Assembly: GCA_965204745.1 (NCBI GenBank)
Contig: OZ242010.1
Span: 3,968,001-4,032,000, forward strand
DNA length: 64,000 nt
Source of the DNA: Candidatus Latescibacterota bacterium
GTDB lineage: Bacteria; Latescibacterota; UBA2968
Direction: 5' to 3'
Every line of letters starts with the position of its first letter. Position 1 is the first letter of the stretch. A program made the position numbers and the translations under genes. Positions 1 to 64,000 of this stretch are shown in pieces. The notes beneath the pieces were generated by a model. The model saw nothing but the letters and a program-made list of their open reading frames with translations, was not told where the DNA came from and ran no database searches.

Positions 1-1
1 C

Positions 2-301
2 ATTGTGGCGCATGTGACCGCGGATGTTGCCCTCGATGCTGGACAGGGGAACTTTGCGCGTCAAGATCCAAGTGGTGCCGTCGTCTTCTGCGCGCTCGAG
101 ATATACCCTGTCGTCGCCGCAGGAGAGTTCCCATTCATCCACGCGGGTTCCGTCATAATCGTAATAATGTCGCGCTGTGACCTGCCACGTTTTGAGGTCG
201 TAGTCGAGAACATAGCCCGGTTTGAGATCGGACAGGGTCAGGCTAAGGGGATCGTGGGCTTCGGGTTCGCGTTCTTTTTTTTTGAAGGGATTCCAGCTCA
301 T
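2..301 (-). CDS. DUF4178-like protein (runs off window start); third gene of Psp operon
   Basis: Manual translation from ATG at 301: MSWNPFKKKEREPEAHDPLSLTLSDLKPGYVLDYDLKTWQVTARHYYDYDGTRVDEWEL...; no stop before window edge; follows pspA on same strand. Confidence 0.7.
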   Translation of the reverse strand, partial: MSWNPFKKKEREPEAHDPLSLTLSDLKPGYVLDYDLKTWQVTARHYYDYDGTRVDEWELSCGDDRVYLERAEDDGTTWILTRKVPLSSIEGNIRGHMRHN

Positions 302-323
302 ACGTTTTCCAATGTTGCGTTGC

Positions 324-358
324 CAATCCGCCTGTCCGTGGCGCAGACAGGCGGATTG
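324..358. repeat. 13-bp-stem intergenic hairpin
   Basis: caatccgcctgtc (324-336) / gacaggcggattg (346-358) perfect inverted repeat between pspA and the next gene. Confidence 0.7.
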
Positions 359-367
359 TAGAAGCGA

Positions 368-1072
368 TTAGGCATCCATGCCCATTTTTGCCTTGAGGGC
401 AGCGAGGCGTTGATCTGATCCGCTCGATGCGGTGCTCAGTGCCGAGTCGATTTCTTCATCCACACTTTTGGCTTCGCCAGCCATTTCGCCGTACGCTTGG
501 GAGAGCGATTCGTCTTCTTCAACGCGCTCTTTCATGCGCTCGAGCATGGCGATGGTGCCAGACGAATCGACTTTGGCGAGTTGCTTGTTGATCTTTTTGG
601 TCGCTGCGGCGGTTTTCGCACGCGCCCGCAAAGAGATGAGTTCGTTTTCGTGGGTCGCGATGGTCGATTTGAGTTTATCCACTTGGCTTTGAAGCTGGTT
701 TGCCATGGTTTCCTGCGCTTGGGCGTCCTGTTCAAACTGCGCCAGACGCCGCTCGGCCTCTTCTTTGCGGTTGAGGGCCTCGGTTGCCAAGCGGTCGGCT
801 TCTTCGGGATCCAGGCCGCCGCCTTGGGCTTTTTGGATCAAGATCATGGCTTTTCGCTCCCAGTCCGCCGAGGCTTTTTTGTTGTCTTCGGCCTGCTTTC
901 GCAAGCGAATGGCCTGACCCTTGACCTCTGCGAGGCTGGTCATCGCGCTGCTGAGGTCTTTTTTCAGATCGCGGATGCCCTGTTCGGTCATTTTGATGGG
1001 GTCTTCAAACTTGTCGATAGCCGAATGGACTTCGGCCTTGCCCACATTGAAGAGGCGTTGAAAGATGCTCAT
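368..1072 (-). CDS. pspA: PspA/IM30 (bacterial ESCRT-III-like) protein
   Basis: MSIFQRLFNVGKAEVHSAIDKFEDPIKM N-terminus, long coiled coil, C-terminal LAALKAKM. Confidence 0.92.
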   Translation of the reverse strand: MSIFQRLFNVGKAEVHSAIDKFEDPIKMTEQGIRDLKKDLSSAMTSLAEVKGQAIRLRKQAEDNKKASADWERKAMILIQKAQGGGLDPEEADRLATEALNRKEEAERRLAQFEQDAQAQETMANQLQSQVDKLKSTIATHENELISLRARAKTAAATKKINKQLAKVDSSGTIAMLERMKERVEEDESLSQAYGEMAGEAKSVDEEIDSALSTASSGSDQRLAALKAKMGMDA

Positions 1073-1099
1073 GTGATGCTCCTTTGAAAAAGCGGGTGA

Positions 1100-1495
1100 T
1101 TATTGCTTGCTGTACGCGAGCAATTCGGCGGCATTTTCAGCCAAGGCGAGTTCGAGGGCCGTGATAGACCCTTCGAGTTCTGCGCGGTCGAGGGTTTCGA
1201 GGCGCAGGGTGTCGCGGAAGAGAACCGTGCCGGTTTCATCGTCGACGGCAAATGCACCGTGAACGAGCGTGCGATTCATTTCGAGCAACCGCTTGTAGAG
1301 GTCGCCCGGCGCGCTGGGGATGGGCAGAATCGCCTGTTCGATGATGAGGATGGGGTCCTCGCAATCCACGATGAGGTGGTTGATGCCCCTATCTTCGTCG
1401 CTGACCACGACCAATGCTTCTGCAACATCTTCTTCGTCGATGGCGAGGTCGAGGTCTTGAAGATAAGATTTGACTGTGTCGAAATATTCTGACAT
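1100..1495 (-). CDS. YbjN/CesT-like chaperone-fold protein
   Basis: 131 aa, acidic, LYKRLLEMNRTLVHGAFAVD motif; RBS AGGAG; upstream of pspA. Confidence 0.8.
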   Translation of the reverse strand: MSEYFDTVKSYLQDLDLAIDEEDVAEALVVVSDEDRGINHLIVDCEDPILIIEQAILPIPSAPGDLYKRLLEMNRTLVHGAFAVDDETGTVLFRDTLRLETLDRAELEGSITALELALAENAAELLAYSKQ

Positions 1496-1962
1496 TTTAC
1501 ACTCCTGAAAAAACGGTTGGCGTTTTGCCGTTCATCTATGAGATTCGCAAGCGAATTATTGGTTTCAAAAAGTTACTGCTCAAATTGCCCCGCGTCAAGG
1601 AGAGAATCCCAGTTGTCAGTTGTCAGTGGCTTTAGCCCGACAAACTTTTTAAGCCTTGCTTTTTTAAGAGTTGTTTGAATTGGGTAATGTCGCCCGAATC
1701 GAAAACCACATAGGATCTCCCGTCTCATCTTCTCAAACTTGCAGATGAAAAATTTGAATCGTTTGTTTGGAAGAGCAAAGAGTAGAAGGAAGCAGTGATG
1801 TGGGAATTTCTGTTTGGGTTGAGCGAAGCAGTGACATGGGAATTTCTGTTTGGGTTGAGCGTTGTCGTCCTCTGCGTCCTCTGCGTATGTGTCCTCTGCG
1901 TATATTTTGCCTTAGAAATTTGGTCACTTGTGGTCGTGGTCAACCGAGCGGGTAAAGCAGTG

Positions 1963-2367
1963 ATGCGGAAAATTCTGTTTTGGTTGACCGTGTGGTTTGT
2001 CGTCCTCTGCGTATGTTTTGCCTTACATGGTTGGTCACTTGTGGTCGTGGTCAACCGAGCGGGTATTGAGGTGACGGAGATCGACTTTGTGTGGTTCAAT
2101 CCGCAATGGGACGGGCGCGGGGATGATTCCTTTGTGAAGTACAATTTTTGGAAATCCGTGATTTGGTTCTTTGGCTTGTGGCTTGGTATCCCTCTCCTTC
2201 TCGCCTATGGGTGGACTGCTGATGAGAGAGCCGAGACATGGTGGGAGAAATGGAACGAGAAACGGTGGAAGAAATTGAAGAAAACACAAAAGCGCATGGA
2301 GGATTATGCCGAGGCGCTACGACGCCATCAGGAGAGGAGGCAGGATGGACGTTCGGAAGATGTATAA
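1963..2367 (+). CDS. Hypothetical membrane protein (5' region tandemly duplicated upstream)
   Basis: Two hydrophobic segments and a charged tail; in frame with ORF 1795..2367. Confidence 0.5.
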   Translation: MRKILFWLTVWFVVLCVCFALHGWSLVVVVNRAGIEVTEIDFVWFNPQWDGRGDDSFVKYNFWKSVIWFFGLWLGIPLLLAYGWTADERAETWWEKWNEKRWKKLKKTQKRMEDYAEALRRHQERRQDGRSEDV

Positions 2368-2587
2368 ATCTGATCGCGTGAAAATCACGCAGACGGACGA
2401 CGGAGAGTGGTGGGTGCTCTTGCTCGAAGGGGCAATGGCCGAGTGGGAACGGACAGCCGTCGCGCGAAGCCTGCGCGGGTTGCTCGATGGGGATCACATG
2501 CGTTGCTTCGAGCGGTTTCACGCGAGCGGCGAGGATCGAGACGTGATTGAGGAATGGCGCAAACGCGCCGGCGACCCGATTGATTAG
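2345..2587 (+). CDS. Hypothetical protein
   Basis: GGAGG RBS before ATG 2345; 80 aa with protein-like composition. Confidence 0.5.
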   Translation: MDVRKMYKSDRVKITQTDDGEWWVLLLEGAMAEWERTAVARSLRGLLDGDHMRCFERFHASGEDRDVIEEWRKRAGDPID

Positions 2588-2804
2588 GAGCTAAGTAGCA
2601 AAGGCCACGGGCGACGCCTCTTTCAAAGTCGCCCCATTTTTTCATCTTGTAGTAAGCGTTGTAAGCGTTGATTCTGTCGCCTGGTGTTGTCCGTGTTGGG
2701 CGATCTCGTTGGGTATGGGTTTGTAGTGGCGTGCGTCTTTGATGCAGAATAAGGGCTTGTGGGGCGTGCCTGACAAACGCCCCAAATTCTATTGGAGGTG
2801 TAAA

Positions 2805-5204
2805 ATGTTGAAGCGTATGTTTGGTTGTTTCGCAGTGGTGGCAATCGCGCTGGCAATGCACCAGCCCGTAGCCGCCGGTCCCAATGCTAATGCCGTTCTG
2901 TCTTGGGACATCGATGCCAGCGATAATAAAAGGGATGATGGCAATACATCGGGCACCGTGGCAGGTGCAGGTACCGATGTTGTCGTCGAGGTGTTTATCA
3001 CGGGGTTGGCAGGCCCAATTATCGGTGGTGCGTTTTCCATTGATACGAATAGGCTGACCGTCAAAAGTGCGGCGGCTACGCCGGGGTTGTCGGTTCTTGG
3101 GACTACCGCAAGAACTGTCTCATTAGGTGGTTTCCCACCGGGCGTTGCCCTGCCCAATGGCTATTTGGGAACTGTTACGCTTACGACAACTTCTGACGTA
3201 ACAGGTACCGAATTCACAGTTAGTGCCAGCATAAATGTGGCGGATGGCACAAGTCCTTTTGCGACGGATATGCTCACCGCGGCGACGCCATTGACTTTTA
3301 ATGCCTCTACGCAAACGCCTACGCCCGATTTTAACGGCGATGGCACAGTAGGCTTTGCAGACTTCTTGGAATTTGCAGGGCAATTTGGCACGCGGCGCGG
3401 GGATGGCAGATACCAAGCCAAGTACGATCTGAATAGCGATGGCGCGATAGACTTTCGGGATTTTCTGAGTTTTGCCGGCAGTTATGGTCAGTCCGTGCCA
3501 CCCAGCGGTGGGGGCGGGGGCGGCAGTGGTGGCGGTGGCAGTGGTGGTAGTGGTGGCGGTAGTAGCAGTCCCGATCTGATCGTTGAATCGCCTTCGGTCA
3601 GCGATAGCACCTTGACGCCTGGGCAATCCTTCACCCTGCAAGCCACCGTTCGCAATCGGGGCACGGGGCAATCAGCCTCGACGACCCTGCGCTATTACCG
3701 CTCGTCCAATTCGACGATCTCTACGAGCGATACAGAAGTCGGCACAGATTCGGTCAGCGGTCTTTCCGCTTCGCGCACGGGTTCGGAATCGATCAGTCTA
3801 ACTGCTCCGTCGAGTACCGGCACGTATTACTACGGTGCGTGCGTGGCAAGCGTCAGCGGCGAGACCGATACCCGCAACAACTGCTCAACAGGCGTGCGCG
3901 TTACGGTGAGTAGCGGCAGTGGTGGCGGTGGCAGTGGTGGTAGTGGTGGCGGTAGTAGCAGTCCCGATCTGATCGTTGAATCGCCTTCGGTCAGCGATAG
4001 CACCTTGACGCCTGGGCAATCCTTCACCCTGCAAGCCACCGTTCGCAATCGGGGCACGGGGCAATCAGTCTCGACGACCCTGCGCTATTACCGCTCGACC
4101 AATTCGACGATCTCTACGAGCGATACAGAAGTGGGCACGGATTCGGTCAGCGGTCTGTCCGCTTCGGGCACAGGTTCGGAATCGATCAGTCTAACTGCTC
4201 CGTCGAGTACCGGCACGTATTACTACGGCGCGTGCGTGAGAGCGGTCAGCGGCGAGACCGATACCCGCAACAACTGCTCAACAGGCGTGCGCGTTACGGT
4301 GAGTAGCGGCAGCGGTGGCGGTGGCGGTAGTAGCGGTGGCGGTACGCCCAAGATGTACTGGACAGACGATTTCACCGACGAAGCCCAATTCAGATATGGC
4401 ACGTTCCTATATGGCACGGGTAGGATTTCTCGTGCCAACTTGGATGGCTCCCAGGTCGAAATCGTCCGCAGACCGCAGTCACCAACTCGCATCGCGCTGG
4501 ATGTGGAAGGCAGAAAGATGTACTGGACGGGCAACTCGTACACAATAACAAACCGGGTCGGAAGCTTAATATGGTATATATCGTATGGTCTGATTCAGCG
4601 TGCCAGCTTGGATGGCCGGGGCGGATACCTCCGCCTCCGCAACGTGAGGGATCAGAATCCACGGGGCATCGCGCTGGATGTGGGACGCGGAAAGATGTAC
4701 TGGGCGGCGAACCTGGGTAGAATTTATCGTGCCAACTTGGATGGCTCCCAGGTCGAAATCATCCTCAGAGGATTGAGGTCTCCAAATGGCATCGCGCTGG
4801 ATGTGGGGGGCGGAAAGATGTACTGGACGGACTATGGCACGGATAAGATTCAGCGTGCCAACTTGGATGGCTCCAATGTCGAAGACCTCATCACCACAGG
4901 ATTGAGTGGGCCATCTGGCATCGCGCTGGATGTGGGGGGCGGAAAGATGTACTGGACGGACTATGGCACGGATAAGATTCAGCGTGCCAACTTGGATGGC
5001 TCCCAGGTTGAAGACCTCATCACCACAGGATTGAGGTCTCCATCTGGCATCGCGCTGGATGTGGGGGGCGGAAAGATGTACTGGACAGACTATGGCACGG
5101 ATAAGATTCAGCGTGCCAACCTCGATGGCTCCAATGTCGAAGACCTCATCACCACAGGATTGGATAGGCCAAGTGGCATCGCGCTGGATTTGCGGGGTCA
5201 GTAG
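2805..5204 (+). CDS. Secreted modular protein: EF-hand/dockerin-like, 2x CARDB-like Ig, YWTD (LDL-receptor class B) beta-propeller
   Basis: GGAGG RBS, signal peptide, DFNGDGTVGFADFL pair, Gly/Ser linkers, PDLIVESPSV..TVRNRG repeats, KMYWTD repeats. Confidence 0.88.
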   Translation: MLKRMFGCFAVVAIALAMHQPVAAGPNANAVLSWDIDASDNKRDDGNTSGTVAGAGTDVVVEVFITGLAGPIIGGAFSIDTNRLTVKSAAATPGLSVLGTTARTVSLGGFPPGVALPNGYLGTVTLTTTSDVTGTEFTVSASINVADGTSPFATDMLTAATPLTFNASTQTPTPDFNGDGTVGFADFLEFAGQFGTRRGDGRYQAKYDLNSDGAIDFRDFLSFAGSYGQSVPPSGGGGGGSGGGGSGGSGGGSSSPDLIVESPSVSDSTLTPGQSFTLQATVRNRGTGQSASTTLRYYRSSNSTISTSDTEVGTDSVSGLSASRTGSESISLTAPSSTGTYYYGACVASVSGETDTRNNCSTGVRVTVSSGSGGGGSGGSGGGSSSPDLIVESPSVSDSTLTPGQSFTLQATVRNRGTGQSVSTTLRYYRSTNSTISTSDTEVGTDSVSGLSASGTGSESISLTAPSSTGTYYYGACVRAVSGETDTRNNCSTGVRVTVSSGSGGGGGSSGGGTPKMYWTDDFTDEAQFRYGTFLYGTGRISRANLDGSQVEIVRRPQSPTRIALDVEGRKMYWTGNSYTITNRVGSLIWYISYGLIQRASLDGRGGYLRLRNVRDQNPRGIALDVGRGKMYWAANLGRIYRANLDGSQVEIILRGLRSPNGIALDVGGGKMYWTDYGTDKIQRANLDGSNVEDLITTGLSGPSGIALDVGGGKMYWTDYGTDKIQRANLDGSQVEDLITTGLRSPSGIALDVGGGKMYWTDYGTDKIQRANLDGSNVEDLITTGLDRPSGIALDLRGQ

Positions 5205-5880
5205 TTCCGTGTTCAAGGCTTGAACCGCGTGCGGCGCGCCATGAGAACGGGCAGAGATCAGGGGAGAGCCCGTGATCGGGCGCGGCGCGCGCCATTCTAG
5301 CTGTAAAAAAAAGGTTGCCTTCGTTCCGATTGGGCCTTATGATTAGGGCGATTCAGCGCAGAGGGGTGGCGGCCCCGTTTCACGCGCCAATGGATAACGT
5401 AAAATTGTCCGCCAGGGCGAGGTTTCAATGCATGTCGTTATCCCATGCTATTGAGGTCTCGCCCACTTTTTTTGCCGAGCGCGTGCGACAAAGACACGGT
5501 GGCCGAAGGCGCGAAAAAGGAAAGGAAAGGTGAGCGGCGATGCGAAGGTGGCAACTGGTGGTCGAGGGCGCGGCGTGGCTGGTGGGTAGCTTCGTGGTGG
5601 GGACGTTGATTTTGTGGTTGCTTGGCCGCGTGTAGCCATCTCCCCGGCACCGGGGAATTGAAACATTGATGGACACAAAAAAGCGTCACCGGGTGAGGGA
5701 GCCCAGTGACGCATGTCCTCAGAATGCGGATAGGCATAAGCATGAGGGGCGAGACTATAATTTAATCTGCAACAAATGTCAATTACTTTTTTCAGGAGGT
5801 TTTTGTTCTATCGCGGTCAGAGTAGATGCGGTCAGAGTAGATATAGCAAGCAAGCAAATTATTCACAGTGAGGTTTGGTT

Positions 5881-6080
5881 ATGGAACGTCGTTTTTTGGC
5901 AACACGGTTTGATTATGATGTGGTGCGTGGTCACATGATGACGTGGGGAAAGGCGGTTGATCTGGCGACAATCGCTCAGCACAAAGAGGTTGAAAAGGTC
6001 AGGGCTTTGTATTTGACCGACAAGACGGCTTATGAGGATGCGAAGAAGCAACTCCCGGCGTTTTGCGTCTCGTCGACGTA
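5881..6080 (+). pseudogene. Truncated BT4734/VirE-N (primase-associated) domain fragment
   Basis: VEKVRALYLTDKTAYEDAKKQLPAFCVS resembles the K-x2-LP motif of this family; runs directly into an IS end. Confidence 0.45.
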
Positions 6081-6156
6081 TCCGTCGAGAAAGAGGGGCT
6101 TAAAGCCAATGGAAAAGGGACGTATTTTGCCACGACAATATTTATGCAACAACGCC
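6078..6156 (+). mobile_element. Solo 3' end of IS5-family (IS903-group) element
   Basis: agaaagaggggcttaa...ccacgacaatatttatgcaacaacgcc matches the reverse complement of ~58379-58450 including the 17-bp TIR; followed by gttgtcagt. Confidence 0.85.
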
Positions 6157-6293
6157 GTTGTCAGTTGTCAGTCCCAACCCCTCGCCCCACCTTTTGTGCC
6201 TTTGAACTGGCTGGCGCCAGTTGTACCCCGCTCGTGGCTAAAATCCCATCTCACGCCTTGTTGACCGCCGATTGATCCCATTGGAGTTTCTTT

Positions 6294-8003
6294 ATGATAC
6301 CCAACTATCCCGTCTGGCATGTGCGCCATAAAGGGGATTGCGATTCCCTGCCCGATGTGATTCTCGCAAACCGATCATTGACGAGCGAGCATCTGTCCGA
6401 TTCGCCCGAGATTTTGAACGATCCCTATTTGATGATGGATATGGACCGCATTGTCGAGCGCGTGGCGCGGGCCATTCGCAAGGGCGAACACATCGTGGTG
6501 TTTGGCGATTACGACGTGGATGGGGTGACGAGCACGGCTGTTTTGCTGGATTTTTTTGACTCGGTGGGCGCGCATGCCTCGTTTTTGCTGCCCGATAGGT
6601 ATCGAGACGGATACGGCATCAAGCCCCCGAGCGTGGCGCGGGCCATCAAAAAGGGCGCGCAACTGATCGTGACAGCAGACAATGGCATTTCGGCTTTTGA
6701 GGCGGTTGACGCGGCCAATGCGGCTGGCGTGGATGTGGTGGTGATCGACCATCACCACCCGCAGGCACAGCAGGAGTGCCCGAACCGCGATCTGTTGCCA
6801 GACGCGCTCGCGCTGGTCAATCCCAATCGGTCGGATTGCGCGTATCCCTTTAAGGGCTTGGCCGCTGTGGGCCTGGCCTTCAAGGTGGTGCAGGCGTTGG
6901 CGAAAGAGTTCATCGTCGAATCGGAACGCAGGCGGTATTTGAACGCGCTTTTGGATCTGGTGGCGTTGGGCACTGTGGCGGATATGGCGCCGATGATCGC
7001 GGAGAATCGCCTGCTCACGCGAAGGGGCATGCAGGTGCTCGAAACGACGCAGCGCCCGGGCCTACAAGCGCTGAAGGCGGTTGCCGGGGCGAGGAATCGG
7101 TGCGTGGATACGACCACAATCGGATTTTTCCTGGGGCCGCGCATCAACAGCGCGGGGCGGTTGTCTTCAGCGGATTTGGCCCTCGATTTGTTGCGGAGTG
7201 CGGACCACGCCCAAGCGACGCGCTTGGCCGATACGTTGAATGGCTTAAATGGCGAACGCCGGGCTTTGCAGAGCGACGGGATGGCCGAAGCAGAGCGCGT
7301 GGTGGAAGACCAGGGGTTGACGCAACAGCGCGTTTTGGTGGTGCGCGGCGAGCATTGGCATTTGGGCGTGGTGGGCTTGATCGCCGGGCGGTTGGTGGAG
7401 AAATTTTATCGGCCCGCGCTGGTGTGTACCAATTTTCGGAAAAACGGCGTTTATACCGGGTCCGCGCGCACAGCCGGGGGATACAATATCGTGGAGGCGA
7501 TTTTCCGCGTGTCCGATTTGCTCACCGAATTTGGCGGGCACGCCGATGCGGCCGGGTTTTCGGTGCCCGCTGACAAGTACCCCGAATTTCGCGCCCGGCT
7601 GATCGCCGATGCGGCCGAGCGGTTGTCCGAAGACGCACTGATTCCGCAGTTGGAGGTCGATGCGGTGCTCAAACCATCCGAGATTTCATTGGATACGGTC
7701 GATGCCCTCAATAAATTGGCGCCCTTTGGCGCGAGGAATGAATCGCCCCGCTTTGTGGCGCGCAACTGCCGAATCGCCGATGCGCGGGCCGTGGGCCGCG
7801 GCGCGCACTTAAAACTGAGCGTGGATACGGGCGCGAAGCTGTGCGACGCGATATGGTTCCGCAATGGCGAGCGCGTTCACGAGTTGTCCATCGGCGATCA
7901 GGTCGATCTCGCCTTTGCCCTTGATGCCAACACTTGGCAGGGCAGAACCACGGTGCAGATGGTGGTGGAAGATATGCGTTTGTCATCCGTTCCATCGCGC
8001 TGA
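6294..8003 (+). CDS. recJ: Single-stranded-DNA-specific exonuclease RecJ
   Basis: GDYDVDG, DHH, LGTVAD, GPRINSAGR and GGHADAAG motifs. Confidence 0.96.
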   Translation: MIPNYPVWHVRHKGDCDSLPDVILANRSLTSEHLSDSPEILNDPYLMMDMDRIVERVARAIRKGEHIVVFGDYDVDGVTSTAVLLDFFDSVGAHASFLLPDRYRDGYGIKPPSVARAIKKGAQLIVTADNGISAFEAVDAANAAGVDVVVIDHHHPQAQQECPNRDLLPDALALVNPNRSDCAYPFKGLAAVGLAFKVVQALAKEFIVESERRRYLNALLDLVALGTVADMAPMIAENRLLTRRGMQVLETTQRPGLQALKAVAGARNRCVDTTTIGFFLGPRINSAGRLSSADLALDLLRSADHAQATRLADTLNGLNGERRALQSDGMAEAERVVEDQGLTQQRVLVVRGEHWHLGVVGLIAGRLVEKFYRPALVCTNFRKNGVYTGSARTAGGYNIVEAIFRVSDLLTEFGGHADAAGFSVPADKYPEFRARLIADAAERLSEDALIPQLEVDAVLKPSEISLDTVDALNKLAPFGARNESPRFVARNCRIADARAVGRGAHLKLSVDTGAKLCDAIWFRNGERVHELSIGDQVDLAFALDANTWQGRTTVQMVVEDMRLSSVPSR

Positions 8004-8018
8004 TTTCCCGGAGGTAAA

Positions 8019-9137
8019 ATGGGCCTTGTCGAAAAGTTGAATGTGGGCATCGTGGGGGCCGTAGGACGCGGGGCGAGTTTTCGCGTGGCGTTTGAAGCGC
8101 AGGAACTCGCCCGCATTCACGCGGTGTGCGATGTGCGCGAAGACGCGCTCGACGATGTGGCTGAACGCTTGGGCGCGGCTGAAAAATACGTGGATTACGA
8201 GGAGATGCTGGCGCGGTCTGAAATCGACGCGGTCGTGATCGGCACGCCCATGCACTTTCACGCCCCGCAGGCTATCGCCGCGCTGCGCCGGGATCTCCAC
8301 GTCTTGAGCGAAGTCACGGCCGGGGTTTCCGTGTCGGAATGCCGCGAATTGGTGCAGGTGGCATCCGCGTCAACCGCGGTCTATATGATGGCTGAAAATT
8401 ACACCTATACCCGATCCAATGTCTTGGTCAAGGAACTCGTCCGACAGGGGTTGTTCGGCGAGGTGTATTACGGCGAAGGCGAGTATTTGCACGAATTGAA
8501 GGCCCTCAACGAGATCACGACCTGGCGGCGCAAGTGGCAAACCGGAATCGATGGCGTGACGTATTGCACGCACAGCTTGGGGCCGCTGTTGCAGTGGATG
8601 CCGGGCGACCGCGTGGCACGGGTGTGTTGCGCCGGAAGTGGTCATCACTATGCGGACCCGCGCGGGGATCGGTATGAAAATCAGGATTCCTGCGTGATGT
8701 TGTGCCAGATGGCGAGCGGCGGACTGGTAAAAATTCGGGTGGATATGCTGTCCGAGCGACCCCATGCGACCGGCAATTTTCAGTTGCAGGGCACCAAGGG
8801 GTGCTACGAATCCGCACGAGAACGCAACGGCGTCAATCGCGTGTGGCTCGCGGATATCTGCGAGGACAAAAATGCGTGGCTGGATTTGACCGAGTTGGAG
8901 GCCGATTATTTGCCCGACATGTGGCGCGACCCGCCCGAAGCCGCATCGCGAGCAGGGCACGGCGGGAGCGATTTTTTCGAGGTGATGGATTTCATCCAAA
9001 GCATCGCCGGCGAGATCACCTGCCCCATCGGCATTCACGAGGCGATGGACATGACCCTGCCGGGGCTGATCAGCCAACAATCCATTTTGCAAAACAGCGC
9101 GTGGCTAGATGTGCCGGATTCGAGGACGTGGGTATAG
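8019..9137 (+). CDS. Gfo/Idh/MocA family oxidoreductase
   Basis: Rossmann N-terminus, TPMHFH, VLSEV, AENY, GHGGSD. Confidence 0.9.
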   Translation: MGLVEKLNVGIVGAVGRGASFRVAFEAQELARIHAVCDVREDALDDVAERLGAAEKYVDYEEMLARSEIDAVVIGTPMHFHAPQAIAALRRDLHVLSEVTAGVSVSECRELVQVASASTAVYMMAENYTYTRSNVLVKELVRQGLFGEVYYGEGEYLHELKALNEITTWRRKWQTGIDGVTYCTHSLGPLLQWMPGDRVARVCCAGSGHHYADPRGDRYENQDSCVMLCQMASGGLVKIRVDMLSERPHATGNFQLQGTKGCYESARERNGVNRVWLADICEDKNAWLDLTELEADYLPDMWRDPPEAASRAGHGGSDFFEVMDFIQSIAGEITCPIGIHEAMDMTLPGLISQQSILQNSAWLDVPDSRTWV

Positions 9138-9171
9138 CGTCAACTCCCACTGACCACTCAAAGGAGCGACC

Positions 9172-10647
9172 ATGAGCCTACTGAACGCCCTTGACTTGAA
9201 CGCCAAAATCGACAAACCCAATTACAAAGTCCTGATGGAAGAGCTGGAGATCAAAATGGGCCACCTCCAGCGAAAAGCGCGGGAAAACAATGTGCCCATT
9301 ACCATCGTGTTTGAGGGTTGGGGGGCTTCGGGCAAGGGGCGGTTGATCAACGAGTTGTTGCAAGTGCTCGACCCTCGGGGCGTGCGCGTGCATTCCACGC
9401 AAGCCCCGAATGAAGAAGAATTGCTCCGCCCTTTTATGTGGCGGTTTTGGACGAAAATACCCGAACGCGGGCGCGTGGCGATTTACGACCGCAGTTGGTA
9501 CAGCCGGTTCATCGTGGAGAAGATGGATCCGATCATGAGCAAGTTGCCGGTGGATAAGGCGTATCAAGAGGTGAATGGGTTTGAACGCCAACTCGTGGAT
9601 GACGGGCATGTGGTGATCAAGTTTTTTCTGCACATCTCGCGGAAAGAGCAAAAAAAGCGGTTTCAGGCACTCGAGAAGAACCCGATGACCTCGTGGCGCG
9701 TGACCCCTTACGATTGGAAGAAGAACAAGCAATACAGGTCGTATCGGGACGTGATCGAAGAGATGATCGTGCGCACAAACAGCAAATACGCCCCGTGGCA
9801 TCTCGTGCCCGCGCAGAATTGGCGGTTTGCCGTGCTTTCGGTTTTTCAAACCGCGATCGACGTCATCGAAAAACATCTCGCGGCCAAAAAGACCCCGGCA
9901 AAACCCGTGCGCCTGCGTCCGATTGCGGCCTCTATGCTCGACGCGTCCAATTTGTCAAACGCACTCACGCGCAAGAAATACGACCGCCTGCGCCGCGAGT
10001 ATCAAAAGCGGCTGTGGGAACTCGAGCACGATGTGCATCGACAAAGGCAAACCGTGGTCATCGTGTACGAGGGCTGGGACGCGGCCGGCAAAGGGGGCAA
10101 TATCAAACGCTTGGTGCGGCGGATGGACCCACGCGGGTACGAGGTGATCCCCATTGCCGCGCCGAATGACATCGAATTTGCCCACCACTACTTGTGGCGG
10201 TTCTGGATCAAGATGCCCAAGGCCGGGCATTTTGCCATTTTTGATCGGTCGTGGTACGGGCGCGTTCTGGTCGAGCGCGTGGAGGGATTTGCCACGCAAC
10301 AGGAGTGGCAACGCGCGTACCGCGAGATCAACGAGATGGAAGAACTGATGGCAAATTACGGCGCGCTGTTGTTTAAGTTCTGGATCGACATCGACAAAGA
10401 AGAACAGTTGCGTCGGTTTCAAGACCGGGAAAAGGTGCCGGCCAAGCAGTGGAAAATCACGGATGAGGATTGGCGCAACCGCGAGAAGTGGGCGCAGTAT
10501 CGAGACGCGGTGGATGAGATGTTATACCGCACGCACACGGCCCACGCGCCATGGACCATCGTGGAATCCAACTGCAAACTCCACGCGCGCATCAAGACCA
10601 TGAAGACCGTGGTCAGAACGCTGGAAAAACATTTGATTAAGTATTGA
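9172..10647 (+). CDS. pap: Two-domain PPK2, polyphosphate:AMP phosphotransferase
   Basis: Two P-loops (EGWGASGKG, EGWDAAGKG) and two DRSWY motifs. Confidence 0.92.
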   Translation: MSLLNALDLNAKIDKPNYKVLMEELEIKMGHLQRKARENNVPITIVFEGWGASGKGRLINELLQVLDPRGVRVHSTQAPNEEELLRPFMWRFWTKIPERGRVAIYDRSWYSRFIVEKMDPIMSKLPVDKAYQEVNGFERQLVDDGHVVIKFFLHISRKEQKKRFQALEKNPMTSWRVTPYDWKKNKQYRSYRDVIEEMIVRTNSKYAPWHLVPAQNWRFAVLSVFQTAIDVIEKHLAAKKTPAKPVRLRPIAASMLDASNLSNALTRKKYDRLRREYQKRLWELEHDVHRQRQTVVIVYEGWDAAGKGGNIKRLVRRMDPRGYEVIPIAAPNDIEFAHHYLWRFWIKMPKAGHFAIFDRSWYGRVLVERVEGFATQQEWQRAYREINEMEELMANYGALLFKFWIDIDKEEQLRRFQDREKVPAKQWKITDEDWRNREKWAQYRDAVDEMLYRTHTAHAPWTIVESNCKLHARIKTMKTVVRTLEKHLIKY

Positions 10648-10654
10648 TCTGCTG

Positions 10655-11071
10655 GTAAGAGGTGAGACGTAAGACGTAAGACGTGAGATGAAAGGCGTAA
10701 GACGTGAGATGTAGAGGCGATGCCTCTGTGCGTGCCTCACCGCTCCACCTCTCCACCCGTGCGTGCCCTGCCCGACACCGCCCTGCCAAGTGCGATCCCC
10801 GCCGCTACCCTGCCCCGCCGTGTGCGTGCCCATCCCCGGCCACCCAGCCGCCCAAGTGCGATCCCCGCCACTACCCCGCCCCGCTGTGTGCGTTTCCTTC
10901 CCCGCTCACCTTTTGTGCCTTTTGTGGCTAAACTTGCCTCTCGCCTCTCACCTCTCGCCTCTCGCCTCTCACCTCTCGCCTCTCACCTCTCGCCTCTCAC
11001 CTCTCGCCTCTCGCCTCTCGCCTCTCGCCTCTCGCCTCTCGCCTCTCGCCTCTCGCCTCTCGCCTCTCACC
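10655..11071. repeat. Converging heptamer tracts (GTAAGAC/GTGAGAC ... CCTCTCG/CCTCTCA) with GTAG-type REP-like and duplicated GC-rich units between them
   Basis: Directly visible tandem 7-mers at 10655-10710 and 10936-11071. Confidence 0.9.
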
Positions 11072-11076
11072 ATCTT

Positions 11077-12210
11077 CTAAAACCATCGTTTGTAGTAAAA
11101 CGGGCTGGATTCGTCTGTGTTGAGTTGTTTGACGACCTCGTAGAACCATGTGTCCAGCGGCATTTCGTGGGCGTCCAAGCGCGGGAAGGGGTTGAAGTCG
11201 TGGGTTGACAGTGTTTTGCCGATAGCACCCAGCATGCCCAATCCCAACTCGGGCACGTCTATGCGGCGGATGCCCGCTTTTTCCATGAGTTTGTCATACA
11301 CGTAGGACATGGTCGTGCCGCCTGGGATAAAGGGCAACGCGCGCGTCCGCATCACGGGAAAGAACACATCCACCACTTTTCGGCGCGTGCCATAAGCCGC
11401 TGAGGTCGCTTCCTGAAGCGCGTCTTTGGGCAAGTACAGGCTCGTTGAGTACGCGCCTTGGCGCCCGTACTCAACGGCATTTGGATCGCGGCTCGGTTTG
11501 TCCAAACTGCCGCGCCAGTCGCAAAAAGCGGTCACGTCCACGGAAATTCCGGAGTCCATCAGCGCGTCTGCAAATTGCACGGCCATATCGCCCATCACAA
11601 AGCGGGTGGCTTCAATCGCACGGTCGGATAAGGGCGTCAACCGCCACTGGAACAGACCCTCGGCGTCGACGTCTTTCACGTACACGGGCGGATGATCGGG
11701 TAGCAATCCGGAACTGGCGGCGGCGACCGCGTTGATATAAATGACGTCTTGGGCATCCATCCCTCGTAGCGCATCTACAATCGCTCGCAATGCCTTGCCC
11801 TCGAGGCCCACGCCACTGTTGAGCCAGCAAAACCGGTCCCTGATGCCCGCGTCTTTTGCCCAATTCTCCATTGCTTTGCCAGTCGCATAGCCCAGGGATT
11901 TTGACAAATCCCGAGCGATGACGGTCAAACTGCCGCGCTCTGCGATGAGGCCCATCGCCGCGGTTGCCACAGAACAGCCAATGCCCAATCCGGTTCCGCC
12001 GGCAATGACGAAATGCCGGCCTTTGGCCCAGTTCACATCGCACTGCGTTGCGACAGTTTGTTGCGCGTTGCGGTTGCGGGCCAGCAAGTTCGCGGCTTCG
12101 GCAGGAAATGCTTCGACCTCTTCTTTGCTCGGTCGGGAAATCGCCGGCGCGCCTTCTACGATTCGCACGCCCGGCATGGGGGTTGCGAATGGACTTGGAT
12201 AGGTGCTCAT
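11077..12210 (-). CDS. Divergent FabV/trans-2-enoyl-CoA reductase-like protein
   Basis: VIAGGTGLGIG, IEATRFVMG, MRTRALPFIPG, KLMEKAG, RLDAHE in the order of recalled FabV/TER motifs. Confidence 0.55.
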   Translation of the reverse strand: MSTYPSPFATPMPGVRIVEGAPAISRPSKEEVEAFPAEAANLLARNRNAQQTVATQCDVNWAKGRHFVIAGGTGLGIGCSVATAAMGLIAERGSLTVIARDLSKSLGYATGKAMENWAKDAGIRDRFCWLNSGVGLEGKALRAIVDALRGMDAQDVIYINAVAAASSGLLPDHPPVYVKDVDAEGLFQWRLTPLSDRAIEATRFVMGDMAVQFADALMDSGISVDVTAFCDWRGSLDKPSRDPNAVEYGRQGAYSTSLYLPKDALQEATSAAYGTRRKVVDVFFPVMRTRALPFIPGGTTMSYVYDKLMEKAGIRRIDVPELGLGMLGAIGKTLSTHDFNPFPRLDAHEMPLDTWFYEVVKQLNTDESSPFYYKRWF

Positions 12211-12249
12211 GGTTGCTCCTTCAGTTGTCAGTGGTCAGTGGTCAGTGGT

Positions 12250-12584
12250 CAATGCGAATAAAGCGTTGAATCCATTTATTGGGACCTACCCCCCTGGCCC
12301 CCCTTCCTGTGAGGAAGGGGGGAATGGCGAGAGGTTGTGCGAGGGGTTTGGGGTTCCAGGGCGTGATCTATTCGCTCAAAGCCATCAGAACAGCTAGGGA
12401 GACAAACTTTCAAAAAGCCATGCGCTCCCCCTTTCCTTGTAGGAAAGGGGGCCGGGGGGATAGGTCCTACGAGGAAGGGGAAGAACATCTCTCGTTGCGG
12501 AGAGGCGCCGGATGACTCGTCCATGTCTTTGGGCGATTGGTCTCGGCTTGCTTCCTACTCGCTTTCTACTCTTAATTCGCATTG
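12250..12584. mobile_element. Non-autonomous TIR element inserted in a GTGGTCA tract
   Basis: TIRs caatgcgaataaag / cttaattcgcattg (1 mismatch in 14), flanked both sides by tcagtggt repeats; one end recurs at 22412-22475. Confidence 0.65.
12281..12467. repeat. ~190-bp palindromic dispersed repeat (GGGACCTA..CCCCCTTCCT-N4-AGGAAGGGG ends)
   Basis: Inverted ends, each a GC hairpin; related copies listed separately. Confidence 0.9.
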
Positions 12585-12692
12585 TCAGTGGTCAGTGGTC
12601 AGTTCGCCCAAACCCGCCCCCCAAGTGGTCAGCAAAACAAGCGTGGCGTGGCGGGAATGGATAGCTGAACGCCGATGGCTTTTCGATGATTC

Positions 12693-15209
12693 TCACTTCT
12701 TCTCTTCCCAAGAGATGGCGAAGCCCGTGTTTGCTTCAAAGGCGGCGGCGCGGGTGTCAGCATCTTCGGGGATTGTCAACACCGGGACGACCAAGCGATT
12801 TTCAGGGATGTAAAATTTCGGGCCGCCGCGTATGACGCATTGTTGCGGGGTGATCGCACGGGCTTCTCGGGCGATGAGGGCTTGGTTGGCCGTGGGGCGC
12901 ACCTCGATTTTCCATCCGATCTTGTCGCTCACCTTGTCGAGCAAGGCGCGGTAGCGGTTGCCCACTTCGGGCGAGATAAACGCGGCCTCGATGTACCCAT
13001 TGCCGCGAAGCCCCATTTTTATCGGGGTGTGGGGTTGGTTCCAAAATGCCTTTCTGATCTCGGCGAAGGCTTTGTTGATCTCCCACGCGCCATCCCGCCT
13101 TGGTGGGCGATCTTCTCGTTGTTCGTCGCCGAGCCGATTCCAGATCAAGTCGATCCCGGTCTTGGCTTTGAATTTGGCCGTTGCGTCTCGGCTCAGTTCG
13201 TCCCAGTGTCCGGCGATTCTTTTGCCCACGGCAACGGTCAATATCACGGCGGCTTGATCCATCCGCAAGGCCGGCGTTTTTGTGACCTTCGCGCCGTTGG
13301 GCACGGCGGCGTGTGCTTCTTCAAAGACCCGTTCCTGATGCGGCGTTTCCCGTAGTCTGATAGACCAGCCGATTTCGCGTTCCAACTTGGAAAAGAGGTC
13401 GGCATACTGTTGTTGCGCCACAGCAGGAAAGTGAAAAGCCAGTTCAAACGTCCCCAACGCCATGTGGACGCCGCACTTGAACAACCCGGCCTCTGGGGGG
13501 AATGCCGCCATGACGCGCGCGCGCGCTTCGTTCATCTCCATTGGCCCGTCGTCATCCTGCGGGGTTTCGTTGAGGTGGAACAAGTACGGACGCTGTTCGT
13601 CTGGGGTGAAGAATTTTTTGGAGTACGACAACAACAGCCGAAAGACCTCCACCTCTGCGGGCGTGGTCATTTCCGTGCCGAACCACATCTCGGTCAATTC
13701 CTGCGTGCGGAACGGGCCTTTGGCGCCGGTTTCGATGCAATAGGCATGCACGTCCGCGAGCGTTTCCTCGCTCAAGGGTTTGTCGTTTGCAATGCCTGCA
13801 CGGGAGACGCGCCTGCCGTACCCGCGGCGCAATGTCTGCGGGGGTTCGACAGTATAAACACCGCCGTTTTCCGGCAGTTGTACTCCGCCTTGCACATGCA
13901 CATCCACAGATTGGGACAAGGCCCGCCGCGCCTCTGCGTCGCCGTGGACGAGAAAGCAGGTGTGCGGTTTCAGGGTTTGCACCAAGCCGGTGAGTTCGTC
14001 CTTGTCCGCGTGGGCGGAAAGCGAATAGGGTTCGACCGAGCACTTCACCGGCACGCGCTTGCCATTGAGGGTCAGCACGCGCTCATCCTGCTCTTTTGCC
14101 CGTATCAAGTCCAGCAATGCGCGCCCGGGGGATTCCTCATCTTGGTACCCGGTCAGGGCGATCAGGTTTGTCCCTTTGCCGACCAAGGTTTGCGCGTAGT
14201 AGGTTGACGCGCCGCCGTTCAACATCCCGGAAGACGCCACGATGCAACACGGGGGGCCGGACAACGCCTTCCTGCGCTCGGAACGCCCGGCCACCTCTTG
14301 GACCGTGTTCGAATAAAAAACGCGCTCCCCGCGGTTGATCCTGCGGCGCACAGGCGAAGCGAGATCATCGCCAAACGCCGAATAGATCGCATTGACCGAG
14401 CGCACCATCCCATCCACGTATATGGGAAACTCGGGGATTTGATTGCGCCGCATGGCCCGCGCCAAAATCAAAATGACCTCTTGGGAACGCCCCACCGCAA
14501 AGGCGGGGATCAACACTTTGCCGCCCATTTTAATGACTTCGGCCACGCGCAGGGCGAGCGCGGTTTCCTGTTGCTCGCGGTCCGCGTGTTGGCGGTTGCC
14601 ATAAGTCGATTCCAGCACCATCACATTGGGCCGACACTGCGGGATGATCATGCCCGGAATGGTCAGTTGATTGGCGACGGATATGTCGCCGGTCATCAAG
14701 ATGCTCTCGCGCTTGCCCTCGATGTAGATCGACGCCGCGCCCAAGATGTGCCCGGCCGGAACCCATGTGGCGGTCAATGCGCCGTCGCAAATCGGCACGG
14801 TGGTCAGCCAAGGCACGCCATCCACGAGGCCCAATGCCGCATCGATGGCCTCGGGCGGATACAGGGGCAACTCGGCGTCTTGGATGCCGCCCGGTGCCAT
14901 CAGGTTCGCCGCGTCCATCAACAAGACCTGCGTGATGGCCTTTGTCGCGGGCGTGGCGTACACCTTCACGCCGGGGGGCAAACTGCTCGCCAGCACGGGC
15001 AACGCGCCTGTGTGGTCCGTATGTGCGTGCGTCACGAGTACGGCGTCGGGCATGCCGACGTCGTCCAAGACCGAGAAATTGGGCAACCGCGCCCCCTGCG
15101 CCGCGCCCGGCCGAATGCCCGCATCCACCAGAATGCGGCGGCCTTCTATTTCGATGAACGTACACGAGGCGCCGATTTCGTCGGCACCGCCTAAAAAGTG
15201 AAGTTTCAT
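12693..15209 (-). CDS. MBL-fold beta-CASP ribonuclease with long C-terminal extension
   Basis: LGGADEIGAS, THAHTDH, AGHILG, ESTYG, AVGRSQE, SSGML, LSAHAD, VHGD motifs; start set at MKLHFLGG. Confidence 0.9.
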   Translation of the reverse strand: MKLHFLGGADEIGASCTFIEIEGRRILVDAGIRPGAAQGARLPNFSVLDDVGMPDAVLVTHAHTDHTGALPVLASSLPPGVKVYATPATKAITQVLLMDAANLMAPGGIQDAELPLYPPEAIDAALGLVDGVPWLTTVPICDGALTATWVPAGHILGAASIYIEGKRESILMTGDISVANQLTIPGMIIPQCRPNVMVLESTYGNRQHADREQQETALALRVAEVIKMGGKVLIPAFAVGRSQEVILILARAMRRNQIPEFPIYVDGMVRSVNAIYSAFGDDLASPVRRRINRGERVFYSNTVQEVAGRSERRKALSGPPCCIVASSGMLNGGASTYYAQTLVGKGTNLIALTGYQDEESPGRALLDLIRAKEQDERVLTLNGKRVPVKCSVEPYSLSAHADKDELTGLVQTLKPHTCFLVHGDAEARRALSQSVDVHVQGGVQLPENGGVYTVEPPQTLRRGYGRRVSRAGIANDKPLSEETLADVHAYCIETGAKGPFRTQELTEMWFGTEMTTPAEVEVFRLLLSYSKKFFTPDEQRPYLFHLNETPQDDDGPMEMNEARARVMAAFPPEAGLFKCGVHMALGTFELAFHFPAVAQQQYADLFSKLEREIGWSIRLRETPHQERVFEEAHAAVPNGAKVTKTPALRMDQAAVILTVAVGKRIAGHWDELSRDATAKFKAKTGIDLIWNRLGDEQREDRPPRRDGAWEINKAFAEIRKAFWNQPHTPIKMGLRGNGYIEAAFISPEVGNRYRALLDKVSDKIGWKIEVRPTANQALIAREARAITPQQCVIRGGPKFYIPENRLVVPVLTIPEDADTRAAAFEANTGFAISWEEKK

Positions 15210-15366
15210 GAATCGCTCGCAGTTGTTGGTCTGCCTCCCTGTCCGCCCGGCCGTGTCTGAATCGCGGATTAAACGGATTACGCGGATTACGCGGATTACC
15301 CCACACATCCCCACCACCGCTTCATCGTTCCCACTCCGCTGTGTCCTTCGCATCCGCCGCCATAGC

Positions 15367-15714
15367 CCTATCCCTCCGGCCCCGTTATTCGCTTCGCTCA
15401 TTGTAGGCTACGCCTGTGCCTACAAGGAAAGGGGGAGCGCATGGCTTTTTGAAGGTTTGTATCCATGGCTGTTTTGATGGCTTTGAGCGAATGGATCACG
15501 CCATGAAAAAGCGACCTATCCCCCCGGCCCCCTTTCCTGCAAGGAAAGGGGGAGCGCATGGCTTTCTTAAAGGTTTGTCTCCCTGGCTGTTCTGATGGCT
15601 TTGGGCGAATGGATCACGCCATAGAAACCCAAAAACCTCTCGCGTAAATCTGTCGCAAACCCTCTCGCCATTCCCCCCTTCCTCGCAGGAAGGGGGGTTA
15701 GGGGGGTAGGTCCC
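15367..15714. repeat. Tandem composite of the palindromic repeat family
   Basis: Same terminal hairpins and internal gccatcagaacagc core as the 12281 copy, reverse orientation. Confidence 0.88.
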
Positions 15715-15715
15715 A

Positions 15716-15760
15716 AAAAGTAAAGCCCGAGTTCACAGTGAACCCGGGCTTTTGTTTTTT
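15716..15760. terminator. Probable intrinsic terminator (possibly bidirectional)
   Basis: aaagcccgagttcac-a-gtgaacccgggcttt hairpin with A/T runs on both sides. Confidence 0.65.
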
Positions 15761-15779
15761 CTTTCGCATCTTTCGTCGT

Positions 15780-15974
15780 TCAGCCTGTCGAGCCAAAGCT
15801 ATCGGCGAAGATGAGGAAATCGTCAAAGTCAATTTGACCATCGCCATCGCACCGGGGGTCATATCGCTCCTGACCGAGGCGCGAGCCGAACTTGCTGGCA
15901 AAGGTCAAGAAGTCGGCGAAATTCGCATTGCTATCGCCATTTTCATCTGTGGCGGTCAGGGAACAGGCTTTCAT
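15780..15974 (-). pseudogene. Orphan, degraded EF-hand/dockerin-like C-terminal module
   Basis: DENGDSNANFADFLTFASKFG..DGQIDFDDFLIFADSFG, same motif as in 2805..5204; lies directly after the stop of 15971..20398. Confidence 0.6.
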
Positions 15975-18900
15975 TGGAAGTGGGAGTCGGGATAGAGGCT
16001 TCGGATGTAGGGTTCAATGGCTTGAGCGGTCGTGCGCGTAGCATTTTGCTCGATGACGTTCCCTCTGACGAGGGCCTCGTTCCGGAAGAAGAGGACGTAT
16101 CGAATGATCAGGATTATATCCGAGAACAGCCTCACATCGCCATCGCCATCCACATCGAGAATGTTCTGATTGACCAACGTGTCGAGGTAGGGTTCAATGG
16201 CTTGAGCGGTCGTGCGCGTGGCAGTTGGCTCGATGACGTTCCCTCTGAGGAGGGCCTCTTCCCGGAAGAAGAGGACATATCGAATGACCAGGATTATATC
16301 CGAGAACAATCTCACCCGGCCATCGCCATCCACATCCAAGTTGGCACTCGGGGTTTCGTCATCGATAATCGTCCCTGTGCCTTGCGCCGTGCTTATGGTC
16401 GCATTGGTCGCACTGCTCAACTCGACGATCACGGTCTCGTTCTGCTCATCATCCGAGTCGTCGGTCACAGAAACAGCGATAGTCTGGATGGTATCGCCCA
16501 TCGCGAAGGTCAGGGTCCCTGCGGTGAGCGCGGTGTAATCGGTCCCCGAAGTCGCGGTGCCCGTGCCCGCGTCTGCATACGCCACCGTCACTTGTAACGT
16601 GCTGTGCGCTGGGCGTAGGTACACCTGAAAGGTCAGGGTCGCGCCGGTCGCGCCTTCAATCACGCTTGGCGAACCGATACTCAGCGCAGGCATGCCATCG
16701 TCATCGATAATCGTCCCTGTGCCTTGCGCCGTGCTTATGGTCGCATTGGTCGCACTGCTCAGCGTCACGATCACGGTCTCGTTCGGCTCATCATCCCCGT
16801 CGTCGGTCACAGAAACAGCGATGGTCTGGCTGGTCGTGGTCGTGCCCGCCGCGAAGGTCAGGGTTCCTGCGGTAAGCGCGGTGTAGTCCGTCCCCGAAGT
16901 CGCGCTGCCCGTGCCCGCGTCTGCATACGCCACCGTCACCGCCTTGCCGCTCACCGCATTCAATCTAACGGTGAACGTCAGGGCAGTGCCCTCAACCGCA
17001 CTCGGCGAACTGATCGAGAGCCTCGGCGGCGGGTCATCATCGGTGATCGTTATCACGGGCGAGAGGACCGCAATGCCCTGGCCCTGGGCGGACAAGTCCA
17101 CGTTGCGATCAGCTTCGTCTAAGGTGTTGTCCACCGCTGTAATGACCACCGTATCCGAAGCGTTCGCGGTTTGCCCGGCCGCGATGGTGATCGTCGAATC
17201 CGCCCCCACCGTGTAAGCACCGGTCACAGGGCGCACCGTGATCGTCGTCGCCTCGGTCCGCGACCGTGTCAGCGTCGCGGTCACGGTACTCATCTCGCCG
17301 TTTTCCGAGATCGTCGAGGGCGTCAGTGTCGCCGTCACTATCACGGGTTGTCGCTGAAATTGCACGGTGGTGTCCATGCCGGCATACTTCAGAGCCGGAT
17401 ACTGAAGCATCGTGCCAAAGGTCCACGGGTCGGCGCCGGCCCCTCCTTGGCCGGCGTTGTTCCAGTTGTAGTAGGTGTCGCTGGTGGTGGCACCGTAGGT
17501 GGTGGGGCTTAGGAGCTCGCGGGTGGTTTTGCCAGTGCCGCCGCGGCTGGTGGGTTGCCCGCTGGTTTGGGTGTCCCAGTGGCTATTGACTGTATTATTT
17601 AAGGTGGCGCTGCCGTGTAGGTATCCTACCAGCCCGCCGACGTTTGAGGTTCCGGTGACTCGGCCGGTGGAGTAGGAGTTATATATGCGGGGACCGGCAT
17701 GCTGCACATGCCCCACCAAGCCGCCGACCCTACTGGCTCCGGTGACGGAGGCGTGGGAGTAGGATGACCGGATGATGCGCTCAAGAAAGGCGACTAGACC
17801 GCCCACATAATTGCCCCCCGTAACCTTGCCGGTGACGTAGCAGCCGATGATGTTGCCGTTGTTGTTTCTTACCAGGATGGAGGTGCGGTTGCCTCCGGTG
17901 ATGTCGGCGTTGGTTACGCCGAGCGACTCGATGCGGCCTTCGCTCCAAAGATGGACGAACATCGCTTGGTTTGCGACGCCGGGGCGGTTGATGAACAGGT
18001 TGTTGATGGTGTGTCCGTTGCCCCTGAAGGTGGTTCTCCATGCTGCGGTGCTGCCGACGCCGCCGATGGGCGTCCAGCCTGCGCCGCCGTTCCAGTAGGC
18101 ACCGCCGTGGTCGTTGGCGTCCACGTCGCCGTCTCCGTCGCTGTCGAAGTCCAAATCGGCGATGAGTTCGTAGCCGGTGCATGTCCCAGACGGGCAACCC
18201 ATTCGGCTACCGGAGCGGGTGTCGCGGTAGAGGAATGCGGCGTTGTACGTTGTAGCACCGCCGCTTGTGGGAGTGCCTCTGCCGTATCTGTCGTAGCGCA
18301 TCGCGTTGAGTTGAGCGAGATTGGAGACTTCGATTAGGCGGTCGTTGTCCGAGTCGTAGTCGCCGGCGCTCTGCTTTGAGAGGTCATGCCCGCCGTACTT
18401 TAGCGACGGGTACTGTCTGGAGTTGCCGAAGTACCACGGGTCGTCGTTGCCCGTCTGTCCGTCGATGTTGGCGTTCCAGTCGGCGTATATGCTACCGGCG
18501 GTGTAGTCGGTGGGGGCCTGGAGGGCGGCGGTGGCGTAGCCCGTTCCGGCTGCGCTGTTGGAGCGGCCGCTGGTTGTGGTGTCCCAGTAGCTTGCGGTTA
18601 CGGTTGCGCTGCTGACAAGCCCTATTAACCCGCCGATGTTGTTGCCGCTGGCGTTGACGCGGCCGGTGGAATATGAGTTTGTTATGTTGCTGCTTATGGC
18701 CCGCCCTATTAGGCCGCCGGCATTATTGGCGGCTCCGCCGACGGAAGCGGTGGAGTAGCTAGAGCTGACGGACGCATTGGATGCGTTCATTAAGCCTACC
18801 AGACCGCCGACATCGCTTCTGGAGCCGCTTACCGCGCCGGTGGTGTAACAGGCGACGATTGGTCCGTAACTGGTGCCTACCAGAATGCCGACATATTCCC

Positions 18901-20398
18901 GCGCCGTGACGTTGGCGTTGATTACGCCCAATGTCTCGATGGTGGATGCACTGGAATTTGCGCCGAACAGCCCGACGTCGTCGGTGCCGGTTCTATTGAT
19001 GACCAGGTTGTCTATGGTGAAGCCGTTGCCTTTGAAATTGCCTGAGTACTGGTTGCCGGAGTCGTCGCCTAAAGGATCCCAGCCGTTGCCGCTGTTGTAG
19101 TATGCGTCGGCGGCGGTGTGGTTGCCGTCGCCGTTGGTGTCGAGGTCGACGTTTGCGGTGAGTTCGTAGCCGACGCAGGTGCCGGACGGGCAACCCATGC
19201 GCTTTGTGGTGGAGGTAACGCGGTTGGGGAATGCGGCGTTGTAGTTCGCGGTATCAGTAGCGGCTACGACCCCATCGCCGTTGAGGTCGTAGCGGACGGC
19301 GTTGAGCTGAGCGTGGCCGGAAATCTCAATGTAGCCGTCTTCGTCGGTGTCGTAGTCGGTGAGGTGGTATATGAGCGTGGGATATGCGTTTGTGGCGCCG
19401 AAGTCCCAGGGGTCGTCCTTGCCGGTTGTCCTGTCGCTGTCGCCGTCGGCGTTGTCTAGGTCGATGTTCCAGCCGTGGTAGGTATCGGAGGAGGTTGCGC
19501 CGTAGGTGGTTGGGCTCCGGAGTTGGGAGGTGGTTCTGCCCACCGCGGTTTGGCTGCCGGCGCTTGTTGTCTGCATGCTGGTTTGGGTGTTCCAGTAACT
19601 ACCGGGAGCGTCGTACGCGCCGCCGCTTCCTAACAACCCGCCAACGTTTATAGAAGTGCCGGTGCGGGTAATCCTGCCGGTGGAGTAGGAGTTCCTTATC
19701 GTGGCACTTTGGCTTTGTCCCATCAGTCCGCCGACGTGATCAGCTTGTGCTGCGGTTCCGGTGACGGATGCGTGGGAGTAGCTTGTGGTAATGGCGTTAG
19801 AGTTGTTAGACCAGCCGACCAGTCCGCCAACGACCCTTGTTGCCGTAACGCTGCCGGTGGACCAGCAGGCGACGACTTCGCCTTGCAGGGCACCGACCAG
19901 AGCGCCGGCGTGACTATTTCCGGTAACATTGGCGTTGGTAATGCCGACGGACTCGATGCGGGCGGCACTGCTGGTTCTGCCGAACAATCCCACGTTAGTG
20001 GTGGAGGTTCGGTTGATGGTCAGGTTGTCGATAGTGTGGCCGTTGCCCTTGAAGTCGCCTGTGAATTCGGTGGTGGCTGAGCCAAGGGGATTCCAGTTGG
20101 TGTAGGTGGTTAGGTTGATGTCGGCGGTGAGTTCGTAACCGACGCAGGTGGCGGCGCAACCCATGCCGGTGGCGGCGTTGGGGAATGCGGCGTTGTAGTT
20201 CGCGGTATCCGTAGCGGCTATGACCCCATCGCCGTTGAGGTCGTAGCGAATGGCGTTGAGCTGGGCGTGGCCGGACACCTCAATGTAGTTATCGTTGTCC
20301 GTGTCGTAGTCGGTTTGGGCAAAAGCCGGCCCCGAATGCACCAGCATGCCCAGCGCGACCAGGGCCAACAAGCGAGATCTGAAAAGGGCGGTAATCAC
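15971..20398 (-). CDS. Large secreted protein: 3 GLUG/beta-helix units, Calx-beta domains, two dockerin-like tails
   Basis: AGGAGG before GTG 20398, signal peptide, VGGLVG repeats, ATSGTDY..TIIDDD Calx-beta, DVDGDG repeats. Confidence 0.88.
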   Translation of the reverse strand: MITALFRSRLLALVALGMLVHSGPAFAQTDYDTDNDNYIEVSGHAQLNAIRYDLNGDGVIAATDTANYNAAFPNAATGMGCAATCVGYELTADINLTTYTNWNPLGSATTEFTGDFKGNGHTIDNLTINRTSTTNVGLFGRTSSAARIESVGITNANVTGNSHAGALVGALQGEVVACWSTGSVTATRVVGGLVGWSNNSNAITTSYSHASVTGTAAQADHVGGLMGQSQSATIRNSYSTGRITRTGTSINVGGLLGSGGAYDAPGSYWNTQTSMQTTSAGSQTAVGRTTSQLRSPTTYGATSSDTYHGWNIDLDNADGDSDRTTGKDDPWDFGATNAYPTLIYHLTDYDTDEDGYIEISGHAQLNAVRYDLNGDGVVAATDTANYNAAFPNRVTSTTKRMGCPSGTCVGYELTANVDLDTNGDGNHTAADAYYNSGNGWDPLGDDSGNQYSGNFKGNGFTIDNLVINRTGTDDVGLFGANSSASTIETLGVINANVTAREYVGILVGTSYGPIVACYTTGAVSGSRSDVGGLVGLMNASNASVSSSYSTASVGGAANNAGGLIGRAISSNITNSYSTGRVNASGNNIGGLIGLVSSATVTASYWDTTTSGRSNSAAGTGYATAALQAPTDYTAGSIYADWNANIDGQTGNDDPWYFGNSRQYPSLKYGGHDLSKQSAGDYDSDNDRLIEVSNLAQLNAMRYDRYGRGTPTSGGATTYNAAFLYRDTRSGSRMGCPSGTCTGYELIADLDFDSDGDGDVDANDHGGAYWNGGAGWTPIGGVGSTAAWRTTFRGNGHTINNLFINRPGVANQAMFVHLWSEGRIESLGVTNADITGGNRTSILVRNNNGNIIGCYVTGKVTGGNYVGGLVAFLERIIRSSYSHASVTGASRVGGLVGHVQHAGPRIYNSYSTGRVTGTSNVGGLVGYLHGSATLNNTVNSHWDTQTSGQPTSRGGTGKTTRELLSPTTYGATTSDTYYNWNNAGQGGAGADPWTFGTMLQYPALKYAGMDTTVQFQRQPVIVTATLTPSTISENGEMSTVTATLTRSRTEATTITVRPVTGAYTVGADSTITIAAGQTANASDTVVITAVDNTLDEADRNVDLSAQGQGIAVLSPVITITDDDPPPRLSISSPSAVEGTALTFTVRLNAVSGKAVTVAYADAGTGSATSGTDYTALTAGTLTFAAGTTTTSQTIAVSVTDDGDDEPNETVIVTLSSATNATISTAQGTGTIIDDDGMPALSIGSPSVIEGATGATLTFQVYLRPAHSTLQVTVAYADAGTGTATSGTDYTALTAGTLTFAMGDTIQTIAVSVTDDSDDEQNETVIVELSSATNATISTAQGTGTIIDDETPSANLDVDGDGRVRLFSDIILVIRYVLFFREEALLRGNVIEPTATRTTAQAIEPYLDTLVNQNILDVDGDGDVRLFSDIILIIRYVLFFRNEALVRGNVIEQNATRTTAQAIEPYIRSLYPDSHFQ

Positions 20399-20513
20399 CT
20401 GAAACCTCCTAAAATATAATGAGTTGCACAGGCATGGCTTTTGCCTGCGTGCAAAAAATAATGATGGTGGAGACAAGTTAAGGTACCACGTCGTTTCTTG
20501 TCAAGGAAATTTT

Positions 20514-20907
20514 GGACCTACCCCCTAGCCCCGTTACTCGCAGGAAGGGGGGAATGGCGATGGGTTTTCCGAGGGGAATGGCGATAGGTTTTGCGAGGTG
20601 GGACCTACCCCCTAGCCCCCTTCCTAAGAGGAAGGGGGAACTGTGAGTGGTTTTGCGAGGGGATTGATGAGGGATTTTTAATCGCTTTATGCCCTCGCAC
20701 AACGCCATCAGAGTAGCCATTGATATAAGCCATCAAAGGAACTTTACTCCCCTTTCCTTGCAGGAAAGGGGCCGGGGGATAGGTCCCAAAGCCATCAGAA
20801 CAGCCCTGGATACAAATCTTCAAGAAAGCCATGTGCTCCCCCTTTCCTCGTAGGCACAGGCGTAGCCTACAATGAGCGAAGCGAATAACGGGGGCCGGGG
20901 GGATAGA
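20514..20907. repeat. Composite of the palindromic repeat family
   Basis: Multiple ggacctaccccct..aggaaggggg hairpins; both internal subtypes present. Confidence 0.88.
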
Positions 20908-21029
20908 GCTATGGCGGCGGAATGAGCAGGACATAGCGGAGTGGGAACGATAAAGCGGCGGTAGGGCGGTGGGGCGGTCTCACCTCTTACTTCTCGCCTC
21001 TTACTTCTCGCCTCTTGTATGTTGTCAGA

Positions 21030-21240
21030 AAGGGTTAATTTAGGTGTTGCGCCCTCGCATCGAGACACGCCATCTTGATGCCCTGCTCGGGGAAGGCCGG
21101 CGCCTCTTGAAGGCTATGACCTTGTAAGTAAGATAGGCCCCCTGACCGCCGAGTTGATACCGAAGAGTATCTAAGTCCATCGAGGCTGCATATACAAGAC
21201 CGGTAGACTGGGCAAACAGTCGGGACGCGAACCCGAGCGC
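21030..21240 (+). ncRNA. Predicted IS110 bridge RNA (boundaries approximate)
   Basis: LTG cgcctctt 21101-08, RTG aagtaaga 21126-33, LDG agagtatct 21164-72, RDG atacaaga 21192-99, each guide pair separated by a short hairpin. Confidence 0.85.
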
Positions 21241-21281
21241 ACACCAGACCCCTTCCCCACCCCTCATCACAGGAGGCCCCG

Positions 21282-22289
21282 ATGTCGAACACTCAACCCG
21301 CTTTTGCCGGCATTGATGTCAGTGCCCACACGTTGTCCGTTGCCCTGTCCAGACCCGGACAAGGGGTCATGCAAGCCACCTTTGACAACGCGCCTCGGGC
21401 GCACAAGCACCTGTTGAAGTGGCTCACCAAGGGCGGGCGCATGGTCTCGGTCTGTCTCGAAGCGACCGGGCGTTATAGCTTGGGGGTGGCCTTGGCCTTG
21501 CATCAGCATCACCGCACGCAGGTCATGGTCGTCAATCCCAAAGCGATGAGCAAGTACGCTCACGCCTGCATGCAACGGGCAAAGACGGATGCGAAGGATG
21601 CGTTGTTGATCCTCGATTATGCCGAGCGCATGCCCTTTGTGCCTTGGCAAGTGCCGAGCGAGCACGTCCTGCAACTGCAAACGCTGACCAGACGCATTGA
21701 CCAACTCAAACAGGAGGTCAGCCGAGAACAGAACCGGCACCACGCGCAGGACTACCCCGTCAAGCGTGCCCGCCTCATCACACGCGATATTCAGGTGAAT
21801 ATTCGACACCTCAAACGCCGCATTGCCTACTTGGAAGACCAAGCCCTCAAACTCGTTTTGCAGGACGAGCCCCAAAAGCGTGCCTACCAGCACCTCTGCT
21901 CGGTGCCCGGTATCGCCCAAACGAGTGCCTTGCGGCTCTTGGCCGAGCTGGCCTCCTTGCCAGACGGGATGGAACCGCCCCAATGGGTCGCTCATGCAGG
22001 CCTGGATCCCAAACCCAAACAATCCGGGACTGCCAATCCACAAAGACGCATCTCGAAAACCGGGAATAAGTACCTCCGTCATGCCCTCTATATGCCTGCC
22101 TGGGTGGCCAGCAGACACGAAGTCCATGTCAAAGCCTTCTATGACCAACTCATTGCCCGCGGCAAGAAACCTTTGCAGGCTATCGTTGCGGTGATGCGAA
22201 AATTGCTCCATGCGATCTGGGGCATGTTGCGGCATGACCAAGATTTTGAGGGCGAGAAATTCTATCGAATCGCCCCGCAATCCCCTTGA
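21282..22289 (+). CDS. IS110 recombinase (DEDD RuvC-like + Tnp domain)
   Basis: GIDVS, LEATG, KTDAKDA, VPGIA, QSG, GNKYLR, AVMRKL; AGGAGG RBS. Confidence 0.96.
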   Translation: MSNTQPAFAGIDVSAHTLSVALSRPGQGVMQATFDNAPRAHKHLLKWLTKGGRMVSVCLEATGRYSLGVALALHQHHRTQVMVVNPKAMSKYAHACMQRAKTDAKDALLILDYAERMPFVPWQVPSEHVLQLQTLTRRIDQLKQEVSREQNRHHAQDYPVKRARLITRDIQVNIRHLKRRIAYLEDQALKLVLQDEPQKRAYQHLCSVPGIAQTSALRLLAELASLPDGMEPPQWVAHAGLDPKPKQSGTANPQRRISKTGNKYLRHALYMPAWVASRHEVHVKAFYDQLIARGKKPLQAIVAVMRKLLHAIWGMLRHDQDFEGEKFYRIAPQSP

Positions 22290-22499
22290 CCTTTAAGAGA
22301 GTATCTTACTTCTCGCCTCTTACTTGGGGATAGGTCTTGCGGTGGGGCGGCGAGGATGGGCACGCACGGGCGGATGGGTGGCGCGGTGAGGCCGCACGGG
22401 TGGTTGAGCGGCCATGTCTTTGGATGATGGGTTGCGGCTTGCTTCTTACTCGCTTTCTACTCTTAATTCGCATTGACAGGTGGTTGTCAGGCGGGTATA

Positions 22500-22859
22500 A
22501 TCGAATTGAATTGCGAAAGATTCGGGACCTCGCGGAATTTTATGACCTGTTTATCGACCTTGCAATTCAGCATTACCAGCGGGTCAGTCGCGACGCCATG
22601 AATCGAATCGCAGCACTAAAAGCGTTTCAAAAAAATGGGTACAAATAATTCGCACGCCGTTGAGGTCGGGCAGGTTTTTACGCCGCTTGCGTGGGCAAAA
22701 TGGCTCATCTATCGGTGGGGCATTTTCGACGCGTGGATCGATAGGGCCGCTGTCTGCGGGAATGGAAAATGCAACTGGGCGCAACCGGGTAAGATCAAAC
22801 AGATCCTCGCCCTGGGAAAGCCCGCATGCGATCAACCCCAACTCCCGCTACTCCAGTGA
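22500..22859 (+). pseudogene. Eroded remnant: gene tail plus internally deleted DNA methyltransferase-like ORF
   Basis: 22635..22859 starts MGTNNSHAVEVGQVFTP (motif-X-like) but is only 74 aa; overlaps the tail of a headless ORF ending at 22648. Confidence 0.45.
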
Positions 22860-22889
22860 ACAAAATGAAAGGCATGCCGCACCACAAGA

Positions 22890-24173
22890 ATGGGAAAATT
22901 TGTCACAGCCTTTCGAGGCACCCTCGCGCCTTTGGGCAACAGGGGTTTTCGCAACCTGCTGATGAGCAACGCGCTTTGGTGGCAGGCCATGTGGATGGAA
23001 ATGATCGTCACAGGGTGGCTCGTCTTCGAGATGACCCACTCGGCGTTTGACGTGGCACTCATCGGATTTTACCGCTCCATCCCTTTGTTGCTCACCGGAT
23101 TCATCGCCGGGCCATTGACCAATCGCGTGGGTCGCGTGCGCGTCGTGATTGTCTCGCAGGGGATCGGCGTCCTCGTCACCGCAGCCATCGGCATTTTGCT
23201 TTGGACCGACCGCTTGGCATTCTGGCACCTTGCGATAGGCGCAGGCATGTTCGGCTTGTCTTGGTCCCTCAACTGGACCGCACGCCGCGCCCTCGTCCCG
23301 GACTTGGTCGGCAAAGCGCGCACGGTCGAAGCGATGATGCTCGAAAGCTTCACGCAAAACATCGCCCGCGTGATCGGCCCGATTTCCAGCGGCTCCCTCT
23401 ACGCACAGTTGGGCGTCAAAGCCTGTTATCTCGCGATTTTTGGCGTCTCGTTCATCTCCTTCCTGTGCATGTTGCGCGTCAACTCGCCCCATCGCCCCGC
23501 GCTTCTCAACACCTCGCAGTGGGCCTTGATGCGCGAGGGCCTAAAATACATGCGGACCAGCCAGCCCATTATGGGCACGTTGCTCATCACGGTCATCATG
23601 AATTTTTTGGCCTTCCCCTACCAGACCATCTTGCCGGTTTTCACGCACGACATCCTCGGCAAAGGCCCTTACGAATACGGCGTATTGGGCGCGTGCAATG
23701 GCATAGGGGCGTTTTTTGGGCTTTACGCCATCAATGTCTTGCGCGCCCGCCTCAGCCGCGGCTGGATCTTTTCTATCGGGTCTCTCTTCCAGTCCCTCGC
23801 GCTGTTCGCCTTTGCCTTTGGCACCTCGTGGATGGCCGCGCAGACCCTGTTCGGAACGCCGGTTGCCCTGGCCTATCCGCTCGCCATTTTCCTCCTCGTG
23901 CTCTCCGGTTTGGGCCAGGCCTTTTTCAGCGTGATGCAAAGCGCCATTATCCTGACCGCTACCCGCGATGACATGAGAGACCGCGCCATGGGATCCCTCA
24001 TCCTCGCCATTGGCGCAGGCCCGCTCGGCCGCTTGCAAATCGGCAAACTCACCGAAGTCTATGGCGCGCCCATGGCCCTCGGCTTGCACACCAGCGTCGC
24101 CGTGATCACCATCGCCACGGTCACGGCCCTTCTGCCCGGGTTTCGCACGCGCATGGCCGAGGAACGAGCATGA
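22890..24173 (+). CDS. MFS transporter (MFS_3-like)
   Basis: About 12 hydrophobic segments, TARRALVPDLV, EGLKYMR, DDMRDRAMG. Confidence 0.9.
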   Translation: MGKFVTAFRGTLAPLGNRGFRNLLMSNALWWQAMWMEMIVTGWLVFEMTHSAFDVALIGFYRSIPLLLTGFIAGPLTNRVGRVRVVIVSQGIGVLVTAAIGILLWTDRLAFWHLAIGAGMFGLSWSLNWTARRALVPDLVGKARTVEAMMLESFTQNIARVIGPISSGSLYAQLGVKACYLAIFGVSFISFLCMLRVNSPHRPALLNTSQWALMREGLKYMRTSQPIMGTLLITVIMNFLAFPYQTILPVFTHDILGKGPYEYGVLGACNGIGAFFGLYAINVLRARLSRGWIFSIGSLFQSLALFAFAFGTSWMAAQTLFGTPVALAYPLAIFLLVLSGLGQAFFSVMQSAIILTATRDDMRDRAMGSLILAIGAGPLGRLQIGKLTEVYGAPMALGLHTSVAVITIATVTALLPGFRTRMAEERA

Positions 24174-24223
24174 AAAAAGCCCCGCAGATCATTCTGCAAG
24201 GCTTTCGCAAACTATCGGGAAAC

Positions 24224-24673
24224 TCACGCGCTTTCCCCGAGTGCCTCCAAGTCGGCCAGATCTTTTTGTCGGCCGGTCAGGCGTTTGTTTTTTGCCAACT
24301 GAGCGCGCCCAATAAAAAAAACCGGAATGCCGCCATATTTTCCCGTTTCCCGGTTGTCTGCTACTTCTCGCCATGAAACGCCCGTAATCGACGTGATCAG
24401 ATCGACGCGCACGGGTGGATATCCGAGTTGAATGACTCGATCGGGCACGACAAAGTCCGTTGTGGTCAAGGCCAAATTGCCGAAGCCAAATTCAGACAGC
24501 GCGTCTAAAATTCGACGTGCATTTTCGGCTTCTGGCCGAATAAAAATGTCCAAATCCCCGGTGTATCGCGGCACGCCGTAAAATGAAAGTGCGTAAGCCC
24601 CCACAATCGCGTATTCGACATTATGCGCGTTGAACAACGCGAGCAACTCTTTGAAGTCTCGCTGTGCTTCCAT
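24224..24673 (-). CDS. Small nucleotidyltransferase-fold protein (DUF6036-like)
   Basis: VGAYALSFYGVPRYTGDLDI and K..GRQKDLADL motifs. Confidence 0.85.
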   Translation of the reverse strand: MEAQRDFKELLALFNAHNVEYAIVGAYALSFYGVPRYTGDLDIFIRPEAENARRILDALSEFGFGNLALTTTDFVVPDRVIQLGYPPVRVDLITSITGVSWREVADNRETGKYGGIPVFFIGRAQLAKNKRLTGRQKDLADLEALGESA

Positions 24674-24803
24674 GATGTTGTCGCCTGAGATGATCCACGG
24701 CCAAAACCCGCTCTTCCGCGGGCCGACTCAGCCAATAGGCCAGATCTTCTTTCGCCTGATCATGCGTTGTCATATTTCGCTTGTGAACGATTTTTTGTAT
24801 CAT
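24621..24803 (-). CDS. Small partner protein of the nucleotidyltransferase
   Basis: 60 aa, DLAYWLSRPAEERVLAVDHLRR; GGAGA RBS; overlaps the downstream gene. Confidence 0.7.
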   Translation of the reverse strand: MIQKIVHKRNMTTHDQAKEDLAYWLSRPAEERVLAVDHLRRQHHGSTARLQRVARVVQRA

Positions 24804-25001
24804 CGCTTTCTCCAAAAATTGCGTTTGGATTTGCAATGGGAACAAGGTAGGGAACTGTATAAACCATGTCAACGCGCTCGTGTTTGCAGTGCAAATTTTC
24901 TCGGGAGGGTTCGCTATGCAGGCAGAAGAGCATCCCATCTATCGTGAATTTGACGGAGCGAAAAGTCGCGCGATTGAAGCGGCGATAGGGATGTGGGTGG
25001 A

Positions 25002-25128
25002 TCTTGCCTCTTCCTTCTTGCCTCTTCCTTCTTGCCTCTTCCTTCTTGCCTCTTCCTTCTTGCCTCTTCCTTCTTGCCTCTTCCTTCTTGCCTCTTCCTT
25101 CTTGCCTCTTCCTTCTTGCCTCTTCCTT
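25002..25128. repeat. Heptamer tract (TCTTGCC/TCTTCCT)n
   Basis: Directly visible tandem 7-mers. Confidence 0.92.
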
Positions 25129-25189
25129 GGGGATAGGGCTTGCGGTAGGGCGGTTGGGCACGCAGCTATCCCGCTCAAACGGTCAGTTC

Positions 25190-26566
25190 TCAGGGATCAG
25201 TACAGGCATTGCCTCGTGTGGACGGGCGACGCAGGCGGCCCAATTGAAACCGCCGGGGATCGCCGAGGCGGTTGGCGAGGGCTTCGGGCGTCCAGTTGGT
25301 GTGTGCGAGGACCCAGTCGATTTCGCTGGCGAGGGGGCTGTCGAAAATGCCGGGGTCGTCTGCGCCGATAGCGAGGTTGACGTCTGATTTGAGAAAGGTG
25401 TGGATGGGGTGATGCGCGGGATCGGGTACGCCGCCGATGCGGAGGTTGGACGTGGGGCACGTTTCGATGACCGTGCCCAAGCGCGCGAGGCGGTTCAAGA
25501 CGAATTGTTGCCGGTTGCGGATTTCCGCGAGGCGTTGGGGCGTGTAGGGGCGTGCGACGATGTCGTCGGACGCGCGCTGTTTGAGGGATTGGCGTTCTGC
25601 CCGAAGCGCGGGGGCGTTCACTTGAAGACCATAAGCCGAGAGCGCGGGGGCATAGTTGAGGTCGTACGCGATTTGGTCGAGGCGTTCGCCAACCCGTTCT
25701 TTGACGTGTGCGTCGGCGCGGCGGGCTATGGCGATTTCCGGATCCAAGCCGAGGGCGATGGCATGGCCCAAGCGGCGCACGCCCATTTCAGCGGCTTCAT
25801 GGCACCAGCGAATCGCGCTTTCAAGGGATTTGTCAAAGTAGCTTTCGCCGACGTGATAGGTGATTTCAAGGGCGCGATGGGGGCGTTGCAGGTTGTCGTT
25901 GCGTATCCGTTTGAAAAGTGCGCGGTTGCGTTTGGGGGGATGGCCTTCTTCTATATGGGCGAAGTCGATGCCGACAATGGTGGGGATGAGTTCGGGATTT
26001 TCGTCCAAGAGGGCTTGCACCCATTCGTAGTCTTGCATCGCGGCCCAGCGGCGCAGGCTGATGATGTAGCGCGCAGTCGTGTCGCGTTGCGATGCGCGGG
26101 CGAGGAGTTGGGCATATACGCGGTGAAAGTGGAGGAATGCTTCGCGCGTTTCATCACTGCAACCACAGCGGTATTCGACAAAGGTAATGCCCTCTTTTTC
26201 GTGCCGGTCAATTGTGCGCTGGAGGGCGTTTTTCAGGAGTTCCCTTCTTTTTGGCGGATGTCGCAAGAGGCCGATGATGAGGTTGAATTTGGCTTGGAAC
26301 CGCCCGAAGTCGCCCCCGTCTTTTTGCGCGTAGATGTAGTGTTCCCGAAATTTGTCCAATCCCGCGCTCGGGTCGGACAGGGCATTGCGAAAGAGCGCGA
26401 TGGGATCCGGGCGCGTGCCATAAGCGCGTTCATAAGCATCTGTAAAAATCCGCCAGTCCACTTCTCCGTAAAAATCCTCGCCGAGCGCGAGGATATCTTC
26501 CGCGGTCAAGCATCCAGCGGGGTGAACGTGCAGTTCGCATGTTTTGGAGAAATCAAGGCGAGACAT
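25190..26566 (-). CDS. Adenosine/AMP deaminase-family metallohydrolase
   Basis: ELHVH, GIDFA..EEG, HVGE, RLGHA, ETCPTSN, ADDPG. Confidence 0.88.
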   Translation of the reverse strand: MSRLDFSKTCELHVHPAGCLTAEDILALGEDFYGEVDWRIFTDAYERAYGTRPDPIALFRNALSDPSAGLDKFREHYIYAQKDGGDFGRFQAKFNLIIGLLRHPPKRRELLKNALQRTIDRHEKEGITFVEYRCGCSDETREAFLHFHRVYAQLLARASQRDTTARYIISLRRWAAMQDYEWVQALLDENPELIPTIVGIDFAHIEEGHPPKRNRALFKRIRNDNLQRPHRALEITYHVGESYFDKSLESAIRWCHEAAEMGVRRLGHAIALGLDPEIAIARRADAHVKERVGERLDQIAYDLNYAPALSAYGLQVNAPALRAERQSLKQRASDDIVARPYTPQRLAEIRNRQQFVLNRLARLGTVIETCPTSNLRIGGVPDPAHHPIHTFLKSDVNLAIGADDPGIFDSPLASEIDWVLAHTNWTPEALANRLGDPRRFQLGRLRRPSTRGNACTDP

Positions 26567-26684
26567 GACGGCGTTCCTCTAGTTGTCGCGTGACGGGTAA
26601 TCGCGTTGCAAAGGTAATGGAATTTGCGGATTGAAACAAGAATCCATTTTTTTTATCCGTTTCATCTTTGGCTTCATTCACCGC

Positions 26685-26713
26685 TTGACGCATCTCGGCA
26701 TTTGTGATATTTT
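26685..26713 (+). promoter_or_regulatory. Putative sigma70 promoter
   Basis: TTGACG-17 bp-TATTTT with TG extension, upstream of 26747. Confidence 0.5.
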
Positions 26714-26746
26714 TTGGGCGAGACAACCACACACATGGAGGCTTAT

Positions 26747-26974
26747 ATGACCCCGCAATTATTGATTTTTCTCGGTGCGATGATTTATCTGAGTTGGGTA
26801 CTCTTCCGGTATTGGAAACGGCGCAACCGCAAAGACAATGATGCCCCGTTTATAGAAGTGGTCAAAGGCGACCCCAAGGTGTATAGATGGCGGGAAAAAA
26901 AGAAACGAGAGGCCCAGGAGGACCGTGAATGGCGCAAGCGCGTGCAAGATGAGATCGAAGATTTGACAAAATAA
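26747..26974 (+). CDS. Small single-pass membrane protein
   Basis: GGAGG RBS, N-terminal TM followed by basic residues. Confidence 0.65.
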   Translation: MTPQLLIFLGAMIYLSWVLFRYWKRRNRKDNDAPFIEVVKGDPKVYRWREKKKREAQEDREWRKRVQDEIEDLTK

Positions 26975-27088
26975 TCCGTGTTGCAATGACCGCAGGATAT
27001 CGACATGGCGATTCAAACACTCGCGCAAGCGCAGGCCGATCTACAGGAACGCCAGACGCGGTGGGAAGAAACCGATAAACGGATATTA

Positions 27089-27270
27089 GGTCGTGTTGAC
27101 ATTTACGAGCCCTGCAACTGGCTTGAACGGTTTATCGAAAAAATCAAACCCTATCGCAGAATATGCTCTCGGTTTGAGAAACTTGTAACAGTCGCTCCTT
27201 ATCAGGACCTACCCTCTACCCCCGTTACTCGCTTCGCTTCGTTGTAGGCTACGCCTGTGCCTGCGAGGAA
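27089..27270 (+). mobile_element. Truncated IS5-family (IS427-like) MITE interrupting a coiled-coil ORF that starts at 27005
   Basis: TA+ggtcgtgttgacattt TIR, then codons for NWLERFIEKIKPYRRICSRFEKL (transposase tail-like); homologous to 56459-56860. Confidence 0.65.
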
Positions 27271-27438
27271 GAGGGGAGAGGCAAGAGGTAAGACGTAAGA
27301 GGGGAGAGGGGTGGCCTTCTCACGTCTTGCCTCTGCCTTCTCACTTTTTTGGAGAGGGGTGGCCTTCTCACGTCTTGCCTCTCACCTTTCACCTTTTTGG
27401 GCGGTGCCCCGGTGCCTGCCCGAATACAGGAGTCAGCC

Positions 27439-27558
27439 ATGTTTGATCTCGAAATTCGCAAACCGTCCAAAGAAACCGTCATCGGTTTTATCGTCACATG
27501 GATCTGCGTGATAGGCATTGTGTTGCTCACGATGGCCCTCGTCCGCATTGGCGCGTAA
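27439..27558 (+). CDS. Small membrane peptide (39 aa)
   Basis: AGGAG RBS, one TM helix, 10 bp upstream of the GNAT gene. Confidence 0.6.
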   Translation: MFDLEIRKPSKETVIGFIVTWICVIGIVLLTMALVRIGA

Positions 27559-27568
27559 AGGCATTGTC

Positions 27569-28048
27569 ATGATCCGAAAATACCGTTCTGAAGACCTCGA
27601 CGTCCTCAAGGAAATCACAGTGATTTGTTTTGATGGGGTGTCGATTGACCAAAATATGGAAAAACAATTCGGTCAATTTGCCGACACGGATTGGAAAGCG
27701 CGCAAAGCCAAGCACATCGACGCGGATGTCGCGGCCAATGCCGATGGCATCTTCGTTTGTGAAGATAATGGCACGGTGGTGGGGTACATCACCACGCGCA
27801 TCGACCGCGAAAGCAAAATAGGCGGCATTCCCAATCTCGCCATCCTGTCCACGTACCGGGGCCAAGGTCTCGGCAAGGCATTGATGAAAGCCGCCTTTGA
27901 TTACTTTGAGGAACAGGGCATGGTCGTCGCCAAAATCGAAACGCTCGACCAAAATCCCATCGGTCAAAACTTTTATCCGCGCTCGGGCTTCACCCCAGTC
28001 GCCCGACAAATCCACTACGCCATGCCATTGGCAGATCGCAAAGTGTAG
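27569..28048 (+). CDS. GNAT N-acetyltransferase
   Basis: YRGQGLGKALM acetyl-CoA motif, FYPRSGF. Confidence 0.9.
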   Translation: MIRKYRSEDLDVLKEITVICFDGVSIDQNMEKQFGQFADTDWKARKAKHIDADVAANADGIFVCEDNGTVVGYITTRIDRESKIGGIPNLAILSTYRGQGLGKALMKAAFDYFEEQGMVVAKIETLDQNPIGQNFYPRSGFTPVARQIHYAMPLADRKV

Positions 28049-28232
28049 GAAGGAAGATGACCGCCCTTCAGCCCTCTAAGCGGTCAGCGTCAGTGATCTC
28101 GTCCTGCCCTATGCCCCATCAACTTGTAGGGACAGGCCCTTGTGCTTGTCCTCATACCCGACGGTTGGGAGTGGTTGCTTTTTACCTCTCACGTCTCACC
28201 TCTTCCCTCTTCCCTCTAACCTCTCGCGCCTC

Positions 28233-29411
28233 ATGATACAACTCAAATCCGAAATGAAGACCCGATTTGGCATCGCGCCTGACGACGTGTGCATCGTGCA
28301 ATCGCCCTATCGTATCTGTCCGCTCGGCGCGCATATCGACCACCAACTCGGGCGGGTCATGGGCATGGCGATTGATCAGGCGGTGTACCTCGCGTTCGCG
28401 CCCTCAAGCGATGAAACCACGCGCTTGCAAAGCCTCACCTTTGACGGCGAGGTCGCGTTTGCACTCGGGGACGTGCCGGACAAAATCGAAGGGGATTGGG
28501 GCAATTTTCCGCGTGGGGCCGTGCGTGCATTGCAGCGAGGGGGGTACGAACTCGCGTGCGGCATCACGGGCATCACAGCGGGCCGAATGCACGAGGGGGG
28601 CTTGAGTTCATCCGCGGCCATTGGCGTGGCGTATTTGCTCGCCTATCAAAAGGCCAATGGCTTGTCCGTCTCGCCCGCGGACAATATCCGGCTCGATCAA
28701 GCCATTGAAAACAGCTATCTCGGCCTGAAAAATGGCATTTTGGATCAATCGGCGATTCTCTTATCGCAAAAGGGCTTTCTCACGGTGATCGATTGCGCGA
28801 CCGCCACGCACACCTCGATTCCGCAGTCGCCCGCGCTACCGCCCTTTGATATTCTCATCGCCCAATCGGGCCTGCGAGACGCCTTGGTCTCCACTGGGTA
28901 TAACGCTCGGGTTGACGAATGCGCTCGGGCAGCGCGAATCTTGCTTCAGGCCGCGGGGCGCCCCGATCAACAACCCCTGCTCGGCAACATCACCCATGAA
29001 GAATACGAAACGCACAAAAGCCTGTTGCGCGGCCCTTCTGCCAAACGCGCCAAACACTTTTTCACGGAATCCGCGCGCGTGCTTCAGGGCATTGGTGCAT
29101 GGCGCGAGGGCCACCTTGCGGCCTTTGGGCACCTCATCGCGGAATCTGGCCGCAGTTCAATAGAAAATTACGAATGCGGCAGCGAACCCCTCATCGCCCT
29201 CTATCGCATCCTCATCGACACGGACGGGGTTTACGGTGCTCGGTTTAGCGGCGCCGGGTTCAGGGGGTGTTGTGTGGCGCTGGTCGATCCGCAACAATCC
29301 AGCGCGGCGATGGAACGCATCCGCACGGCTTATCGGGCGAAATATCCCGAGTTGTCGAAAAACGCCTCGGTCTTTACGTGTCGCCCCGACGATGGAGCCA
29401 GAATCCTGTGA
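28233..29411 (+). CDS. GHMP sugar kinase, plant galacturonokinase-like
   Basis: SPYRICPLGAHIDHQ, GLSSSAA, NGILDQSAIL, ENYECG, GARFSGAGFRGCC. Confidence 0.85.
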   Translation: MIQLKSEMKTRFGIAPDDVCIVQSPYRICPLGAHIDHQLGRVMGMAIDQAVYLAFAPSSDETTRLQSLTFDGEVAFALGDVPDKIEGDWGNFPRGAVRALQRGGYELACGITGITAGRMHEGGLSSSAAIGVAYLLAYQKANGLSVSPADNIRLDQAIENSYLGLKNGILDQSAILLSQKGFLTVIDCATATHTSIPQSPALPPFDILIAQSGLRDALVSTGYNARVDECARAARILLQAAGRPDQQPLLGNITHEEYETHKSLLRGPSAKRAKHFFTESARVLQGIGAWREGHLAAFGHLIAESGRSSIENYECGSEPLIALYRILIDTDGVYGARFSGAGFRGCCVALVDPQQSSAAMERIRTAYRAKYPELSKNASVFTCRPDDGARIL

Positions 29412-30157
29412 AAGCCATTATTCTCGCGGCGGGATATGCCACGCGGCTGTATCCCCTCACCAAAAATTTTCCCAAGCCCTTGCTCGAAGTGGGGGGCAAA
29501 ACCATTCTCGATCACCTCATCGATCAGGTCAAAACCATTTCGGAGATCGACCGCGCGTATCTGGTGTCCAACCGCCGATTTTACGATCACTTTGCGGATT
29601 GGGCACGCGCAAAGGGCGTGCCCATCGACATTTTGGACGACGGCACGACCTCCAACGACGACCGCTTAGGCGCGGTGGGCGATCTCCGCTTTGCCCTTGA
29701 AACCCGCGCCATTGCCGACGATGTGATCGTTCTCGCTGCGGACAACATTTTGCTGTTTTCCCTGCAAAAGTTCGTCAACGCATTCAAAGCCAATCCCGCG
29801 TCTCACATTACCGTGCGCCACAATCCCGACTACGAAGATCGCAAACGCCGGGGCAATGTCCTGCTAGACGAAAACAACCGCGTCTTGCAATTCATCGAAA
29901 AACCGGATGAGCCGATTTCCGAATGGTCCGTGCCGCCCTTGTATATTTATCCATCCACCACCTTGCCCCGCGTCAAAGAATACCTCGCCGGCGGCGGCAC
30001 GCCAGACGCGCCCGGGCATTTCGCGGAATGGTTGCACATGTGCGAACCCGTGTACGCCCACAAAATTGAAGGCCGCATTCTCGACATTGGCAACCGCGAA
30101 TCCCTGTCCGAGGCGCGGGCGTTTTTTCAATCCCAAACACCTGATCGCACGCATTGA
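29408..30157 (+). CDS. Sugar-1-phosphate nucleotidyltransferase
   Basis: KAIILAAGYATRLYPLT..PKPLL, FIEKP; GTGA overlap with the kinase stop. Confidence 0.9.
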   Translation: MKAIILAAGYATRLYPLTKNFPKPLLEVGGKTILDHLIDQVKTISEIDRAYLVSNRRFYDHFADWARAKGVPIDILDDGTTSNDDRLGAVGDLRFALETRAIADDVIVLAADNILLFSLQKFVNAFKANPASHITVRHNPDYEDRKRRGNVLLDENNRVLQFIEKPDEPISEWSVPPLYIYPSTTLPRVKEYLAGGGTPDAPGHFAEWLHMCEPVYAHKIEGRILDIGNRESLSEARAFFQSQTPDRTH

Positions 30158-30182
30158 CATCGCGGGGTTCGGGTTCTATCTT
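30154..30182 (+). promoter_or_regulatory. Putative sigma70 promoter of the Uma2 array
   Basis: TTGACA-17 bp-TATCTT, then AGGAGG and ATG 30206. Confidence 0.65.
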
Positions 30183-30205
30183 TTGGCAAACAGGAGGAAT
30201 GTGCT

Positions 30206-30922
30206 ATGGAAATCGCATTGGATGTCAAACCCTTTGGCGCGCTGACAGAGGATGACTTTTTTGAGTTTTGTCAACGCAACAGGGATGTGCGTATCGAGCG
30301 CGATGCAGAAGGCGGAATACGGATTATGCCGCCGGCAGGAGAGGCCACGATAGAAACCGTGTTGGATGTCGAGCCTTTTATCGGGCTTACGGAGGATGAA
30401 TTTTTTGAATTTTGCCAGCGCACCCATGATGTGCGTATCGAGCGCAATGCAAAAGGAGAAATATTGATTATGCCACCGACAGGCGGAGCGACAGGCGACC
30501 GAAATGCAGAAATCACAATGCAGTTGCGATGGTGGGCAAAACGCGATGGGACGGGTATAGCGTTTGATTCCTCAACCGGCTTTCGGTTGCCCAACCAAGC
30601 GATGCGTGCGCCGGATGCGTCTTGGGTCTTGCACTGGCGTTACGATCAGTTGACGGAACGAGAACAAGAGCGATTTTTGCCTCTGTGTCCCGATTTTGCC
30701 ATTGAACTCAAATCGCCCACGGATACGCTTGCCGCGCTCAAACGAAAGATGGATGAGTATATCGAGAACGGCCTGCAACTCGGCTGGCTCATCGATCCGA
30801 AACAGAAAACCGTTCATATCTACCGCCCGCATCTGCCCGTTGAGGTGCGCGACAATCCCAACACTTTGTCCGCCGATCCAATTCTACCGGGATTTGTTTT
30901 GGATCTCACGGAAATCTGGTGA
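30206..30922 (+). CDS. Uma2/DUF820 endonuclease, copy 1
   Basis: RAPDASW..PDFAIELKSPTD..KMDEYIENG..GWLIDP. Confidence 0.93.
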   Translation: MEIALDVKPFGALTEDDFFEFCQRNRDVRIERDAEGGIRIMPPAGEATIETVLDVEPFIGLTEDEFFEFCQRTHDVRIERNAKGEILIMPPTGGATGDRNAEITMQLRWWAKRDGTGIAFDSSTGFRLPNQAMRAPDASWVLHWRYDQLTEREQERFLPLCPDFAIELKSPTDTLAALKRKMDEYIENGLQLGWLIDPKQKTVHIYRPHLPVEVRDNPNTLSADPILPGFVLDLTEIW

Positions 30923-30953
30923 GGTGAGCATCCTATCAATAGAGGAATGTGCT

Positions 30954-31670
30954 ATGGAAATCGCATTGGATGTCAAACCCTTTGGCGCGCTGACAGAGGA
31001 TGACTTTTTTGAATTTTGTCAACGCAACCGGGATGTGCGTATCGAGCGCGATGCACGAGGAGGAATACGGATTATGCCACCGGCAGGCGAGGCCACGATA
31101 GAAACCGTGTTGGATGTCGAGCCTTTTATCGGGCTGACGGAGGATGAATTTTTTGAATTTTGCCAGCGCACCCATGATGTGCGTATCGAGCGCAATGCAA
31201 AAGGAGAAATACTGATTATGCCACCAGCAGGCGGAGCGACGAGCAACCGAAATGCAGGGATCACAACACAATTGTACTTATGGTCAGAACGCGATGGAAC
31301 AGGTATAGCGTTTGATTCCTCGGGCGGCTTTCGGTTGCCCAACCAAGCGGTGCGTGCGCCGGATGCGTCTTGGGTCTTGCGCTGGCGTTATGAGCAGTTG
31401 ACGGAACGAGAACAAGAGCGATTTTTGCCTCTGTGTCCCGATTTTGCCATTGAACTCAAATCACCCACGGATACGCTTGCCGCGCTCAAACGAAAAATGG
31501 ATGAGTATATCGAGAACGGCCTGCAACTCGGTTGGCTCATCGATCCGAAACAGAAAACCGTTCATATCTACCGTCCGCATCTGCCCGTTGAGGTGCGCGA
31601 CAATATCAACAACCTGTCCGCCGATCCAATTCTACCGGGATTTGTTTTGGACCTCGCGGAAATCTGGTGA
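30954..31670 (+). CDS. Uma2/DUF820 endonuclease, copy 2
   Basis: Near-identical paralog, ATG after gaggaatgtgct. Confidence 0.93.
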   Translation: MEIALDVKPFGALTEDDFFEFCQRNRDVRIERDARGGIRIMPPAGEATIETVLDVEPFIGLTEDEFFEFCQRTHDVRIERNAKGEILIMPPAGGATSNRNAGITTQLYLWSERDGTGIAFDSSGGFRLPNQAVRAPDASWVLRWRYEQLTEREQERFLPLCPDFAIELKSPTDTLAALKRKMDEYIENGLQLGWLIDPKQKTVHIYRPHLPVEVRDNINNLSADPILPGFVLDLAEIW

Positions 31671-31700
31671 TGAGAAACCCTATCAAGTGAGGTACCTACA

Positions 31701-32417
31701 ATGGAAATTGCATTAGATGTCAAACCCTTTGGCGCGCTGACAGAGGATAAATTTTTTGAGTTTTGTCAACGCAACCGAGATGTGCGTATCGAGCGCGATG
31801 CGCGAGGAGGAATACGGATTATGCCACCGGCAGGCGAGGCCACGATAGAAACCGTGTTGGATGTCGAGCCTTTTATCGGGCTTACGGAGGATGAATTTTT
31901 TGAATTTTGTCAGCGCACCCATGATGTGCGTATCGAGCGCAATGCAAAAGGAGAAATACTGGTTATGCCACCAGCAGGCGGAGCGACGAGCAACCGAAAT
32001 GCAGGGATCACAACACAATTGGGCTTATGGGCAAAACGCGATGGGACGGGTATAGCGTTTGATTCCTCGGGCGGCTTTCGGTTGCCCAACCAAGCGGTTC
32101 GTGCGCCGGATGCGTCTTGGGTCTTGCGCTGGCGTTACGAGCAGTTGACGGAACGAGAACAAGAGCGATTTTTGCCTCTGTGTCCCGATTTTGCCATTGA
32201 ACTCAAATCGCCCACGGATACGCTTGCCGCGCTCAAACGAAAGATGGATGAGTATATTGAAAACGGCCTGCAACTCGGTTGGCTCATCGATCCGAAACAG
32301 AAAACCGTTCATATCTATCGTCCGCATCTGCCCGTTGAGGTGCGCGACAATATCAACAACCTGTCCGCCGATCCAATTTTGCCGGGATTTGTTTTGGATC
32401 TCACTAAAATCTGGTGA
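31701..32417 (+). CDS. Uma2/DUF820 endonuclease, copy 3
   Basis: Near-identical paralog. Confidence 0.93.
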   Translation: MEIALDVKPFGALTEDKFFEFCQRNRDVRIERDARGGIRIMPPAGEATIETVLDVEPFIGLTEDEFFEFCQRTHDVRIERNAKGEILVMPPAGGATSNRNAGITTQLGLWAKRDGTGIAFDSSGGFRLPNQAVRAPDASWVLRWRYEQLTEREQERFLPLCPDFAIELKSPTDTLAALKRKMDEYIENGLQLGWLIDPKQKTVHIYRPHLPVEVRDNINNLSADPILPGFVLDLTKIW

Positions 32418-32448
32418 GGTGAGCATCCTATCAATAGAGGAATGTGCT

Positions 32449-33021
32449 ATGGAAATCGCATTGGATGTCAAACCCTTTGGCGCGCTGACTGAAGATGAAT
32501 TTTTTGAGTTTTGTCAACGCAACCGGGATGTGCGTATCGAACGCGATGCAGAAGGAGGAATACTGGTTATGCCACCGACAGGAGGAGCGACGGGCAATCG
32601 AAATATCGAAATCGCAATGCAGTTGCAATGGTGGGCAAAACGCGATGGGACGGGTATAGCGTTTGATTCCTCGGGCGGCTTTCGGTTGCCCAGCCAAGCG
32701 GTGCGTGCGCCGGATGCGTCTTGGGTCTTGCGCTGGCGTTATGAGCAGTTGACGGAACGAGAACAAGAGCGGTTTTTGCCCCTGTGTCCCGATTTTGCCA
32801 TTGAACTCAAATCGCCCACGGATACGCTTGCCGCGCTCAAACGAAAGATGGATGAGTATATTGAAAACGGCCTGCAACTCGGTTGGCTCATCGACCCCAA
32901 GCAGAAAACCGTTCATATCTATCGTCCGCATCTGCCCGTTGAGGTGCGTGACAATCCCAATACTTTGTCCGCCGATCCAATTTTGCCGGGATTTGTTTTG
33001 GATCTCACGGAAATCTGGTAA
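32449..33021 (+). CDS. Uma2/DUF820 endonuclease, copy 4 (190 aa, no N-terminal duplication)
   Basis: Same motifs, 48 aa shorter. Confidence 0.93.
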   Translation: MEIALDVKPFGALTEDEFFEFCQRNRDVRIERDAEGGILVMPPTGGATGNRNIEIAMQLQWWAKRDGTGIAFDSSGGFRLPSQAVRAPDASWVLRWRYEQLTEREQERFLPLCPDFAIELKSPTDTLAALKRKMDEYIENGLQLGWLIDPKQKTVHIYRPHLPVEVRDNPNTLSADPILPGFVLDLTEIW

Positions 33022-33051
33022 TGAGAAACCCTATCAAGTGAGGTACCTACA

Positions 33052-33768
33052 ATGGAAATTGCATTGGATGTCAAACCCTTTGGCGCGCTGACAGAAGATG
33101 AATTTTTTGAGTTTTGTCAACGCAACCGGGATGTGCGTATCGAGCGCGATGCAGAAGGCGGAATACGGATTATGCCACCGACAGGAGAGGCCACGATAGA
33201 AACCGTGTTGGATGTCGAGCCTTTTATCGGGCTTACGGAGGATGAATTTTTTGAATTTTGTCAGCGCACCCATGATGTGCGTATCGAGCGCAATACAAAA
33301 GGAGAAATACTGATTATGCCACCGACAGGCGGAGCGACGGGCAATCGAAATTTGAAGATCGAAATACAATTGGGCTTATGGGCAGAACGCGATGGGACGG
33401 GTATAGCGTTTGATTCCTCAACCGGTTTTCGGTTGCCCAACCAAGCGGTGCGTGCGCCGGATGCGTCCTGGGTCTTGCGCTGGCGTTACGATCAGTTGAC
33501 GGAACGAGAACAAGAGCGATTTTTGCCCCTGTGTCCCGATTTTGCCATTGAACTCAAATCGCCCACGGATACGCTTCCCACACTCAAACGAAAGATGGAT
33601 GAATATATTGAAAACGGCCTGCAACTCGGTTGGCTCATCGACCCCAAGCAGAAAACCGTTCATATCTATCGTCCGCATCTGCCCGTTGAGGTGCGTGACA
33701 ATCCCAACACTTTGTCCGCCGATCCAATTTTGCCGGGATTTGTTTTGGATCTCACTAAAATCTGGTAG
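33052..33768 (+). CDS. Uma2/DUF820 endonuclease, copy 5
   Basis: Near-identical paralog. Confidence 0.93.
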   Translation: MEIALDVKPFGALTEDEFFEFCQRNRDVRIERDAEGGIRIMPPTGEATIETVLDVEPFIGLTEDEFFEFCQRTHDVRIERNTKGEILIMPPTGGATGNRNLKIEIQLGLWAERDGTGIAFDSSTGFRLPNQAVRAPDASWVLRWRYDQLTEREQERFLPLCPDFAIELKSPTDTLPTLKRKMDEYIENGLQLGWLIDPKQKTVHIYRPHLPVEVRDNPNTLSADPILPGFVLDLTKIW

Positions 33769-33794
33769 CCCCACCCAACACAAAGGATTTTCAC

Positions 33795-34991
33795 ATGGCA
33801 AGCGTTCACATCATCCGTCACAAGCCCATCCCCATTTTTGCCAGCACAGCCGAAGTCGCGATTACCTACGACGATGCCCAAGTCGTGCGTCTCGTCGAAC
33901 CGAGTGGCAATGTGGGCACGCAATATCCCAACGAACTCGGCGCAGAGTGGTTTGGCACCATTGAAAACCTCGGCGCGGGCCTCGCACGCGGGGGCGCGAA
34001 CTGGGGCGATGTGTACAAAACCGATGTGCTTTGGACCACGCCCTCTGATAGGCGCGGCGATTGCGCGGCTTACCGCGATGCGTTCAACGCGGTCTATGCC
34101 CCGATGATCAGCGCGGTGACCGGTTGCGCGCTCAAATCCAATCGCATGGCGCGCTTCACCCATCCGGAGGGATTTCCGGATCCCCGAGCACTTTTTGAAG
34201 TGGAAATCAAAGCCGCCAAGGGCGAAGACATTTCCGTTGGCGATGGCAAAATCGAATACGGCGCGTGGACCGATCACCAACCTAACGGCGCCTCGGCGTT
34301 GCATGTGGATGAGCAGGGCAATACGGTTTCAACACTCGGCGGCGACCTCAAACGAGAGACGGAATTCGTGCTTGCCCAATACGAAAAAACGCTCGCCGAA
34401 GCGCGCGTTCAATTCAATACGCAAACCGTCTCTCTCGAAGCCCTGGTCGCGGTTGCCGACGATCCTGCGGCAACTTGGACGCGCATCGAAAGCGTGCGAG
34501 ACGCGATAGCCGATTATTTTGGGGATCGCCGGCCCGCTGGCAAAATCTATGCGGTTTCGCGCATTCCCAACCTCGATGGCATTGTCGAACTCCAGCCGCG
34601 CTGTGTCACGGGCGATGTGGTCATCGACCGCTCGGGCCATCTTGTCGATGGCTTTAGCACTTGGACGGCCATTCGCCGGCAAGGGGTGTCCGAAGTGTTG
34701 GTCAGCGGCGTTGGTGGCGATGATGCCGAAACCATTCTCAACGCCATTGACGCGCACATCAAAGCCGCAGGCGGCGCAGGGCTGAAGGAAAACGGGGTTT
34801 TCAACAATGCCTATATCGTCGCCGCAGAAAACAGCGCGGCTTCGCGGGAGCGTCTCGTCACCTTCAACGAGCAATTCTCGGGCTATTACACGGGCGTTGC
34901 CCCTGCCGGACGAACCGCCCAATTCGTGCCCGGCTTCATGCGCGAGCAACACATCTGCGGCATCTCGACCCGCGCGATCTTCGCGGAATAG
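33795..34991 (+). CDS. Multi-domain RidA/YjgF-like protein
   Basis: Three segments resembling YjgF units (VYKTDV..FNAVY..PRALFEVEI; YFGDRRPA..DGIVEL; FNEQFSGYY..PAGRT). Confidence 0.55.
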   Translation: MASVHIIRHKPIPIFASTAEVAITYDDAQVVRLVEPSGNVGTQYPNELGAEWFGTIENLGAGLARGGANWGDVYKTDVLWTTPSDRRGDCAAYRDAFNAVYAPMISAVTGCALKSNRMARFTHPEGFPDPRALFEVEIKAAKGEDISVGDGKIEYGAWTDHQPNGASALHVDEQGNTVSTLGGDLKRETEFVLAQYEKTLAEARVQFNTQTVSLEALVAVADDPAATWTRIESVRDAIADYFGDRRPAGKIYAVSRIPNLDGIVELQPRCVTGDVVIDRSGHLVDGFSTWTAIRRQGVSEVLVSGVGGDDAETILNAIDAHIKAAGGAGLKENGVFNNAYIVAAENSAASRERLVTFNEQFSGYYTGVAPAGRTAQFVPGFMREQHICGISTRAIFAE

Positions 34992-34997
34992 CATGTC

Positions 34998-35765
34998 TCA
35001 TCCCTCGATCAACCGCATCACGTCTTCAAACAACGCCCCATTTGTGCCGATGGCTTCCTCGCCCCAGATCGTCGCTTCGCCGCTCCATGTGGTGAATGTG
35101 CCGCCCGCTTCTCGCAAAATGGGCGCGAGTGCAGCGCAATCCCACACGTTCATCACCGGATCGAGCACCACCTCTGCGCGCCCGGTCGCCACGAGCATGT
35201 ACCCGTAACAATCGCCCCAACCGCGCACCAATTTGGCCTGGGAGCAAATCCGCGCAATGGCTCGGTCGCGCCCGTGCAAATGCACGAAATCGGTCAAAAG
35301 CACTGTGGCGTCCTGCATGTTCGACACATCCGACACCCGCGCTATGCGGCCATTCCACATGCAACCCAAACCCGTGCCCGCGCAAATCATCTCGTTCAAT
35401 GCGGGAAAATGCACCACGCCCACCGCGGGATCGCCATCGACCTCCACCCCCACCAACACGCCGTAGAGCGGCACCCCGCGGACAAATGATTTTGTGCCGT
35501 CAATCGGATCGACAATCCACCGCCTGCCCGTCGTCCCGGGCTCCTCGCCGTGCTCCTCGCCCACGATGCCATCATCTGGAAACCGCGCGGCGATCAAGGC
35601 GCGCAACTTTTCCTCGGCTTCCCTATCCGCCGCTGTCACGGGTGATTCATCGGCCTTTTGCTCAACTTCGACCCCGGCTTGAAAATACCGCAAGGTAATC
35701 CGCCCGGCCTGCCAGGCCGCATCGGTTGCAAAATCCAAGATGTCCCGCAGCGATGCGTCTGCCAT
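34998..35765 (-). CDS. hisN: Inositol-monophosphatase-family histidinol-phosphatase
   Basis: KADESPVTAADREAE, GEE, WIVDPIDGTKSFVRG, WGDCYGY, WDCAA. Confidence 0.82.
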   Translation of the reverse strand: MADASLRDILDFATDAAWQAGRITLRYFQAGVEVEQKADESPVTAADREAEEKLRALIAARFPDDGIVGEEHGEEPGTTGRRWIVDPIDGTKSFVRGVPLYGVLVGVEVDGDPAVGVVHFPALNEMICAGTGLGCMWNGRIARVSDVSNMQDATVLLTDFVHLHGRDRAIARICSQAKLVRGWGDCYGYMLVATGRAEVVLDPVMNVWDCAALAPILREAGGTFTTWSGEATIWGEEAIGTNGALFEDVMRLIEG

Positions 35766-35781
35766 TGTCGCCTCCTGTTTA

Positions 35782-37212
35782 TCAATTCCGAAAATCGCTC
35801 GCATTGTCGAATTGCACCGGGATAACGAGTTCCCCTTGCGGGTTGATATACCCATACTTGTCGTCGATTTTCACGCGCGCCACGCCATGGGAAAACGACC
35901 AGGCAAAGTCGAATTGCGGATTGATCACCACCCGACCATCCGTGTTGATATAGCCCCATCTGCCGAAAATTTTCTGCGCGGATTCTTCAAAAAAGGAAAA
36001 CGTAAAATCGAATTGCGGTTGGATGACCACTTGCCCCTCGGTGTTGATATAGCCCCACTTGCCGTCGATCTGCACGGGTGCCAAGCCATTCATAAACGAG
36101 AACGCCAATTCAAATTGCGGCTCGATGATGATGTCGCCTTTCCTGTCGATGTACCCCCACTTGCCATTGAGTTCTACGCGCGCCAAGCCCTCGGAAAAGG
36201 ACCGCGCGTCGTCAAACCGCGGGGGGATCACCTCTTCGCCCGCGGCGTTGATGTAGCCCCACTTGCCACTCTCTTTGATGCGTGCCAAGCCCTCGGAAAA
36301 GGACTCGGGATCGTCGGTTTGTTCGGGCACGACCACCTCGCCTTTTTCATTGATGTACCCCCACTTGCTGCCGAGTTTCACGCGCGCCAAGCCTTCGGAA
36401 AAGGACCGGGTAATGTCGAATTGCGGGGGAATCGAGACGATCCCCTTTGCGTTGACATAGCCCCACCTGCTATTGATTTCCACGCGCGCCAGGCCGTTTG
36501 AAAAATCCCACGCGCTTTCAAATTGCGGAAAAATCACGCGCACGCCCCGGGGATTGATGTACCCCCACTTGCCATCGACTTCTACGCGCCCCAGGCTGTC
36601 CGAAAAATCCCAAGCCGTGTCGAACTGCGGGGCGATCACGGCCTCGCCCGTTGCGTTGATGTACCCCCACTTGTCGTCGATTTCCACCGCGGCCAAGCCC
36701 TGGGAAAAGGACCGCGCATCGTCGAATTGCGGTGCGATCACGGCCTCGCCCGTTGCGTTGATGTACCCCCACTTGTCGTCGATCTTCACGAGTGCCCGTC
36801 CATCTGCGAATGCCCACGCATCTTCCCCGTCAAATTTGGGGGGGATCACCACTTCTCCGGTCTGGTCGATATAGCCCCACTTGCCATTGAGCTCCACGCG
36901 CGCCAACCCGTCTGCGAAGGACCACGCATTGTCGAATTTGGGAGGGATCGCCATTTCGCCTTGGGTGTTGATATAGCCCCACTTGCCGTTGAGTTCCACG
37001 CGCGCCAACCCGTCTGCGAAGGACCACGCATTGTCGAATTTTAGGGGGATCACCATTTCGCCTTGGGTGTTGATGTAGCCCCACTTGCCATCGATTTGAA
37101 CCCGCGCCAAAGGCACGGTTTCGCGGGTCGCGGACTCGTCTGGCAGGTCGCCGGAATTGGCGCACGAAATGATCAGGGTTGCGAAAATCAGGATGTATAA
37201 TTTGTCGTCCAT
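35782..37212 (-). CDS. WG-repeat (KWG) lipoprotein
   Basis: Lipobox-like IISC; about a dozen KWGYIN..G..VI.P.F...F.EGLA repeats. Confidence 0.92.
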   Translation of the reverse strand: MDDKLYILIFATLIISCANSGDLPDESATRETVPLARVQIDGKWGYINTQGEMVIPLKFDNAWSFADGLARVELNGKWGYINTQGEMAIPPKFDNAWSFADGLARVELNGKWGYIDQTGEVVIPPKFDGEDAWAFADGRALVKIDDKWGYINATGEAVIAPQFDDARSFSQGLAAVEIDDKWGYINATGEAVIAPQFDTAWDFSDSLGRVEVDGKWGYINPRGVRVIFPQFESAWDFSNGLARVEINSRWGYVNAKGIVSIPPQFDITRSFSEGLARVKLGSKWGYINEKGEVVVPEQTDDPESFSEGLARIKESGKWGYINAAGEEVIPPRFDDARSFSEGLARVELNGKWGYIDRKGDIIIEPQFELAFSFMNGLAPVQIDGKWGYINTEGQVVIQPQFDFTFSFFEESAQKIFGRWGYINTDGRVVINPQFDFAWSFSHGVARVKIDDKYGYINPQGELVIPVQFDNASDFRN

Positions 37213-37227
37213 GGTCCTCCGCCTTTT

Positions 37228-39660
37228 TTACAGTCCGATCAGGTACGACACCTTGAGCAGTACGGCGCGGTTGGTTTGGTGAAAATTGTCTGCGGTGCCA
37301 AACCCGTGGTCGTACACGAAGAAAACGTCACTGCCCGGGCGGAACCGGTAGTTGAGCAACACATTGGCCCCCACCGATTCGCTGTCGGTGTTCCACTGGG
37401 CGAAAATTTTGACGAAGAAATCGGTGGTGAACGAGTAAAGGATCCGCGTGCTCAATGCCTGAATATTGAGATTGGCTTGTGGTAAGTGGATCCAACTGCC
37501 ATCGTAGATCAACTCGATGCCCAACCGTCCGGTGGGCCGATAGACATTTTCAGACGTGATGCGATACAAGTGCCCGGTGTAATACGTCCCCACCTGAAAA
37601 TCGAGATCCAAATTCCATTTGCGATAATTTGCCGTGTCGGGCCCCAGCCTGAACGATGTGAACGCGTATTCCCCCGGGGGAATGGCGACATCGCGTCGCT
37701 TTTGCGACGGGTAAAACGCGCGGAGAACGACATCGCGGATTCTTTCCACGCGGCCCAAAATGCGGTCGGACGACTGAAAGGCGATCACCCCGTCCAAGCG
37801 CGCCCGCCAATACGGAATCGCGCCCTTGTTATCGGAAAGCACTTGCACATTGGGCGTAAATCTCAAATTGCGGATGCGGAACACTTTGGGGCGCGGCAAA
37901 TAGGACATGTTGAACTCGTACCGCCGAAACCCCCGAATCCCGCGCCTGCGGTTGACATACCCGACCTCGGGCCAGAAATTGTCCTCCACGTCCAAAACGC
38001 TTATGACCCCCGCGTATTTGGCGCCGTTGTACGCTGCGCGAAAGTAGCGCGCATCAGAGGAATCGCGCCGATCCGAATCCCAAGTGCGCGCGTAAAACGC
38101 CTGCACATTGACCGAGGTCGTGGGCGAAAAACTGAAATCCACGCCGGCCGCGCGGTTGTGTTCATCCCACCCCGAGCCGGTTTGTTTGTTCACAAAAATC
38201 ATCCCCACATTCGACCTCGCCAGCACATCGCGTTTGACGCGCAACACGGCAAAATTGCTGCGTGCGACCCGCGTGCTGTCTGGCAACAGCGCGTCATCGG
38301 TCAGCACATTCAACGCGCCGATGCTCGTGCGCCCGGCCTTGCCGGACAACTTGCCCCCCACCAGAATCGGCACGGGCCGTCTGTTTTCCAACCCGATTCT
38401 GCGGCTGTAAAACAACAGCGTGGGCGGGCGCACATCACCTCCGCGGATGGTCGCGGCTTCGCCAAAATCGAACAACTGCGCGCCTTCGAGGAAGAACTCG
38501 CGCTTCTCGGGGAAGAACTGCGAGAACTGCGTCAAGTTCACCTGCTCTTGATCCGCTTCGACTTGGGCAAAATCCGTGTTGTAGGACACGTCCAGCGCGA
38601 GATTGGGCGTTAGGCCATAGCGCACATCCGCGCCCGCTTCAAACGTGCCCTTCTCACCCGCAGCGTCTCCCGTAGCGACAAAATTGCGCGTCCTGCCCGG
38701 CAAGACGTAGGGCTTGACCTGAAACAGCCGCTTTCGCTCGACGGCCTTCAACCCATGCAACGCGCCCAAATCGGTCATCTCATACCGCCGCCGGGGCGAG
38801 GGGGTGTGCCGCCCGATCACCAACGCGACTTCCTCGTTTTTGTGCCCGATGTACCGCCCGATGTTGATGCCCCAGGTCATCTCGTCAGACGCATTGAAGC
38901 GCAGTTGATTAAACGGAATCGCGATCTCGGCTGTCCAGCCCTTATCGTGACGCCTACACCGCGTTTCCCAGATGCAATCCCAATCTCCATTGGTGGTGCG
39001 CCCTTCGTTGGACAACAGCATATCCCCGCGCGCGCCGAGCGCGTTGACCACAAAGAAAACCCCGTTCTGATTGTCGTTGAACGGGTCGATCAACAATTGG
39101 ATGTTGTCATCGCTGGAAAGCTGCCCATCTCGGCGCATGTTATTGGTGACGATGAGATCGGGATTTTCGTCGTAGCAGCTAAAGCCAAAATAAAGTTTTT
39201 CATCGTCGTAAATGATTTTCACAACGGTTCGTTCCGTCACCGGCATCCAGTAGTTGGGATCGCGCTGGACAAAGCCCTCTATGGGCATGGCGCGTTGCCA
39301 GACCGCGTCGTCCAATCGCCCGTCAATGCGCGGCGCGTCCTCGACGCGAGTCGCATACGTCATCCTGCGCGGCGTATTCTCCCACGTTCCATCGGCCACC
39401 TCGATGCGGTCACCGGGTTTTACGGACGCCCCCTCGACCAAGCGCGCCACCACGACCTCGGGCAACACTTTGATCACTTGCAAAACCGCGTCGCCACCAT
39501 CGGCGACCTGCAATTTGCCATCCAGCGCGACCCCGCCTTCAAGCCCGCGTACGTACGCGAGATCGCCCACCACCTGATCCACATTGCCACTGACCTGCGC
39601 GTGGGCCAGATGCGGCATTGCAACTGCCACCAGCGCGGCGAAAAACGAATGAAGACGCAT
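37228..39660 (-). CDS. CBM9-like + DUF5916 outer-membrane protein
   Basis: PRIDGRLDDAVW, GWTAEIAIPF, NTDFAQVEAD, FFPEKREFFLEG, LFYSRRIG. Confidence 0.88.
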   Translation of the reverse strand: MRLHSFFAALVAVAMPHLAHAQVSGNVDQVVGDLAYVRGLEGGVALDGKLQVADGGDAVLQVIKVLPEVVVARLVEGASVKPGDRIEVADGTWENTPRRMTYATRVEDAPRIDGRLDDAVWQRAMPIEGFVQRDPNYWMPVTERTVVKIIYDDEKLYFGFSCYDENPDLIVTNNMRRDGQLSSDDNIQLLIDPFNDNQNGVFFVVNALGARGDMLLSNEGRTTNGDWDCIWETRCRRHDKGWTAEIAIPFNQLRFNASDEMTWGINIGRYIGHKNEEVALVIGRHTPSPRRRYEMTDLGALHGLKAVERKRLFQVKPYVLPGRTRNFVATGDAAGEKGTFEAGADVRYGLTPNLALDVSYNTDFAQVEADQEQVNLTQFSQFFPEKREFFLEGAQLFDFGEAATIRGGDVRPPTLLFYSRRIGLENRRPVPILVGGKLSGKAGRTSIGALNVLTDDALLPDSTRVARSNFAVLRVKRDVLARSNVGMIFVNKQTGSGWDEHNRAAGVDFSFSPTTSVNVQAFYARTWDSDRRDSSDARYFRAAYNGAKYAGVISVLDVEDNFWPEVGYVNRRRGIRGFRRYEFNMSYLPRPKVFRIRNLRFTPNVQVLSDNKGAIPYWRARLDGVIAFQSSDRILGRVERIRDVVLRAFYPSQKRRDVAIPPGEYAFTSFRLGPDTANYRKWNLDLDFQVGTYYTGHLYRITSENVYRPTGRLGIELIYDGSWIHLPQANLNIQALSTRILYSFTTDFFVKIFAQWNTDSESVGANVLLNYRFRPGSDVFFVYDHGFGTADNFHQTNRAVLLKVSYLIGL

Positions 39661-39685
39661 GAGAATCTCCTGAAAGGCAAAAGGC

Positions 39686-39785
39686 GGTGAGAGGTGAGAC
39701 GTGAGAGGTGAGACGTAAGAGGTGAGAGGCCACCCGGTAGCCCACAGCCGCAAGTTGTCAGTAGTCAGTGGTCAGTGGTCAGTCC
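39686..39785. repeat. Heptamer tracts (GTGAGAG/GTGAGAC and GTNGTCA)
   Basis: Directly visible. Confidence 0.85.
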
Positions 39786-39852
39786 CCGCACCGCCCTTCC
39801 GCAAGTGAGACGTAAGATGACCTCGGGCCCGCCCAGAGAACACGCGCAACCG

Positions 39853-40893
39853 CTACTCTCGAAACAGATGATCTTCTATCGGCAAGGACATGGCAATGCC
39901 GTTGGTCGCGGAGATGAGGCCCGCTTCCATGATTTCCTGGGCGTGGCGCGACAAGTCTGCACACGTCACAAAACCGGGCGCGGTGTCGGACAAAATGCAA
40001 TGGACAAAATGCTCGGCGCCATTGCCTTCGCCTGCGGGCAGGGCGTCTCGCGCGATGGTTTCGCCGTCTTTGTCGTCGCGTGTGTACAACGTCACCTCGT
40101 CCCCGGCGATAATCGTGCCGTGCGTGCCGTGTAGGATGACTTCGTGCGCGGGCTTGTGCGGCACGGCTTCTGTCCACGTCATTTCCAAGCGGCACATGGC
40201 CTGCGGATAGCGCAATATCATCATGCCGTTGTCATCCACGGGCAAATGCGTTTTTAAGAGGCGCCCGGCCATGCCCACCACGCGGTTGGGCCGCCCCAAA
40301 AACAACACGCACAGGCTCGCGCCGTACCCGCCGTAATCGCCAAACGCGCCCGCGCCATTGAGGTGCTTGTCAAACAGGAAATCGCAAAATTGTTCGGAAC
40401 ACCCCAATTCGTCCGGGCCGCAATGCCCGCCGCGCCACAGCAGTTGCCACACCTGCCCTATCGCGCCCTCTCGCACCAAGCGATACGCCGTGCGGATGCC
40501 GCGATTCCAGGCCGTGGGCCAGTTGACCATCAACACGGTGCCGGCTTTTCGCGCTGCGGTCAACATGCGGTCTGCCTGCTCTAAGGTCGCGGCCATGGGC
40601 TTTTCGACCATGACGTGAATCCCTCGCGGCGCGCACATTTCCACCACGTCGGCGTGATGCGCGGTGGGCGTAAAGACGAAGACCGCGTCCGGACGCGCCT
40701 GATCCAACAGGTCGTCATCCGCATCAAAGACGCATGTGCAACCCGTGCGTTTGACAAATTGATCGCGCAAGGCCGCATCCCCATCTGCCGCGCCGACCAA
40801 CTCGGCATTGTCCAAAGCCTCGAGCGCGCGCAAATTCGACCACACATGATCGTGCGCCAAACCCAGCACGCCGATTTTTACCGTTTGTGTCAT
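39853..40893 (-). CDS. Gfo/Idh/MocA family oxidoreductase
   Basis: IGVLGLAHDH, VMVEKPMA. Confidence 0.9.
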   Translation of the reverse strand: MTQTVKIGVLGLAHDHVWSNLRALEALDNAELVGAADGDAALRDQFVKRTGCTCVFDADDDLLDQARPDAVFVFTPTAHHADVVEMCAPRGIHVMVEKPMAATLEQADRMLTAARKAGTVLMVNWPTAWNRGIRTAYRLVREGAIGQVWQLLWRGGHCGPDELGCSEQFCDFLFDKHLNGAGAFGDYGGYGASLCVLFLGRPNRVVGMAGRLLKTHLPVDDNGMMILRYPQAMCRLEMTWTEAVPHKPAHEVILHGTHGTIIAGDEVTLYTRDDKDGETIARDALPAGEGNGAEHFVHCILSDTAPGFVTCADLSRHAQEIMEAGLISATNGIAMSLPIEDHLFRE

Positions 40894-41032
40894 GCTTCCT
40901 CCTCGAGATGGAATACCTGCGATAGCCGCCTAAAAAATATACCGACCACCATAAAAAGCAACCGCTTTGTTATCGGATTTGCGAGGCGGGTTGGGATGGC
41001 CTATATTAACTGCCTATTCAAAGGAGGGGAAA

Positions 41033-41977
41033 ATGAAATATCGCACGTTGGGGCGCACCGGGTTGAAGGTTTCGATCATGGGCATTGGCGGGGGTGGGCC
41101 GACGCAACTGGGGCAAAAGACGGGCGTGGACCAAGCGGGGGTGAACCGGTTGGTGCGCCGGGCATTGGATCTCGGCATCAATTTTTTTGACACCGCGGCG
41201 GCGTATGGCGAGAGCGAGACCATTTTGGGCACCGCGCTTGAGGGCGTACCGCGCGATGAGTACGTTTTGGCGACCAAATTTCACGCCCATCGGGGCAAAG
41301 ACGAGTTCGTCAGCCCGGGCGATGTGGTGGATTCCGTGACGCGCAGTCTGCAACGGCTACAGGTCGATTACGTGGATATCCTACAGTGGCACGGGGTGCG
41401 CCCGCATCACTACGGTGACGCCATCCCCGCGCTGTGGCCCACTGTGGAGAAGCTGAAAGAACAGGGCTTGGTTCGCTTTATCGGGGTGAGCGAGACCTAC
41501 GCAGAAGACCACAAACACGAGATGTTCGCGCAGGCATTGGCAGATGATTTGTTCGACACGGCGATGGTGGGCTACAATTTGCTCAGTCCCACGCCCGAGC
41601 ACGAGATTTTGCCCAAATGTGCAGAATTAAACGTGGGCGTGATTTGCATGGTCGCGGTTCGGCGAGCACTCGCGCGGCCCGAGGTGCTCAAAGAGCGCAT
41701 CGCGTACGCCAAGGCCAAAGGGCTGATCGCCCCTGACGCGCTGGACGATGAGGACCCGCTAGGCTGGCTGGTCACAGGCGATGTCGCGTCCTTGCCCGCG
41801 GCCGGCTACAAGTACGTGAACGCGCATCCGGCCATGGGCGTGGTATTGTCCGGCACTGCGAATGTCGATCACTTAGAAGAAAATGTGAACGCGATCCTAG
41901 GCCCGCCCCTACCCGATGAACACATGGCGCGGTTGCGGTCTGTTTTTGGGAATGTGTGGGAACCACTGGGTAACTAG
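41033..41977 (+). CDS. Aldo/keto reductase
   Basis: YRTLGRTGLKVS, FFDTAAAYG, ATK, SLQRLQVDYVDIL. Confidence 0.92.
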   Translation: MKYRTLGRTGLKVSIMGIGGGGPTQLGQKTGVDQAGVNRLVRRALDLGINFFDTAAAYGESETILGTALEGVPRDEYVLATKFHAHRGKDEFVSPGDVVDSVTRSLQRLQVDYVDILQWHGVRPHHYGDAIPALWPTVEKLKEQGLVRFIGVSETYAEDHKHEMFAQALADDLFDTAMVGYNLLSPTPEHEILPKCAELNVGVICMVAVRRALARPEVLKERIAYAKAKGLIAPDALDDEDPLGWLVTGDVASLPAAGYKYVNAHPAMGVVLSGTANVDHLEENVNAILGPPLPDEHMARLRSVFGNVWEPLGN

Positions 41978-41997
41978 TCGGACAGTCGCTCCTTATC

Positions 41998-42315
41998 GGG
42001 ACCTACCCCCCTAGCCCCCCTTCCTGCGAGGAAGGGGGGAACGCGGATGGGTTTTGCGAGGGGATGGTGTGAGGGATTTTTAATCGCTTTATGCCCTCGG
42101 TCAATGCCATCAGATTAACCCTTGAGATAAGCCATCAAAGGAGCTTTACTCCCCTTTCCTCGTAGGAAAGGGGCCGGGGGATAGGTCACCTCGGTCAATG
42201 CCATCAGATTAACCCTTGATATGAGCCATCAAAGGAGCTTTACTCCCCTTTCCTCGTAGGCACAGGCGTAGCCTACAATGAGCGAAGCGAATAACGGGGC
42301 CGGGGGATAGGTCCC
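41998..42315. repeat. Palindromic repeat family copy with internal duplication
   Basis: gggacctacccc..gggggataggtccc ends; tcggtcaatgccatcagattaaccc occurs twice. Confidence 0.88.
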
Positions 42316-42370
42316 CTCGCAAAACGCCATCAGACAGCAAGCAACACTTGCTAATCTGTGCGTAACGTCT

Positions 42371-43600
42371 TTGTTTTCCCAACCGCTGACCCCAAAAAAT
42401 AAGAGGTCTTTTTTGAACAATCCAATCTCTGAATGGAACCGGGACTTTCGGTTGCTGGCCCTGGCCGTTGCTTCGCAGGGGATATTTTTCGGCGTGCAAC
42501 TGACGTTGTTCAACAATTTTATTGTCGAACGCCTGAATATCGACGCCCACGAATTGGGGTACGTGGAATCCCTGCGCGAGGTGCCGGGGTTTATGAATGC
42601 GTTTTTTGTCGCGCTGATGGTGCGGTTCGCGCCGCCGATAGTCGCGGCGGTTTCCCTGATGATCATGGGCGCGGGCATTGCGGCATACGCACAGGTGGAT
42701 TCGGTTTTTGTGCTGGCCGCGTATTCGCTGGTGTGGAGTGTGGGTTTTCACTGCTGGATCCCGATGGAGCAGTCGATGGCCCTGGTCTTTTCGCCCGGGG
42801 GCAAGAAGGGGAAATGGTTGGGCCAGTTGCGAAGCGTGAACAGCATCGCTTGGTTGTTGTCCATTTTGATCTGCAAATTGGCCTACGATTTTGTCGGGTA
42901 CAACGGCCTGTTCGCCATGGCAGGCGCGGCGACAGTGGGCGGCGGGTTTGCGATTTTGTTCGCGTCTCGGCGCCGCCCGCCCCACGAGCGGAGTTTTGTG
43001 TTTAAGCGGCGATACGGCCTGTATTACGGGCTGAATTTTCTGCAAGGGCTTCGCAAGCAGATGTTCATTACGTTTGCGATTTTCGCACTGGTAAAAATTC
43101 ACGGCATGCCCGTGCATACGACGATGCTTTTGGTGTTGATAAACCAGACCTTGATCACGTTGACCGCGCCCACGATGGGCAAGTTGGTCGATCACTACGG
43201 CGAGCGCAAAATGTTGTCGTTCAGCTATGTAGGGCTGTCATTTGTGTTTTTGGGTTATGCTGTGGTGACGCACCGCCCAACGCTCTACGCGCTGTACTGC
43301 ATCGACAATCTCATCTTTTTTGGCGGGATCGCATTGACGACCTACCTCCACAAGATCGCGCCCGAATCGGATCTCAAACCCTCGCTCGCTATGGGCGTGA
43401 CCATGAACCATGTGGCCTCGGTTGCCGCGCCGCTCTTGGGCGGATTCGCCTGGCACTATTTCGGGTACCAAGTGATTTTCTTTTGCGGCGCGATCCTCGC
43501 CCTGATTTCCCTGATCGTCAGCCAACGGGTCGATCCCGAAGGTCAACTCCAACGCGAGCGAGACGCCCTGATAGATCGCGCAGTCGCGCAACAGACGTAA
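42371..43600 (+). CDS. MFS transporter
   Basis: About 12 TM segments, GKLVDHYGERK; start uncertain. Confidence 0.87.
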   Translation: MFSQPLTPKNKRSFLNNPISEWNRDFRLLALAVASQGIFFGVQLTLFNNFIVERLNIDAHELGYVESLREVPGFMNAFFVALMVRFAPPIVAAVSLMIMGAGIAAYAQVDSVFVLAAYSLVWSVGFHCWIPMEQSMALVFSPGGKKGKWLGQLRSVNSIAWLLSILICKLAYDFVGYNGLFAMAGAATVGGGFAILFASRRRPPHERSFVFKRRYGLYYGLNFLQGLRKQMFITFAIFALVKIHGMPVHTTMLLVLINQTLITLTAPTMGKLVDHYGERKMLSFSYVGLSFVFLGYAVVTHRPTLYALYCIDNLIFFGGIALTTYLHKIAPESDLKPSLAMGVTMNHVASVAAPLLGGFAWHYFGYQVIFFCGAILALISLIVSQRVDPEGQLQRERDALIDRAVAQQT

Positions 43601-43673
43601 GACGGGAGAGGTGAGACGGGAGAGGTGAGACGGGAGGCGTAAGACGTAAGACGTAAGACGTAAGACGTAAGAC
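43597..43673. repeat. Heptamer tract (GTAAGAC/GTGAGAC/GGGAGAG) containing the MFS stop codon
   Basis: acgTAAgacgggagaggtgagac... Confidence 0.9.
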
Positions 43674-43780
43674 CACCCCCCACTGGAAAGGCGAAAAAGA
43701 AAACCGCCATCTGCGTTTGTGCAGACAGCGGCGTTTCAATCTTTGTTCTCATGAAAGTAAAGCGCGAGGATTGCTTTTTT

Positions 43781-44071
43781 TTACGACCCGATTCCACGCA
43801 AAATCAGGCCAGCCAAAACGATAAACATCGTGACTTGGATGCCGATCACCCATCGCAACGTAGCCCGCAGGTCTTGAATTTCTGCCCGCATGTCTGCCCG
43901 CAGGTCGTCAATGCGGTTGTTCACGTCGTCAAAGCGATTGTTCACGTCGTCAATGCGTCTGTTCACGTCGTCAATGCGCCTGTTCACGTCGTCAACGCGC
44001 TTGTTCAGTTGCACCATTTCACCGCGTAACTCTGCGAGTCCAATGCGTTGATCCAATTCTTGATCTGCCAT
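43781..44071 (-). CDS. Small coiled-coil protein with heptad repeats and C-terminal TM (DUF1640/CCDC90-like)
   Basis: (DDVNRRI)n 21-bp repeats, LRWVIGIQVTMFIVLAG; AGGAG RBS. Confidence 0.75.
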   Translation of the reverse strand: MADQELDQRIGLAELRGEMVQLNKRVDDVNRRIDDVNRRIDDVNNRFDDVNNRIDDLRADMRAEIQDLRATLRWVIGIQVTMFIVLAGLILRGIGS

Positions 44072-44274
44072 TTCAACTCCTTTGTTAAGCCTTTTCAAGG
44101 CCAGTGCGTTTTGCCAGTGACGCCAAAATATACCCAAATACAACGAGGTTGGCAACGGGGATTTTGTCATCTGACCACTTGGGGGCGGCAGGGTTATCTC
44201 ACCTCTCCCTTCTCACCTCTCACCGAAGGGCGTTGGGCGGGGCGGTCTCACCTCTCCCGTCTTACCTCTTACCG

Positions 44275-46704
44275 ATGATGTTCACCAACTACCTCACCAT
44301 AGCTCGTCGCAATTTGTGGGCGCACAAGCGAGACGCGCTGATCAATGTGCTCGGCCTGAGTGTGGGCATGGCGTGTTGCGTGATGGCGTCTCTCGTCGTG
44401 CACCGAGAGATGAGCTATGACCGATTTCATCCCAAAGCCGAGCGCGTCTATCGCGTTCTGCGGGAGCGGGTGAGCAATGAGCAGACGCAGGTGCGCTGGT
44501 TGACCTCTGGCGCCTTGGCGCGCACCCTCGAAGCGGAGATTCCCGAAGTTGAACGGGCGTCCAAAAACCGCATCTCTCCGGTTATGGCGCGCTATGGGGA
44601 GCGCGCCCTGACCCTTGCCCAAGGTCAGGTTGACGCGCAGTTTTTCGACCTGTTCCACTTTCCGTTTGCAAGGGGCAATGCCGAAGCCCTCGCGCAACCG
44701 TATCGCATCGGGATTACGCAAGCCGCAGCAACGCGGTTATTCGGCGCGGACGATCCCATGGGCGAGGTCATCGCGGTTCGAGATCGGTACTACGGCGGGG
44801 ATTATACGGTCGCCGCGGTCCTGCAAACCCCGCCACAAACTTCGTCCATCCCATTCGATCTGTTGCACATGACCCTTGGACGCAATGAGTTAGCCCAATT
44901 CGACTGGACGGAGTGGCAAGGCCTGGTGCAACAAGCCGGGATCGAGACCTTTGTGTTGTTGCGAGACGGGGTTCAGGCGCGGGAACTCGAAGGCAAACTC
45001 TCGGGCATCATCGCCCGACACATGGGCGCGGAGGTGCGCCAAATTCTCGCGTATCGCTTGCAACCGCTCACCCGGTTGCACTTGTATGGGCGTCAGGATT
45101 ATCGGCTGGATTCGGCCGGGGATATTCGCACCCTGTACCTCTTGGGGGCCATTGCCGCGCTCGTGCTTGCGATTGCCGCGATCAATTTCGTCAACCTCGC
45201 CACCGCACGCTCGATGAATCGCGCCCGCGAAGTGGGGATGCGAAAAGTGGTCGGCGCGCAACGCGGTTCACTCATCTTGCAACTGCTCTGCGAGACCGTC
45301 GTGCTCGCGGTTCTCGCGCTGATCATCGCGGTGCCATTGGCGCGTATTGGGTTGATGGAATTGGGTCATCTGACGGGCGGGCAGGAACACTTGAGCGTGC
45401 GAACCCCGATTGACCTGTTGCCCGACCTGATCGCTTTCGCACTCGCCGTGGGCATTGCCGCGGGGATATACCCTGCGGTTTATTTGTCGGCCTCGTCCCC
45501 GGTCGACGCGCTCAAGGGCATCGCGCACAGGTCGGGCGCACGCCTGCGGCAGGTGCTCATCGTCGCGCAATTTGCCATTGCAATTCTGCTCATGGTGATG
45601 ACGGACGTGGTCTATCGACAACTCGACTACATCCAGCGCAAAGACCTCGGTTTTGAGAAAGAACACTTGGTTTTGCTACCCATTTTTCGGATGGATCGCG
45701 ATTCCAAGACCAACCGCGATCCGTGGCTGGCAGCGGATTATCAGACTGTAAAGCAGGCGTTTTTACAACACGCGCAAGTCGTTGCCGCATCTGCTTTCCG
45801 GTTCTTGCCCGGGCGCGAGGGCGGCGGTTTTGTGCGAATTGTCAAGCCCGAGGGCCACGACCAGACCGAATGGCGAATGCCGGTGCAAGAGGCCGATGAA
45901 GATTTCTTTGCGACCCTCGGCGTGCCCCTGCTGGCAGGCCGCACGTTCTCGGCCGAGAGTGAACGTGACCGCACGCACGCGTACATCCTCAATGAGACCG
46001 CTGTGCGCGCGCTCGGTTGGGCCGTGCGAGACGCTGTGGGAAGGCGATTTGGCCGGGCGCGGTCAGAGGACGATGCCAAAGGTACGGTCATCGGCGTCGT
46101 TGCGGATTTTCACTACGCCTCCCTACGCGAGCGCGTTTTACCGGCCGCATTTGCGTACCGCCAGTGGTTTTACAATTATCTGGCGTTGCGCGTGCGCGAT
46201 TTTCCAACTGTGCGGCCCTTTCTCGAACAGACATGGGACGCATTGATGCCACCCGATCTGCCGTTCACGGTTTCATTTTTGGATCGAGAACTCGATGCGA
46301 TTTACACATCCGAAAGGAACCTGGGGCAAACCGTCGCAGTCTTTGCAGGACTCGCTGTGTTGCTCGCGTGTTTGGGCTTGTTCGGGCTCGCGGCTTTTAC
46401 AGCGGAACGCCGCACGCGCGAAATCGGCATCCGCAAGGTGCTCGGCGCGTCTGTTGCGAGCATCGTGTTGCTGTTGTCCAAAGCCTTTCTAAAACTCGTG
46501 CTCGTCGCCAATCTCATCGCTTGGCCCGTCGCCTATTATCTGTCCCACCTCTATTTGCAGAACTTCGCGTATCGCACCCCCCTCAGCGCGTGGCCCTTTG
46601 TTCTGTCCGGCCTGCTCGCCCTGGTCGTCGCCCTGCTCACCGTTGGCACACACGCCTTCACCGCGGCTCGCATCAACCCAGTCGAAATCCTGCGGAGTGA
46701 ATAG
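44275..46704 (+). CDS. ABC transporter permease (MacB/FtsX duplicated)
   Basis: NYLTIARRNL, INFVNLATARS..RAREVGMRKVVGA, RTREIGIRKVLGA, NPVEILRSE. Confidence 0.93.
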   Translation: MMFTNYLTIARRNLWAHKRDALINVLGLSVGMACCVMASLVVHREMSYDRFHPKAERVYRVLRERVSNEQTQVRWLTSGALARTLEAEIPEVERASKNRISPVMARYGERALTLAQGQVDAQFFDLFHFPFARGNAEALAQPYRIGITQAAATRLFGADDPMGEVIAVRDRYYGGDYTVAAVLQTPPQTSSIPFDLLHMTLGRNELAQFDWTEWQGLVQQAGIETFVLLRDGVQARELEGKLSGIIARHMGAEVRQILAYRLQPLTRLHLYGRQDYRLDSAGDIRTLYLLGAIAALVLAIAAINFVNLATARSMNRAREVGMRKVVGAQRGSLILQLLCETVVLAVLALIIAVPLARIGLMELGHLTGGQEHLSVRTPIDLLPDLIAFALAVGIAAGIYPAVYLSASSPVDALKGIAHRSGARLRQVLIVAQFAIAILLMVMTDVVYRQLDYIQRKDLGFEKEHLVLLPIFRMDRDSKTNRDPWLAADYQTVKQAFLQHAQVVAASAFRFLPGREGGGFVRIVKPEGHDQTEWRMPVQEADEDFFATLGVPLLAGRTFSAESERDRTHAYILNETAVRALGWAVRDAVGRRFGRARSEDDAKGTVIGVVADFHYASLRERVLPAAFAYRQWFYNYLALRVRDFPTVRPFLEQTWDALMPPDLPFTVSFLDRELDAIYTSERNLGQTVAVFAGLAVLLACLGLFGLAAFTAERRTREIGIRKVLGASVASIVLLLSKAFLKLVLVANLIAWPVAYYLSHLYLQNFAYRTPLSAWPFVLSGLLALVVALLTVGTHAFTAARINPVEILRSE

Positions 46705-46927
46705 GCTGACTCGCGCAGAAAAAAAATAAATAAAACCCCCGAGACCATGTTCACGGTTCCGCGATCCTCCTTTTATCCATGTTCATCCGTCCAAAGCCAT
46801 GTGGGGCTTCGCCTATCGGGTTTGGAAAAAAAATGCGTGCAAAAAAGTAGTATAAGATGTATTATGTCAACTCGCGCTTAAAAACGCATGGTTATCACGC
46901 GAATCGTCTCCATCCTCATCATAGCGT

Positions 46928-47512
46928 TCATCGCAACCCCAGAGCTTTTTGATGGAGCAAATCCGAGAGGCGTTGGTTTTCCTCGCGGAGTCTTTTGATG
47001 GTTTCCGCCCTTCTCTGTGCGGTCATTTGCATCTCGTCGCGTTCTCGGCGCAACCAATTTGCGTCTTGTTGTGCGCGTTTCTCGTTTTCTCGCGCCACGC
47101 GCAGTTCTTCTCGCGTTTTTTCGAGTTCTGCTTGAAATGCCCGCGCTTCTGTCCATCCGGACGCGGATGATGCCTCTAATTGTGCATTGCGTTCATTCAG
47201 ATTGTGAATTTCCGCTCTCAGTTCTTTTTCCCTCGTTTCGAGCACCGCCAATTTGCCCAATTTTTGTTGCTGGTTTTCAAATTCGGATTTTTCAACGAGG
47301 ATTTGATTGGGTTCATGGCGCGTTTCCACGTCATTTTGATCCAGCGATTTTCCAAATTTTTTCCGAAATAATTCCGAAATGTCTTCATGTGGAATGCGCC
47401 AGGTACCATTCCACATTTCGGCCTTCACAAAATCCCTATTGATATAGTTTCTTATCGTCTTATCCGTCACTTGAAGGATTTTGGCGGCTTCGAGAATGCT
47501 GTAATTTTCCAT
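46928..47512 (-). CDS. MerR/Xis-type HTH protein with long coiled coil
   Basis: YSILEAAKILQVTDKTIRNYI..GTWRI followed by ~110 aa of heptads. Confidence 0.8.
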   Translation of the reverse strand: MENYSILEAAKILQVTDKTIRNYINRDFVKAEMWNGTWRIPHEDISELFRKKFGKSLDQNDVETRHEPNQILVEKSEFENQQQKLGKLAVLETREKELRAEIHNLNERNAQLEASSASGWTEARAFQAELEKTREELRVARENEKRAQQDANWLRRERDEMQMTAQRRAETIKRLREENQRLSDLLHQKALGLR

Positions 47513-47699
47513 TGTTCCCCCTTTGAAAAATTCCGTATTATTTCCATATAATTTCTATAAATTTAGAACAATAATTCCATAAGGTCAAGAAAAATAAAAT
47601 AGAATGAGAGCGATTTTTTGTTATTTTTACAACAATCAGCGCACGGGCGCGATTTCTGCACTTCAAAATCACAACCCCGAAAAAAAGAGGAGGGCGGAT

Positions 47700-48782
47700 T
47701 TGGAAAACCTGAAACGAACCCCGTTATACGAAATCCACCGAAAAGCCAATGCCCGACTGATCGATTTTGGCGGCTGGGAAATGCCAGTGCAATACGCGGG
47801 CATTGTCGCCGAGCATCGCGCAGTCCGATCACAGGCGGGCTTGTTCGACGTCTCGCACATGGGCGAATTTGAGTTTCGAGGCGCGGGCGCCCGTGCGTTG
47901 GTGCAATTTTTGACGACCAATGACATCGACCGCTTGGGCATTGGGCGCGGGCAATATTCGCTCTTTCTCAATGAAAATGGCGGCGCGGTTGACGACATCA
48001 TCGTCTACCGCTTGGGCAAAACGACCTACCTGATCGTGGTCAATGCCGCGAATGTCGATAAAGACTGGGCACATGTCCAAGCGGTTGCCCAATCATTCGA
48101 CCGCGTTCAAGTGACAAATCGCAGCGAAGAATTTGCCCTGCTCGCGCTTCAAGGCCCCAAAGCAGAGGCCGTTCTCGTGCCTATCGCAAATCGCGACCTC
48201 TCTGCTATCGGCTTTTTTCGCATTCGCAAAGCCGAACTCGCGGGCATCCCGGTTCACATTGCCCGCACCGGATACACGGGCGAAGGCATGAATGGCTTTG
48301 AAATTTTCACCCGCCCCGAAGATGCGACGGCAATCTGGAACGCGCTCATCGCATCGCCTAATGTATCGCCTGCGGGATTGGGGGCGCGCGATACCCTCCG
48401 CATCGAAGCCTCGCTTCCCCTCTACGGGCACGAACTCGACGAGGCAACCACGCCCTTAGAAGCAGGATTGGAGATGTTCGTCTCGCCGAGCGGCAACTTC
48501 TTGGGCGCAGACGCACTCGATCAGCATGGCCTGACCAAAACCCTTGTGATGCTCGAAATGATCGACCGCGGCATCCCGCGCCAGGGCTACGACATCCTGA
48601 ACACGCGGGGAAGTGCGATAGGCAACGTCACCAGCGGCACCATCGCGCCCCACATTCAAAAAAACGTGGCCATGGGCTACGTTCCACCCGATTATGCAAA
48701 AATAGGCACGGAACTCGCCATCGCAATCCGCAACCGCGCCCTCAAAGCGCGAGTCGTTCCCAAGCCATTTTTTAAGCGATAG
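47700..48782 (+). CDS. gcvT: Glycine cleavage aminomethyltransferase T
   Basis: LKRTPLY, FGGWEMPVQY, FDVSHMG, ARTGYTGE, GLGARDTLRIEA; GAGGAGG before TTG. Confidence 0.95.
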   Translation: MENLKRTPLYEIHRKANARLIDFGGWEMPVQYAGIVAEHRAVRSQAGLFDVSHMGEFEFRGAGARALVQFLTTNDIDRLGIGRGQYSLFLNENGGAVDDIIVYRLGKTTYLIVVNAANVDKDWAHVQAVAQSFDRVQVTNRSEEFALLALQGPKAEAVLVPIANRDLSAIGFFRIRKAELAGIPVHIARTGYTGEGMNGFEIFTRPEDATAIWNALIASPNVSPAGLGARDTLRIEASLPLYGHELDEATTPLEAGLEMFVSPSGNFLGADALDQHGLTKTLVMLEMIDRGIPRQGYDILNTRGSAIGNVTSGTIAPHIQKNVAMGYVPPDYAKIGTELAIAIRNRALKARVVPKPFFKR

Positions 48783-48789
48783 ATCAAGA

Positions 48790-49187
48790 GGGGAGCCACA
48801 AAAGGCACGAGCGGGGTACAATTGGCGACAAGCAGTATGTGGTGGGCGAGACGCTAGTGAGAGCCACAAAAGGCACAAAAGGCACAAAGGGCACGAGCGG
48901 ATACAACTGGCGATAGCCAGTTCAAGGGCACAACAAGAGGGGAGCCACAAAAGGCACAAATGGCACAAAGGGCACGAGCGGATACAACTGGCGACAGCGA
49001 AAAAAAAGAGGCAGGTCATAGCCCTACCTCGGCATTGTTGCAATGGCTTCTCTGACACAGGGACACCGCCCCTACATCTTGTATCTTTGGGCGAGCACGG
49101 GGGCATCGCCCCTACACATATCGCTCACCTTTTGTGTCTTTTGTGCTTTTGAACTGGCTATCGCCAGTTGTACCCCGCTCGTGGCTA
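48790..49187. repeat. Tandem and inverted CACAAAAGG-nonamer / GAGCGGGGTACAACTGGCGA repeat family
   Basis: Three direct units 48790-49000 and one inverted 49128-49187; others at 6190-6240 and 56862-56910. Confidence 0.8.
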
Positions 49188-49225
49188 AAATCCCATCTTC
49201 CTTCTCCCGTCTGCCCTCTTCCGTC

Positions 49226-49906
49226 TTAAAGCACTTTGCGCGCCGCACAGACGATTGCATCTACGGCACCGTCAACGCTGAGCAAGCCGGTGTTGACCAT
49301 GAGGTGGTACAGGTTTGGGTCGTTCCATTCCACCTTGTAGTGGCGTTTGATGTACGTTTTGCGGCGGTCATCCACCTCGCGCATGCGCCGTATCGCGTCC
49401 TCGTCTCGGGTCAAGTGATCGCGCGCTTTTACCACATCCAACTTAAAATTTTGCGTGCCCACCACGCGCACATGCAACGTATCCATCCGCCCGCCCAATA
49501 CGGCCTGCCCGCCTCTGCCGAGCAAAACCACATCGCCTTGATCCGCCAACTGCTCGGCCACCTCTGCGGTCAATTTCGCATAGACCTCTTCATCCATTGT
49601 CGTCAGTGCCTGATCCTTGTGCTCCGACAATTCGGGCACAGTGGCCGTTGCCCACCACTCGTATTCCGACAAGCCGGTCAATGTATCTGCATATCCGGGA
49701 GTGAGGAATTTACGCAAAATTCGCAACGCGGGGTGTTCGGGTTGTTCGTCATAGCGCTCGACTTCTGATACGGGCACTTTGGCTTTTCGCGCCACCTCGA
49801 CGAGCAATTCCTTGTCGATGTTGTGATAAGACAGTGCCTCGGCAACGCGCCTTGCAACCGTGCGTCCGTCACTGCCGTATTCCCGTGAAATGGTGATAAC
49901 GCCCAT
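49226..49906 (-). CDS. Cytidylate kinase-like family protein
   Basis: VITISREYGSDG, VLLGRGG, YHLMVNT. Confidence 0.88.
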   Translation of the reverse strand: MGVITISREYGSDGRTVARRVAEALSYHNIDKELLVEVARKAKVPVSEVERYDEQPEHPALRILRKFLTPGYADTLTGLSEYEWWATATVPELSEHKDQALTTMDEEVYAKLTAEVAEQLADQGDVVLLGRGGQAVLGGRMDTLHVRVVGTQNFKLDVVKARDHLTRDEDAIRRMREVDDRRKTYIKRHYKVEWNDPNLYHLMVNTGLLSVDGAVDAIVCAARKVL

Positions 49907-50030
49907 GATAAGCCTCCTTTCTGAGAGATAGCGATCAGCTATCGGCTTTCAGCGGTTAGCTCCGCCCGTCAGTTGTCGGTTGTCAGTTGTCAGTCCCCGC
50001 CGTTCCGCCCCTAAAGGCGTTTTTTTTCCG

Positions 50031-51218
50031 CTAACTACTGATCGCTTCCTTCAATCGCTTTGCTATGGGTTGGATCATATCGTCTGACAGGCACACGGGA
50101 TTGAAGATCAAGACGCCGTCGTAGATGCGCGATGTGCTGACGTGGATACTCGGGTCGCCTGCCATCAGTTGACGCGCCAAATCCACTCCTTTTTCCGCTT
50201 GTGCGAGCGCGAGGTGCAGGACGGGGATGGCGCGATGGGGGTCGATGCGGATATCGCAGTTCGGCAAATCGCGGATGGCGTCCGCCAAATTCTCCAAGCA
50301 TTGCAACCAGCGGGCGTGCCGGGTCTCGTCGCTTTCCGCAACGAAGTTTTGCAACGCGACCATCAGGCCCGCGATCTGCTCTTTCCCCACTTTGCACGGG
50401 CGCCCAATCCCGTGTTGCGGCGCGCCCGGCAAGATGTCTTTGTAGATCAGCGAGCGCGGGGGCGTCCACAGGTCAAAATGCACATCCATGTCTAAGTGTT
50501 GCAATGCCGTTGCGGTAATCAACTCGTAGCGACCGCACAAAATGCCCGTGCCTTGAGGCCCGCCAATGGCTTTCCCACCGCTAAAACACACCGCAGCGGC
50601 GCCCTCGCGGATAAACCGCTTCAAATTCGCCGCGGGGGGCAACTGACCTGCGGCATCGACAATGACCGGGATGCCGCGGCTCTGTGCCACTTCAATCACC
50701 TGTGGCAAAGGCGGTTGGGCGAAAGATTGCGCGACATAGACTATCGCCGCGGTCTGACTGGTGATCGCATCGGCGATTTCCCACGCCTCTGTATCGCGCA
50801 CGCCCGCGCCGCTGAACCGATCCGGAATACCCACTTCCACGAGTGTAACGCCCACCGAGCGCACCGCGTGATCGTAAAAATTGCGATGTGACCGCGGTAT
50901 GATCACCTCATTTTTCATCCCAGAGGTATCGGGCAACCGGTTCATCCTGCCCGGATCCAAGTCCGTAAGACAGGCCGCTGTTGCCAGCATCAATCCCGCC
51001 GCAGCACCCGATGTCACGTACCCGCCCTCGGCCCCTGTGATGTCGGCGATCAACTGACCTGCCGTGGCCTGCATCTGTGCAATATCCACGCAGACCTGCG
51101 CGGCTTCGCGCATGGCGTCGATCACCTCCGCGTCCATGCGCGCACCGCTCAAGCGCGTGACCGGCCCCGCGGCATTGATAATGGGCCACACGCCCAGTTG
51201 TTCGAGAATAGACGCCAT
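50031..51218 (-). CDS. SelA-like/DgaE-family PLP-dependent enzyme
   Basis: IINAAGPVTRLSG, VTSGAAAG, IVDAA, FSGGKAIGGPQ, GRPCKVGKE. Confidence 0.85.
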   Translation of the reverse strand: MASILEQLGVWPIINAAGPVTRLSGARMDAEVIDAMREAAQVCVDIAQMQATAGQLIADITGAEGGYVTSGAAAGLMLATAACLTDLDPGRMNRLPDTSGMKNEVIIPRSHRNFYDHAVRSVGVTLVEVGIPDRFSGAGVRDTEAWEIADAITSQTAAIVYVAQSFAQPPLPQVIEVAQSRGIPVIVDAAGQLPPAANLKRFIREGAAAVCFSGGKAIGGPQGTGILCGRYELITATALQHLDMDVHFDLWTPPRSLIYKDILPGAPQHGIGRPCKVGKEQIAGLMVALQNFVAESDETRHARWLQCLENLADAIRDLPNCDIRIDPHRAIPVLHLALAQAEKGVDLARQLMAGDPSIHVSTSRIYDGVLIFNPVCLSDDMIQPIAKRLKEAISS

Positions 51219-51277
51219 GTTGTCTCCTAAAAAAATCCACTAATGGACTGACGACTGACTATGTTGTGTTGCGCGAG

Positions 51278-51469
51278 GGGACCTATCCCCCGGCCCCTTT
51301 CCTACGAGGAAAGGGGAGTAAAGCTCCTTTGATGGCTTCTCGCTCTGGTTGCTCTGATGGCGTTTTGCGAGGGCATAAAGCGATTAAATATCCCTCACCC
51401 CATTCCCTCGCAAAACCGCTCGCCATTCCCCCCTTCCTTGTAGGAAGGGGGGCCAGGGGGGTAGGTCCC
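51278..51469. repeat. Palindromic repeat family copy
   Basis: gggacctatcccc..gggggtaggtccc. Confidence 0.9.
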
Positions 51470-51687
51470 GTCTTACCTCTTACCGAAGGGCGGTTGTGCG
51501 GGGTTGCCTCACCTCTCCCGTCTCACCTCTCCCCGAAGGGGGTTGGGCGGGGCGGAAACTGAATATCATCCTCCCCATGTCCCCTGTCAAGCAGAACCGC
51601 CTATCGCAAATCCCTTGTTCGGATAAGTGTAATTTTTTACCTTGTGCTGTCCCAACCGATATTTGACATTGACCCAAGAGGTGAGGT

Positions 51688-52449
51688 ATGCAAATACTCG
51701 AAGCCACGCCAAACCGGTTTCAAGGCATCGAACTCGACTCGGTAGCCCTGCCGCGCGACGCAGAGGAATTTCGCACGCGCTTGGCCGCGTCTTTGCGGGA
51801 ATGGAAACGCGAAGCCTTTAAGGTCGTTTGGATTTCCGTTCCCATTGAACGCGCCGAACTCATTCCCGTTGCAACGCGAGCGGGGTTTTCGTTTCACCAT
51901 TCGGGCACGGATTATTTGTTGCTCACCAAACGCCTCGAACCCGCCGCGCTCATTCCCGAATACGCCACGCATTACATCGGCGCGGGCGGGGTCGTGATCA
52001 ACAGCCGCGATGAATTGCTGGTCGTCAGCGAATTGCACCGCCGCTCTGAATCGCCCCATTACAAATTGCCCGGCGGCGCATTGCACCCCGGCGAACACAT
52101 CGCGGACTGCGTGCAACGCGAGGTGTTTGAAGAAACCGGCGTGCGCGCCAAATTTGAAAAATTGGTCTGCTTCCGGCACTGGCACGGGTACCGCTACGAC
52201 AAATCGGACATCTATTTTGTGTGCCGCCTCTCGCCCTTGACCGAAGACATCGCCATCCAAGCCGAAGAGATCGAAGAATGCCACTGGCTACCCATCTCGG
52301 AATATCTGTCCAGCGACAGCGTCAGCACGTTTAACAAGCACATCGTCAAAGCCGCACTTGAAAGCCCGGGCGTGGTTCACACGGAGATCGCAGGCTATTC
52401 CGATCCCAAACGCCACGAAATTTTCATGCCCAATGGCATGGCGGTATAA
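51688..52449 (+). CDS. NUDIX hydrolase with NUDT6-type N-terminal domain
   Basis: LPGGALHPGEHIADCVQREVFEETG; N-terminal VWISVPI..GFSFHH. Confidence 0.88.
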   Translation: MQILEATPNRFQGIELDSVALPRDAEEFRTRLAASLREWKREAFKVVWISVPIERAELIPVATRAGFSFHHSGTDYLLLTKRLEPAALIPEYATHYIGAGGVVINSRDELLVVSELHRRSESPHYKLPGGALHPGEHIADCVQREVFEETGVRAKFEKLVCFRHWHGYRYDKSDIYFVCRLSPLTEDIAIQAEEIEECHWLPISEYLSSDSVSTFNKHIVKAALESPGVVHTEIAGYSDPKRHEIFMPNGMAV

Positions 52450-52470
52450 CACTCAAAAACAGGACGACCC

Positions 52471-53958
52471 ATGGCGCGTTCAAAACCCAACTTGCTCTAC
52501 ATCCACTCGGACCAGCACGATCCGCACGTCGCGGGATGCTATGGTGACAAGGTCGTCGCGACGCCCCATCTCGACAGGCTCGCGGCAACTGGCGTGGTGT
52601 TTGAAAACTGCTATTGCCCGTCGCCGATCTGCGTGCCTTCGCGCATGTCCATGCTCTCGGGGCGTTATCCCTTTGAAAACGAGGTGTGGACCAACGCGCA
52701 CGCGCTGCATTCGCACATTCCCACCTTTGCCCATGCCATGGGCGCGGGCGGTTACGAACCCGTGCTCATCGGGCGCATGCACGCCAATGGCCCAGACCAG
52801 TTGCACGGGTATGCCCAACGCTTGGTAGGCGACCATGGGCCCAACCATCCCGGCGGGGGCGGCGCCAATCACGGGATGCTATCCGGCACGGCGGGCCCGG
52901 CCCGCGTCAGTCTGCGAAAATCCGGGATCGGCCAAAGCGCGTATCAGGTCCACGACGAAGATGTGACCGCGGCGACCGTGGCCTATCTCGACCGACTCGG
53001 CGTCAAAAAGCGCGCGGGTCAACCGGCAGAGCCGTTCTCGTTGTCCGTGGGATTCATGCTGCCCCACCAGCCCTTTGTCGCACGCAGGGCGGACTACGAC
53101 CGCTACGACGGGCGCGTTCCCCCGCCTGCGGTTTCCGTGCCTTTTTCTCACGACCTGCATCCCCACATCAAATATTGGCGCGAACACTGCGGCATCGCCC
53201 AGGTCACAGACGCGGAAATCCACCGCGCACGCACGGCCTATTGGGCATTGGTCGACCGCATGGATCACATGATCGGGCAGATTTTAGCGGCTTTGGATGC
53301 GAACGCGTTGCGCGACAACACCCTCATCGTCTATATGTCGGATCACGGGGAACAGGCCGGGGAACACGGCTTGTGGTGGAAGCAGACGTTTTACGAACAT
53401 TCCGCCAAAGTGCCCGCCATCCTCTCGTGGCCCGGTCACTTGCCCGAGGGCAAACGCTTTGACCGAGTCATCTCGTCCTTAGACCTCAACGCCACGATGA
53501 TCGACGCCCTGCAATGCCCCGCGCTCCCGCATTCTCGCGGGCGATCCCTCTTGCCCCTCATGCGCGGCGAGCGCACATCTTGGGACGATGTCGCCTTTTC
53601 CGAATTTTGCCAAGACCGCGCGGGCGGCGGCGGCCCCTTTCCAGCCAAAGGCGTGTACCAGCGCATGATCCGGCAGGACGAATGGAAGTTCAATTACTAC
53701 CACAATCAGCCCTGTCAACTCTTCAATCTGAACGAAGACCCCGACGAAGTGCGCGACCGCGCAACCGACCCGGCCTGCCAAGGGCTGATCAAAGACTTCA
53801 CGGCTCGCATCCTCGACGGCTGGCATCCCGAAACCATTGCCGCACATCTAGCCGCCCAAAACGAGGACAACCGCATCCTCGCCGCCTGGGCACGCCACAC
53901 CGACCCCGCAGACACCATCCGCTGGGACCTGCGCCCGGAAATGGATTATTTGGAATAA
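52471..53958 (+). CDS. Cys-type sulfatase (choline-sulfatase-like)
   Basis: PNLLYIHSDQH, CVPSRMSMLSG, SDHGE. Confidence 0.92.
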   Translation: MARSKPNLLYIHSDQHDPHVAGCYGDKVVATPHLDRLAATGVVFENCYCPSPICVPSRMSMLSGRYPFENEVWTNAHALHSHIPTFAHAMGAGGYEPVLIGRMHANGPDQLHGYAQRLVGDHGPNHPGGGGANHGMLSGTAGPARVSLRKSGIGQSAYQVHDEDVTAATVAYLDRLGVKKRAGQPAEPFSLSVGFMLPHQPFVARRADYDRYDGRVPPPAVSVPFSHDLHPHIKYWREHCGIAQVTDAEIHRARTAYWALVDRMDHMIGQILAALDANALRDNTLIVYMSDHGEQAGEHGLWWKQTFYEHSAKVPAILSWPGHLPEGKRFDRVISSLDLNATMIDALQCPALPHSRGRSLLPLMRGERTSWDDVAFSEFCQDRAGGGGPFPAKGVYQRMIRQDEWKFNYYHNQPCQLFNLNEDPDEVRDRATDPACQGLIKDFTARILDGWHPETIAAHLAAQNEDNRILAAWARHTDPADTIRWDLRPEMDYLE

Positions 53959-53960
53959 GC

Positions 53961-55115
53961 ATGAAAAATGGACTGACTCGGCTCGACGTGGCGTCTTGGG
54001 GTGGGTTTATGATCTTTGCCACCAGCGGGGTGGTGACGCCGATATGTTTGCCCGAAATCGCCAAGACCCTGTCGATTTCCCTGGCTGAAAGCGGCGGCTT
54101 GGAAACGGCGCGTCTGCTTCTCCTGCTCGTGGTCTTGATTTTATCCGGCATCCTCGCACGCACCTGGGGAAAGAAGCACCTCTTGACCTGGGGGCAATAT
54201 CTCACCGCGCTTGGCCTGCTGCTGATCAGCTATGCCGACACCTACCCGCTACTGCTCCTGTCGCTCATGGTCGTGGGCATTGGCGGCGGATTTACCGAGG
54301 CCCTCATCAACCCCTTGGTCGTCGATCTCCATCCCAAAACCCCGGGCAAATACCTCAACATCACCAATGCCTTTTATCCCATCGGCGTCATGGTCGCCGC
54401 GCTCCTGTTCGGCGAACTCTTGACACTCGGCTATTCGTGGCGGATCGCGTTTCGCATTGCCGCCGCCGGCGCGCTCGGCATGGGGATCTGGTTTTACCTG
54501 TCGCGGTTTCCCGCGCCTTCACCCGATCAGCGGTCGTCCATCCGCTTGATCGCGCAAATTCTCAAAATCCCCAAATTTTGGTTCTTTGGCATGGCCCTGT
54601 TTTTGGGCGCGGGCGTGGAGGCCGCGTTCACGTTCTGGAGCCGCAGTTACGTGGAGGTCTATCTCCGCGACATGCCGCGTGCGGGCGCTATCGCCGTGGT
54701 GGTTTTCGCAGGCGCGATGGCCCTCGGTCGCTTGCTTTCTGCGAAATTGTCCTCTAAGATGAGCCAGCAAGCCCTGATGATCGGTTCGGCCCTGCTCGGC
54801 GTGGGCATCAGCAGCGGCATCCCCTTTGCCGATAGCTTGATCGGATTCTACGCGCTGCTCGTTTTCGCCGGATTTGCCGCGGCCTGCTTCTGGCCCACTG
54901 TGCTCGCCGAAGCCGCGGACCGCCTGCCCGTGGACGCCACGATGTTGCTCGTCATGCTCGCGTGTTTCGGCATCGCCGGCTTTGGCATTACCCCGTGGAT
55001 CATGGGCATCATCGGCGACGCGGCCGGCCTCAAAGCGGGCTTCGCGCTCATTCCCGGCCTGTTCATCGGCTTGATTGTGGTGCTCGCGCTGGCGGGACGA
55101 AAACGCAAGAGGTGA
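53961..55115 (+). CDS. MFS transporter (fucose-permease-like)
   Basis: About 12 TM segments; starts 2 bp after the sulfatase stop. Confidence 0.88.
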   Translation: MKNGLTRLDVASWGGFMIFATSGVVTPICLPEIAKTLSISLAESGGLETARLLLLLVVLILSGILARTWGKKHLLTWGQYLTALGLLLISYADTYPLLLLSLMVVGIGGGFTEALINPLVVDLHPKTPGKYLNITNAFYPIGVMVAALLFGELLTLGYSWRIAFRIAAAGALGMGIWFYLSRFPAPSPDQRSSIRLIAQILKIPKFWFFGMALFLGAGVEAAFTFWSRSYVEVYLRDMPRAGAIAVVVFAGAMALGRLLSAKLSSKMSQQALMIGSALLGVGISSGIPFADSLIGFYALLVFAGFAAACFWPTVLAEAADRLPVDATMLLVMLACFGIAGFGITPWIMGIIGDAAGLKAGFALIPGLFIGLIVVLALAGRKRKR

Positions 55116-55153
55116 GAGGCGAGAGGCAAGAGGTAAGATACTCTCTTAAAAGG

Positions 55154-56161
55154 TCAAGGGGTTTTCGGGGTGATTCGATAGAATTTTTCGCCCTCAAAAT
55201 CTTGGTCATGGCGCAACATGCCCCAGATCGAATGGAGCAACTTTCGCATCACCGCAACGATAGCCTGCAAAGGTTTCTTGCCGCGGGCGATGAGTTGGTC
55301 ATAGAAGGCTTTGACATGGCCTTCGTGTCTGATGGCCACCCAGGCAGGCATATAGAGGGCATGGCGGAGGTACTTATTCCCGGTTTTCGAGATGCGTCTT
55401 TGTGGATTGGCGGTTCCGGATTGTTTGGGTTTGGGATCCAGGCCTGCATGTGCGACCCACTGGGGCGGTTGCATCTCCTCTGGCAAAAGGGTCAACTCGG
55501 CCAAGAGCCGCAAGGCACTCGTTTGCGCGATGCCAGGCGTCGAGCAGAGGCGTTGGTAGGCACGCTTGAGGGGCTCATCGTGCAAAACGAGATCGAGGGC
55601 TTGGCTTTCCAAGTATGCAATCCGGCGTTTGAAGTGTCGAATATTCACCTGAATATCGCGTGCGATGAGACGTGTGCTGCGGATGTGGTAGCTCTGCGCG
55701 TGGTTGCGGCTCTGTTCGCGGATGATCTCCTGCTTGAGTTGGTCAATGCGTCTGGTGAGGGCTTGCAGTTGAAGCCGTTGCTCGCTCGGCGCTTGCCAAG
55801 GCACAAAAGGCATGCGCTCGGCATAGTCGAGGATCAACAACGCATCCTTCGCATCCGTCTTCGCCCGTTGCATGCAGGCTTGGGCGTACTTGCTCATCGC
55901 TTTGGGATTGACGACCATGACCTTTGTGTGGCGATGCCGATGCAAGGCCAAGGCCACCCCCAAACTGTAAAGCCCGGTCGCTTCGAGGCACACAGAGACC
56001 ATGTGCCCGCCCTTCGTGAGCCACTTCAGCAACCGCTTATGCGCTTGGGGATCATTGGCAAAGGTCGCTTGCATGACAGCTTGTCCGGGTCTGGACAGGG
56101 CAACGGACAACGTGCGGGCACTGACATCAATGCCGGCAAAAGCGGGGTGAGATTTCGACAT
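55154..56161 (-). CDS. IS110 recombinase
   Basis: 335 aa, clearly homologous to but diverged from 21282..22289; same catalytic motifs; AGGAGG RBS. Confidence 0.96.
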   Translation of the reverse strand: MSKSHPAFAGIDVSARTLSVALSRPGQAVMQATFANDPQAHKRLLKWLTKGGHMVSVCLEATGLYSLGVALALHRHRHTKVMVVNPKAMSKYAQACMQRAKTDAKDALLILDYAERMPFVPWQAPSEQRLQLQALTRRIDQLKQEIIREQSRNHAQSYHIRSTRLIARDIQVNIRHFKRRIAYLESQALDLVLHDEPLKRAYQRLCSTPGIAQTSALRLLAELTLLPEEMQPPQWVAHAGLDPKPKQSGTANPQRRISKTGNKYLRHALYMPAWVAIRHEGHVKAFYDQLIARGKKPLQAIVAVMRKLLHSIWGMLRHDQDFEGEKFYRITPKTP

Positions 56162-56199
56162 GGGGGCCTCCTGTGATGAGGGGGTTGTAAGGGATCTGG

Positions 56200-56415
56200 T
56201 GCGCGCTCGGGGTCGCGTCCCGACCATTGACGCCAAGTCTACCGGTCTTGTATATGCAGCCTCAAGGGGCTTAGATACTCTTCGGCATAGACCCGGCGGT
56301 CGGGGGGCCTATCTTACCTACAAGGTCATCGCCTTCAAGAGGGGCCGGCCTTCCCCGAGCCGGGCATCAAGATGGCTTATCTCGATACGAGGGCGCAACT
56401 CCTAATTAACCCTTA
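56200..56415 (-). ncRNA. Predicted IS110 bridge RNA (boundaries approximate)
   Basis: On minus: LTG cccctctt (56337-44), RTG aggtaaga (56312-19), LDG agagtatct (56273-81), RDG atacaaga (56246-53). Confidence 0.85.
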
Positions 56416-56458
56416 CTTCCAAGATACAAGAGGGGAGAGGCGAGATGGGAGTTTATTA

Positions 56459-56860
56459 GGTTCTGTTGACATTTACGAGCAAAGCAACTGGCTTGATCGG
56501 TTTATCGAGAAAATCAAGCCCTATCGCAGAAGGTTTGAGAAACTGAAACAGTCGCTCCTTATCGGGACCTACCCCCCTAACCCCCCTTCCTGCGAGGAAG
56601 GGGGGAACGGTGAGCGGTTTTGCGAGGGTATTGATGAGAGATATTTAATCGCTTTATGCCCTCAGAGCAACCATAGCGAGAAGCCATCAAAGGGACTTTA
56701 CTCCCCTTTCCTCGTAGGAAAGGGGCCGGGGGATAGGTCCCCTCGCAAAACGCCATCAGAGCAACCTAAGCCATCAAAGGACCAAACGCCTTAAATGAGC
56801 AAGAAGCAACACAGTTACTACTCTGTGCGTAACGTCAAAAAATGAAATGTCAACACAACC
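56459..56860 (+). mobile_element. IS5-family (IS427-like) MITE carrying a palindromic repeat (56564-56741)
   Basis: TA|ggttctgttgacattt ... aaatgtcaacacaacc|TA (1 mismatch in 16); internal transposase-tail codons. Confidence 0.72.
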
Positions 56861-56967
56861 TAGCCACAAAAGCCACGAGCGGGGTACAACTGGCGACAAC
56901 CCGTTCAAAGGCGAGCAGTGAGTGTAGGTCTTCTCCCGTCTTGCCTCTCACCTTTAGGAAGGACATC

Positions 56968-58317
56968 ATGGTTTTTGACAACATCGCGCTTGGCGTGCCC
57001 AAAATTTTGTTGCCCAAGCCCGAAATCAACTGCGAGAAGTGGGCGGTGATCGCCTGCGATCAGTATGTCCACGACCGGTCGTATTGGGAGGAGGTCGAGC
57101 GCGTTGTGGGCGATGCGCCGTCGACGCTGGCCCTCATCTATCCCGAAGTCTATTTGTCCGACGATGGGCACGAAGAGCGGATTGATCGCGTGCATCGCAA
57201 CATGAAGCGCTTTGTCGCGGCTGGGGTGTTCCGCGAGGAAATCGAGGGCTTTTTGCTCGTCGACCGCGTCCTGCCGTCTGGGAAATCGCGCAAGGGGTTG
57301 GTGGTCGCGCTCGACTTGGAGCACTACGACAGCCGAAGCCAGTCCAAAACCCTCATCCGCACAACCGAGGGCACGTATCCCAAAAACCTCGAAGCGCGGT
57401 TGGAGGTTCGGGGCAACGCATCGCTCGAATGCCCGCATACCCTCGTGCTCATCGACGATCCGAACCGGGAAATCATCGACCCCCTGTTTGAAGAAGGGCA
57501 CCCCACTATCGCGGATTTTGAACTCATGATGCACGGCGGGCGGCTCGCATACCGCTTGATCTCTCGCAAAGCGGACCTCGCGCGCATTGCCCAAAAGCTC
57601 GCGGCGCGGATCGCACCGGCGTATATCCGCGAAAAATACGGCGTTAAAAACGAAACGCTCCTGTACGCGATGGGCGATGGCAACCATTCCTTTGCCGCGG
57701 CGCAAAAAGCGTGGGAAAGGATCAAATCCACGCTCGGCAACGCACGAGACGCTACGCGACATCCGGCGCGGTACGCGATGGTCGAGTTGATCAACCTACA
57801 CGACGACGCGATAGACATCGAGCCGATCCACAGGCTGATCACCCGCGTCGATCCCCTGGTCGCGTGCAACGCGATCGTCGCATTGCTCAATGCGTCTGGC
57901 GCGCAGGCGCGGTTGGAAGTGGTCGCGTCGCCCGAGGCGCGAGACCAACGCCTCAGCGCATTGGCGTCTGAATCCACGCATTGCTTGCCCTATCGCGCTG
58001 CCGGAGGCATGGGCATTTTGGCAATCGAAAATCCATCGCAGAGAACCATCCCGGAAACGATGGAAACCGCGCTCGAGTTGTTCACGCGAGAAAATCCCGA
58101 AGCCGAGGTCGGATTCATCCACGGCGCGGAGGTGATCGACGACTTGGGCAATCGACCCGATGCGCTCGGCTTTTACCTGCCGCCGATTTCAAAAGACAGC
58201 GTCTTTGAGTCTATCGTGCACTACGGCGCGTATCCCCGCAAATCCATCTCCATCGGTCACGCGGATGAGAAGCGGTATTATATGGAGTGTAGGAGTTTGG
58301 GGATCAGTAGTCAGTAG
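56968..58317 (+). CDS. DUF1015 family protein
   Basis: KWAVIACDQY, LIRTTEGT, YAMGDGNHSFA, EPIHR, PRKSISIG..EKRYYME. Confidence 0.9.
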   Translation: MVFDNIALGVPKILLPKPEINCEKWAVIACDQYVHDRSYWEEVERVVGDAPSTLALIYPEVYLSDDGHEERIDRVHRNMKRFVAAGVFREEIEGFLLVDRVLPSGKSRKGLVVALDLEHYDSRSQSKTLIRTTEGTYPKNLEARLEVRGNASLECPHTLVLIDDPNREIIDPLFEEGHPTIADFELMMHGGRLAYRLISRKADLARIAQKLAARIAPAYIREKYGVKNETLLYAMGDGNHSFAAAQKAWERIKSTLGNARDATRHPARYAMVELINLHDDAIDIEPIHRLITRVDPLVACNAIVALLNASGAQARLEVVASPEARDQRLSALASESTHCLPYRAAGGMGILAIENPSQRTIPETMETALELFTRENPEAEVGFIHGAEVIDDLGNRPDALGFYLPPISKDSVFESIVHYGAYPRKSISIGHADEKRYYMECRSLGISSQ

Positions 58318-58378
58318 TCAGTAGTCAGTAGTCAGTAGTCAGTTGTCAGTTGTCAGTTGTCAGTTGTCAGTTGTCAGT
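58305..58378. repeat. Heptamer tract (GTAGTCA/GTTGTCA)n, continuing at 59555-59577
   Basis: Directly visible; split by the IS5 element. Confidence 0.92.
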
Positions 58379-59554
58379 GGCGTTGTTGCATAAATGTTGT
58401 CGTGGCTAAGTTCGTCCCTTTCCCGCGAGATTTAAGCCCCTCTTTCTATGGGATAGGACACGGGTTTCGCGATCCTCATCATGCGATTGAGCACCGCACA
58501 TCCCAACCGCGCTTCCGTTTCTTGGTTCTTCTGATTTCGCGCGCGCAACTGCCGCCCAATGAGTTGCTTGTACCGGCCTATGTGGGTTTCAACGACCGAG
58601 CGACGATGATAGCCACTGGTGCGTTTCCACTGTCGGCGGCCTTGACGCCGGATGGCTCGGATGATTTCATCGCGGGCGAGGGGGGGTGCCTTCCTGTTTC
58701 CGTGTTGTTCAATTTTGGCATCATGGCGCGGGGGAATCAGAGGTCGGATGGGGGCTCCTTGTTTGGGGGCGGCGCATGTGTTGAAGACCTTGCGTTTGTC
58801 ATAGCCGCCATCGGCGCCCAGCGTATGGACAGGGGCCGGGACTTGATCGAGCAAGGGGTTGACCTGCCAAGCGTCATCAACGCTTGCCGAGGTCAGGGTC
58901 TGTGCGACAATCTCCCCGGTGGCCTCATCGACGCCGATGTGCAATTTGCGCCAAGTCCGGCGCTTGCAAAAGCCGTGTTGACGCACCTTCCATTCGCCTT
59001 CGCCATACACTTTCAGGCCGGTAGAATCCACCACCAAGTGGATCGGCTCGTGACGGGATTGGACAGGTAAATCCACATTCAAATCGCCCTGTCGCCGGCA
59101 GAGGGTCGTGTGATCGGGCACGCGCAAAGCCACCCCCATCAATGCCAGGATGGACTTGAGAAACCCCTCGGTTTGACGCAGGGGCAAGGCATAGACCAAG
59201 CGCACCATCAACGCCGTTTGAATAGCCAAATCTGAAAAGGTGTTTTGCCTCCCCCGTTGCGTTGGCCCTTGATGGTACCACCCCCGAAGGGCTTGCGGCG
59301 TGATCCAAAACGTCAGACTGCCCCGCTGCTTGAGACCGGCCTCGTAGGCCGCCCAGTTCCGGACCCGATAGACAGGCGCACAGCGCGGGCGACGCGGGGA
59401 CTTGACAGCGGTCAGGGAAGCGGTTATCTTGGGCATGACAGGTTCCTGGTGAGAAAGGGTGAGTGGTTTCGGTGCTCTATATGCCCAATCTACGAAGGAG
59501 CCTGTCTTTTTGCAATCCCAACTTGCAGGAAATTGCTATTTATGCAACAACGCC
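58379..59554 (-). mobile_element. IS5-family, IS903-group insertion sequence (1176 bp)
   Basis: Perfect 17-bp TIR ggcgttgttgcataaat; gttgtcagt on both sides (9-bp TSD-compatible). Confidence 0.93.
58432..59436 (-). CDS. IS5 (IS903-group) DDE transposase
   Basis: NWAAYEAGLKQRGSLT, VDSTGLKVYGEGEW, WRKLH, ADGGYD, YHRRSVVET. Confidence 0.95.
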   Translation of the reverse strand: MPKITASLTAVKSPRRPRCAPVYRVRNWAAYEAGLKQRGSLTFWITPQALRGWYHQGPTQRGRQNTFSDLAIQTALMVRLVYALPLRQTEGFLKSILALMGVALRVPDHTTLCRRQGDLNVDLPVQSRHEPIHLVVDSTGLKVYGEGEWKVRQHGFCKRRTWRKLHIGVDEATGEIVAQTLTSASVDDAWQVNPLLDQVPAPVHTLGADGGYDKRKVFNTCAAPKQGAPIRPLIPPRHDAKIEQHGNRKAPPLARDEIIRAIRRQGRRQWKRTSGYHRRSVVETHIGRYKQLIGRQLRARNQKNQETEARLGCAVLNRMMRIAKPVSYPIERGA

Positions 59555-59591
59555 GTTGTCAGTTGTCAGTTGTCAGTCCCCTCACCGCCCC

Positions 59592-59947
59592 GCCGTGTCT
59601 GAATCGCGGATTAAACGGATTAGGGGATTGCGCGGATTGCCCATCACCGCCCTACCGCAAGCCCTTTCCCCAAGTAAGAGGCAAGAAGTAAGAGGTGAGA
59701 CCGGCCCACAACCCTACCGCCGCTTCGTCCTTCACATCCGCCGCCATAGCCCTATCCCCCCGGCCCCCTTTCCTACGAGGAAAGGGGGAGCGCATGGCTT
59801 TCTTGAAGGGTTGTATCCCTGGCTGTTTTGATGGCTTTGACCGAATGGATCACGCCATGAAAATCCAAAAACCCTTACACACAATCCCTCGCAAAACCTT
59901 TCGCCATTCCCCCTTCCTCTTAGGAAGGGGGCCAGGGGGTAGGTCCC
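59592..59947. repeat. Mosaic intergenic repeat (nonamer unit + heptamer tract + palindromic repeat)
   Basis: Modules shared with 15251-15714, 20790-21016/22304-22352 and 24975-25160. Confidence 0.8.
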
Positions 59948-59951
59948 ACCT

Positions 59952-60022
59952 CGCAAATCCATCTCCATCGGTCACGCGGATGAGAAGCGGTATTATATGG
60001 AGTGTCGGCATTTGGGGATCAG
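59952..60022 (+). repeat. 71-bp duplicate of the DUF1015 gene 3' end
   Basis: Matches 58237-58307 with 3 mismatches. Confidence 0.9.
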
Positions 60023-60140
60023 GGGGCGCGGCTAAAAATCGGATGCGAAAGGCTTGCCACATGTGGGTAAATCCCTTATATTTAATTGTCTGTCAACGGA
60101 CGCTTTCCACCCTTCTAAAGCCCCTCTCAAGAGCCTCCCA

Positions 60141-60608
60141 ATGAACCTGAGCAGTAGCCTCCACAACGACACGGTAAAGCACGTCGATCTCTCGTTTTAC
60201 GTGGAAGTAGAAAAAGACCATCCCGTCGGTCGAGTCATCGCCAAAATGCAGGGCAACCAGCGCAAATGCGCGTTGGTGATGGATCGGGGCAAACTCGTCG
60301 GCATCTTCACGGCGCACGATATTGCGCGGCGCGTGATCGATCAGGCCGAGGTGCTCCGCCAGCCCATCGAGGCGATCATGACCCCGGACCCGCTCACCTT
60401 GCAATCGGACCTCACGCTGATCGAAGCCATTCGCTTGATGGGCGACAAACCCCATCGCTACATGCCGGTTGTGGATGCAGATGGCCGCGTACTAGGCACG
60501 TTGACCCACTATGCGATCATCAAGTACATGAGCGATCACTTTCCCGAAGAAATCTACAACTTACCCCCAACTCCGGACCATTTTGCCAGCGCGCGCGATG
60601 GCGCGTAA
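60141..60608 (+). CDS. CBS-pair protein
   Basis: GKLVGIFTAHDI, IMTPDP, MPVVDADGRVLGTL. Confidence 0.88.
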   Translation: MNLSSSLHNDTVKHVDLSFYVEVEKDHPVGRVIAKMQGNQRKCALVMDRGKLVGIFTAHDIARRVIDQAEVLRQPIEAIMTPDPLTLQSDLTLIEAIRLMGDKPHRYMPVVDADGRVLGTLTHYAIIKYMSDHFPEEIYNLPPTPDHFASARDGA

Positions 60609-60622
60609 CCACAGGAGGATGT

Positions 60623-62503
60623 ATGGTCGAACTCGAAATGGAAGACATAGCAGAATCCGCATTGGGCGAACTCACGGAAATCGAATCGATTGCCATTCGC
60701 TTTGCAGGGGACTCGGGCGACGGCAGCCAACTCATCGGCAAGGAATTTGCCAACACCTCGGTCATTGTCGGCAACGACATCAGCACCCTGCCGGACTTTC
60801 CCGCGGAAATCCGCGCGCCCGCAGGCACCTTGCCCGGGGTGAGTGGGTTCCAAATCCGCATTTCCAGCGAAGACATTTTCACGCCCGGAGACGAGCCGCA
60901 AGTGCTCGTGGCGATGAACCCGGCCGCGCTCAAAGCCAATGTGCAAGATCTGCCAGATGGCGGCATCATCATCGCCAATACGGACAATTTTACGCGCAAC
61001 AACCTCCGCAAGGCGGGCTACGACAGCGACCCGCTCGAAAACCACGCGCTCGCCAATTACCGCGTGGTCAAAGTGCCGCTGACCACCTTGCACAAAGCCG
61101 CTGTCGCGCACGTCGAGGGCCTGACCAATCGGCAAATCGACATGATGAAAAACTTCTTCGCGCTCGGCCTGTCCTACTGGATTTTCGACCGCCCGCTCGA
61201 CCCGACCGTTCGCATGTTGAAAAAGAAGTTCCACGGCAAATCCGAAATCATCGACGGCAATGTGAGCACCCTCAAAGCCGGGTACAATTTTGGCGAAACC
61301 ATGGAGGAATTTCAGGTTCAGTACCGCGTCAAAAAAGCCGCTGTTTCGCCCGGCACGTACCGCGCCATCACCGGCACGCAAGCCACGGCCATCGGCATGG
61401 TCACCGCAGCGCACAAGGCGGGCAAGACCCTGTTTTACGGCAGTTATCCCATCACCCCCGCCAGTGCAGTGCTCGAGGAATTGGCCGCCTTGAAAAATTT
61501 TGACGTGCGAACCTTTCAGGCCGAAGACGAAATCTCCGCCTTGGGATCCGTGATCGGCGCGGCATTTGGGGGCGCGTTTGCCGCCACCGGCACCAGCGGG
61601 CCGGGCATCGCGCTTAAAAGCGAAGCGATGAACCTCGCGCTGATGATGGAATTGCCCTTGGTGATTTGCGATTTTCAGCGCGGCGGCCCCAGCACGGGCA
61701 TGCCCACCAAAACCGAACAGTCGGATCTGCTCCAGTGCATGTTCGGGCGCAATGGCGACAGCCCCATCCCCATCGTGTCGCCTGCAACGCCGTCCGATTG
61801 TTTTGACATGATCATCGAGGCGTTTCGCATTGCGGTCGAAACCATGAGTCCGGTCATTTTCCTGTCGGACGGGTACCTCAACAACAGCGCGGAGCCGTGG
61901 AAAATTCCGGATCCGGACGATATTCCGCCCATTCGGATCGCGCACGCAACCGAGCCCACGGGCTTCATGCCCTATTTGCGAGACGCGAGAACCCTCGCCC
62001 GGACCTGGGCATTGCCGGGCACGCCGGGCCTCGAACACCGGATCGGGGGATTGGGCAAAGAAGACGTGACGGGCAATGTGTCTTACGACCCGGACGACAC
62101 CCAGCACATGGCGAACATCCGCGCAGAACGCCTGACGCGCATCGCGGACCGCATCCCGCTCCAGCACGTCATGGGCCCCAAATCCGGGGCCTTGCTCGTG
62201 CTCGGTTGGGGCTGTACCTATGGCGCGATCCGCTCGGCGGTGCGCCAATCCCGGCAGCAGGGCTATTCGGTTGCCGCGGCGCATCTGCGCTATCTCAATC
62301 CGTTCCCCAAAAACCTGGGCGCGATCCTGTCGCGTTACAAAACCATTCTCGTGCCCGAACTCAACATGGGACAGTTGTCATTGCTGCTCAAGGCGCGATA
62401 CCCCGGGCAGCGGATCGTCCCGTTCAACAAGGTTCAGGGCTTGCCCTTCAAAATTTCAGAACTCGCCGGCAAAATTGCCGAAATTCTGGGCACACAAGCG
62501 TGA
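60623..62503 (+). CDS. korA: 2-oxoacid:ferredoxin oxidoreductase alpha subunit
   Basis: IRFAGDSGDG, YPITPAS, QAEDEI, TSGPG, QRGGPSTGMPTK. Confidence 0.93.
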   Translation: MVELEMEDIAESALGELTEIESIAIRFAGDSGDGSQLIGKEFANTSVIVGNDISTLPDFPAEIRAPAGTLPGVSGFQIRISSEDIFTPGDEPQVLVAMNPAALKANVQDLPDGGIIIANTDNFTRNNLRKAGYDSDPLENHALANYRVVKVPLTTLHKAAVAHVEGLTNRQIDMMKNFFALGLSYWIFDRPLDPTVRMLKKKFHGKSEIIDGNVSTLKAGYNFGETMEEFQVQYRVKKAAVSPGTYRAITGTQATAIGMVTAAHKAGKTLFYGSYPITPASAVLEELAALKNFDVRTFQAEDEISALGSVIGAAFGGAFAATGTSGPGIALKSEAMNLALMMELPLVICDFQRGGPSTGMPTKTEQSDLLQCMFGRNGDSPIPIVSPATPSDCFDMIIEAFRIAVETMSPVIFLSDGYLNNSAEPWKIPDPDDIPPIRIAHATEPTGFMPYLRDARTLARTWALPGTPGLEHRIGGLGKEDVTGNVSYDPDDTQHMANIRAERLTRIADRIPLQHVMGPKSGALLVLGWGCTYGAIRSAVRQSRQQGYSVAAAHLRYLNPFPKNLGAILSRYKTILVPELNMGQLSLLLKARYPGQRIVPFNKVQGLPFKISELAGKIAEILGTQA

Positions 62504-62513
62504 GGAATCCACC

Positions 62514-64000
62514 ATGGCAGACGTCGTTGAAACACTGACTCGCAAAGACCTCGTGTCGGACCAAGAAGTGCGCTGGTGCCCCGGCTGTGGGGACTACGCC
62601 ATTCTCGCGCAAATGCAGCGCGTGTTGCCCGAGTTGGGCATTGCCCGCGAGAACATGGTTTTCGTGTCCGGCATCGGGTGCTCCAGCCGGTTTCCGTATT
62701 ACATGAACACGTACGGCCTGCACACCATTCACGGGCGCGCGGCCACGGTGGCGACCGGTCTCAAGGTCGCCAACCCGGACCTGCACGTTTGGGTGATCAC
62801 CGGCGACGGCGACAGCTTGTCTATCGGCGGCAATCACCTGTTGCATGTGCTGCGCCGCAATGTCAACCTCAGCATCCTTCTCTTCAACAATGCGATCTAC
62901 GGCCTGACCAAGGGGCAGTATTCGCCCACGTCGCCGCCGGGCACGCGCACGTATTCCTCGCCCATGGGGTCCGTGGAACAGGACTTCAACGCCATCTCGG
63001 TTGCCCTTGCCGCCGAAGCCACGTTTGTGGCCCGCACAGTGGATCGCAACACCAAGCACATGGCCGAGATCCTCAAGCGCGCGACCGAACACCGGGGCAC
63101 GTCCTTTATCGAAATTTACCAGAATTGCAATATTTACAATGACGGCGCGTGGTTTTTCGCCACCCAAGCCGACGTCAAGGACGACCAAACCGTGATTTTG
63201 GAACACGACCAACCCCTGATTTTTGGCAAGGACCAGGACAAGGGCATCCGCCTCAATGGCGTGGCGCCCGAGGTCGTTTCTTTGGGCAACGGAGTGCGGG
63301 AAAGCGACTTGCTCGCCCATGACGAGACTCTGGACGATCCCACGCATGCGTATTTGCTCAGCCGGCTCACGCATCCGGACTACCCGGTGCCGCTCGGGGT
63401 GTTCCGCTGTGTGGACCGGCCGATTTACGAGGAACAGGTAGTCGCGCAGTGCCGCCAAGCCGTGGCCGCGCGCGGCGTGGGTGATCTGCACGCCTTGTAT
63501 CACGCGACCGATACGTGGATCGTTCCCGAAGGCCCGAACGCGGAGACCGTGCAAGAAGTCCACGAAGACCTGCCCACGTCCAATATCATTCCGGATATCG
63601 ACGAGGAAGATCCGCGCGCGCCGCGCACGTCGCTTCAGCAGTTGCTCTACGACCCGATCTCGTCGCTCGACTTGCCCATGCCCGAGTGCGCGTCCGCGGA
63701 TACGTCTGTGGCCGAGGCCATCGAGACCATGCGCGAGAAAAACCTGGGTTGCTTGTTGGTGGTTGACAAGCGCGGCTTGTTGCGCGGCATTTTCGCGCAG
63801 GGCGATCTGTTTGAAAAAGTCGCCGGGCGCGATCTGGATCTGCACCAAACGACGGTGCATAGCTTGATGACCAAAGACCCCACGTCGCTCAAGACGTCCG
63901 ATCCCATCGGCCACCTCTTGCACTTGATGTCGTTGCACGGGTTCCGCCACATTCCCATCGTGGATCCAGACGGTCGCCCCGTGGGCCTGGCGTCCTTCAA
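62514..64000 (+). CDS. korB: 2-oxoacid:ferredoxin oxidoreductase beta subunit fused to a C-terminal CBS pair (runs off window end)
   Basis: WCPGCGD, SGIGCSSR, GDGD..NN, YGLTKGQYSPT; frame continues into SVAEAIETMREKNLGCLLVV..LMTKDP..FRHIPIVD. Confidence 0.9.
   Translation, partial: MADVVETLTRKDLVSDQEVRWCPGCGDYAILAQMQRVLPELGIARENMVFVSGIGCSSRFPYYMNTYGLHTIHGRAATVATGLKVANPDLHVWVITGDGDSLSIGGNHLLHVLRRNVNLSILLFNNAIYGLTKGQYSPTSPPGTRTYSSPMGSVEQDFNAISVALAAEATFVARTVDRNTKHMAEILKRATEHRGTSFIEIYQNCNIYNDGAWFFATQADVKDDQTVILEHDQPLIFGKDQDKGIRLNGVAPEVVSLGNGVRESDLLAHDETLDDPTHAYLLSRLTHPDYPVPLGVFRCVDRPIYEEQVVAQCRQAVAARGVGDLHALYHATDTWIVPEGPNAETVQEVHEDLPTSNIIPDIDEEDPRAPRTSLQQLLYDPISSLDLPMPECASADTSVAEAIETMREKNLGCLLVVDKRGLLRGIFAQGDLFEKVAGRDLDLHQTTVHSLMTKDPTSLKTSDPIGHLLHLMSLHGFRHIPIVDPDGRPVGLASF

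Follow-up and report, generated by a model that had tools for sequence, protein, structure and literature searches.

Two copies of an IS110-family insertion sequence lie in the window, which is the whole 64,000-nucleotide stretch of Candidatus Latescibacterota DNA analysed here (contig OZ242010.1, positions 3,968,001 to 4,032,000). Their non-coding left ends contain short strings resembling the sequences into which the element has inserted, and the locus raises the question of whether these strings are the guides of a bridge RNA that has been retargeted to heptamer microsatellites, as an initial annotation of the sequence had proposed. The answer, in which we have high confidence, is an IS110-group element present in 52 copies, with a bridge RNA steering insertion into CCTCTYR tracts, and it is developed below into a proposal for the full life cycle.

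Copy 1, a member of the A-type subfamily, occupies positions 21013-22307 on the plus strand, and copy 2, which belongs to the B-type subfamily (the guide type of 45 copies), occupies 55135-56431 on the minus strand. The search of the whole genome with copy 1 as the query returned, besides the query itself (100%), four copies at 95-98% identity and 47 at 88-90%, all 52 being full-length elements of 1.3 kb. The left junction of copy 1 reads ctcgcc-TCTT-gtatgttg (TCTT at 21013-21016) and the right junction agagta-TCTT-acttctcg (TCTT at 22304-22307), while copy 2 is flanked by cccc-TCTT and TCTT-acct. The initial annotation had centred the sites on TCTT. This tetramer is indeed present at both junctions of 48 out of 52 copies (the right junction is TCTC in the other four), but the true crossover core is CT (21014-21015 and 22305-22306 in copy 1), because the two junctions of related elements differ outside it: T-CT-T and T-CT-C in genome G091, C-CT-T and T-CT-T in genome G082. 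The shared TCTT is the CT core plus one base per side, coincidentally alike in donor and target here. No duplication was present at the insertions beyond the CT core. The non-coding left end of copy 1 spans 268 nt (21014-21281) and the right end, from the stop codon (22287-22289) to 22306, about 15-17 nt. The combination of a long left end with so short a right end (about 15 nt) places the element in the IS110 group, unlike IS1111 elements, for which the relevant sections of PMC11208160 locate the RNA in a long right end.

Thirty copies were identical over their full length and a further eight were identical among themselves; the recombinase reading frame was intact in 51 of the 52. Copy identity and intact frames indicate recent activity, so the element appears to be very active by a mechanism ordinary for the IS110 type. 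The A and B subfamilies, as represented by the two copies in the window, are about 11% diverged across the entire element, which makes the guide difference between these copies an old one and not the product of a recent switch. The search of the genome with the PF01548 profile gave 57 matches, every one in this single IS110 family, which ruled out other IS110 lineages aimed at other heptamer families.

The recombinase genes (21282-22289, plus strand, in copy 1; 55154-56161, minus strand, in copy 2) each encode 335 amino acids followed by a stop codon, and the copy 1 product comprises a DEDD RuvC-like domain and a Tnp domain (PF01548, E = 4.9e-26, 91.8 bits against a cut-off of 29; PF02371, E = 3.1e-20, 72.8 bits against a cut-off of 21.3). 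The best match among solved structures was the ISCro4 recombinase (PDB 9t56; E = 3.3e-36, residues 7-332), and the IS621 recombinase was matched over its full length (E = 3e-33) with an identity of about 30-34%. Residues D12, E60, D103, D106 and S248-G249 were aligned to D11, E60, D102, D105 and S241-G242 of IS621, the chain numbering being offset by 2, as worked out by hand. The part of PMC11208158 dealing with the active site describes the catalytic roles of the IS621 DEDD and Ser residues. By alignment, the enzyme possesses the catalytic D-E-D-D and Ser-Gly residues.

The RNAalifold consensus of 11 leaders consisted of two modules, each with an outer stem, an internal loop and an inner hairpin. 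In copy 1 the predicted target-binding module lies at 21090-21143 (plus strand; inner hairpin AAGG-CUAUGA-CCUU) and the predicted donor-binding module at 21148-21213 (plus strand). Among the 11 relatives, helix 1 was 93.5% paired and helix 2 was 100% paired, helix 3 showed changes on both sides in nine out of 13 pairs, and helix 4 was 100% paired with one covarying pair. The small hairpins that the annotation had noticed between the guide halves (AAGG/CCTT and AGNC/GNCT) were borne out, with 100% of the cells paired. Overall, 92.5% of the cells were paired, compared with 33-54% when the partners were slid. The number of pairs changing on both sides was 11, compared with 6.0 in shuffled alignments, and none of 500 shuffles reached the observed value; these controls overstate independence because the 11 aligned sequences are related.

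A covariance model of the fold, R1, recovered both modules of copy 2 (56227-56359, minus strand) at 143.3 bits, a match by construction because copy 2 helped to build the model. R1 also matched leaders outside its training set, each located directly upstream of a recombinase gene on the same strand: a Gemmatimonadota element (101.7 bits), an Acidisarcina plasmid (70.9 bits), a Vibrio plasmid (55.2 bits), a Salinibacter plasmid (34.2 bits) and, over the full model length, an element on an E. coli plasmid (31.2 bits; E = 2e-6 to 2e-5, a rough value given the short calibration). The protein of the E. coli element matched IS621 at 2e-72, and the element is IS621-like rather than IS621 itself. One further match at 23484-23621 (minus strand; 14 bits, E = 0.11) was judged to be due to chance because of its low score. 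The Rfam 15 scan of positions 20900-22400 at E values of up to 10 gave only chance microRNA and lncRNA matches and no relevant family. The predicted fold of the leader agrees with the two-loop layout of a bridge RNA. Together with the IS621 and ISCro4 recombinase matches and the aligned catalytic residues, it upholds the earlier assignment to the IS621 type, and the folding and alignment of left ends that the annotation had suggested as a check came out in its favour.

The strings reported for both copies were all found in place. In copy 1, the left target guide (21101-21108, plus strand) reads cgcc followed by tctt, in the sense of the target top strand, and the right target guide (21126-21133, plus strand) reads aagtaaga, the reverse complement of tctt followed by actt. 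The counterparts in copy 2 are cccctctt (56337-56344, minus strand) and aggtaaga (56312-56319, minus strand), and in a pairwise alignment the guide differences fell at homologous columns, such that both guide substitutions mirror the target substitutions. The target sequences set against the CGCC/ACTT and CCCC/ACCT loops are cgccTCTTactt and ccccTCTTacct. The left donor guide (21164-21172, plus strand), agagtatct, equals the element right end plus the core, and the right donor guide (21192-21199, plus strand), atacaaga, is the reverse complement of tcttgtat at the element left end; each matched in 51 of the 52 copies. Both donor guides are identical in the two window copies and match the circle junction, which was reconstructed. 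By eye, the dinucleotide ua after the right target guide complements the donor left end and may be handshake-like, handshake guides being defined in the portion of PMC11208158 on guide architecture.

Four guide variants were present in the genome, namely CCCC..ACCT (45 copies), CGCC..ACTT (four), TGCC..ACTT (two) and TCCC-TCTC..ACCT (one), and three of the four fitted their own flanks best. The left and right guide-flank mismatches were 0 and 0 in 22 copies, 0 and 1 in 19, 0 and 2 in one, 0 and 3 in two, 1 and 0 in three, 1 and 2 in one, and 2 and 0 in four; 41 of the 52 copies had at most one mismatch across the 16 compared positions. Within the genome, the state of the guide was associated with that of the flank (Fisher p = 9e-4 for the left side and 2.7e-4 for the right), although the A-type flanks are paralogous and non-independent because all A-type copies lie within one dispersed repeat family. 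Guides thus predicted flanks in the genome-wide comparison that had been proposed as a check. Across 15 guide lineages from ten genomes, none of 200,000 permutations reached the observed guide-flank score, likewise with one lineage per genome, and the own guides scored best in 14 of the 15 lineages. In the copy at genome position 1297033, the base after CT was altered in both guide halves (TCTC/GAGA) and the right junction was TCTC. Eight of the 52 copies had a poor guide fit. Four B-type copies sat at TACC and not at CCCC, two had the right flank Cccgt with three mismatches and one had two right-side mismatches; the copy at 602779, with the TGCC..ACTT guide, had 1+2 mismatches, and its own guides were not the best explanation of its flanks. 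The target guides match the flanking heptamer tracts, and guides and flanks vary together both inside this genome and between relatives.

The left flank of copy 1 (20980-21012, plus strand) is a degenerate heptamer tract (tcacctc, ttacttc, tcgcctc, ttacttc, tcgcc) ending in cgcc, and the tract goes on in the right flank (22308-22325, plus strand; acttctc, gcctctt, actt), which starts with actt. All 52 insertions were hosted by tracts of the CCTCTYR type, in agreement with the view of microsatellites as landing pads. At least one of six neighbouring slots was filled by an in-phase TCT unit in 52 of 52 copies and at least three in 47 of 52, compared with 228 of 5000 control TCTT sites at the threshold of three. 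This count replaced a strict lag-7 measure, which had scored 13 of the 52 copies, copy 1 included, as lacking a tract because the tracts concerned are degenerate or 14-periodic. The guides had been said to encode about two 7-bp units; they do encode tract units, but the 12-nt target covers about 1.7 CCTCTYR units, and for this reason the tracts constitute a multi-copy landing pad. The copies of genomes G000 and G091 were located in tracts, and those of G082 and seven more distant genomes outside them. Microsatellite retargeting is a property of part of the lineage.

For the B-type guide, 20 perfect sites were occupied and five were free. Sites with one wobble (rU:dG or rG:dT) were occupied in 18 cases and free in 70, those with one true mismatch in 0 and 142, those with one mismatch plus one wobble in one and 290, and those with two mismatches in four and 361. 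Two B-type copies whose right junction is TCTC and whose right side has two mismatches stand outside these classes, having no comparable free-site class. The contrast between wobble sites (18/88 filled) and true mismatches (0/142) was significant (Fisher p = 9e-9), and RNA-DNA pairing would lead one to expect just such a tolerance, confined to rU:dG and rG:dT. Most of the wobble effect arises at a single position (+1 after TCTT, A versus G), so the influence of pair type is in part confounded with that of position. The A-type guide had filled two of 26 perfect sites. No signal of replication-strand bias was seen in copy orientation (32:20) relative to unfilled sites (438:313), and cumulative GC skew gave no clear V (minimum at 0.74 Mb, maximum at 5.47 Mb). 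Logan contigs from four runs, compared with positions 20700-22600 as candidate empty sites, were short and broken up by the repeats. Their joints skip 1431-1515 nt and are anchored by just 21-36 nt on either side; most probably these joints stem from further members of the dispersed repeat, and they were not counted as empty sites.

A -10-like hexamer, TATGTT, is found in the left end of copy 1 (21018-21023, plus strand) and a -35-like hexamer, TTGACC, in the short right end (22286-22291, plus strand), where it overlaps the stop codon; the two meet only in the circular form. The arrangement TTGAnn, a 17-nt spacer (18 nt in the B-type; the A-type value is from a hand count) and TAnnnT was present across the junction of right and left ends in 14 of 14 reconstructed junctions from ten genomes. 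A sigma-70-type promoter is therefore predicted to be reconstituted across the circle junction. The sequencing runs listed as containing the element included no RNA run, which is uninformative about expression. The tract was also considered as a source of a -35 element for integrated copies and rejected, since TTGCCT or TTGCAT occurred at the right distance in only 4-5 of the 52.

The proposed life cycle takes transcription, RNA-protein binding and recombination chemistry by analogy from the work on IS621. Circular excision would join the right end (-35 TTGACC) to the left end (-10 TATGTT or TATCTT), and the promoter so formed would transcribe a bridge RNA of about 180-200 nt and then the recombinase gene. 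The RNA would fold into its two stem/internal-loop/hairpin modules. In the target loop, the 5' strand would pair with the bottom DNA strand at the left target (CCCCT-CT in the B-type, CGCCT-CT in the A-type) and the 3' strand with the top DNA strand at the right target (CT-TACCT or CT-TACTT), and the donor loop would likewise pair with the circle junction AGAGTAT-CT-TGTAT. The DEDD/Ser recombinase would then swap strands at the CT core, leaving an insertion without duplication past the core, and guide variants would open differing repeat variants. Nothing speaks for the further suggestion that the element may recombine tracts with each other: the specificity of the donor loop is tied to the ends of the element, and the circle-junction sequence sought in the assembly did not occur outside the copies, as expected for the integrated state.

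The match between guides and flanks could in principle have been inherited, with element and flanks copied jointly, either in a segmental duplication or because a larger repeat carried the element along. The A-type copies all reside in one dispersed composite repeat with flanks similar for 100-200 nt, and copy 1 is surrounded by many short repeats; nevertheless, the A-type flanks are only about 77-90% alike as compared with 95-100% for the elements, and empty members of the repeat, with the insertion point spanned, exist at genome positions 3370077-3370255 and 3459589-3459787. Since, in addition, the B-type copies, 45 in number and including 30 identical ones, are bordered by unrelated sequence past the tract, and relatives in nine other genomes carry different guides that match different flanks, we regard joint inheritance as very improbable. 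Very improbable as well, in our estimation, is site choice by the protein itself or by DNA-DNA homology between the subterminal element and the tract, the loop strings being recombinase binding sites that resemble the target. Such a reading could appeal to the shortness of the strings (7-8 nt) and to a target that is an abundant low-complexity repeat. It is opposed by the location of the strings in unpaired strands of a fold backed by compensatory changes, by the orientation of one guide in target sense and the other in antisense, as in IS621, by tolerated deviations that are RNA-DNA wobbles (18/88 versus 0/142), and by the full-length homology of the recombinase to two RNA-guided enzymes of solved structure.

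The remaining alternative accepts a genuine bridge-RNA insertion sequence and treats its link with the tracts as a by-product of 12-mer occurrence, the guide variants being neutral drift rather than adaptive spread. We consider it unlikely, though a serious contender: the A and B subfamilies are diverged over the entire element, the A-type has filled few of its perfect sites, and the sister genome G082 holds relatives outside tracts. Against it, the B-type has filled 20 of its 25 perfect sites, so that new guides would open many free ones, for example at TGCCTCTTGCCT, which occurs 241 times in the genome, and in the second genome, G091, a different guide pair is likewise found in tracts. A further idea, put forward tentatively and rated less likely than not, is that site exhaustion drives a guide radiation within the genome, new transposition needing wobble sites or guide mutations; the 52 insertions would then form a natural in-vivo specificity map, showing tolerance of rU:dG and rG:dT but not of other single mismatches.

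Bridge-RNA steering into CCTCTYR tracts, as preferred here, resembles what is described for IS621 of E. coli in the sections of Durrant et al. 2024 (PMC11208160) and Hiraizumi et al. 2024 (PMC11208158) that served for comparison. Like the present element, IS621 combines a DEDD and Tnp recombinase, whose catalytic residues coincide in the alignment, with a long left and a short right end and a promoter rebuilt over the circle junction. Its RNA also has two loops, with LTG/RTG and LDG/RDG placed about a CT core, its natural target is likewise a genomic repeat present in many copies, and PMC11208160 reports a similar natural tolerance of a G guide for an A target (encoded ATCGGGCCTAC versus natural ATCAGGCCTAC). 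In contrast, the guides here are roughly symmetric (about 7 nt per side including CT), whereas those passages give nine bases for the IS621 LTG and four for the RTG; the target is a 7-bp tandem repeat instead of a REP hairpin; and the host is an uncultured Latescibacterota bacterium, with the low protein identity noted above. The likeness to ISCro4 concerns the recombinase, compared by protein sequence only. ISPpu10, ISPpu9 and other REP-targeting IS110 elements are similar in their bridge-RNA-guided insertion into a single short intergenic sequence present in many identical copies, according to the abstract of 10.64898/2026.03.19.712850; by description, their structured REP-type targets set them apart from the degenerate microsatellite without a palindrome found here. 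Publications of 2024 had already described both the mechanism and the natural covariation of guides with targets, the covariation and REP targeting forming the basis of bridge-RNA discovery in the corresponding part of PMC11208160, and the present element is an instance, not a new principle. What is new is the host clade, Latescibacterota, together with a microsatellite as the target and perfect sites that are nearly saturated. Our literature search found no paper on IS110 elements with tandem 7-bp repeat targets; the supplementary target tables of PMC11208160 could already include some. The known mechanism is unchanged by the finding. Outside the IS110 group, the seekRNA elements of the IS1111 group, with recombinases of the same superfamily, reportedly also show RNA-guided target choice (Siddiquee et al., in 2024).

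Judged from the genome sequence, the finding would extend the bridge-RNA logic of IS621 to an uncultured Latescibacterota genome, with the tandem 7-bp repeat as a new natural target class. With 52 mostly identical copies beside hundreds of unfilled near-targets, the genome offers a natural dose-response relating insertion to guide complementarity, and the split between wobbles and true mismatches bears on the off-target rules of bridge recombinases as genome-editing tools. The 335-aa enzyme with its roughly symmetric 7+7 guides is a candidate for testing. If the site-exhaustion reading is true, guide mutations would unlock other repeat variants, some of which have hundreds of free copies.

Judged from its sequence, the element found twice in the window is a bridge-RNA-guided member of the IS110 group. 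Copy 1 (A-type) lies on the + strand between TCTT at 21013-16 and TCTT at 22304-07, with flanks reading ...ctcgcc and acttctcg..., and copy 2 (B-type) lies on the - strand from 56431 to 55135, flanked by ...ctcccc and acctcttg.... The recombinase frame of copy 1 (21282-22289, + strand) encodes 335 aa with the Pfam domains DEDD_Tnp_IS110 and Transposase_20. The recombinase aligned over its full length with those of ISCro4 and IS621, the E. coli element of the published bridge RNA work, and the residues given as catalytic in the structural paper on IS621 were kept. Joining of the right and left ends generated TTGAnn, a 17-nt spacer (18 nt in B-type copies) and TAnnnT in 14 of 14 reconstructed junctions. 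This candidate promoter agrees with the published circle-junction promoter, and in copy 1 its -35 element overlaps the stop codon. Pairwise alignment of the left ends of the two copies gave a mean identity of 87%. The initial annotation had reported guide strings in both copies, with two substitutions mirrored in the targets; all strings were present at their coordinates, the guide differences (cGcc/cCcc and aAgt/aGgt, copy 1 versus copy 2) occupied homologous columns, and the donor strings were identical. The neighbourhood of copy 1 is a mosaic of dispersed repeats: the short flanking stretches 20863-20917 and 22413-22457 had matches of 96-100% identity at dozens of genome positions, and G-rich heptamer-like runs (gtagggc ggtgggg cgg...) adjoin the CT-rich tract. 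DNA nearly identical to 20700-22600 was also present in sequencing runs labelled sponge metagenome or marine metagenome from several studies, with sampled-word shares of 0.23-0.54 and short contigs that break at repeats.

A blastn search of the whole genome (G000, a single 5.48-Mb contig of 56.5% G+C) with copy 1 as the query yielded 52 full-length copies and approximately 23 fragment matches. The window covers positions 3968001-4032000 of this contig. No differences were seen among thirty copies along their entire 1297 bp, and eight others were identical among themselves; the recombinase frame was intact in 51 of the 52 and interrupted in the copy at genome position 3890248, which has a stop codon at residue 262. 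The genome's 57 PF01548 matches all belonged to the family of this element, with no second IS110 lineage among them. Four guide types were called from the target-binding loop: CCCC-TCTT/TCTT-ACCT (type B, 45 copies including copy 2), CGCC/ACTT (type A, four copies including copy 1), TGCC/ACTT (two copies) and TCCC-TCTC/TCTC-ACCT (one copy, at 1297033). The fragments comprised solo left ends (63-187 nt long) and copies with internal deletions, e.g., at 950643-950704, 2089406-2089468, 4730099-4730166 and 2972658-2972844, and may have arisen by decay or in abortive events. The cumulative GC skew of the contig rose along most of its length, with a minimum at 0.74 Mb, a maximum at 5.47 Mb and no clear two-arm shape.

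The insertions were concentrated in one kind of tandem repeat. The genome contains 482 tracts with 7-nt periodicity (approximately 27 kb in total) belonging to several families, including AACTGAC (115 tracts), ACCACTG (79), ACTACTG (71) and AAGAGGC (66), and the element uses only the CT-rich AAGAGGC (= GCCTCTT) family. In-phase TCT occurred in at least three of the six neighbouring heptamer slots at 47 of the 52 insertions versus 228 of 5000 random TCTT sites, and in at least one slot at all 52; a stricter lag-7 identity measure was satisfied by 39 of 52 insertions versus 12 of 2000 random positions. The 12-nt target CCCC-TCTT-ACCT corresponds to about 1.7 repeat units, and at 1121590-1124183 two copies stand head to tail with only 'acc' between them, i.e., in adjacent heptamer units of one tract. 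The A-type copies occupy a short tract within a dispersed composite repeat. Since this repeat also has empty members, and since the flanks have diverged much further than the elements, the A-type copies represent separate insertions. Recombination of tracts with each other, as previously suggested, gained no support. The non-CT families have no other IS110 lineage in the genome to use them.

Guides and flanks were compared over 8 nt per side in all 52 copies, with none dropped. The numbers of left and right mismatches were 0,0 in 22 copies, 0,1 in 19, 0,2 in one, 0,3 in two, 1,0 in three, 1,2 in one and 2,0 in four, and for each donor guide, 51 of the 52 copies showed a match to the element end. 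The guide and flank states were associated on both sides: the left flank carried G in three of six guide-G copies versus none of 46 guide-C copies (p=9e-4), and the right flank carried T in four of six guide-T copies versus one of 46 guide-C copies (p=2.7e-4). In copy 1297033, both target-loop halves had an altered base after CT, and the right junction was TCTC. The same right junction, TCTC instead of TCTT, was seen in copies 602779, 1927367 and 5150715, a matching guide change being noted for 1297033. The misfits included four B-type copies at TACC, B-type copy 778453 with two right-side mismatches, and copy 602779, which fits another guide set as well as its own and whose left end looks like an A/B mosaic. 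Two further B-type copies (1927367 and 5150715) had the right flank Cccgt, the target type of a relative in genome G091 and not that of their own guide. According to a 2026 preprint, IS621 can insert off target when only half of its bridge RNA matches; this could account for copies with a perfect left and a poor right side.

Two congeneric Latescibacterota genomes contained close relatives. The G091 element (74% aa identity; 18 copies fetched, most in heptamer tracts) has the guides CTCGCCTCT and, as the reverse complement, TCTCCCT, with flanks ctcgccTCT and TCTCccgt. The G082 element (77-79% aa identity; seven copies fetched, all outside tracts, and none of the five scored reaching a tract length of 21 nt) has ATCCTCCTT or ATCCCCCTT, plus TCTTTTCT. 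Orthologues with 52-63% identity and non-tract flanks were present in seven further genomes of the phylum, several being followed, by eye, by GC-rich hairpins of REP type. The two junctions of the relatives differ outside CT, and the core is therefore CT, in agreement with the published IS621 top-strand cut just 3' of CT. For 15 lineages, drawn from 10 genomes, all combinations of guide set and flank set were scored; two G082 loci, whose right end was not found, were scored on the left side only, and the left guide of one lineage was re-anchored by one base by hand. The matched total was 191.7 versus a permutation mean of 130.7 (sd 6.9, maximum 170.7), none of 200,000 permutations reached the matched total, and the own guides were the best explanation in 14 of 15 lineages. 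With one lineage per genome, the totals were 133.7 versus 87.0, again with none of 200,000 permutations reaching the observed value. In two of the three copies from another genome, G041 (L035, L043, L048), the left junction read ..gcgcAT/TGTAT and the right ..TATCT/AACGT, and the left guide ended in AT; thus, the first core base differs between target and donor in those copies.

RNAalifold analysis of 11 leaders (A, B and one from each of nine other genomes, the other copies being left out) predicted two modules, in each of which an outer stem leads through an internal loop to a small hairpin, and placed the four guide strings in loop strands. Paired cells amounted to 92.5%, versus 33-54% when the partners were slid by 1-3 columns. 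Changes on both sides, mostly in the donor-module outer stem, were found in 11 of 28 pairs versus 6.0 in shuffles; none of 500 shuffles reached the observed value, a figure that is not a probability because the leader sequences are related. A covariance model of the 133-position core matched leaders outside its building set, each over the full model, on the strand of the recombinase gene and immediately upstream of it: those of a Gemmatimonadota element (101.7 bits) and of plasmid elements from Acidisarcina (70.9 bits), Vibrio (55.2 bits), Salinibacter (34.2 bits) and E. coli (31.2 bits; protein 2e-72 to IS621).

The 2024 papers (PMC11208160, PMC11208158) already describe the two-loop RNA, CT core and junction promoter, guide-target covariation over thousands of natural elements, and the use of repeats (REP) as targets; they also give a consensus target motif for each guide pair and note that the right guide is longer in some orthologues. 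A tandem-repeat target for IS110 was not found in the literature searched, of which the supplementary tables could contain cases; in some of the papers joining bridge RNA, IS110 and tandem repeats, the tandem units discussed were cargo or arrays, not targets.

Every unfilled NNNN-TCTT-NNNN in the genome (35,770 sites) was classed against the B guide, the two B-type copies with a TCTC right junction being set aside. Perfect sites were filled in 20 cases and free in five, and sites with one wobble (rU:dG or rG:dT) in 18 and 70; the corresponding numbers were 0 and 142 for one other mismatch, 1 and 290 for one mismatch plus one wobble, and 4 and 361 for two mismatches. Occupancy differed between perfect and wobble sites (p=8e-8) and between wobble and mismatch sites (p=9e-9). 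The wobble class is mostly one position (G for A just after TCTT), so that the effect of pair type cannot be completely separated from that of position. For the A guide, the filled and free sites numbered 2 and 24 (perfect), 1 and 15 (one wobble) and 1 and 66 (one mismatch). One existing copy has, 14 nt downstream, one of the five free perfect B-type targets (3304815). Natural tolerance of this kind is also reported for IS621, in which the target A of position 4 faces a guide G. The analysis has as its most useful by-products the nearly saturated state of the perfect sites and the difference between wobble and mismatch sites.
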